29,779 bases of DNA. Origin: a virus. Lineage: Duplodnaviria > Caudoviricetes. Below are positions 1 to 29,779 of this stretch, in pieces. Where the stretch lies: positions 1-29,779 of IMG/VR virus record IMGVR_UViG_3300032242_000206; one strand, 5' to 3'. The notes beneath the pieces were generated by a model. The model did no database searches. It was not told the DNA's origin and saw nothing but the letters and a program-made list of their open reading frames with translations. Made by a program: the position numbers and the translations under genes. The first letter of the stretch is position 1. The number at the start of each line of letters is the position of its first letter.

Positions 1-1278
1 AGTACAGTACAAGTAAAACTACAAGAATCAGTATCTGTTAAAGATTTTGGTGCTAAAGGTGATGGGACTACAGATGACACAACAGCAATTAAAAATGCTT
101 TAGCTTATGTTATTGGAACTGGCGTTCCTGGAGAAGTTATATTTCCTGCAGGCACTTACAAATGCACTTCAGGAATAACAATTGATACTGCTTATATAAC
201 TGTAATTGGTTATGCCGCTACTTTGAATTTTTCAACAATGACAAGTGGAGTTGCAATTACCTTTTATGGTGATACTTTAACTCCAGTATCAGGTGGAACA
301 GGATTTGGGAATGCAAACAAATATTTTTCAGGATTGCAAATTCTTGGCAATAGTTATTCTGGTAGTGTAATCGGAATGAGTTTTAATGGAAATGCCGCAA
401 ATACTGCCGCTTGCCATTATCAAGTCAGAAATTGTGTTGTTATTAATTTTGGGACAGGAATACAGATAAGTTATAACGCTTATATTTTGTCCTTTGATGC
501 TGTTGAAGTTAATAATTGTGGAAGTTGTCTTATATTGCCTTCAGCCGCTTCTACCAATGCTGGTGAAAGAATTACATTTACAAATAGTGCTTTTTACAAT
601 TCAGTAAATGGAATTTCTTTACAAAATGCAAATGCAGATGTTTATTTATTTGGTTGCACCATAGATGGAATGTCAGGCATATATTTTTATGTTACCTGTG
701 GTGTATTGAATATTTATGGATGCCATATAGAAGGAAATATTGGGTCTGCAAGAGTTCTTTGGAATGATAATTCAAGTAGTGGATCAACTGCTTATATTTC
801 TATTTATGGTGGTTCTTTTGTTTTAAAAACAAGTAGAACTGTTGCTATATTCCAATTTGATGGCCCAAGTGAGTTTTTGTTAGCTGGTTCATTAGTAAAT
901 GATTCCACATCTAGTTCTACCACAATTATGCAAGGTGCTGGATCAGGAATGGCAACTATTACAGGAACTACATTGCTATCTAATGGTGGTGCATCATTAA
1001 GTTCTTTATCTGGAATGTACACAAATTTCAGCTATTTAGGACTTGGTAACAATGGTAATATTTCCTTTGGTCAAACCATAAATTCTTCTATCTTAAATGT
1101 ATCAAAGACACTAGGACTTGGGACTTATACTGTTGCAACATTGCCAACTGCTGGAACTGCTGGTAGAACTGCTTATGTTACAGATGCAACAACTCCAACA
1201 TTTTTGGGTGCTTTAACTGGTGGAGGTTCAGTTAAATGCCCTGTATTTGACAATGGTTCTGCTTGGGTTGCAGGATAA
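1..1278 (+). CDS. Tailspike/tail fibre with pectate-lyase-3-like beta-helix (5' end truncated by window)
   Basis: Frame is open from base 1 (STVQVKLQESVSVKDFGAKGDGTTDDTTAI...FPAGTY), the typical start of a beta-helix tailspike domain, so the track start at 223 is internal. Asn/Gly/Ser-rich body; C-terminal YTVATLP...AYVTDA module. Confidence 0.85.
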   Translation, partial: STVQVKLQESVSVKDFGAKGDGTTDDTTAIKNALAYVIGTGVPGEVIFPAGTYKCTSGITIDTAYITVIGYAATLNFSTMTSGVAITFYGDTLTPVSGGTGFGNANKYFSGLQILGNSYSGSVIGMSFNGNAANTAACHYQVRNCVVINFGTGIQISYNAYILSFDAVEVNNCGSCLILPSAASTNAGERITFTNSAFYNSVNGISLQNANADVYLFGCTIDGMSGIYFYVTCGVLNIYGCHIEGNIGSARVLWNDNSSSGSTAYISIYGGSFVLKTSRTVAIFQFDGPSEFLLAGSLVNDSTSSSTTIMQGAGSGMATITGTTLLSNGGASLSSLSGMYTNFSYLGLGNNGNISFGQTINSSILNVSKTLGLGTYTVATLPTAGTAGRTAYVTDATTPTFLGALTGGGSVKCPVFDNGSAWVAG

Positions 1279-1290
1279 TAAGGTTAAAAA

Positions 1291-2268
1291 ATGACTACAC
1301 CAAATGACATCATTAGTAGAGCATTAAAAGATATTGGCGCTTTAGAAGCTGGTGAAAATCCAACTGCAGAAGCAAGTCAAGATGCTTTTGATATGTTGCA
1401 AGATATGTTAGACCAATGGTCTAATGAAGACATGATGGTGTTTTACAAAAATGAAATTATATTTCCTATTACACCTGGTCAAACTCAATACACTATTGGC
1501 CCAGGCGGTCAAATTGGTGCAACATTTACTGGAAGTATTGCTAATAATATTCTCACTATTACTAGCATCCAGTCTGGGGGCATATCTCTTGGTCAAACTC
1601 TTAGCGGAACTGGTATTACAGCGGGGACTACTATTGTTCAAATGCTCACAGGGGCGGGAAACAATGTAAATGAGGCTGGTACTTATTTATTAAATACAAC
1701 TTATGCAACTCCTATAACAAGCGAGTCAATTCGTAGTTATTATCAACGTCCACTTAGACTAAATTCTTGTTTTGTCAGAATTAACACTTATTCCAATGGT
1801 CAACCCATCACAAATGGCGGTTTAGATTACCCAGTTTCTGTGCTTAATATTGAGCAATATGAAATGATTGGTCTTAAGACGTTAAATGGGCCTTGGCCTA
1901 AAGCTATTTACTACGAACCAACGGAAACATTGGGTAATATTTATGTGTGGCCTAATCCTAGTCAGGGCGAGATGCACATATTTGTAGATCAATTGTTTCA
2001 AAGATTTACAACACAATTTGACAATATCAATCTTCCCCAAGGCTACAACATGGCTTTGAGGTGGTGTCTGGCAGAACGATTAATGCCTATGTACGGAAAG
2101 GCAAGTCCTACGCAAATACAAATGATTATGAAGTTTGCAGCGCAATCTAAGTCTACAGTAAAACGCACAAACATGAATCCAGCGATTGTTTCTACATACG
2201 CAGATTCATTGTTGGTTGGCAGACAGAAGGATGCAGGATGGATTTTATCTGGTGGGTTCTTTAGATGA
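1291..2268 (+). CDS. P22 gp4-like head-to-tail adaptor, with an internal beta-rich insertion
   Basis: N-terminus MTTPNDIISRALKDIGAL..GE.PTAE..QDAFDML..MLDQW and C-terminal LPQGY..ALRWCLAERL.P.YG resemble this family; lies directly before the gp10-like gene. Confidence 0.7.
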   Translation: MTTPNDIISRALKDIGALEAGENPTAEASQDAFDMLQDMLDQWSNEDMMVFYKNEIIFPITPGQTQYTIGPGGQIGATFTGSIANNILTITSIQSGGISLGQTLSGTGITAGTTIVQMLTGAGNNVNEAGTYLLNTTYATPITSESIRSYYQRPLRLNSCFVRINTYSNGQPITNGGLDYPVSVLNIEQYEMIGLKTLNGPWPKAIYYEPTETLGNIYVWPNPSQGEMHIFVDQLFQRFTTQFDNINLPQGYNMALRWCLAERLMPMYGKASPTQIQMIMKFAAQSKSTVKRTNMNPAIVSTYADSLLVGRQKDAGWILSGGFFR

Positions 2269-3734
2269 GCGATTTTGGCTTTGTTGGACCATCTTATGAA
2301 GCAGCTTCTATTTATCAAGAAGCGCAAGAGTGCATTAATTTCTATCCTGAAATTGATCCACTAAAACCGCCTGGTAGTAGGGGCGTGGTGGCGCTTTATC
2401 CAACTCCAGGGCTAACGTCTATACTTCAGTTAAATAATGCACCTGTGCGTGGTATGCGTACTTTAAGTGGTGGTAAGTATTTAATTGTTGTTGTTGGCTC
2501 AATTGTTTATTCAGTTACTTATTCTGGTAGTTATGTATCTACTCAAATAGGTACGTTATCTACAAGCACAGGTTATGTATCAATCACAGATAACATAATG
2601 ACTAATACAGGCTTAAATGCTTACATTGTTGATGGTGTTAATAGGTATTATTGGGTTGCATCTACAAATTCATTTAATACTTTGCCAAGCTCAGATGGGC
2701 CGTGGAAAGGGGCAAATGTTTGTGATGTTGTTGATAACTACATTATTTACAACCAACCTGGCACACAGTTGTGGGCTGCGACAGACTTGGGGTTAGTCAC
2801 ATCCACTAATGCTTATTATGGTTCTAAAGATGGTGCTCCAGACCCACTTGTATCTTTAATCGTAGATCACAGACAAGTATTTTTGCTTGGCGAATTTACC
2901 GCTGAAATGTGGACAGATGTAGGTAATGTAATTCCTGGCATTATTAGTTTTCCATTTCAAAGGGTTACAGGAACATCTGTACAACATGGCATTGCAGCGC
3001 CTTTTAGCGTGGCTAGATTTGGCGAACAATTTGCATTTGTAAGCCAAGACTACAGAGGTCAAGCCGTTATTGGTGTTATGCAAGGCTATTCTTTCAAAAG
3101 AATTTCTACCCATGCTGTAGAACAAACTTTAATGAACCAATACATTGCGGATGCTGTGGCTTACACATACCAGCTCGATGGGCATGAATTTTATGTGGTT
3201 ACATTCCCTAGTATTAATATTACATGGGTATATGATTTAACGACAGAAATGTGGCACAAATGGCTATCTTGGGATGGTCAGCAATTTAATCGTCACAGAT
3301 CAAACTGCGGTGCAATATTTAATAATGTGTATTTGGTTGGTGATTATGCCAATGGACAAATATATCAATTAGACAATGCTGTATATACAGAAGCAGGGAA
3401 TACAATTAGAAGGCTTAGAAGATGTCCACATTTGGTATCAGATTTGCAAAGACAATATTTTGCTGAATTACAGATACAGTTTCAACCTGGAGTTGGATTA
3501 GAAACTGGGCAAGGTCAGAATCCACAAGCTATGCTTAGATGGTCAAATGATGGTGGTTCTACCTATTCAAATGAACATTGGTGTACGATTGGTAAGGTGG
3601 GTAAATACAGAAATCGTGCTATTTGGCGTAGATTGGGTACTGCCAGAGACAGAATTTATGAGGTTAGTATTAGCGATCCAGTAAAAGCGGTAATAGTGAG
3701 CGCCAACCTTAAAGCAGAAGTGGGTGAAAACTAA
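2265..3734 (+). CDS. P22 gp10-like packaged-DNA stabilization protein (tail hub)
   Basis: 489 aa; QECINFYPE, RISTHAVEQ, YQLDGHEFYVVTFP, MLRWSNDGG, WRRLG..RDRIYEVSISDPVK motifs; synteny. Confidence 0.85.
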   Translation: MSDFGFVGPSYEAASIYQEAQECINFYPEIDPLKPPGSRGVVALYPTPGLTSILQLNNAPVRGMRTLSGGKYLIVVVGSIVYSVTYSGSYVSTQIGTLSTSTGYVSITDNIMTNTGLNAYIVDGVNRYYWVASTNSFNTLPSSDGPWKGANVCDVVDNYIIYNQPGTQLWAATDLGLVTSTNAYYGSKDGAPDPLVSLIVDHRQVFLLGEFTAEMWTDVGNVIPGIISFPFQRVTGTSVQHGIAAPFSVARFGEQFAFVSQDYRGQAVIGVMQGYSFKRISTHAVEQTLMNQYIADAVAYTYQLDGHEFYVVTFPSINITWVYDLTTEMWHKWLSWDGQQFNRHRSNCGAIFNNVYLVGDYANGQIYQLDNAVYTEAGNTIRRLRRCPHLVSDLQRQYFAELQIQFQPGVGLETGQGQNPQAMLRWSNDGGSTYSNEHWCTIGKVGKYRNRAIWRRLGTARDRIYEVSISDPVKAVIVSANLKAEVGEN

Positions 3735-3979
3735 TGGCAACATCTAGTTCTAGCGGTAATATTATTTGGCCTAGAGTGCCATTTATTGATCCTAGTTCTG
3801 GTCAACCTGCTTTGCCTTGGTTATTGTGGTTACAAAGCCCTAATTTTGTTAGTATAAAGACTGGACAACAGACAATTCAAGGTAATCAAGAAATCACAGG
3901 AAATTCTGTAATTGATGGTAATGAGACTGTAAAAGGCACTTTGACTGCTTTGGGTGGTATTTCAGGAGGTACATTTTGA
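3734..3979 (+). CDS. Small virion protein, possible tail needle/plug (gp26 position)
   Basis: Coupled to the gp10-like gene (TAATG); short GN-x-x-(I/V) repeats. Function inferred from position only. Confidence 0.45.
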   Translation: MATSSSSGNIIWPRVPFIDPSSGQPALPWLLWLQSPNFVSIKTGQQTIQGNQEITGNSVIDGNETVKGTLTALGGISGGTF

Positions 3980-4326
3980 ATCACGCGGATATTTTTAGGC
4001 AAATGAAAGGTCACATGGAAGTTGATTTAGGCACAATCCATCATTTTTCAGATGGTGTTTATGCTAAAGAAATGGCAATACCTAAAGGTTTTCTTGTTGG
4101 TCAGCATATGCACAAATATTCACATTTGAGTATTTTGAGCAAAGGTAAAGTAATTTTACGCACAGACATAAGCGAAAAAGAATATAGCGCTCCAGCGTGT
4201 ATAGAGATAAAATCGGGGTTACACCACTCGATTGAAGCGTTGGAAGACTCAATTTGGTATTGCATCCATGCTACGGACGAAAAAGATGCGTCTAAAGTGG
4301 ATGACGTTTTAATTCAAAGGGGATAA
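3976..4326 (+). CDS. Cupin-fold protein
   Basis: HHFSDGVYAKE...GQHMHKYSHLSILSKG...HHSIEALEDSIWYCIH, a cupin-like His pattern; GGAGG RBS before a TTG start. Confidence 0.7.
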   Translation: MNHADIFRQMKGHMEVDLGTIHHFSDGVYAKEMAIPKGFLVGQHMHKYSHLSILSKGKVILRTDISEKEYSAPACIEIKSGLHHSIEALEDSIWYCIHATDEKDASKVDDVLIQRG

Positions 4327-4328
4327 TT

Positions 4329-5129
4329 ATGCCTATAGGATGGGGAATAGCAGCCGCTGCGGGGCTAGGATTAATTGGTGCTAATAAACAGGCAAGTGCA
4401 GCTACAGCTGCGGCTAATACACAAGCACAGGCATCTGAATCTGCACAAAATCAATTACAACAAAACTTCCAGACATTAGCGCCTAATTACACTCCTTATT
4501 TACAAACTGGTCAGGCGGGTTTAGCTAATTTAAACGCTGCAATGCCTAGTTTAACTGCTCAACAACCAGCATACAAACCTTTCACGGCACAAGATTTAAA
4601 TGCTAATCTAGCGCCTAATTATCAGTTTATGTTGCAACAAGGCTTGGGCGCACAAAGTCAAGGATTAAATGCTAGTGGTGGAGGTTCTAACATCGGAATT
4701 GCTGGTACTAAGTTTGCAGAAGACTATGCTTCTAATGCGTATCAAAATGCTTTACAAAACTACATGGGTCAACAAAACCAAGCATTTAATCAATCACAAA
4801 CACAACAAACAAATATATACAACAAATTGCTTGGCATAGCTGGAGTTGGTCAAAACGCTGTATCTGGATTGTCTAATCTTGCCACAGGTAATGCCACTAA
4901 CATTGCTAATCTTGGAGTTGGCTCTGCTAATGCGGTCGCACAAGGACAAGTCGGAAGTGCTGCAGCTCAAGCGCAAGGATTAAATAGTATTGGTCAAGGT
5001 GTTACATTGGCTTCTATTTTAAACCCGGCTAATGCTGGTGGAACTAATGTAACTGGAGCAAATGGAATTTCAAATTATTTTAATAATAATACTAGCTCAA
5101 CTCCATCTTGGTGGAATTCTCAAGGATAA
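4329..5129 (+). CDS. DNA ejection protein, gp7-like
   Basis: Hydrophobic Gly/Ala N-terminus, Ala/Gln/Asn/Gly-rich body, PY...G and PNYQF..QQG motifs; first of three ejection-module genes. Confidence 0.7.
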   Translation: MPIGWGIAAAAGLGLIGANKQASAATAAANTQAQASESAQNQLQQNFQTLAPNYTPYLQTGQAGLANLNAAMPSLTAQQPAYKPFTAQDLNANLAPNYQFMLQQGLGAQSQGLNASGGGSNIGIAGTKFAEDYASNAYQNALQNYMGQQNQAFNQSQTQQTNIYNKLLGIAGVGQNAVSGLSNLATGNATNIANLGVGSANAVAQGQVGSAAAQAQGLNSIGQGVTLASILNPANAGGTNVTGANGISNYFNNNTSSTPSWWNSQG

Positions 5130-5131
5130 AT

Positions 5132-6433
5132 ATGGCTATTCAATCATTCCAGGCACCAGTTACTACACCAGTTAAAGGCACATCTTTAGCAGAGATGATG
5201 CAGATGGCGCAGTCTGCCCAAGCATTGCAACAGGCTCGTCAATTAAATCCTTTACAACTTCAACAAGCAGAACAGGCATTAGAACAGGCAAAGATTGGAA
5301 CTGAAAAAGCTAGAAGAACACTAGAGCCAGAAGTTTCTAAATCTGAATCTGAAGCTAAAAGACTTAAACTGGTTGCAGAACAAACTGGTGTTGATGTTAC
5401 AAATCATTATGCGAACATTGCTCGTGGAGTTTATGGCGGTCTGCTGACTGATCCAGACTTTCAAAAAGGCGATGCAAAGAAAATGGTAGAAAAGCTAGAT
5501 AAAGCAAAAGTGTTTTTAGAAGATGTTGGTATTCCAATGCACGATTCTAAAATGCACGATTCTTTAATCCAAGCAGCCAAAACTAATCCTAAAGAAGCAT
5601 ATCAGTTGATTAAAAATGGTGTTCAACAAGCTGGTACAAATGCCGAGCAGTTTGGTCAAGTCAATGCTCCTGCTACATATGTCAATACTGGTCAAATGCA
5701 AGTGCCTATTTATCAGTCACCATATCAAGGCGGTGGGCCAGGAAATACTCCTGCAATTCAAAATCAATTGCCTCCATCAACTTTAACAATAAGTCCAACT
5801 GGGCAACCTGGTTATCTTGGCGCACAGGGACCAAAAGGATTTGTGCCTAGTCAATTACCTCCAAATGCAGGAGTTGGTGCAGAAGATTTAAAACAAGTAT
5901 TTTCTGATGCACAAACAGCACAAAACAGAATTGGTTTATTGCAAAACATTAAAGACTTGGCAAATAAATCATTTACTGGTGTTGGCGGTTCAAGAAAAGA
6001 ATTTGTTACTGGCATAGCAAATGCAATTGGCGTACCTGTGTTTGAAATTGAAAAAGCTAACACAGATGTATTGGCTAAAAATTCTGCACTTCTTTCACTT
6101 GCTGGTGGAAATACCGATTTGGCAAGACAACTTGCTGAAGCTGCAAATCCAAATAAGAAAATGAATGTTGAAGCAATTAAAGAAGCATCTAATCAATTAA
6201 TTGCACAAGAAAGATTAAAACAGAAAAAAGCTGAATTTTTACAACCTTTTGCAAATGACCCATTAACATTACAACAAAAATCATTAGAATTTGCAAAAAT
6301 AGCTGATCCTAGATTGTTACAAGAAATGACTCCAGAACAAGTTAAATCTTTAAAACAATCTATGAGTCCTGATGAACGTAAAGAGTTTGCACAAAAACTA
6401 GCAGAAGCTAGAAGATTAGGATTGGTCAAATAA
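5132..6433 (+). CDS. DNA ejection protein, gp20-like
   Basis: ATG at 5132 preceded by AAGGA; helical, Gln-rich; lies between the gp7-like and gp16-like genes. Confidence 0.6.
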   Translation: MAIQSFQAPVTTPVKGTSLAEMMQMAQSAQALQQARQLNPLQLQQAEQALEQAKIGTEKARRTLEPEVSKSESEAKRLKLVAEQTGVDVTNHYANIARGVYGGLLTDPDFQKGDAKKMVEKLDKAKVFLEDVGIPMHDSKMHDSLIQAAKTNPKEAYQLIKNGVQQAGTNAEQFGQVNAPATYVNTGQMQVPIYQSPYQGGGPGNTPAIQNQLPPSTLTISPTGQPGYLGAQGPKGFVPSQLPPNAGVGAEDLKQVFSDAQTAQNRIGLLQNIKDLANKSFTGVGGSRKEFVTGIANAIGVPVFEIEKANTDVLAKNSALLSLAGGNTDLARQLAEAANPNKKMNVEAIKEASNQLIAQERLKQKKAEFLQPFANDPLTLQQKSLEFAKIADPRLLQEMTPEQVKSLKQSMSPDERKEFAQKLAEARRLGLVK

Positions 6434-8592
6434 TGCCTACATTAGCAGAACTTTGGGATGCTTCAGATACTGGTCTTAAAGGCGATTTAAATGATCGTCT
6501 TGAACAAGCTAAAGAAGCCTATCGTAAGCAATATAACAAAGAATTGCCTGTTACAAGTGGTTTTCGTACTTATGAACAACAAGCTGCTCTAGCATCAAAA
6601 CCTAATAAGTATCCTGTTGCTAAACCAGGCACAAGCGCCCACGAAACTGGGGATGCAGTAGATATTGACTCAAGTGTTCCAACAGACTTTCTTAAACAGT
6701 TTGGTTTGCATAGACCTATTGCCAATGATGCGGTTCACGTTCAAGTTATGCCTAGCGCCAAAGGCACACAATCATTGGCTAGTCTTTGGGATCAAATTGA
6801 CGTTGGTGAGGAACAACCCAAGAAGCAACAACAAGAAAAATCTTTATTGCAACGTGCTTTTGAGGAAAGACAAAAAGCTCGGGATGTATTAACAGGAGTT
6901 GGAGAAGCTGGTCTTGCTGCAGCTTCAGGCATGGTTATGCCTTTGGTTGCTGGAGCAAAAGGAATTGTGCAAAGTATTCCCGAAGCTATTCAAACAGGTC
7001 AAGCTCCTGCGCCAATAGCAGAAAAGATTGCATCTAAGTTTTTAGCAGAGCATCCAGGCTATCAACCAACAACCCCACAAGGTAAAGCATATATTGAAAA
7101 TATACAAAAGGCTTTTGAGGCTTCTAAATTGCCTCCTGTTATGCCAGAAATTATTGGTCAAGCACCAAATGTAAAGCCTGTAACTACTGAAATCAATGAG
7201 GCTTTTCAAGCTGCCAAACAACTTAAGAAAGAACCAACAACATTACCTCAAGCGCAACAATTGGCTATGCAAAATGCAGGGGCAGCGCAAACAGTTAACA
7301 AGACTGTTCTTGACCAAGCAATTTCAAGCGCAACTCCAGAATTGGCTGCAGAACTTAAAACTGTTAATCCTGCTGATTTACATTCGGATGCGTTGGCTAG
7401 GCATTTGGAAGCAGATTCTTTACCGATTCCTGTACGTCTTACCAAAGGTCAAGCATTGCAAGACCCAAATATTATTTCTAGGGAACGTAATGAGCGTGGC
7501 GTTAAAGAGCAATATGTAGAACACTTTAATCAGCAAAACAAAGATTTAATGGCTAATGCTCAAGCTATTAAAGAGCGCACAGCTCCAAATGTGTTTACTA
7601 CTGATTACGTTGATGATGCAGGAAATGCTATTGGTTTTGTAAATGACATTAAGAAAAACAATGTTGAAGCAACAAAAACTGCTTACAAAGATTTAGAAGC
7701 ATTAGGTGGTGGAAAGTTCCCTATTGATGCACAAACATTTGGTAAAAATGCTTTGTCTGCATTGTCCAAGGGTGAGGAATCTGAGTTTCTGCCTGAAGTT
7801 TTCAAACGCAGAATAGATGAATATGCAAGTGGCAAAAAAGAAATGAACTTTGACAACTTTGAGAATTTGCGTACACAAATTGCCAAAGCATCAAGAGCTA
7901 CAGATGATGGCAACGTGCGCCATGCGTTAAGCGTTGTTAGACAGGAATTAGAAGATATACCTATGCCTAGCGCGACTGCTGAACTTAAAACTGCAGCGGA
8001 CAATGCTAGAAGTTTAGCGAAACACGATTTTGAACTAGAAAAAACTAACGATTTATATAACAAAGTTGTTAATGGCAAAGCGGATACAAAAGACTTTATA
8101 CAAAATTTTGTTGTAAGGTCTAAAAATGCCGATTTTCAGAATTCACTTAATTTATTAAAAGACAATCCACAAGCCATTGAGCATTTGCGTTCTGGCACAT
8201 TGGATTATTTAACTCGTGAAGCCACAGATGCAAGTGGTAATTTTTCTACTGCTAAATTCAATAAAGCTATTAACAAAATGGATGTTGACGGCAAATTGGA
8301 TGCTTTGTTTGGCGGTGATGCACAAATGTTGCGTAATCTGGTCAAAACTGGTCAATATGTAGAGGCTAGACCAAGGGGCGCATTTGTTAACGAATCCAAC
8401 ACATTTGTTGCAGGAGCAAAGGCTCTTGCAGCATCTGGACTAGAAAAAGCGTTAAATGCCACAACTGCCAATGTTGTACCTATTGGAACAATGGGCAGAG
8501 AAGCATTACAAAATCGTGCAATCAAGCAACAAACCAAAGAAGCGCTAAAACCTGGTGCTGGTGTTAAATTATCTGAAATAGGAAAGCCATGA
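6433..8592 (+). CDS. DNA ejection protein, gp16-like, with N-terminal peptidase M15 (peptidoglycan hydrolase) domain
   Basis: VTSGFRTYEQQ...PGTSAHETGDAVDI...DAVHVQ gives the SxHxxGxAxD plus distal His Zn ligands of M15; long helical remainder. Confidence 0.75.
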   Translation: MPTLAELWDASDTGLKGDLNDRLEQAKEAYRKQYNKELPVTSGFRTYEQQAALASKPNKYPVAKPGTSAHETGDAVDIDSSVPTDFLKQFGLHRPIANDAVHVQVMPSAKGTQSLASLWDQIDVGEEQPKKQQQEKSLLQRAFEERQKARDVLTGVGEAGLAAASGMVMPLVAGAKGIVQSIPEAIQTGQAPAPIAEKIASKFLAEHPGYQPTTPQGKAYIENIQKAFEASKLPPVMPEIIGQAPNVKPVTTEINEAFQAAKQLKKEPTTLPQAQQLAMQNAGAAQTVNKTVLDQAISSATPELAAELKTVNPADLHSDALARHLEADSLPIPVRLTKGQALQDPNIISRERNERGVKEQYVEHFNQQNKDLMANAQAIKERTAPNVFTTDYVDDAGNAIGFVNDIKKNNVEATKTAYKDLEALGGGKFPIDAQTFGKNALSALSKGEESEFLPEVFKRRIDEYASGKKEMNFDNFENLRTQIAKASRATDDGNVRHALSVVRQELEDIPMPSATAELKTAADNARSLAKHDFELEKTNDLYNKVVNGKADTKDFIQNFVVRSKNADFQNSLNLLKDNPQAIEHLRSGTLDYLTREATDASGNFSTAKFNKAINKMDVDGKLDALFGGDAQMLRNLVKTGQYVEARPRGAFVNESNTFVAGAKALAASGLEKALNATTANVVPIGTMGREALQNRAIKQQTKEALKPGAGVKLSEIGKP

Positions 8593-8804
8593 GTACCGAA
8601 TCACCAATTGACATGTTTAAGTACGGACAGTTGGTCGCAACTGTTGAAACTCTTGAAAAGAAGATCGACAAACTTGAGGCTTCCGTTTGCCAATTGGTCG
8701 AACTTGCGAACCGATCCAAAGGTGGGTTTTGGGTTGGCATGATGGTTGTATCTGCTGTCAGTTCTTTTATTGGTTTTATTGTCCATTTCCTGACGGGGAA
8801 ATAA
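8589..8804 (+). CDS. Small membrane protein (coiled coil plus C-terminal TM), holin/XhlA-like
   Basis: LEKKIDKLE coiled coil then GGFWVGMMVVSAVSSFIGFIVHF; first gene of the lysis cassette. Confidence 0.6.
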   Translation: MSTESPIDMFKYGQLVATVETLEKKIDKLEASVCQLVELANRSKGGFWVGMMVVSAVSSFIGFIVHFLTGK

Positions 8805-8826
8805 AATCGATCCCTTTACCCTAGCA

Positions 8827-9452
8827 ATGATGGCTTTCTCTGCTGTAAAAAGCGGAGTGGCTGCTTACAAGGAAATTAAATCTACTGGCGGTGAAGTAGT
8901 CAAGATTGTCAATGAGTTGGGTGGGGCGCTTGGTAGTTTCTTTGACCATCAAGAAAAAGCGCACAAGGAAGCGGAAGAACAGAAAAAGAATCCTCCTAAG
9001 GGTAAGTCATTACAGGCTATTGCACTTGAGAATGTACTGCGTAGGAAGCAATTAGAACAGGCTGAGTACGATCTAAGGCAGATGTTGGTATATGAATCAC
9101 CTCCTGAACTTGGTGCTGTATGGACAGAATTTGTAGCAGAACGTCAAAAATTAACGACAGAACAAGCAAAACATAACGCTATATTAAAAAAAAAGAACAA
9201 GCTAACGAAAGAAGAAGAGCTGAACGGCTGGAGAAATGGAATATTAGAATTGCAATTTGTGTTGCGATCTTGGTGGTCATCCTCACATTTGCAGTATTAA
9301 TGTATGAGATTAATCAAGATTACAAAAACAAGAAAAGCGGACAAGACTGGCACATCATGTTTATGAAACACTATTATGACGACTCAATAAACGCAGAATG
9401 TGAGCATTTATTCAGACAGACAGGCTATTGGCCTAAATATTGTAAGGACTGA
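8827..9452 (+). CDS. Lysis-cassette coiled-coil protein: frame-0 product ends at 9300, -1 frameshift product with a TM helix ends at 9452
   Basis: ORFs 8827-9300 and 9270-9452 are joined by a -1 shift at the A9G run 9186-9195. The start may be upstream at ATC 8806. Confidence 0.65.
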
Positions 9453-9453
9453 C

Positions 9454-9957
9454 ATGGATTGGCTTAAAACAATTGAACAACTAGCCCCGACAATTGCCTC
9501 AGCATTGGGAACTCCAGTTGCGGGTATGGCGGTATCTGCGCTTGAATCTGCGTTGGGCATGAAGTCTGAGGACATTCAAAAGAACATTGAGGACAGTAAA
9601 TTAACTGCAGAACAAGTTGCATCTATACAACAAGCTGAGATTGCGTTAAAAGCTAAAGCGCAAGAGTTGGGTTTGAACTTTGAACAAATGGCGGTTCAGG
9701 ACAGGAAATCTGCTCGTGATCTGCAGCAAAGCACCCATTCTTTTATACCTCCTGTTTTAGCTGTGTTGGTTACATTTGGATTCTTTGGTATATTGGTAGG
9801 GCTGATGATGGAGACATTTAAAACATCTGATGCTTTGCTTTTGATGCTGGGTTCGCTTGGAACTGCATGGACGGCAATCATGTCTTTTTATTTTGGTAGC
9901 TCTGCAGGCTCACAAGCCAAGGATGCTATGTTACATAACTCACAACCAACAAAATGA
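9454..9957 (+). CDS. Holin-like membrane protein (3TM holin-like)
   Basis: ATG 9454 with AAGGA RBS; APTIASALGTP.AG, DRKSARD, two TM segments, SFYFGSS motif; directly upstream of the endolysin. Confidence 0.7.
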   Translation: MDWLKTIEQLAPTIASALGTPVAGMAVSALESALGMKSEDIQKNIEDSKLTAEQVASIQQAEIALKAKAQELGLNFEQMAVQDRKSARDLQQSTHSFIPPVLAVLVTFGFFGILVGLMMETFKTSDALLLMLGSLGTAWTAIMSFYFGSSAGSQAKDAMLHNSQPTK

Positions 9958-10373
9958 TTAATTCAAGAAACTTAGATGATCTACTTCCGGAAGTTCGAGC
10001 AAGAGTTGAAGATTTTATTAAGGCTTGTCAGCATAATGGCATCGACATCTTGGTTACTTCTACATATAGGGATTATGAAAGTCAGGATGCTCTTTATGCT
10101 CAAGGGCGCACAATTGAAGGCAAGATTGTCACAAATGCAAGAGGAGGTGACTCTTTTCACAATCATCGTTGCGCTGTGGATGTTGTGCCTGTGGTGTTTG
10201 GCAAACCAGACTGGGACGGAAGCCATCCAGTTTGGGCACAGATAGGGCAACTTGGAGAAGAGTCAGGACTGGAGTGGGCTGGTAAATGGAAATCATTTAA
10301 AGAACTGGCGCACTTTCAATACACAGGCGGTTTAACAATAGCAGAACTTAAAGAAGGCAAGGTAATAGCATGA
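9954..10373 (+). CDS. Endolysin, peptidase M15 family (L-Ala-D-Glu peptidase-like)
   Basis: TSTYRD.E.QDALYAQGRT..GKIVTNARGG.SFHN...AVD...GLEWAG.W..FKELAHFQ. Confidence 0.9.
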   Translation: MINSRNLDDLLPEVRARVEDFIKACQHNGIDILVTSTYRDYESQDALYAQGRTIEGKIVTNARGGDSFHNHRCAVDVVPVVFGKPDWDGSHPVWAQIGQLGEESGLEWAGKWKSFKELAHFQYTGGLTIAELKEGKVIA

Positions 10374-10534
10374 AGAACTTTAAAATTGAAGGCAAAGAAT
10401 ACAAGTCACCCAAATCACATTATGTGGTTTTAAGGGAGCATGAAAAGAAAACTGAGCACGAGTTGCACAGACTAGAAGACAAGCTCAAAAAGCATGAGAA
10501 TTTGCCTATGGAAAAGGCACATCCGATTAAATAA
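10370..10534 (+). CDS. Hypothetical 54-aa His/Lys/Glu-rich protein (not in ORF track)
   Basis: ATGA overlap with the endolysin stop; MKNFKIEGKEYKSPKSHYVVLREHEKK...HPIK. Confidence 0.55.
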   Translation: MKNFKIEGKEYKSPKSHYVVLREHEKKTEHELHRLEDKLKKHENLPMEKAHPIK

Positions 10535-10883
10535 GACTATTCTTGTAGTCTATATAGGTTTGGGGTAGAGGCACATTATCAGGCCACAAATTAGCTTCAA
10601 TTAGCCAGTAAACTGTTTTAAGGTGCGCTCTATCCCAGAGCCTTTCACGTTCTTTCTTACTATAGATAGAACCTTGGTCTAAATCCATGTGGCAAACATG
10701 GCATAAGGCAGCAATCATATTGTCATCTGCTTTTATAGCTTTACCCTTGCCATGCGCTCCTTGATTGGAATGTGCGCCAACAATCGTGCCATCATCTACT
10801 CCACACATGGCGCAATTCAGATATTGGCAGTTATCTAACAGTTTACGACTGCGGATGTATTCACGTTTGGGATTTGGTTTCAT
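10527..10883 (-). CDS. Zn-binding HNH-like protein (DUF968/DUF1364-like)
   Basis: CAMCG...GAHSN..HGKG..IKADD..IAALCHVCH..LD; located in the Nin-like region. Confidence 0.7.
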   Translation of the reverse strand: MKPNPKREYIRSRKLLDNCQYLNCAMCGVDDGTIVGAHSNQGAHGKGKAIKADDNMIAALCHVCHMDLDQGSIYSKKERERLWDRAHLKTVYWLIEANLWPDNVPLPQTYIDYKNSLI

Positions 10884-11283
10884 TTATTTCGATTTCGTTT
10901 TGGGCGCACCAAGCATATAACCATTCCACAAACTGCGATGCCTGGTCCTTAGTAAATTTACGAGATTGGAGACCGAGTTGCACAATTCTATGACTATCTA
11001 AGCTCGGTACAACTTTACCGCTTCTAAGCCCTGTTTCAGAAGCAAATTGGTCTATTAAAAAACGCTTCCAACTCTCCTCATCCCATTTAGCTCCGAGATG
11101 TGTAGCATACTGGGCAATATCAGCAATTATTGCGTGATACAACCTGTTTTGGTCGTCTGATCTAACCGCATCCACAATTTCCATGTCGAGCTGTTTACCA
11201 GTTTTAAGCGCCTCTAAAACTTTAGGCCAAACTCTGACCATCAACGCTTTGGCTTGTTCTTCATTTTCTAATTTAAATTTCAT
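10861..11283 (-). CDS. ninB: NinB-family recombination protein
   Basis: RSDDQNRLYHAIIADIA...W..ESWK......F...G..SRKFTK.Q.S.FVEWLYAW. Confidence 0.8.
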   Translation of the reverse strand: MKFKLENEEQAKALMVRVWPKVLEALKTGKQLDMEIVDAVRSDDQNRLYHAIIADIAQYATHLGAKWDEESWKRFLIDQFASETGLRSGKVVPSLDSHRIVQLGLQSRKFTKDQASQFVEWLYAWCAQNEIEINETKSQT

Positions 11284-11567
11284 GGTTTTGACAACATTAG
11301 TTTCAGCATACGCATTGCGCTTTCAACTGAATCAACCAAACAAAACGGCCCACCTTTCCAGTTTTCAGCAAAGTCTAGCTGGTTCTCGTTAAACCCTTTT
11401 TTGCCATACGCACTATCAGGGTTCTTCACCTCCATAAGTAGAGTTTCTCCCTCATATCCAACAAGAAGATCGCAAGGTTCTTTAATGTAATACACATAAG
11501 CCCCAGCATCACGAAGAGCCTTGACTATTTCTGCTTGATTCTCGTCAACTCGTGCTGCTCGTCTCAT
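11280..11567 (-). CDS. Small PD-(D/E)XK nuclease (VRR-NUC/resolvase-like)
   Basis: MRRAARVDENQAEIVKALR..GA.V....PCDLLVGY...LLMEVK...NENQ..F...W.G. Confidence 0.75.
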   Translation of the reverse strand: MRRAARVDENQAEIVKALRDAGAYVYYIKEPCDLLVGYEGETLLMEVKNPDSAYGKKGFNENQLDFAENWKGGPFCLVDSVESAMRMLKLMLSKP

Positions 11568-11748
11568 TTTTCTTCCTATGTATCGTATTTTTTACATCTT
11601 CAGCCAAATTTGCAAATAATGCGTTACTTTGCATCTTCTGACGTACTGCATCCCTGATGTATTCTACCCAGCCAGGTTGCATTGCAAGGTGGGCGTACAG
11701 CTCCACAATCTCATCGTACATTTGATCAAAAGGCTCATCCATTGACAA
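11545..11748 (-). CDS. Hypothetical protein
   Basis: Tightly packed in the leftward operon, overlapping both neighbours. Confidence 0.55.
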   Translation of the reverse strand: MSMDEPFDQMYDEIVELYAHLAMQPGWVEYIRDAVRQKMQSNALFANLAEDVKNTIHRKKNETSSTS

Positions 11749-11926
11749 TCCACTTTCTCATTTCGTTTGAATTGCGGTAGCCAATAGACTTGTAAAACCT
11801 TGGCGCAAGAACACGTACCTGTGGGGGCAGTCTAGGTAATCTTTCCGCTACAGGGTACTTAGTTTCCTTTAAAACAGTTCCCTCAGGCCAAGGCGGTACT
11901 GGTTGCCATATTGTTTTAATTTCCAC
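11735..11926 (-). CDS. Hypothetical protein
   Basis: Tightly packed in the leftward operon. Confidence 0.5.
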   Translation of the reverse strand: MEIKTIWQPVPPWPEGTVLKETKYPVAERLPRLPPQVRVLAPRFYKSIGYRNSNEMRKWIVNG

Positions 11927-12272
11927 GTCTTATCTCCATAATTTTTTGACGGATATGTTCAGGCATAGGGACGGCTTTTGCCTTTTCTGCATCTAGTTTA
12001 ACAAGGTAAGGATCACGTTCCTGAACCATTGTAGAGACTTCAGGTATCTCAGCTCCATCCCAACGCTGTTGGTTTAAGTACACAAGGGGCGCTGGAATAA
12101 ACGCTCCATTGTCTTTGCGCCAGTCGTTTGTGGTCTTCATCCACTCAACGTGTTTAATTATTTGGTCGGCACACGCATCACAGTAGTATTTTTGCCATTT
12201 TTTTAAACATTCTGATTTGCCTCCTTTGCGTGAGCTACGAGGCCAGGCTTTCCAAAAATCTTCAAATGTCAT
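11916..12272 (-). CDS. Replication-initiator-like protein (C-terminal-type domain only)
   Basis: FEDFWKAWPR...K.G.K...KKW...W....G.FIPAPLVYLNQQRWD, typical of phage replisome-organizer C-terminal domains; ATG 12272 follows GGAG. Confidence 0.65.
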   Translation of the reverse strand: MTFEDFWKAWPRSSRKGGKSECLKKWQKYYCDACADQIIKHVEWMKTTNDWRKDNGAFIPAPLVYLNQQRWDGAEIPEVSTMVQERDPYLVKLDAEKAKAVPMPEHIRQKIMEIRRGN

Positions 12273-12273
12273 A

Positions 12274-13098
12274 TTAATCTCCACAAAAACAAGCTATTGA
12301 TTCTTCATTACCTACATCTACAAACATATCTTTTTGAGCTAAAACGTAATCGTACATTTGACGATAAGTTGGTCTATCCTTTCTAAATTTGCCACCTTGA
12401 TTAATTGCTTTATTTATATGAGTTTCTTCCATATTTGCCCACCAAATTGCTCTTTCAGGCTTTTCTGCGATCAAACTTAAAGTTTGCTTTTCACCTTTTA
12501 AATAACATAAATCACAATTACCATGATAAGTTTTTCCATTGAAATTAGGTAAACCTAAATCAAAACTTTGATTTTTCCAAAATAAACCTACATCATAAGA
12601 ATTAATGTTAGCAGAAACCAAGGGCGTTCTTTCCCGCTGTATTTTTGCTGCTCTTCTTGGTTCATCAGCCCTAATTCCTACCCAATCCATATTTTCGTTA
12701 TGATCCCAACCTTTAAATTTTAAAAACTTATGTATTGTTCTAATTTTTAATTCAATTGTACAAAATCTCATTACTGGACTAGGCAAGTATTGTTTTCTGT
12801 TTAACATTGCTTCGAATGGTTCACCATTTCTACTTGCCGATTCAAAATTTACTTCTTTAAAACCAGGAAGATCATTTATATATTCAAGCCAATTTATTTT
12901 TACATTCCAATTAGTTTCACAATCATGTACAAACTTTAGGGTTTCTTCCATTTCTTTGCCTGTATTAGCAAAACAAACTATCGCATCATCTGGAAGCCCA
13001 TTGTTTGATTGCAATATTCTCCACAACATATACCCTGATGTTCTACCTCCACTAAAGCTAATTACTGTGGGTTCAATTATTTTAAAAGGATCATTCAT
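12274..13098 (-). CDS. PAPS reductase family (PP-loop) protein
   Basis: ISFSGGRTS, FANTGKE, RFCTIELK, GIRADE..RA, GNCDLCYLK, terminal CFC. Confidence 0.85.
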   Translation of the reverse strand: MNDPFKIIEPTVISFSGGRTSGYMLWRILQSNNGLPDDAIVCFANTGKEMEETLKFVHDCETNWNVKINWLEYINDLPGFKEVNFESASRNGEPFEAMLNRKQYLPSPVMRFCTIELKIRTIHKFLKFKGWDHNENMDWVGIRADEPRRAAKIQRERTPLVSANINSYDVGLFWKNQSFDLGLPNFNGKTYHGNCDLCYLKGEKQTLSLIAEKPERAIWWANMEETHINKAINQGGKFRKDRPTYRQMYDYVLAQKDMFVDVGNEESIACFCGD

Positions 13099-13201
13099 GT
13101 TATTCCATAGGTTATGCTAGGGTGGATATGAACCATTCCCTCTCCAGCATCTTGTTATTTATCATCATTTATCTTAAGTTATCTACACAAAAAGCCCAAG
13201 T

Positions 13202-13352
13202 GCGCTTGACGAGTTTATTCGCTTATACACAAGACCTAGTTGTCCACCTGAGTTATCTTGTGCTTTACCGATACCTAAACTAAGTTCGGTCACGTTTTGC
13301 TCTGGGGTGTATCAGAGTGCGGTGTTTTGTCCCAAGCCGTCCATTCAAACGC
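13202..13352 (-). ncRNA. Candidate multibranch structured RNA in the leader of the replication operon
   Basis: Closing stem GCGUUUGA/UCAAGCGC enclosing three hairpins; G-U pairs favour the minus strand. Confidence 0.5.
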
Positions 13353-13388
13353 TCTGCTCCGTGTGGGGTACGATTGCATTACAACAAT

Positions 13389-13479
13389 AAAAAAAGCCAC
13401 TTGAGAAAGTATCTTGGTTGCACCCTCTGAATATAGAGGCAAGATACTTTCACAAATGGCTTAAATAATTGCGTGCAAC
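13389..13479 (-). promoter_or_regulatory. Long terminator-like hairpin with internal sub-hairpin and an upstream complementary 7-mer (attenuator/antisense-like)
   Basis: 23-bp imperfect stem 13394-13416/13440-13462 ending in a U-run on the minus strand; loop GUGCAAC complements upstream GUUGCAC. Confidence 0.65.
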
Positions 13480-13492
13480 GGCAATGATCGGA

Positions 13493-13879
13493 TTATACAC
13501 AATTTCTTTGTAAAAAAGGGTTTGTAATTATTAATTTTGGAGTTTTTTCTGTTTTTCTTTCTTTATTTTTTCTAATTTTCACATTTGTCATGTCTAGAGC
13601 TATTCCATGACCTCGCAAACCATTACAACTATGACATACAGGAACAACATCAAGAGGTTTGTTGTAGTCTCTATGATCGTAAAATTTTGCTTTTTTACCA
13701 CAATCAACACAATTATGTTCAGATACAGGTTTTAATTTACCTTTTTTAATAGCTTGGTGTACTGCAGAATGTGCCCTATTCTTTCCTAATTCGTAACCAG
13801 GCCCACAAAGATAACAGGCAGTACTTAACCAACCAGGCTCTAATATTAAATTTTCACAAACATGGCAATATTTAGTCAT
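13493..13879 (-). CDS. Zn-finger/HNH-like protein (homing-endonuclease-like)
   Basis: Four CxxC pairs; AHSAVHQAIKKGKL...CVDCG...DHRDYNKPLDVVPVCHSCN. Confidence 0.65.
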   Translation of the reverse strand: MTKYCHVCENLILEPGWLSTACYLCGPGYELGKNRAHSAVHQAIKKGKLKPVSEHNCVDCGKKAKFYDHRDYNKPLDVVPVCHSCNGLRGHGIALDMTNVKIRKNKERKTEKTPKLIITNPFLQRNCV

Positions 13880-14052
13880 TTTTTTGGTTTTTTTAAAAAT
13901 ATTTTTGGATATGCCAATTTAATAGAAGCTGGTATTCCTCTAGTCATCCAATTGTGTACTCTTTGTTTACTTAAATTAAGATGTTTAGCTAAAACGCTTG
14001 AACCGCCCAATTTAATAATTAAATCTTTGTCGTTTTGTATATTTGTGTTCAT
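13876..14052 (-). CDS. Cro-like HTH repressor, 58 aa (not in ORF track)
   Basis: MNTNIQNDKDLIIKLGGSSVLAKHLNLSKQRVHNWMTRGIPASIK...; LGG...LA..L..S.Q.V.NW..RGIP is a Cro/YdaS-type signature; ATGA overlap with the next gene. Confidence 0.8.
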   Translation of the reverse strand: MNTNIQNDKDLIIKLGGSSVLAKHLNLSKQRVHNWMTRGIPASIKLAYPKIFLKKPKK

Positions 14053-14058
14053 AGTTGT

Positions 14059-14086
14059 ATTTTAGTCAAAAACAGCAAATAGTCAA
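14059..14086 (-). promoter_or_regulatory. Leftward sigma70-type promoter
   Basis: TTGACT-16 nt-TAAAAT on the minus strand; predicted +1 near the Cro-like ATG at 14052. Confidence 0.65.
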
Positions 14087-14119
14087 CAAATTGTGTATTA
14101 TTTTTAAACAAGTTGTTTA
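14083..14119. promoter_or_regulatory. Two operator-like palindromes
   Basis: Perfect TAAACAA-G-TTGTTTA (14105-14119) and degenerate TCAACAA-A-TTGTGTA (14083-14097), each overlapping one -35 box. Confidence 0.6.
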
Positions 14120-14143
14120 CTTTATGCAAATTTATACTATACT
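14116..14143 (+). promoter_or_regulatory. Rightward sigma70-type promoter
   Basis: TTTACT-16 nt-TATACT upstream of the early/recombination operon. Confidence 0.55.
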
Positions 14144-14194
14144 TCATTCATCAGCACAACGCTGATACTTCACTAGATAAATTAAGGACACATT

Positions 14195-14359
14195 ATGAGT
14201 AATAGAAGTTATTTTGAAGAAGACGATGATATTAGAGAATTAAAAGCGCAAGACTTTTGGGAAGCTCGTCAATACAACATTTTGAGAGCAAATCCAATCT
14301 GCTCAGACCCCGATCATCCTGGTTGCGACAATTGCATGGGGGACGAAGATGACAATTAA
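14195..14359 (+). CDS. Hypothetical 54-aa acidic protein with CxDPDHPGCxxC motif (not in ORF track)
   Basis: TAAGGA RBS; first gene after the rightward promoter. Confidence 0.7.
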   Translation: MSNRSYFEEDDDIRELKAQDFWEARQYNILRANPICSDPDHPGCDNCMGDEDDN

Positions 14360-14540
14360 ATTTTTTTACACCGGCAACGAAACAACTCGTACGTTTCCTC
14401 GCACTTTAGCTGAGGCATTTCCCGCAACCCCACAACCCAATTTCGAGGATGATATGGATAACGAAGATAAATTAATCTGTTTGATTTGCGTAATCATGTT
14501 TGTGTTTACATTTACTTTAATGTATTTGGGGGTTGTATGA
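14349..14540 (+). CDS. Hypothetical protein with C-terminal TM
   Basis: TTRTFPRTLAEAFP motif and hydrophobic C-terminus; overlaps both neighbours. Confidence 0.6.
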   Translation: MTIKFFYTGNETTRTFPRTLAEAFPATPQPNFEDDMDNEDKLICLICVIMFVFTFTLMYLGVV

Positions 14541-15097
14541 CTATCAACGACCTACTTAAACTTAATGTAAACGATCACACAGAGAAAAAAGGACAACTGA
14601 CATACCTATCATGGGCATGGGCATGGGCAAAGGCACTAGAGGCTGATCCAGGCGCTACATGGGACGTACAAATGTTCAACAACAAGTGTTTCATGGAAGT
14701 CAACGGAACTGCTATGGTGTTTGTCACAACTCAGTTATTTGGCAAACAAATGACCTGTCAGCTTCCAGTAATGGATCACAGGAACAAGGCGATCATTAAC
14801 CCTGATGCGTTTCAGGTTAATACTGCAATCATGCGGTGCATGACTAAATCATTGTCGTTGCATGGTCTCGGTCTATACATTTATGCTGGTGAGGATTTGC
14901 CTCAAGGTGAAGAGCCTGAATCAAATGTAAATGAGTCCGAAATGGCTGACTATATGGCTTTGTTTGAAGAATGTGTATCAATTGAAGCATTACAAAAAGC
15001 ATTTGTGCAGGCAATTGCTGCAACAGATGGGGACAAAGACTGGCAAAAGAAACTCATAAGTAAGAAAGACGTGTGCAAAAAGAAACTTGGAGGTTAA
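14537..15097 (+). CDS. Sak/DUF1071-like ssDNA annealing protein
   Basis: LNVNDHTEKKGQLTYLSWAWAW...LPVMDHRNKAI.NPDAFQVNTAIMRC.TK...HGLGLYIYAGEDLP; ATG 14537. Confidence 0.85.
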   Translation: MTINDLLKLNVNDHTEKKGQLTYLSWAWAWAKALEADPGATWDVQMFNNKCFMEVNGTAMVFVTTQLFGKQMTCQLPVMDHRNKAIINPDAFQVNTAIMRCMTKSLSLHGLGLYIYAGEDLPQGEEPESNVNESEMADYMALFEECVSIEALQKAFVQAIAATDGDKDWQKKLISKKDVCKKKLGG

Positions 15098-15099
15098 AA

Positions 15100-15294
15100 A
15101 TGAAAGAGAATCTTTTGAGAATGGATTTAAGAGATTATTTTGCATCCCAGGCATTGATCGGTATTATTTTTGGGCGCAAAACAATTAACAAAGAAGTTAT
15201 TGAACTTTCATACAAAGTTGCAGATGCAATGATGGTTGAGAGGGAATTTAAGAAAATTGAGCCTAGAGGCATAAATGGGGGTGTGGATGAATGA
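15100..15294 (+). CDS. Conserved phage hypothetical protein
   Basis: MDLRDYFA.QAL...Y..ADAM...R motif; GGAGG RBS. Confidence 0.7.
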   Translation: MKENLLRMDLRDYFASQALIGIIFGRKTINKEVIELSYKVADAMMVEREFKKIEPRGINGGVDE

Positions 15295-15907
15295 TATTGA
15301 ACAAGGCACAGAAGAATGGTTTGCTATACGTTGCGGAAAAGTAACAGCATCCAGAATTGCGGACATTATTGCCACGACAAAGTCAGGTTACTCTGCCAGT
15401 CGTGCCAATTACGAGGCTCAACTTATCTGCGAGATTTTGACTGGCAAACCAGCGGAATCTTTTACAAATGCTGCGATGGCATGGGGCACAGAGACAGAGC
15501 CATTGGCAAGGGCGCAATACGAGTTGAAAACTGGCAACATGGTCAACCAGATTGGGTTTGTTGTACATCCTAAAATTGAACAGGCTGGAGCATCTCCAGA
15601 TGGTTTGGTTGATAATGACGGACTCATAGAAATCAAATGCCCAAATACCAGTACGCACTTGGATACACTTTTGTCTCAAAAAGTGCCATCAAAGTACATC
15701 ACACAGATGACTTGGCAAATGCTTTGTACAGGTAGAAAATGGTGCGATTTTGTGAGTTATGATCCTAGATTGCCTGATAACCTACAACTTTTTATTCAAC
15801 GCATTGAGCTAGATGAAGAGTATGGCAAAAAGCTAGAGTCTGAGATAAAAGAGTTTTTGGAAGAAGTAAACGAAAAAGTAGAAAAATTAAGGAAAATAAA
15901 TGTCTAA
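15287..15907 (+). CDS. YqaJ/lambda-exonuclease family recombination nuclease
   Basis: IEQGTEEWFAIRCGKVTAS, AMAWGTETEPLAR, GASPDGLV, IEIKCP, QMTWQM, WCDFVSYDPR. Confidence 0.92.
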   Translation: MNDIEQGTEEWFAIRCGKVTASRIADIIATTKSGYSASRANYEAQLICEILTGKPAESFTNAAMAWGTETEPLARAQYELKTGNMVNQIGFVVHPKIEQAGASPDGLVDNDGLIEIKCPNTSTHLDTLLSQKVPSKYITQMTWQMLCTGRKWCDFVSYDPRLPDNLQLFIQRIELDEEYGKKLESEIKEFLEEVNEKVEKLRKINV

Positions 15908-16121
15908 AGTAACGCAAGAAGTCACAGCCGTAGTCGGTAAATACAAAGACCAATCTGGTCAGGAAAAGAACCGCTACCAACGAATTGGGTCAATCATTGA
16001 AACGAAAAACGGCCCAATGCTAAAGATTGACAACATTCCTGTGTGTGAGCCTGCTTGGTCTGGCTGGGCATATTTGAATGAGCCAAGGGAAAAGAAGCCT
16101 GTTGACGACATTGGTTTTTAA
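15900..16121 (+). CDS. Small SSB-like protein
   Basis: Follows the Sak/YqaJ genes; GKY...GQEKNRY.RIG motif; acidic-aromatic tail DDIGF as in SSBs. Confidence 0.55.
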   Translation: MSKVTQEVTAVVGKYKDQSGQEKNRYQRIGSIIETKNGPMLKIDNIPVCEPAWSGWAYLNEPREKKPVDDIGF

Positions 16122-16125
16122 GTTT

Positions 16126-16215
16126 TTGGGCGGTCTACTGTGTTAGCTACAGTATCTCAAATACGTTAAGTCATATTTGGAGAATGGGAAACGCTGCTTT
16201 ATGCGAACTGCCCAA
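16126..16215 (+). ncRNA. Candidate four-way-junction structured RNA
   Basis: Outer stem UUGGGCGGU/ACUGCCCAA enclosing three hairpins; fills the intergenic gap. Confidence 0.5.
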
Positions 16216-16239
16216 TTTAATGATAAATAAAGGTAAATT

Positions 16240-16560
16240 ATGAAAACATTTAATATATTTGAAGAGTTGAGTGAAATGGTTAGTCGTGGATTTGCTCGTG
16301 CTACAGACCCACAAACGTCTAAAGAAGCTGGGGCAAGTGTCAATGTCAGTAGAATAGAAAAAGTCGTCCTAGATGCGATTAAAGCCTTTCCTAGCGGTTG
16401 TATATTGCAAGACATAGAACACGCATTACCTCACATTAGACAAAGCTCTATATCTCCCAGAATTCGTCCATTGATCCGAAAAGGATTAATCATTGATACA
16501 GGCGAAGTCAGACCTAGTTTTAGTGGTAGAAATCAACGTGTTTTAAAGGCGGTCGTATGA
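16240..16560 (+). CDS. Putative winged-helix DNA-binding protein
   Basis: ARATDPQTS.EA, SISPRIRPL.RKGLI.DTG..R...SGR.Q.V pattern. Confidence 0.65.
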   Translation: MKTFNIFEELSEMVSRGFARATDPQTSKEAGASVNVSRIEKVVLDAIKAFPSGCILQDIEHALPHIRQSSISPRIRPLIRKGLIIDTGEVRPSFSGRNQRVLKAVV

Positions 16561-16841
16561 AATATTTAATTCCATTTATTCTTTTAGCTGGTTGTGCTAC
16601 ACAAGCACCAAGACTTGATGCGCCTGTCCAACCAAGTTATTTAAATCCTCCAATCGTGCCAATTAAGGTCGATCCACAGGTTCAGCAGATGAGCCGAAAC
16701 GAGGTTATACAAGCATCATTGGAATGTGAAGCAGGGAATATGCGCCCAGTTCCGATTATGAGCAAACGCATTGTTTCAGGCATGATGACGGACATTATTA
16801 TTGATGTTCAATGTATGCCTAAAAGATCGGCAATGTTTTAA
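16557..16841 (+). CDS. Putative lipoprotein
   Basis: MKYLIPFILLAGC: signal peptide II with LAGC lipobox. Confidence 0.7.
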   Translation: MKYLIPFILLAGCATQAPRLDAPVQPSYLNPPIVPIKVDPQVQQMSRNEVIQASLECEAGNMRPVPIMSKRIVSGMMTDIIIDVQCMPKRSAMF

Positions 16842-16851
16842 GGGGACAAGA

Positions 16852-17277
16852 ATGACTAAAGAAGAGCCTGTGGCTTATTTCAATCCGCATGAAGGTGGTT
16901 TTTACTGGGCAAAGCCAACAACAGTTACCGCACCAGTAACAATTGACGTTGATCCATTGCCTCTTTACACCACACCACAACAAGGTTGCGATGAATGTGG
17001 GGTTAGTGGTGGGTATGCGTTGTATTGCCTTGTGTGCGCTGAAAAGTTTGTAGGTAATAAAGAATGGGTAGGGTTGACGGATGAGGAAATACTAAATGAA
17101 TGGTTTGCAGTTTTTGCTCCTGAACCTGGTATTGGAAAAAATGTTACCAATGGTGTATTTGAGTTTGCTGCGGCAATATTAAAAATAGCACAAGCAAATT
17201 GCAACGGATTTTGTGGTGAAATTGAGTGTAAAGAAAATAAAACTGGATGTAAAAGGAAAAAAACAAATGAAACATAA
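16852..17277 (+). CDS. Mosaic hypothetical protein
   Basis: EPVAY, PLYT.P, CxxC pairs and EWVGLTDEEI modules common in phage accessory regions; AAGGGG RBS. Confidence 0.6.
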   Translation: MTKEEPVAYFNPHEGGFYWAKPTTVTAPVTIDVDPLPLYTTPQQGCDECGVSGGYALYCLVCAEKFVGNKEWVGLTDEEILNEWFAVFAPEPGIGKNVTNGVFEFAAAILKIAQANCNGFCGEIECKENKTGCKRKKTNET

Positions 17278-17563
17278 GAACTATGACGTAATAGTAGCTT
17301 GGGCAAATGGTGAAAAGATTGAATACAATCATCCTAAAAATGGTTGGATTGAAGTTCATGGTGCAACTCCAAACTTTGGTGGGACTGTACAATTTAGGAT
17401 TAAGAAACCGCCACAAGATTTTGCTATTGCTGCCAATGTTGTGTTTAATCAAAAGACCAATGGCGAATACTTGGATTTCAGTAAATATGGCAAACAAAAC
17501 GTGGAGTTTATATTTGACGGAGAAACCCAGATGTTAAAGGACGTTAAATGCTTAATTTCTTAA
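17267..17563 (+). CDS. Hypothetical protein
   Basis: MKHK..DVIVAWANGEKIEY; AAGGA RBS. Confidence 0.65.
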   Translation: MKHKNYDVIVAWANGEKIEYNHPKNGWIEVHGATPNFGGTVQFRIKKPPQDFAIAANVVFNQKTNGEYLDFSKYGKQNVEFIFDGETQMLKDVKCLIS

Positions 17564-17679
17564 CGATTGTGTCAATATTACTTTTGGGTGCTTTTGTGTT
17601 CTTTGTGATACTTTTGTTGTATTTATACTGGGAAATATTTGTAATTAAAGATAATGAAAGTTTCACAAAACTCAATTAA
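17548..17679 (+). CDS. 43-aa single-TM protein (not in ORF track)
   Basis: MLNFLTIVSILLLGAFVFFVILLLYLYWEIF...; AAGGA RBS. Confidence 0.5.
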   Translation: MLNFLTIVSILLLGAFVFFVILLLYLYWEIFVIKDNESFTKLN

Positions 17680-17720
17680 CATTTAACAGCAATTTTGCAA
17701 GTTAACACAGGGAATGTTAA

Positions 17721-17891
17721 ATGGAACACAATCTAGTTATTGAAGGTTACGATTTCAAATTGGAAGTTGAGTGCGAAGATTTTGCTTTTATTGCTGCTAT
17801 CCAGGAATTTGTAGCTTCTATTGTTGCTGATGCTGAAGAAGAGTACGAAATTGTTTGGGAAGACGAGACAGAAGACGAAATCGAAGAGTAA
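17721..17891 (+). CDS. 56-aa highly acidic protein (not in ORF track)
   Basis: MEHNLVIEGYDFKLEVECEDF...EEEYEIVWEDETEDEIEE; AGGGA RBS. Confidence 0.65.
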   Translation: MEHNLVIEGYDFKLEVECEDFAFIAAIQEFVASIVADAEEEYEIVWEDETEDEIEE

Positions 17892-17990
17892 TTAAGTTAA
17901 CCTTGTAATTTAATATTTAGAATATCCCATTGATAAAGGGAAGGTCGGGGTGAGAATCCCCGCTAGGTTACTTAATGTGTTACTTTGTGT

Positions 17991-18938
17991 CTAGTATTGC
18001 TTTACATTAATAACTTCGCCTCGAAACTGGATAGTGTCTTTGGTATGCACCATAACTAGCTCTGGCATTAACATAACACCATTTTTAAAGGTGAGTATGG
18101 AAAACCCTGATCTCCAGTTGACAGGGTTTTGTTCTAAATAATTTTCAAACTGTGGGCCGTAAATATCAGCTAAAGTACCTGTATCGACTCCGTATCGAAC
18201 TCCGTTGTAATCAACGTATGGAGTTACCTTTAAAGAGTGTAAATGTCCTGTAACCATTGATACACCCGATTGAGCCGTATTATTGTGGGTAGCGTGTAAA
18301 CCTCCCTTATTTCGGTGTTTAACGATTACAGACTCATTTAACCATACTGACCAACACTTCTGCCAAAGGTTGAAATGATCTGACAACTTAAATCCTGCGG
18401 TATGCTCAAACTGAGGTGCGTTGGCAGCGAGATAAGTTTCAAATCTAGCATCATGGTTGCCTAAGGGCCAAACTAATTTGACGTTATGTCTTGCAGCTTT
18501 TGCTACTTCCTCTATTTCTGACATACAAGCCTGACAAGCCTTTAGCTCTTCAATTACGCTTGGTGCTTTGTCCCAGCCAATCCTAGCGTGGCGGGAAATG
18601 GAAGCTCCATCAAAAATGTCTCCGTTAGCTATGACCGCCTTGGGTGCTAATGTGGATATTGCCCACAATAAGCCTTTAAATGCAGTAGTTCGGATACCAG
18701 GCCAAAAGTGAGCATCTGAGAATACTACAACTGATCCGTTGAGAATTCCAAGGTCTATCTTTCTTTCTATCTTATGATAATCAACATGACCAGTCGGGAC
18801 TACAACACCCTTTTCTTCCATTCTTTGTTTTCTTCTTACTAAATTTCTTAAATCTATTTTCAAAAACCTTGCGACTGCTTTAGCACTTCCATGTTTTGCA
18901 AATGCTTCGATGATTTCTTCGTCAGTATGTTTTATCAT
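17991..18938 (-). CDS. Calcineurin-like metallophosphoesterase with N-terminal HTH-like segment
   Basis: SDAH, NGDIFD, GNHD, H, GHLH motifs in canonical order. Confidence 0.88.
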   Translation of the reverse strand: MIKHTDEEIIEAFAKHGSAKAVARFLKIDLRNLVRRKQRMEEKGVVVPTGHVDYHKIERKIDLGILNGSVVVFSDAHFWPGIRTTAFKGLLWAISTLAPKAVIANGDIFDGASISRHARIGWDKAPSVIEELKACQACMSEIEEVAKAARHNVKLVWPLGNHDARFETYLAANAPQFEHTAGFKLSDHFNLWQKCWSVWLNESVIVKHRNKGGLHATHNNTAQSGVSMVTGHLHSLKVTPYVDYNGVRYGVDTGTLADIYGPQFENYLEQNPVNWRSGFSILTFKNGVMLMPELVMVHTKDTIQFRGEVINVKQY

Positions 18939-19057
18939 ATGAACTTTAAGTAAAGAATTAACTGTCGTTTATAACATTTATTTGTTACAATTCAAACCAC
19001 TTGACAAACGCATTTATGATGCGAAAATAAAGATTCCAATTTTTTAAAGGATATAAA

Positions 19058-19396
19058 ATGGGATACTACGGTAAAGAAAAAATGCCTAAAGGCGTTGCCG
19101 CTTCTGATCGCTCTGGCGAGAAGATGGGTAGTGAAAAAGGCCCAAACAGCACAAAGGGAACACCTGGCATGACTGGCGAAAAAATGCCTAAAGGCGTTAA
19201 CGCAAGTGATATGTCTGGTGAGCGTAAAGCTAAACTAGTCGGTGGTGTAGGCATGGGTAAAGCAGACACAATCGGTATGCGCGATAACAGCCACATGGGT
19301 AAAAATGATGGTCGTACTGGTGAGTTCAACACAGGTTCTAGCGAATCTGAGTGTTATACTCACGAGCGTGTGCCTCACGTTCAAGATAGAATGTAA
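19058..19396 (+). CDS. Gly/Lys/Met-rich disordered protein with internal repeat
   Basis: AAGGA RBS; EKMPKGV.ASD.SGE occurs twice. Confidence 0.7.
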   Translation: MGYYGKEKMPKGVAASDRSGEKMGSEKGPNSTKGTPGMTGEKMPKGVNASDMSGERKAKLVGGVGMGKADTIGMRDNSHMGKNDGRTGEFNTGSSESECYTHERVPHVQDRM

Positions 19397-19466
19397 AATA
19401 GCGAAACCCCACAACATTGTGTCGATGTGTAGGGTTTCTAGCCAACTTAAGTAAGGAGACTTAAAA

Positions 19467-19736
19467 TTGGATAAAGAGAATTGTAAGTTATGTAGGTTCT
19501 TTGATCTACAAAATAATCAAACATTGGGTCAATGCAGAAGATACCCAACGTATATGAACAGGCATCAAAATGAATGGTGCGGTGAGTTTAGGTTTCATTT
19601 TGAAAGAGATGCAGTTGCCGAAAAAGCGACTTTAGCCCCAGCCCAAGCGGTTGGGGATTTTTCTGCTGATGTAGCAGAAGCTAGAGAAGTTTTGAAGCCA
19701 AAAAACAACAAACTTAGTCGGAGGCAAGTACCATGA
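19467..19736 (+). CDS. Small Cys-rich metal-binding protein
   Basis: CKLCRFF...GQCRRYP...EWCGEF; TAAGGAG RBS. Confidence 0.65.
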   Translation: MDKENCKLCRFFDLQNNQTLGQCRRYPTYMNRHQNEWCGEFRFHFERDAVAEKATLAPAQAVGDFSADVAEAREVLKPKNNKLSRRQVP

Positions 19737-20020
19737 AGCCAATCCGAGACAAGATTATTGTCAAGCCTATACCAAGAATCGTATCGACTTTGTATATACA
19801 AACCGCTGAAGCTGACTCTATTGGTCACGTTGTAGCGGTCGGTGACGAAGCTGCAGACGAGGGATTAAAAGTAGGTGATAAGATATACTTTGGAACACTT
19901 GCAGAAGATTACAAAGACGAGTATCTTAAATATTTTGAGTTCAAGGACAATGGCGAAAAGCTAATTGTCATGTCATGGAAAGACGTTTGTTTTGTGGAGG
20001 AACAAGATGCCGTTAATTAA
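19733..20020 (+). CDS. GroES-like co-chaperonin
   Basis: MKPIRDKIIVKP...G.VVAVG......LKVGDKIYF...LIVMS.KDV. Confidence 0.8.
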   Translation: MKPIRDKIIVKPIPRIVSTLYIQTAEADSIGHVVAVGDEAADEGLKVGDKIYFGTLAEDYKDEYLKYFEFKDNGEKLIVMSWKDVCFVEEQDAVN

Positions 20021-20150
20021 ATCAACCAAACCCGAAGCGTTCAAAAAGAACATTAAAGCTGAAATCAAGGCTAATAAACCTGTAAAACAGGCAGTAGCAA
20101 TTGCATATTCTGAAAAACGTGAGGCTGAAAAAGCCAAGAAAAAAAAATGA
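20007..20150 (+). CDS. Small basic phage protein
   Basis: MPLIKS....AFKKNIKAE..A.KPVKQAVAIAYS; GGAGG RBS. Confidence 0.7.
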   Translation: MPLIKSTKPEAFKKNIKAEIKANKPVKQAVAIAYSEKREAEKAKKKK

Positions 20151-20287
20151 AAGCCAGTTTAGCCGTCCATTTATTAATTGCAATGGGTGTAGACGAATAT
20201 GTTTTTATGAAGTGGCAGGCTGGTGCAAACCCACATTCAACTAAAAAAGGTCCAGGTCGTAAACATTCACAAGGAAAGAAAAAATGA
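20147..20287 (+). CDS. Hypothetical 46-aa protein (not in ORF track)
   Basis: ATGA overlaps on both sides. Confidence 0.55.
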   Translation: MKASLAVHLLIAMGVDEYVFMKWQAGANPHSTKKGPGRKHSQGKKK

Positions 20288-20454
20288 TATTTGAACATGA
20301 AATCCAAGATGTAAACTTAATAATTACTAGCCTTGAACACAAAATCAGGGACATGCAATTATTGGTTCAGAAATTAATGGCAAAAGCTAATGAGCAAATG
20401 GCTGTGCCAAAACTAAATGCAGAGCCAGTTGAAAACACTCCTGTTAATAACTAA
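20284..20454 (+). CDS. Hypothetical 56-aa coiled-coil protein (not in ORF track)
   Basis: ATGA overlap, AAGGA RBS. Confidence 0.55.
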   Translation: MIFEHEIQDVNLIITSLEHKIRDMQLLVQKLMAKANEQMAVPKLNAEPVENTPVNN

Positions 20455-20493
20455 AAGTAATAAAGAAATCAATTATTTAGGGATTAGAGTAAT

Positions 20494-20772
20494 ATGCCAG
20501 TAGGAGCACCACTCGGAAACAAGAATGGGAGCAAGTCTCGCATCTTTTCCGATCGTTTGCGAATGACATTATTGCAAGAGCCACACAGATTGGTTAAGGT
20601 TGCAGAACAATTAATCAGTCAAGCAGAAAGCGGAGAACCTTGGGCAATAAAAGAACTCATGGATCGTTTAGAGGGCAAAGCTATCCAAGCGACAAGTATA
20701 GAAAACGCAGATGGTTCTCCGATAATGCAGAATATCCAAGTGTCATTTGTAGCGCCTAATGGAACAGAGTGA
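20494..20772 (+). CDS. Putative terminase small subunit
   Basis: GAPLGNKN and WAIKELMDRLEGK motifs; overlaps the terL start. Confidence 0.65.
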   Translation: MPVGAPLGNKNGSKSRIFSDRLRMTLLQEPHRLVKVAEQLISQAESGEPWAIKELMDRLEGKAIQATSIENADGSPIMQNIQVSFVAPNGTE

Positions 20773-22045
20773 AATCCAAGCTGCGATCACCAAGGCAGAG
20801 TTTCCTGTCAAACTACAATGCTTGTTTGAGAAATCCCGATACAAGTGCATCTTTGGCGGTAGAGGATCGGCAAAGAGCTGGTCGGTCGCACGAGCATTGC
20901 TTATCTTGGGGGCAAAGCAAGTACACAGAATACTTTGCGCTCGTGAATTTCAAAACTCCATATCTCAGTCGGTTCATAAGTTATTGAGCGACCAGATCGT
21001 AGATTTGGGTTTAATTGGGTTTTATGAGATAACTGAGCGCACAATTCGAGGAAAAAACGGCACAGAGTTTAATTTTGTTGGCCTGAAAAACAATCCACAC
21101 AATATAAAATCGTTTGAGGGTTGCACAATTGTCTGGGTAGAAGAAGCTCAGGCGGTATCAGCTAGAAGTTGGGATATTCTAATTCCTACTATCAGAGCCA
21201 AGGATTCAGAAATTTGGATAACTATGAATCCAGAATTAGAGTCTGATGCAACTTACCAGCGCTTTGTGCTACATCCGCCAGATAATTGCATCACCCAAAA
21301 AGTCAATTGGTCAGATAATCCTTGGTTTCCAGAGGTATTGGATTATGAGCGTAGAACTCTGCAATCTAGAGATATAGAAGCATACAACACAGTCTGGGAA
21401 GGATTGTGTAGGCAGACTGTGGACGGAGCTGTGTTTGCTAAAGAAATGCAAATGGCAGAGCTGGAGGAAAGAATCACCAAGGTGCGTTACGATCCTACTA
21501 AGCCAGTCATTGCAGTATTTGACCTTGGCTGGGCAGATTCCACATCCATTTGGTTTGTCCAGTTCATTGCACAAGAAATAAGGCTCATACGTTACATTGA
21601 AGACAATCAGCAGACAATAAGTCATTATTTAGCGCTTATGCAGACTTACGGCTATGTTTATGATACATTATGGTTGCCACATGATGCACAAAACAAAACA
21701 ATTGGATCAAACGGACGATCAATTGAGGAAATCGTCAAATCTGCAGGGTTCAAAACCAAAATCATCCCTAGAACTCCTATCGCAGACTCTATTAATGCAG
21801 CGAGAACTATATTCAGAAACTGCTACTTTGACCGAGATAATTGCTATGATGGACTCCAATGTCTTAGGCATTACAAGTACGAAGTAGATCCAGATACAAA
21901 GCAATTTAGCAGAAACCCTTTGCATGACCAGTATTCGCATGGTGCTGATGCGTTCAGGTACATTGGTCTTGGAGTACAGGAAACTAGACCAAAACGTGCA
22001 AAACAAGTAAACTATGCACCACCACAGTCGTGGATGGCGTTATAA
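20759..22045 (+). CDS. terL: Terminase large subunit (PBSX/Terminase_3-like)
   Basis: Walker A GGRGSAKS, CAREFQNSI, Walker B VWVEEA, nuclease FDLG..D, SHGADAFRY. Confidence 0.95.
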   Translation: MEQSEIQAAITKAEFPVKLQCLFEKSRYKCIFGGRGSAKSWSVARALLILGAKQVHRILCAREFQNSISQSVHKLLSDQIVDLGLIGFYEITERTIRGKNGTEFNFVGLKNNPHNIKSFEGCTIVWVEEAQAVSARSWDILIPTIRAKDSEIWITMNPELESDATYQRFVLHPPDNCITQKVNWSDNPWFPEVLDYERRTLQSRDIEAYNTVWEGLCRQTVDGAVFAKEMQMAELEERITKVRYDPTKPVIAVFDLGWADSTSIWFVQFIAQEIRLIRYIEDNQQTISHYLALMQTYGYVYDTLWLPHDAQNKTIGSNGRSIEEIVKSAGFKTKIIPRTPIADSINAARTIFRNCYFDRDNCYDGLQCLRHYKYEVDPDTKQFSRNPLHDQYSHGADAFRYIGLGVQETRPKRAKQVNYAPPQSWMAL

Positions 22046-22061
22046 CTTATTTGGAGTAAAT

Positions 22062-22967
22062 GTGCCTACACTAGCCGATGTATTTAGCGCTGCCGATAGT
22101 TTTAAGCGCAGATTGACAGATACTGCCATGAACCCAATTGCTAGTTTTCAGCAAATGGTAGGCAATGCCAATGATAGAGCTAGAGAATATAGCGAACAAT
22201 CAGCAAGTGAAGCTAGAGAGCCATTAAGTAGCCCAAAAGTTTTAAAGGCTGCAGAACAAATGGCTGGTGCTTATAACCCAATTGGAATGACTGTTTTTCA
22301 TGGTTCTCCATACAAATTTATGAAATTTGACCCATCCAAAATTGGAACTGGAGAAGGAGCGCAAGCATTTGGACATGGACTTTATGTTGCTGAAAATCCA
22401 AAAGTAGCTGAAGGTTACGCAAAAAACGTTAAAGATTTGTCATCAATTCAAGAATATAACGCTAAATTAAAAAGACTATCCAAAATAATGGATGAAGATA
22501 ATGCAGGAAGTTATAGAAAATTCAAGTCTCAAAAAGGTGAGCAAGCAGCTAAAGAATATGATGAATTAATGGAAGAGAAACTTCAAAAAGTTAAAGATCC
22601 TGGAAATATTTATAAAATAGATTTGCCTGATGAGCATATAAATAAAATGCTTGATTGGGACAAGCCTTTTAGTCAACAACCTAAAAATGTACAAGAAGCA
22701 TTAGCTAAACATAATCCTGATATGTATCACCCTAAAAGTGAAGATTTTGATCCTACAGAACGTGGTCAATGGACATATATGCGATTAGCTAATGAAATGA
22801 CTCAAAAAAATGCAAGCAACAAATTAGCTGAATTAGGCGTACCAGGCATTAAATATCTTGATGAAGGTAGTAGGACTTTAGGTGAAGGCACTAGAAACTT
22901 TGTAATATTTCCTGGCAACGAGCATTTGTTAGACATTCAAGACATTAATGGACAACCCATTAAATAA
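22062..22967 (+). CDS. Polyvalent-protein-type ADP-ribosyltransferase-like domain protein
   Basis: GTG start with GGAG RBS; VFHGSPYKF.KFD.SKIGTGEGAQAFGHGLY.AEN..VA..Y...G.PGIKYLD..SR...NFVIF. Confidence 0.6.
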   Translation: MPTLADVFSAADSFKRRLTDTAMNPIASFQQMVGNANDRAREYSEQSASEAREPLSSPKVLKAAEQMAGAYNPIGMTVFHGSPYKFMKFDPSKIGTGEGAQAFGHGLYVAENPKVAEGYAKNVKDLSSIQEYNAKLKRLSKIMDEDNAGSYRKFKSQKGEQAAKEYDELMEEKLQKVKDPGNIYKIDLPDEHINKMLDWDKPFSQQPKNVQEALAKHNPDMYHPKSEDFDPTERGQWTYMRLANEMTQKNASNKLAELGVPGIKYLDEGSRTLGEGTRNFVIFPGNEHLLDIQDINGQPIK

Positions 22968-22975
22968 AGGCAAAC

Positions 22976-25078
22976 ATGGCATACGACTCAAACACAGACG
23001 ATTACGATCCAATAATTGAGGAAGCTAAACAGTTCCTGAAGTTTTCCAATGATGCAGACACCATGAACCGCCAAGAGGCTTTAGAAGACCTAAAGTTTGC
23101 ATCTGGCGGAAATCAATGGCCAGTAGACCTCCAAAATAGTAGAAATCTTGAATCTCGTCCAGTTCTTACCATTAATAAGCTCGATGGCTATTGCCGTCAA
23201 GTTACAAATCAGCAACGTCAACAACGTCCGAGAATCAAGGTACATGCGACTAATACGCAGGAAGATGCTGCGGAAGCTAAGGTCGTTCAGGGTATGATTC
23301 GACATATTGAAGTTAACTCTAACGCAGATAACGCTTACGACAATGCTTATAACTACGCAGTTCGCATGGGCTGGGGATACTGGCGTGTTGATCACAGATA
23401 TGTAAGAGAAGATTCTTTTGACCAAGAAATCTTTATTGATCCGATTGACAACCCATTTACAGTCTATTTAGACCCAAACAGTATTGCGGTTGATGGCTCA
23501 GACCAAGAGCGTTGTTTAATAACTACAATGATGCCAAAGACCACATTCAGGGAACTATATCCCGATGTGGACGAAACATCATTCCTAAGCCGTGGAACTG
23601 GAGATACGCAAAGCGAATGGATTACCAAAGAAGACATAAGAGTAGCAGAGTATTGGTACACAGTCAGAGAACCCGCAACTCTATATCAGCTCTCAGATGG
23701 TTCTACACGATTTGCAGAAAGTAAAGACTTCTTTGACAGAATTGAACGTGCTGGGCTATTTGTCGTTAACGAGCGTAAATCTATTAAACGCACAATTAAA
23801 TGGAAAAAGCTAACAGCTACTGCGGTGCTAGAGGAGCGTGATTGGCCTGGTTATTACATCCCAATTGTTCCAGTTTACGGACGGCACGTTGTAATCGGAG
23901 ATAAACGCAAGAAGTTTGGTATGGTTCGTCATGCCAAAGATGCCCAAAGAATGTACAACTTCTGGGTAACATCACTCACAGAATCTGTAGCACTTGCACC
24001 TAAAGCCAAGTGGATTATGGCTGAAGGTCAAGACGAAGGGCACGAGTTAGATTGGGCTGCAGCAAACATCAAATCAATGGCGACATTGCGTTACAAGCAG
24101 ACTGACATTGATGGCAACCCAGCGCCTCCTCCACAAAGACTGCAACCAGAACCGCCTCCAGCTGGAGTGATGGCTGCAGCGCAAGAGATTAACTCAGACA
24201 TGGCGACGATCATTGGAATATATGATCCTAGCCAACAATTGCCAGGCAATATGTCTGGTAAGGCGCTAAATGGTCAGCAAATGCAAGTTGATCTAACCAA
24301 CTTTGATTTGTACGATAACTTGACTAAATCTATTGCGTACACAGGCAAAATTATCTTAGACCTAATTCCTAAGATTTACGATACCGAGCGCATTATGCGT
24401 ATTATTGGTGATGATGGTAAACCTGATCTACTTACAATTAACGAACGCACAGCGGTTGGTAAGGTCAAGAACGATGTAACTGTTGGTCAATACGACGTGG
24501 TGATGGAGACTGGCCCAGGTTACAACTCCAAGCGCCAAGAAGCGGTTGATGCCATGATGCCATTACTGCAAGGTAACGAGCAATTATTTAATGCTGCAGC
24601 TGATCTGGTGTTTAGGAATATGGATTTTCCTGGCGCAGAAACAATTGCAGACAGACTTGCAGCGCTTAACCCAATGGCGCAGATTGACGAACATTCAGAC
24701 ATACCGCCTGAAGTGCAAATTAAGCTCAAGGCAGCGCAAGGTCAAGTTCAACAGATGCAACAACAGATGCAGGCTATGCAGTTGGCTATGAAACAACGCC
24801 AAGACATTGAGCAGGTCAAGCAAGATAACGAAAACAAACGTGAATTGTTACGCCAAACAACCAAAGCGCACAATACAGAAACTATGGCGCAAGTTAAAGT
24901 TAACGATCAAAATACACGTTCGATTACTTCGCAAAACAAAGTAGAAATTGAAGCTATTACAAATTTGTTATTGCATCACATGGATACTGCTAGATTAGAA
25001 CGTGAAATTAGGGCAAGAAATGCCGAACAATATGCCTTTGGTAATGAGGCAATTCAATCAATACAGGGAAATCAATAA
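22976..25078 (+). CDS. Portal protein, P22-like
   Basis: 700 aa; EDLKF..G.QW, RPVLTINKL, YIPIVPVYG, KDAQRMYN, SGKAL, G.YDVV..TGP.Y.SKRQE; C-terminal Gln-rich barrel. Confidence 0.93.
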   Translation: MAYDSNTDDYDPIIEEAKQFLKFSNDADTMNRQEALEDLKFASGGNQWPVDLQNSRNLESRPVLTINKLDGYCRQVTNQQRQQRPRIKVHATNTQEDAAEAKVVQGMIRHIEVNSNADNAYDNAYNYAVRMGWGYWRVDHRYVREDSFDQEIFIDPIDNPFTVYLDPNSIAVDGSDQERCLITTMMPKTTFRELYPDVDETSFLSRGTGDTQSEWITKEDIRVAEYWYTVREPATLYQLSDGSTRFAESKDFFDRIERAGLFVVNERKSIKRTIKWKKLTATAVLEERDWPGYYIPIVPVYGRHVVIGDKRKKFGMVRHAKDAQRMYNFWVTSLTESVALAPKAKWIMAEGQDEGHELDWAAANIKSMATLRYKQTDIDGNPAPPPQRLQPEPPPAGVMAAAQEINSDMATIIGIYDPSQQLPGNMSGKALNGQQMQVDLTNFDLYDNLTKSIAYTGKIILDLIPKIYDTERIMRIIGDDGKPDLLTINERTAVGKVKNDVTVGQYDVVMETGPGYNSKRQEAVDAMMPLLQGNEQLFNAAADLVFRNMDFPGAETIADRLAALNPMAQIDEHSDIPPEVQIKLKAAQGQVQQMQQQMQAMQLAMKQRQDIEQVKQDNENKRELLRQTTKAHNTETMAQVKVNDQNTRSITSQNKVEIEAITNLLLHHMDTARLEREIRARNAEQYAFGNEAIQSIQGNQ

Positions 25079-25392
25079 TGCCAACTGTAACAAGTGCCAA
25101 TCGTGAAGAATTTAACAAAGACGAAATGTCTAAAAAAGAATTAAATAGACCTAGAGCATCTAATATTTTTTATCATAGATACAAAGAAAAAATAACTCCA
25201 GATAAAGATTATTTTAATTTTGTAAAAGTTAACGAACCACATGTAAAAGAATATAGTTCAGGAATAAAAAAAGAAGTTCAAGGATTCACAGGGCTTAATG
25301 AAAAACAACAAGCAAAAAAATTGCACGAAAGAATGAAAGAAGCTGTTAACCATGTTACAGAAGCATGGGATTATACAAAGCCAATAGATTAA
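25078..25392 (+). CDS. Hypothetical protein between portal and scaffold
   Basis: TAATG coupling to the portal gene; AT-rich. Confidence 0.7.
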   Translation: MPTVTSANREEFNKDEMSKKELNRPRASNIFYHRYKEKITPDKDYFNFVKVNEPHVKEYSSGIKKEVQGFTGLNEKQQAKKLHERMKEAVNHVTEAWDYTKPID

Positions 25393-25406
25393 ATAATCAA
25401 CAATAA

Positions 25407-25435
25407 TTGACAGTATAATTACTTTCAGTTATATT
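25407..25435 (+). promoter_or_regulatory. Sigma70-type promoter for the scaffold/capsid genes
   Basis: TTGACA-17 nt-TATATT, followed by hairpin CCTGTG-AGGTA-CACAGG before the scaffold RBS. Confidence 0.65.
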
Positions 25436-25485
25436 GACTAAACCTTACCTGTGAGGTACACAGGGCAAATTCTTAGGGAAAACCT

Positions 25486-26379
25486 ATGTCTAGTGAAAGA
25501 GAAGCATCGTCTGTATTGACGAGCGAAAATTCGGGCGAGTTTTATGCTAATAAACTTGGTTTAGCTACGGAAGCTCCTGTCGAGGCGGTTGAAACCGAGC
25601 CGACAGTTGAGGATACTCCGCAGAGTGAACCAGTTGCAGACGAACCCAAACCAGTAGAGGAAGGCGAAAAGAAGCCGAATCCGAAACTTGAAAAGCGTTT
25701 TTCTGAATTAACAAAGCAACGTGAGATGGCTCGGCAGGAAGCTGACCGAGAGCGCCAAAGAGCTGCGGATTTAGAGGCACGTTTAGAGGCGCTTGAAAAA
25801 GGTTCTAAGCCTGTAAAACAGGATGAGCCTAATAAAGAGCCACAGCCGAGTGACTTTACCGATGCGTTTGAATATGCAAAAGCATTGGCAGAGTATTCGA
25901 CTGCTAAAGCACTTGAAAACAGGGATAAACAGGAAGCTGAACGCAAAGCTAACGAAGAGCGCCAGAAAGTTATGACCTCTTGGCAAACAAAGTTAGAAGT
26001 AGCGAAAAGCGAACTGCCTGACTACGAAGACATGATTGCATCTAGCGATGTGGTTGTATCAGACCAAGTTAGGGATGCTATTTTGGATAGCGATGTAGGG
26101 CCAAAGATTCTTTACCATCTGGCAGAGAATCCCGAAGTTGCAACCAAGATCAGCGGATTATCTTTAACAAGTGCTTTAAGAGAGATTGGGAAATTAGAGG
26201 CTAGGTTTGAAAAAACCGCAGAAGCGCCTAAGCCTGCTGTAAGAAAAAGCAATGCACCAGCGCCTATCAATCCAATCCGAGGCGGTTCTAATGTTGATGT
26301 ACCTATGACTGCCGATGGGGAGTTTACAGGATCAATACAGCAATGGAAAGAAATGCGTAAGGCTGGAAAGATTAGGTAA
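25486..26379 (+). CDS. Scaffolding protein
   Basis: Acidic Pro/Glu N-terminal region, KRFSELT coiled coil, P...DF.D..EY..AL, GP.ILYHLA.NPE, basic C-terminus; directly upstream of the coat gene. Confidence 0.85.
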   Translation: MSSEREASSVLTSENSGEFYANKLGLATEAPVEAVETEPTVEDTPQSEPVADEPKPVEEGEKKPNPKLEKRFSELTKQREMARQEADRERQRAADLEARLEALEKGSKPVKQDEPNKEPQPSDFTDAFEYAKALAEYSTAKALENRDKQEAERKANEERQKVMTSWQTKLEVAKSELPDYEDMIASSDVVVSDQVRDAILDSDVGPKILYHLAENPEVATKISGLSLTSALREIGKLEARFEKTAEAPKPAVRKSNAPAPINPIRGGSNVDVPMTADGEFTGSIQQWKEMRKAGKIR

Positions 26380-26414
26380 ATTTATTAAATTAACACTTAA
26401 AAAGGAATACTAAA

Positions 26415-27913
26415 GTGTCTAATAATCTTTTGACGATTTCAAAAATTACCAATGAAGCCTTAATGGTTTTAGAAAACGAATTGACGTTTTCTTCAGAGGT
26501 AAATCGCAACTACGACGATCAATTCGCTGTAGTCGGAGGCAAAATTGGTAACACAGTAAACGTAAGACGTCCTGGACGTTTTATTGGTGCTGTAGGCCCA
26601 GCACTATCAGTTGAAGACTTTAACGAGACTTCATTGCCAGTAACATTATCAACACAATTTCAAGTGGCAACTCAGTTTACCACTCAGGATTTGGCATTAA
26701 GTTTGGACATGTTCTCAGACAGAGTGTTGAAGCCTGCAGTAGCAACTATTGCTAACAAAATTGATCGTGACGGACTTGCAATGGCTGCTCTTCAAACAGC
26801 AAACATTGTTGGAACTGCTGGTACACCTCCAACAGGACTAATCACCTACTTAACAGCTGGTGCTTATCTTGATGCTGAAGGCGCACCTAGAGATGGTCGT
26901 CGTGCTTGTATCGTTGAGCCTTTCACATCTGCAACAATCGTTGACAGCTTAAAAGGTTTGTTTATGCCACAAGAAGCCATTGCAGAGCAATACAGGAAAG
27001 GTTTGATGGGTCGTGATTCAGCTGGTACAAATTGGAAACTCGATCAAAACGTGGTAAGCCAAACATTTGGCTCTTACTCTGGCAATACATTGTCTGCTGA
27101 CACAACTGCACAAGTTGGTTATCTTTCAAGTGGTTGGTCACAGTATTCTACAATCCAGATCAAAGCATCTTCAGCTTCTACATTGAACGCTGGTGACGTT
27201 ATCCAGATCGCTGGTTTGTATGCTACTAACCCACAAAACCGCCAGGCTTATGGTTCAGGTAAATTGCGTAATTTTGTTGTTCAGGCTACTACAACTGTAG
27301 GAACTGGCGCAACAAACATTACTGTTTCTCCTGCGATCATTACTGGTGGACAATTCCAGAACACAGCAATCATTGGTACAACATCTACAACAGCAGTTGT
27401 TACACCATTCAACAACACAGGTACATTGTCGCCACAAAACATGCTTTTCCATCGTGATGCCTTTACTCTTGCCGTAAATGACTGCGGCTACTTACAAGCA
27501 GCGTAAGTAGAAAACCGTCCCTGATTGACTTGGAGTGCCTGAAGAGGTTAACAAGGGCCAAGCAGACCGAAAGGTCGTGCAGGCTGAACGACTAAGTGGG
27601 ATGGCAGCGAAAGCTGATGCGATAGTCTGAACTCTGCTATAACTGAACTGAAGGCAGAGAGGAGAATCCGAAGAGTTTCTCCCGCCACCAAAAGTGGTCA
27701 GTAGGCGAAAGCCGAAAGTAACAGAAATGAGCCGATTTAGAGCTTCCAGAAGGAGTGCATTTTGCCGGTAGAGCTAGTGATAAAGAAGTTGGTTTGTCGA
27801 TTCGTGTTGTAAGGCAGTACACGATTAACAACGATAGTATTCCAACACGTTTGGATGTGCTGTATGGATGGGCGCCTCTGTATCAAGAACTTGCCTGCAG
27901 AATCGCATCTTAA
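26415..27913 (+). CDS. Major capsid protein, P22 gp5-like; join(26415..27475,27730..27913), 414 aa after splicing
   Basis: Exon 1 MSNNLLTISKITNEALMVLENEL...HRDAFTLA-GT; exon 2 A-GCC reads (V)ADLELPEGVHFAGRASDKEVGLSIRVVRQYTINNDSIPTRLDVLYGWAPLYQELACRIAS*, the expected coat C-terminus. Confidence 0.92.
27476..27729 (+). ncRNA. Group I self-splicing intron, 254 nt, no homing endonuclease ORF
   Basis: P1 GCCGU/GCGGC with U-G at the 5' splice site; P3 CCGUCCC/GGGAUGG; P7 GACUA/UAGUC; P8 CAGC-GAAA-GCUG; terminal G; precise removal restores the reading frame. Confidence 0.93.
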
Positions 27914-27937
27914 TCAACTTATTTAAAGGAAACACAA

Positions 27938-28384
27938 ATGAGTAATCCAGGCCCAGCAACCACAGTATCGGCACACCCAAGTAATGTCACAACAAACCAA
28001 ACATTGCGTTTGATTGGTGTTGCAAAAGGTGTGAACTTAAATGCTGTAGGTTTTACACCAGTACCAGTAAATAACTCTACTGCGTACTTGCCACAGACTT
28101 TGTTAGTAACTAACGTAAACAATGCCGGTTCAGCTGTTGCATTGTCTACAACTACTGCATTGAGTCTTACAACAACAAACGTAGGTTCACCATCTAGTTT
28201 GTTCCCAGCGCTGACTACAGCTCAGATTTCTGCTTTGGCAACTTCACCTCTCGGTGTTTCATTGTCAACAGCATCTGCTAACACACCAGCGCAAATAGTT
28301 CAAACTTTATACGCAGATGTAACAACCGCCTCTGGCGCAACTGGTACAGGTGATGTGTATGTTTACGGCTATGACTTTAGCTAA
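27938..28384 (+). CDS. Putative virion protein (decoration-like)
   Basis: AAGGA RBS; Thr/Ala/Ser-rich; ends DVYVYGYD; follows the coat gene, ahead of the terminator. Confidence 0.6.
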   Translation: MSNPGPATTVSAHPSNVTTNQTLRLIGVAKGVNLNAVGFTPVPVNNSTAYLPQTLLVTNVNNAGSAVALSTTTALSLTTTNVGSPSSLFPALTTAQISALATSPLGVSLSTASANTPAQIVQTLYADVTTASGATGTGDVYVYGYDFS

Positions 28385-28400
28385 TCCAAGCTAAATAAAT

Positions 28401-28441
28401 GAGAAAGGCTATCCTCAAAAGGGGTAGCTTTTTCTCTTTTT
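28401..28441 (+). terminator. Rho-independent terminator
   Basis: GAGAAAGGCTATCCT-CAAAA-GGGGTAGCTTTTTCTC stem followed by Ts. Confidence 0.75.
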
Positions 28442-28478
28442 AGACTATAATTCATTATAATTTTTCAAAGGAAAAATC

Positions 28479-28805
28479 ATGCCATCTACCACAATTGCTC
28501 GTGGAAATGCTTTAAGCACTTTTTACATTGCACCATCCCTTACACCTGCCCAAGTCGCTGCTAGTACAACTGCAGTTCAGACTTTTACTGTTCCAGGCTT
28601 GTTAACAACTGACTATATCCAACCAGGTGGTTACATTGCTAACCAAACTGCTGGAATTTTCATTGCTGAAACAGATTGTTTGACCAATAACGTATTGACT
28701 GTTCAGTTTGGTAACTGTAGTACATCTCCTGCAACTCCTGCATCAGGTGTATATGAGTTCCAAATTACACGTTTTGATGGCCCAGCTCCTGCAACAGCAG
28801 TTTGA
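28479..28805 (+). CDS. Putative virion protein
   Basis: AAGGA RBS; beta-rich (LTPAQVAA.T...QTFTVPGL). Confidence 0.65.
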   Translation: MPSTTIARGNALSTFYIAPSLTPAQVAASTTAVQTFTVPGLLTTDYIQPGGYIANQTAGIFIAETDCLTNNVLTVQFGNCSTSPATPASGVYEFQITRFDGPAPATAV

Positions 28806-28807
28806 TC

Positions 28808-29170
28808 ATGGCAAATACAAGCGTTTTTAGGCCAGTTGGCCCATCATACGTTGTAGCTGTATCGACAACCGCATCAGCTGCTTTGACTGTTACTCCAGCG
28901 GGTAACGATCAGATCAATTATTGCGGTTTTCTTAACACTTCAGCCAATCCGATTGCGCTTACGATTACAGAAGCTAACGCTCTGAACTCGGTCACAGCTC
29001 CTGCAGCGGTATTCCCGACTAATGGAACTCCTACTAACACAGTAATACTCGGCATTTCTATGTCAACTCCAATGGTAATTGCAGTTCCGTCTAACGGATT
29101 TTCTGTAAGCGCTATTACTGCGACATCGACTGCAAATCTGTATATTACTCCAATGGCAGATCAATCATGA
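28808..29170 (+). CDS. Putative virion protein
   Basis: Thr/Ala-rich beta protein ending LYITP; coupled to neighbours. Confidence 0.6.
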   Translation: MANTSVFRPVGPSYVVAVSTTASAALTVTPAGNDQINYCGFLNTSANPIALTITEANALNSVTAPAAVFPTNGTPTNTVILGISMSTPMVIAVPSNGFSVSAITATSTANLYITPMADQS

Positions 29171-29526
29171 CCAATCAAGTAGCCAATACAAATACACCAA
29201 ATACTGTATTACTGAGCACTTACGCTACTCAACCAGTTATAGCAAGTGGTTTTGGTACTTCACCAACTCTCAAAGGTGTAAATCCAAACTGTTTTGCGGT
29301 AACTGTGGGTACTGGCGGTGCTGCATCAGGTACTTTGACACTTCCCGCTGCTCCAAACGGATGGATGTGTATAGCCAATGATGTTACTAATGGTTCAAGT
29401 TTGTTTTTGCAACAGACTTTAAGCACTACAACATCAGTAACTGTAACTGGTTATGGAATTACTACAGGATTAGCGGCAAATATGTCTGCTGGTGATGTGA
29501 TTGTTATGACTTGCATACCTTACTAA
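29167..29526 (+). CDS. Putative virion/tail-associated protein
   Basis: P.IASGFGTSP...VTVGTGG.ASG.LTLP.A.NGW.C; ATGA overlap. Confidence 0.6.
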   Translation: MTNQVANTNTPNTVLLSTYATQPVIASGFGTSPTLKGVNPNCFAVTVGTGGAASGTLTLPAAPNGWMCIANDVTNGSSLFLQQTLSTTTSVTVTGYGITTGLAANMSAGDVIVMTCIPY

Positions 29527-29779
29527 ATGACTGCTCCTGCTCTAACATCTGACCAAAATATATTGCATGTTCAGGCATATTTTAATATTGATGGATCGTT
29601 TAACACGTTCATAGGGCAGGGGCATCCTTTTGTTGTTTCTGCAACAGAATCAATTGGTATAAACAATGTAACAACCAATGCTACTTTTTATCCTGTTTTT
29701 AGCCCTGTTAGTAGTGGACAAGTTACCAGTTTAGATGTATTTACTGGTTTAACTTACAACCCAAGCACAGGATTATTAA
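29527..29779 (+). CDS. Putative tail fibre-like protein (3' end truncated by window)
   Basis: MTAPALTSDQNIL.VQAYF...TTNATFYPVF...LTYNPSTG, open to the window end. Confidence 0.65.
   Translation, partial: MTAPALTSDQNILHVQAYFNIDGSFNTFIGQGHPFVVSATESIGINNVTTNATFYPVFSPVSSGQVTSLDVFTGLTYNPSTGLL

Follow-up and report, generated by a model that had tools for sequence, protein, structure and literature searches.

A 254-nt insertion in codon 354 of a P22-type phage coat gene carries a complete, covarying group I intron fold and likely removes itself from the late mRNA, restoring a 414-aa capsid protein (we place the probability of this reading at about 0.92). The insertion lies in the window, the whole 29,779-nt stretch of DNA analysed here, a linear virus record (86% complete) whose terminase, portal, scaffold and coat genes make up a P22-like head module. 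It is very probably a real, functional group I intron that has no open reading frame (ORF) of its own. This kind of intron and its location in a capsid gene are already known; what appears to be new is a gene-less lineage that is invisible to Rfam and its density in one coat gene.

The interrupted coat gene and its junction

The coat ORF (26415–27506) stops after 363 aa at a TAA codon (27504–27506), and the C-terminal 60 aa of the coat are encoded at 27731–27910 in a different frame, with a TGA immediately 5′. Both halves match the 423-position PF11651 profile, at profile positions 1–360 and 381–421, and both match phrog_283, the second at profile positions 324–382; this bears out the preliminary description, which held that the gene is interrupted and that its C-terminus continues in another frame. 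The second exon has no start codon upstream of it, its first GTG lies eight codons in, and it is 88–100% identical to homologues in most loci.

Our first scans returned 97 loci, and the 58 with an intact full-length coat gene served as the reference for the junction. Alignment to these intron-less homologues placed the insertion at nucleotide 1061 of the coding sequence, in codon 354, where the intact homologues encode valine in 56 of 58 cases (with one methionine and one cysteine). Among the ten frame-compatible junctions, U27475|A27730 was the only best-scoring one, and removing the insert at U27475/G27729 gives the 414-aa product, so the boundaries and the valine junction proposed beforehand were recovered exactly. 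On the plus strand, exon 1 (26415–27475) thus comprises codons 1–353 and two nucleotides of codon 354 and ends in U; the ORF-less intron (27476–27729), delimited by alignment, junction scoring, covariation and the lineage model, ends in the omega-G at 27729; and exon 2 (27730–27913) supplies the last nucleotide of codon 354, 60 codons and the stop. Unspliced RNA would yield a 363-aa coat without the 60 conserved residues at the C-terminus. When the PDB was searched by sequence, an intact coat homologue used as query gave no match.

Fold, covariation and predicted splicing

Of the helices named in the preliminary description, all pair as written, including P1 with its U-G pair, P3, P5 to P8 and four hairpins in the P9 region; only P2 needed correction, from 8 bp to 7 bp when P1 is formed, because the 8-bp version shares C27488 with P1. 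In P1 (27471–27488, plus strand, as are all elements below), the last five exon bases (27471–27475) pair with a guide at 27484–27488, and U27475–G27484 lies at the 5′ splice site. Guide bases 27479–27483 form an imperfect P10 with the 3′ exon (four of five pairs), and a U-G to C-G variant at 27479 in four loci (L024, L085, L086 and L090) preserves that P10 pair. The P2 hairpin (27489–27509; strands 27489–27495 and 27503–27509) holds the in-frame TAA in its 3′ strand and shows a compensatory change in L085 and L090. P3 (27515–27604; strands 27515–27521 and 27598–27604), which is supported by covariation, encloses P4 (27529–27532/27552–27555), P5 (27537–27548), P6 (27557–27559/27582–27584) and P6a/b. 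P5 is a single short hairpin that lacks the P5abc extension. P4, a helix that the preliminary description leaves out, is limited to four canonical pairs, beyond which an A and a G are juxtaposed, and J3/4 exceeds its usual length. A27534 (J4/5) and A27551 (J5/4) do not vary across the alignment, where the selection patterns or filters fixed A27534 and part of J5/4.

The P7 pseudoknot (27588–27628) pairs 27588 and 27590–27594 with 27623–27628; it contains the guanosine-site pair G27590–C27627 and is extended by A27588–U27628 around the bulged C27589. P8 occupies 27605–27616. Only 3 nt separate the 5′ strand of P7 from the 3′ strand of P3, and P7.1 and P7.2 are absent. The P9 domain (27629–27729) consists of P9 (27632–27659), P9.1 (27661–27682), P9.2 (27685–27697), a further hairpin (27704–27713) and a conserved GUAACA box (27718–27723) followed by the omega-G. 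As had been claimed, no ORF, P5abc or P7.1/P7.2 is present in the 254 nt. Folded freely, the intron has a z-score of −2.92, and 2 of 200 shuffled sequences were equally stable.

The preliminary description had proposed an Infernal search with group I models as a check and would have counted the lack of any hit against an intron; for Rfam, this is the outcome, as the scan of the window gave no intron match at the gathering score or at E ≤ 10. In 20 further loci, Rfam gave a single sub-threshold hit to a member of the family, at 19.2 bits. The general model, RF00028 (cut-off 50 bits), scores the spliced LittleE and BAKA introns at just 30.7 and 28.6 bits. It also misses archaeal IB4/IA3 introns (PMC6125680), and whole intron subtypes are known to escape it (PMC6125680, PMC11878797).

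The group I assignment is upheld by covariation in the core and at the P7 bulge, by guides re-matched to their exons and by exact in-frame ends, with splicing itself predicted from DNA. Across 82 non-redundant sequences, 97.0% of core cells are paired, versus 78.8% in shuffled and 38–47% in slid controls. In the same set, both sides have changed at 28 of 43 core pairs, a count reached by none of 500 shuffles; P3 has changed on both sides at six of its seven pairs, P5 and P6 covary, and P4, only 4 bp long, is 100% paired and nearly invariant. Since our first search pattern had fixed P7, we rescanned with selection on P4–P6 alone and located both P7 strands in 98 of the 135 copies so selected. 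Because the search expression dictated the three central pairs of P7, only the two end pairs were free to vary, and these covary without exception in all 98 resolved copies (first pair: A-U in 85, G-C in 11, U-A in 2; last pair: A-U in 78, G-C in 17, U-A in 3). The bulged base is C where the closing pair is A-U or U-A (87 copies) and A where it is G-C (11 copies), a covariation of bulge and closing pair that is known at group I guanosine sites (PMC8395846). Several of the 37 copies in which P7 was not located have variant P7 helices with compensated changes. In one sub-lineage (L282, L302, L304 and similar copies), at least some of whose members lie in N4-type capsid and portal genes, P7 differs: an additional U is bulged out after the guanosine-site G, and the central pairs show compensated changes. 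The insert in the window has a U at −1 paired with G in P1, a 3′-terminal G and exact restoration of the reading frame.

These features suggest how the intron would act, with the catalysis taken from the two-step chemistry of group I introns (PMC3984707). Ribosomes would halt at the TAA in P2 and thereby free the core; the early in-frame stops agree with the view that folding benefits from ribosome release (PMC3984707). A guanosine bound in P7 at G27590–C27627 would attack after U27475 in P1, P10 would align the 3′ exon, and the 5′ exon would then attack after G27729.

It is unlikely, in our judgement, that this group I-derived RNA is unable to splice on its own and needs a host or phage protein. 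Such dependence would suit the 4-bp P4, the atypical J3/4 and the missing maturase ORF, and many group I introns need RNA chaperones in vivo. However, every catalytic element is present, and the same core recurs in very different hosts and genes (P22-type, N4-type and microvirus-type capsids, tape measure, ribonucleotide reductase and tmRNA), which argues against a dedicated protein partner.

Insertion sites, patchiness and mobility

In the coat family, 74 distinct copies of 215–281 nt occupy 16 sites, from codon 23 to codon 396, with up to three copies per gene. Junction scoring covered these 74 and left out 43 cores that lie in other host genes or are truncated; the tests across the 16 sites exclude L177, a misplaced duplicate of site 52. 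Each of the 74 copies has an in-frame U/G junction, which received the top protein score in 47 copies and lay 1–11 points below it in the other 27. The guides are matched to their own exons: across the 16 sites, P1 and P10 together form a mean of 8.75 bp with their own exons versus 5.57 (sd 1.41) with swapped exons, and P10 alone forms 3.3 versus 2.0 pairs. As exon ends are common to several sites, the own exon is strictly best at just 7 of the 16.

An in-frame stop lies no more than 97 nt into the intron in each of the 73 coat-family copies tested, and in all 12 copies at site 354 it lies at intron nucleotide 29. Insert length is 209–293 nt in 154 of 155 coat-family inserts, a set that contains redundant loci and was gathered with search patterns favouring compact copies. 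The longest ATG-initiated ORF across the 74 introns is 59 aa, and their loops hold no endonuclease ORF. BLAST for a second copy of the intron in the window returned a single match, and the next match of the lineage model scored 13 bits. BLAST matches of T5-like phages to intron nucleotides 2–34 were taken to be short chance matches.

We also examined 80 loci selected solely on their coat protein, which with the adjoining genes amount to 355 kb. Seventeen of them carry 25 copies of the lineage; every copy lies within the coat gene, the 2-kb flanks holding none, and the other 63 close relatives have none in the coat locus. Site 354 is covered in 78 close relatives, and 70 of these lack the intron there. 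In at least 17 of the 80, the coat gene is split in a way that escapes both gene callers and the Rfam model, which distorts capsid-based taxonomy and annotation. The expectation that standard callers would report a truncated capsid is borne out by the related GenBank phage MW202674, annotated with two coat fragments and a hypothetical CDS over the intron; the ribonucleotide reductase gene of a cultured Roseobacter phage is another mis-annotated example. The lineage model built in the present analysis recovers such copies cleanly.

The 12 introns at site 354 form one clade (100/95) and are 86–100% identical. Their presence changes five times on the coat-protein tree, with four of these changes forced by strong branches, and an identical coat segment occurs with and without the intron (L024 and L027). 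Relative to the window, intron-bearing alleles are 87–100% identical over the 15 nt upstream and mostly 63–70% identical at 16–45 nt upstream; the mean for intron-less alleles is 71%. The sequence that intron-bearing alleles have in common reaches some 15 nt to the upstream side and as far as about 45 nt to the downstream side, and within these tracts they are far more alike than over the rest of the exon. This is the pattern to be expected if the intron moved by DNA-level transfer with co-conversion. At sites 52, 86, 109 and 386 the introns do not form single clades (bootstrap not settled); strong branches force apart only those at 52, 86 and 386. Such non-monophyly suggests that paralogous introns may swap core modules.

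The patchy distribution fits a mobile, nearly neutral parasite. On this reading, the element comes from a compact lineage without P7.1/P7.2 or P5abc and likely passes from one co-infecting phage to another through DNA recombination, taking short pieces of exon with it; the recombination would probably be triggered in trans, because the intron encodes no endonuclease itself. An adjacent free-standing endonuclease was ruled out as the trigger, as no gene, and thus no endonuclease gene, lies between the coat gene and its neighbours; the gaps measure 21–64 nt with or without introns. A search of the record for HNH_3 found no match. Elsewhere in the record, 13–17 kb from the intron, there are three free-standing nuclease-like ORFs (10527–10883, phrog_131; 11280–11567, phrog_93; 13493–13879, phrog_2340), and the record also contains the recombination genes Sak (14486) and YqaJ (15275).

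The same data bear on the idea that the intron splices and has been domesticated by the phage to tune the amount or timing of capsid production, through slow or conditional splicing or through a useful 363-aa coat. Its position in the most highly expressed late gene, the confinement of all 25 copies to the coat gene and the stop fixed at intron nucleotide 29 in 12 of 12 copies would suit this idea. We nevertheless consider it quite improbable: most relatives covering the site do without the intron, identical coat segments occur in both states, 16 unrelated positions are occupied, no aptamer or other extra domain is seen in the intron, and the LittleE capsid intron is presumed to splice extremely efficiently (PMC3706429). 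The earlier suggestion that splicing gates capsid output found no support, since 63 of 80 close relatives have no such intron at all; the intron is patchy, and other phages carry introns at 15 other sites. That the insert is not spliced at all, whether because it arose in assembly or marks a dead allele, or because ribosomes hop over it or the coat is made as two separate chains, is very hard to credit, even with a case built on DNA alone, given that the same insert occurs in 12 distinct alleles on separate contigs with purifying covariation, that exon 2 has no upstream start and that the ends follow the U/G and P1/P10 rules.

Self-splicing by a mobile, nearly neutral intron thus remains our preferred reading, and how such an element came to occupy new sites invites a bolder proposal. 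A group I subgroup so far without a name, marked by its short P4, its long and invariant J3/4 and the lack of P7.1/P7.2, might have colonised capsid mRNAs across unrelated phage families, including a single-stranded DNA microvirus, and reached 16 sites of one coat gene without an endonuclease of its own, perhaps by reverse splicing into the most abundant late mRNA together with module swapping between paralogous introns. We offer this tentatively and regard it as doubtful. For the new sites, the bold reading invokes reverse splicing into the abundant coat mRNA, and the conservative one endonucleases that were lost or act in trans; a review states that reverse splicing lacks direct experimental support (PMC3984707). 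If the proposal is true, the RNA-based route of group I transposition, long proposed but never demonstrated, would gain a natural, testable phage system. Sixteen sites of ORF-less introns in one gene, with re-matched guides and signs of lateral spread, provide a good setting for studying how gene-less introns move and arrive at new sites. The compact ribozymes, whose guides vary naturally, also offer material for RNA engineering.

Known introns and the wider lineage

The preliminary description had regarded a capsid location as unusual for phage group I introns. Capsid introns have in fact been published or reported for LittleE (Pope et al. 2013, PMC3706429), where RT-PCR and N-terminal sequencing demonstrated splicing, for Tuc2009 (cited in PMC3706429) and for crAss-like phages, whose major capsid protein (MCP) genes carry group I introns (PMC7886860). 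The LittleE capsid intron (819 nt, with an antisense LAGLIDADG-like ORF) and the ORF-less tail intron of BAKA and Optimus (265 nt; both PMC3706429) resemble the intron in the window as virion-gene group I introns with U/G ends, no P7.1/P7.2 and a similar P9 domain in which GUAACA precedes the omega-G, and some members of our lineage also have an antisense LAGLIDADG ORF, as LittleE does. RT-PCR demonstrated splicing for both the capsid and the tail intron. However, LittleE and BAKA have canonical-type P/Q (P4) and J6/7 sequences and do not share the core sequence of the lineage in P4, J3/4 and J6/7. The lineage model scores them at 16–30 bits, versus 73–143 bits for full-length members outside the training set and 177 bits for the window. 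With such low scores and a different core sequence, they are architectural relatives and were ruled out as members.

One member of the lineage is already published: MGRR01000113.1, an intron in the T-loop of tmRNA and a row of the hand-refined tmRNA_intron group I alignment (PMC11915505). It has the same P4, P6, J6/7–P7 and J8/7 motifs, with the P7.1/P7.2 columns gapped, and two GTDB loci of the lineage likewise interrupt tmRNA; it differs in its tmRNA host and shorter P9 domain. By motif search, it is the only lineage row among the rows listed of that alignment, which comprises 98 sequences according to PMC11915505. Nawrocki, Petrov and Williams (2025) do not single the row out as a family in the accessible text of PMC11915505.

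Phage introns of subgroup IA2 (the T4 td type, the tape-measure introns of a B. cereus prophage and IStrons; PMC2504315, PMC4227781) likewise reside in phage protein genes, including tape measure, and have an extended P9 domain, and re-targeting of P1 between neighbouring sites has been described for TMP-IVS1/IVS2 (PMC2504315, PMC4227781). IA2 is, however, defined by P7.1 and P7.2, and we excluded it because both are missing from the intron in the window; IC1/IC2 were set aside as well, the P5abc extension not being present. In one capsid gene (L231, 942–1485), a lineage intron is followed at a distance of about 80 nt by a group I intron that Rfam detects; the latter has an insert at the P7.1/P7.2 position and scores 60.8 bits on RF00028, versus 19.2 bits for the lineage member. 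The missing P7.1/P7.2 and P5abc are presumably compatible with IB4 or another subgroup without P7.1/P7.2.

The MCP introns of the crAss-like Delta and Zeta groups (PMC7886860) can also number several per capsid gene, whereas they were detected through their endonuclease ORFs and in large genomes, and we liken them by host gene only. The psbA intron of Synechococcus phage S-PM2 is, like ours, short and ORF-less, and the free-standing endonuclease gene F-CphI lies next to psbA. This intron is reported to be mobilised in trans ('collaborative homing'). In contrast to the intron in the window, it has a canonical core, with 87.8 bits on RF00028 and 28 bits on the lineage model, a score that rules it out as a member, and no endonuclease gene adjoins the coat gene of the window.

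Beyond the coat family, the P4–P6 motif of the lineage occurs in an estimated 1,000 or so IMG/VR stretches and was found in 60 GTDB stretches. Among 64 flanking IMG/VR exons, which are not independent and were found with a motif derived from capsid copies, 39 encode major head proteins (of three PHROG families), six tape measure, two portal, four ribonucleotide reductase and one HNH, and 12 had no assignment. Cellular or prophage ribonucleotide reductase genes and tmRNA genes carry lineage introns too. One lineage intron (L201, 236–412) lies in a Microviridae-type major capsid gene (phrog_514) of a single-stranded DNA phage. Introns in Microviridae capsid genes reportedly have a precedent, although our literature searches did not recover it.

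In other genes, some members of the lineage hold HNH or GIY-YIG ORFs in P8 or antisense LAGLIDADG ORFs in P6. Single-motif LAGLIDADG-like ORFs also lie antisense in P6 of capsid introns (L095, L154, L165 and L292; also L241, L284 and L303); four of these seven antisense ORFs have Pfam support, two of them above the cut-off. A further 11 introns (L239, L245, L250, L255, L271, L276, L277, L306, L307, L322 and L345) have short sense ORFs of about 40–90 aa in the P6 loop and are mostly in N4-type capsid genes where a host gene was assigned; one ORF is DUF551-like, and some apparently also have an ORF in P8. These sense ORFs would most plainly be read as small passenger genes and not endonucleases.

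Among GenBank phages, only two records match a consensus-like member, and neither is annotated as an intron. In the cultured Roseobacter phage CRP-118 (OR420741; L359, 2501–2696), an unannotated lineage intron splits ribonucleotide reductase into two CDS. In the openly accessible literature that we searched, we found no description of the lineage as a family, nor any of P22-type coat genes that carry introns, though an earlier account may exist.

In three Omnitrophota loci (L373, 662–960; L377, 609–960; and L409, on the minus strand), lineage introns appear to interrupt tRNA-Asn(GTT) in the D-loop and not in the anticodon loop. In L373 the junction is U/G, and exon and guide form a helix of 6 bp; the last base of the L409 intron appears to be A. 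The split tRNA-Asn genes go undetected by ARAGORN; when it was applied to trial junctions at these insertions, all 36 per locus gave a tRNA, so that the junction is not fixed by this means. In the Williams 2020 preprint, only anticodon-loop sites were tested.

Three other features of the window deserve mention. A 719-aa putative virion protein (6433–8592) begins with an M15/VanY-type peptidase domain. A tRNA-like gene (17899–17970; 52 bits in Rfam) lies just beyond the point where a metallophosphoesterase gene on the minus strand has its 3′ end, and is itself encoded on the opposite strand. Between terminase and portal, a 317-aa ORF (22014–22967) matches an ADP-ribosyltransferase domain (ART-PolyVal).
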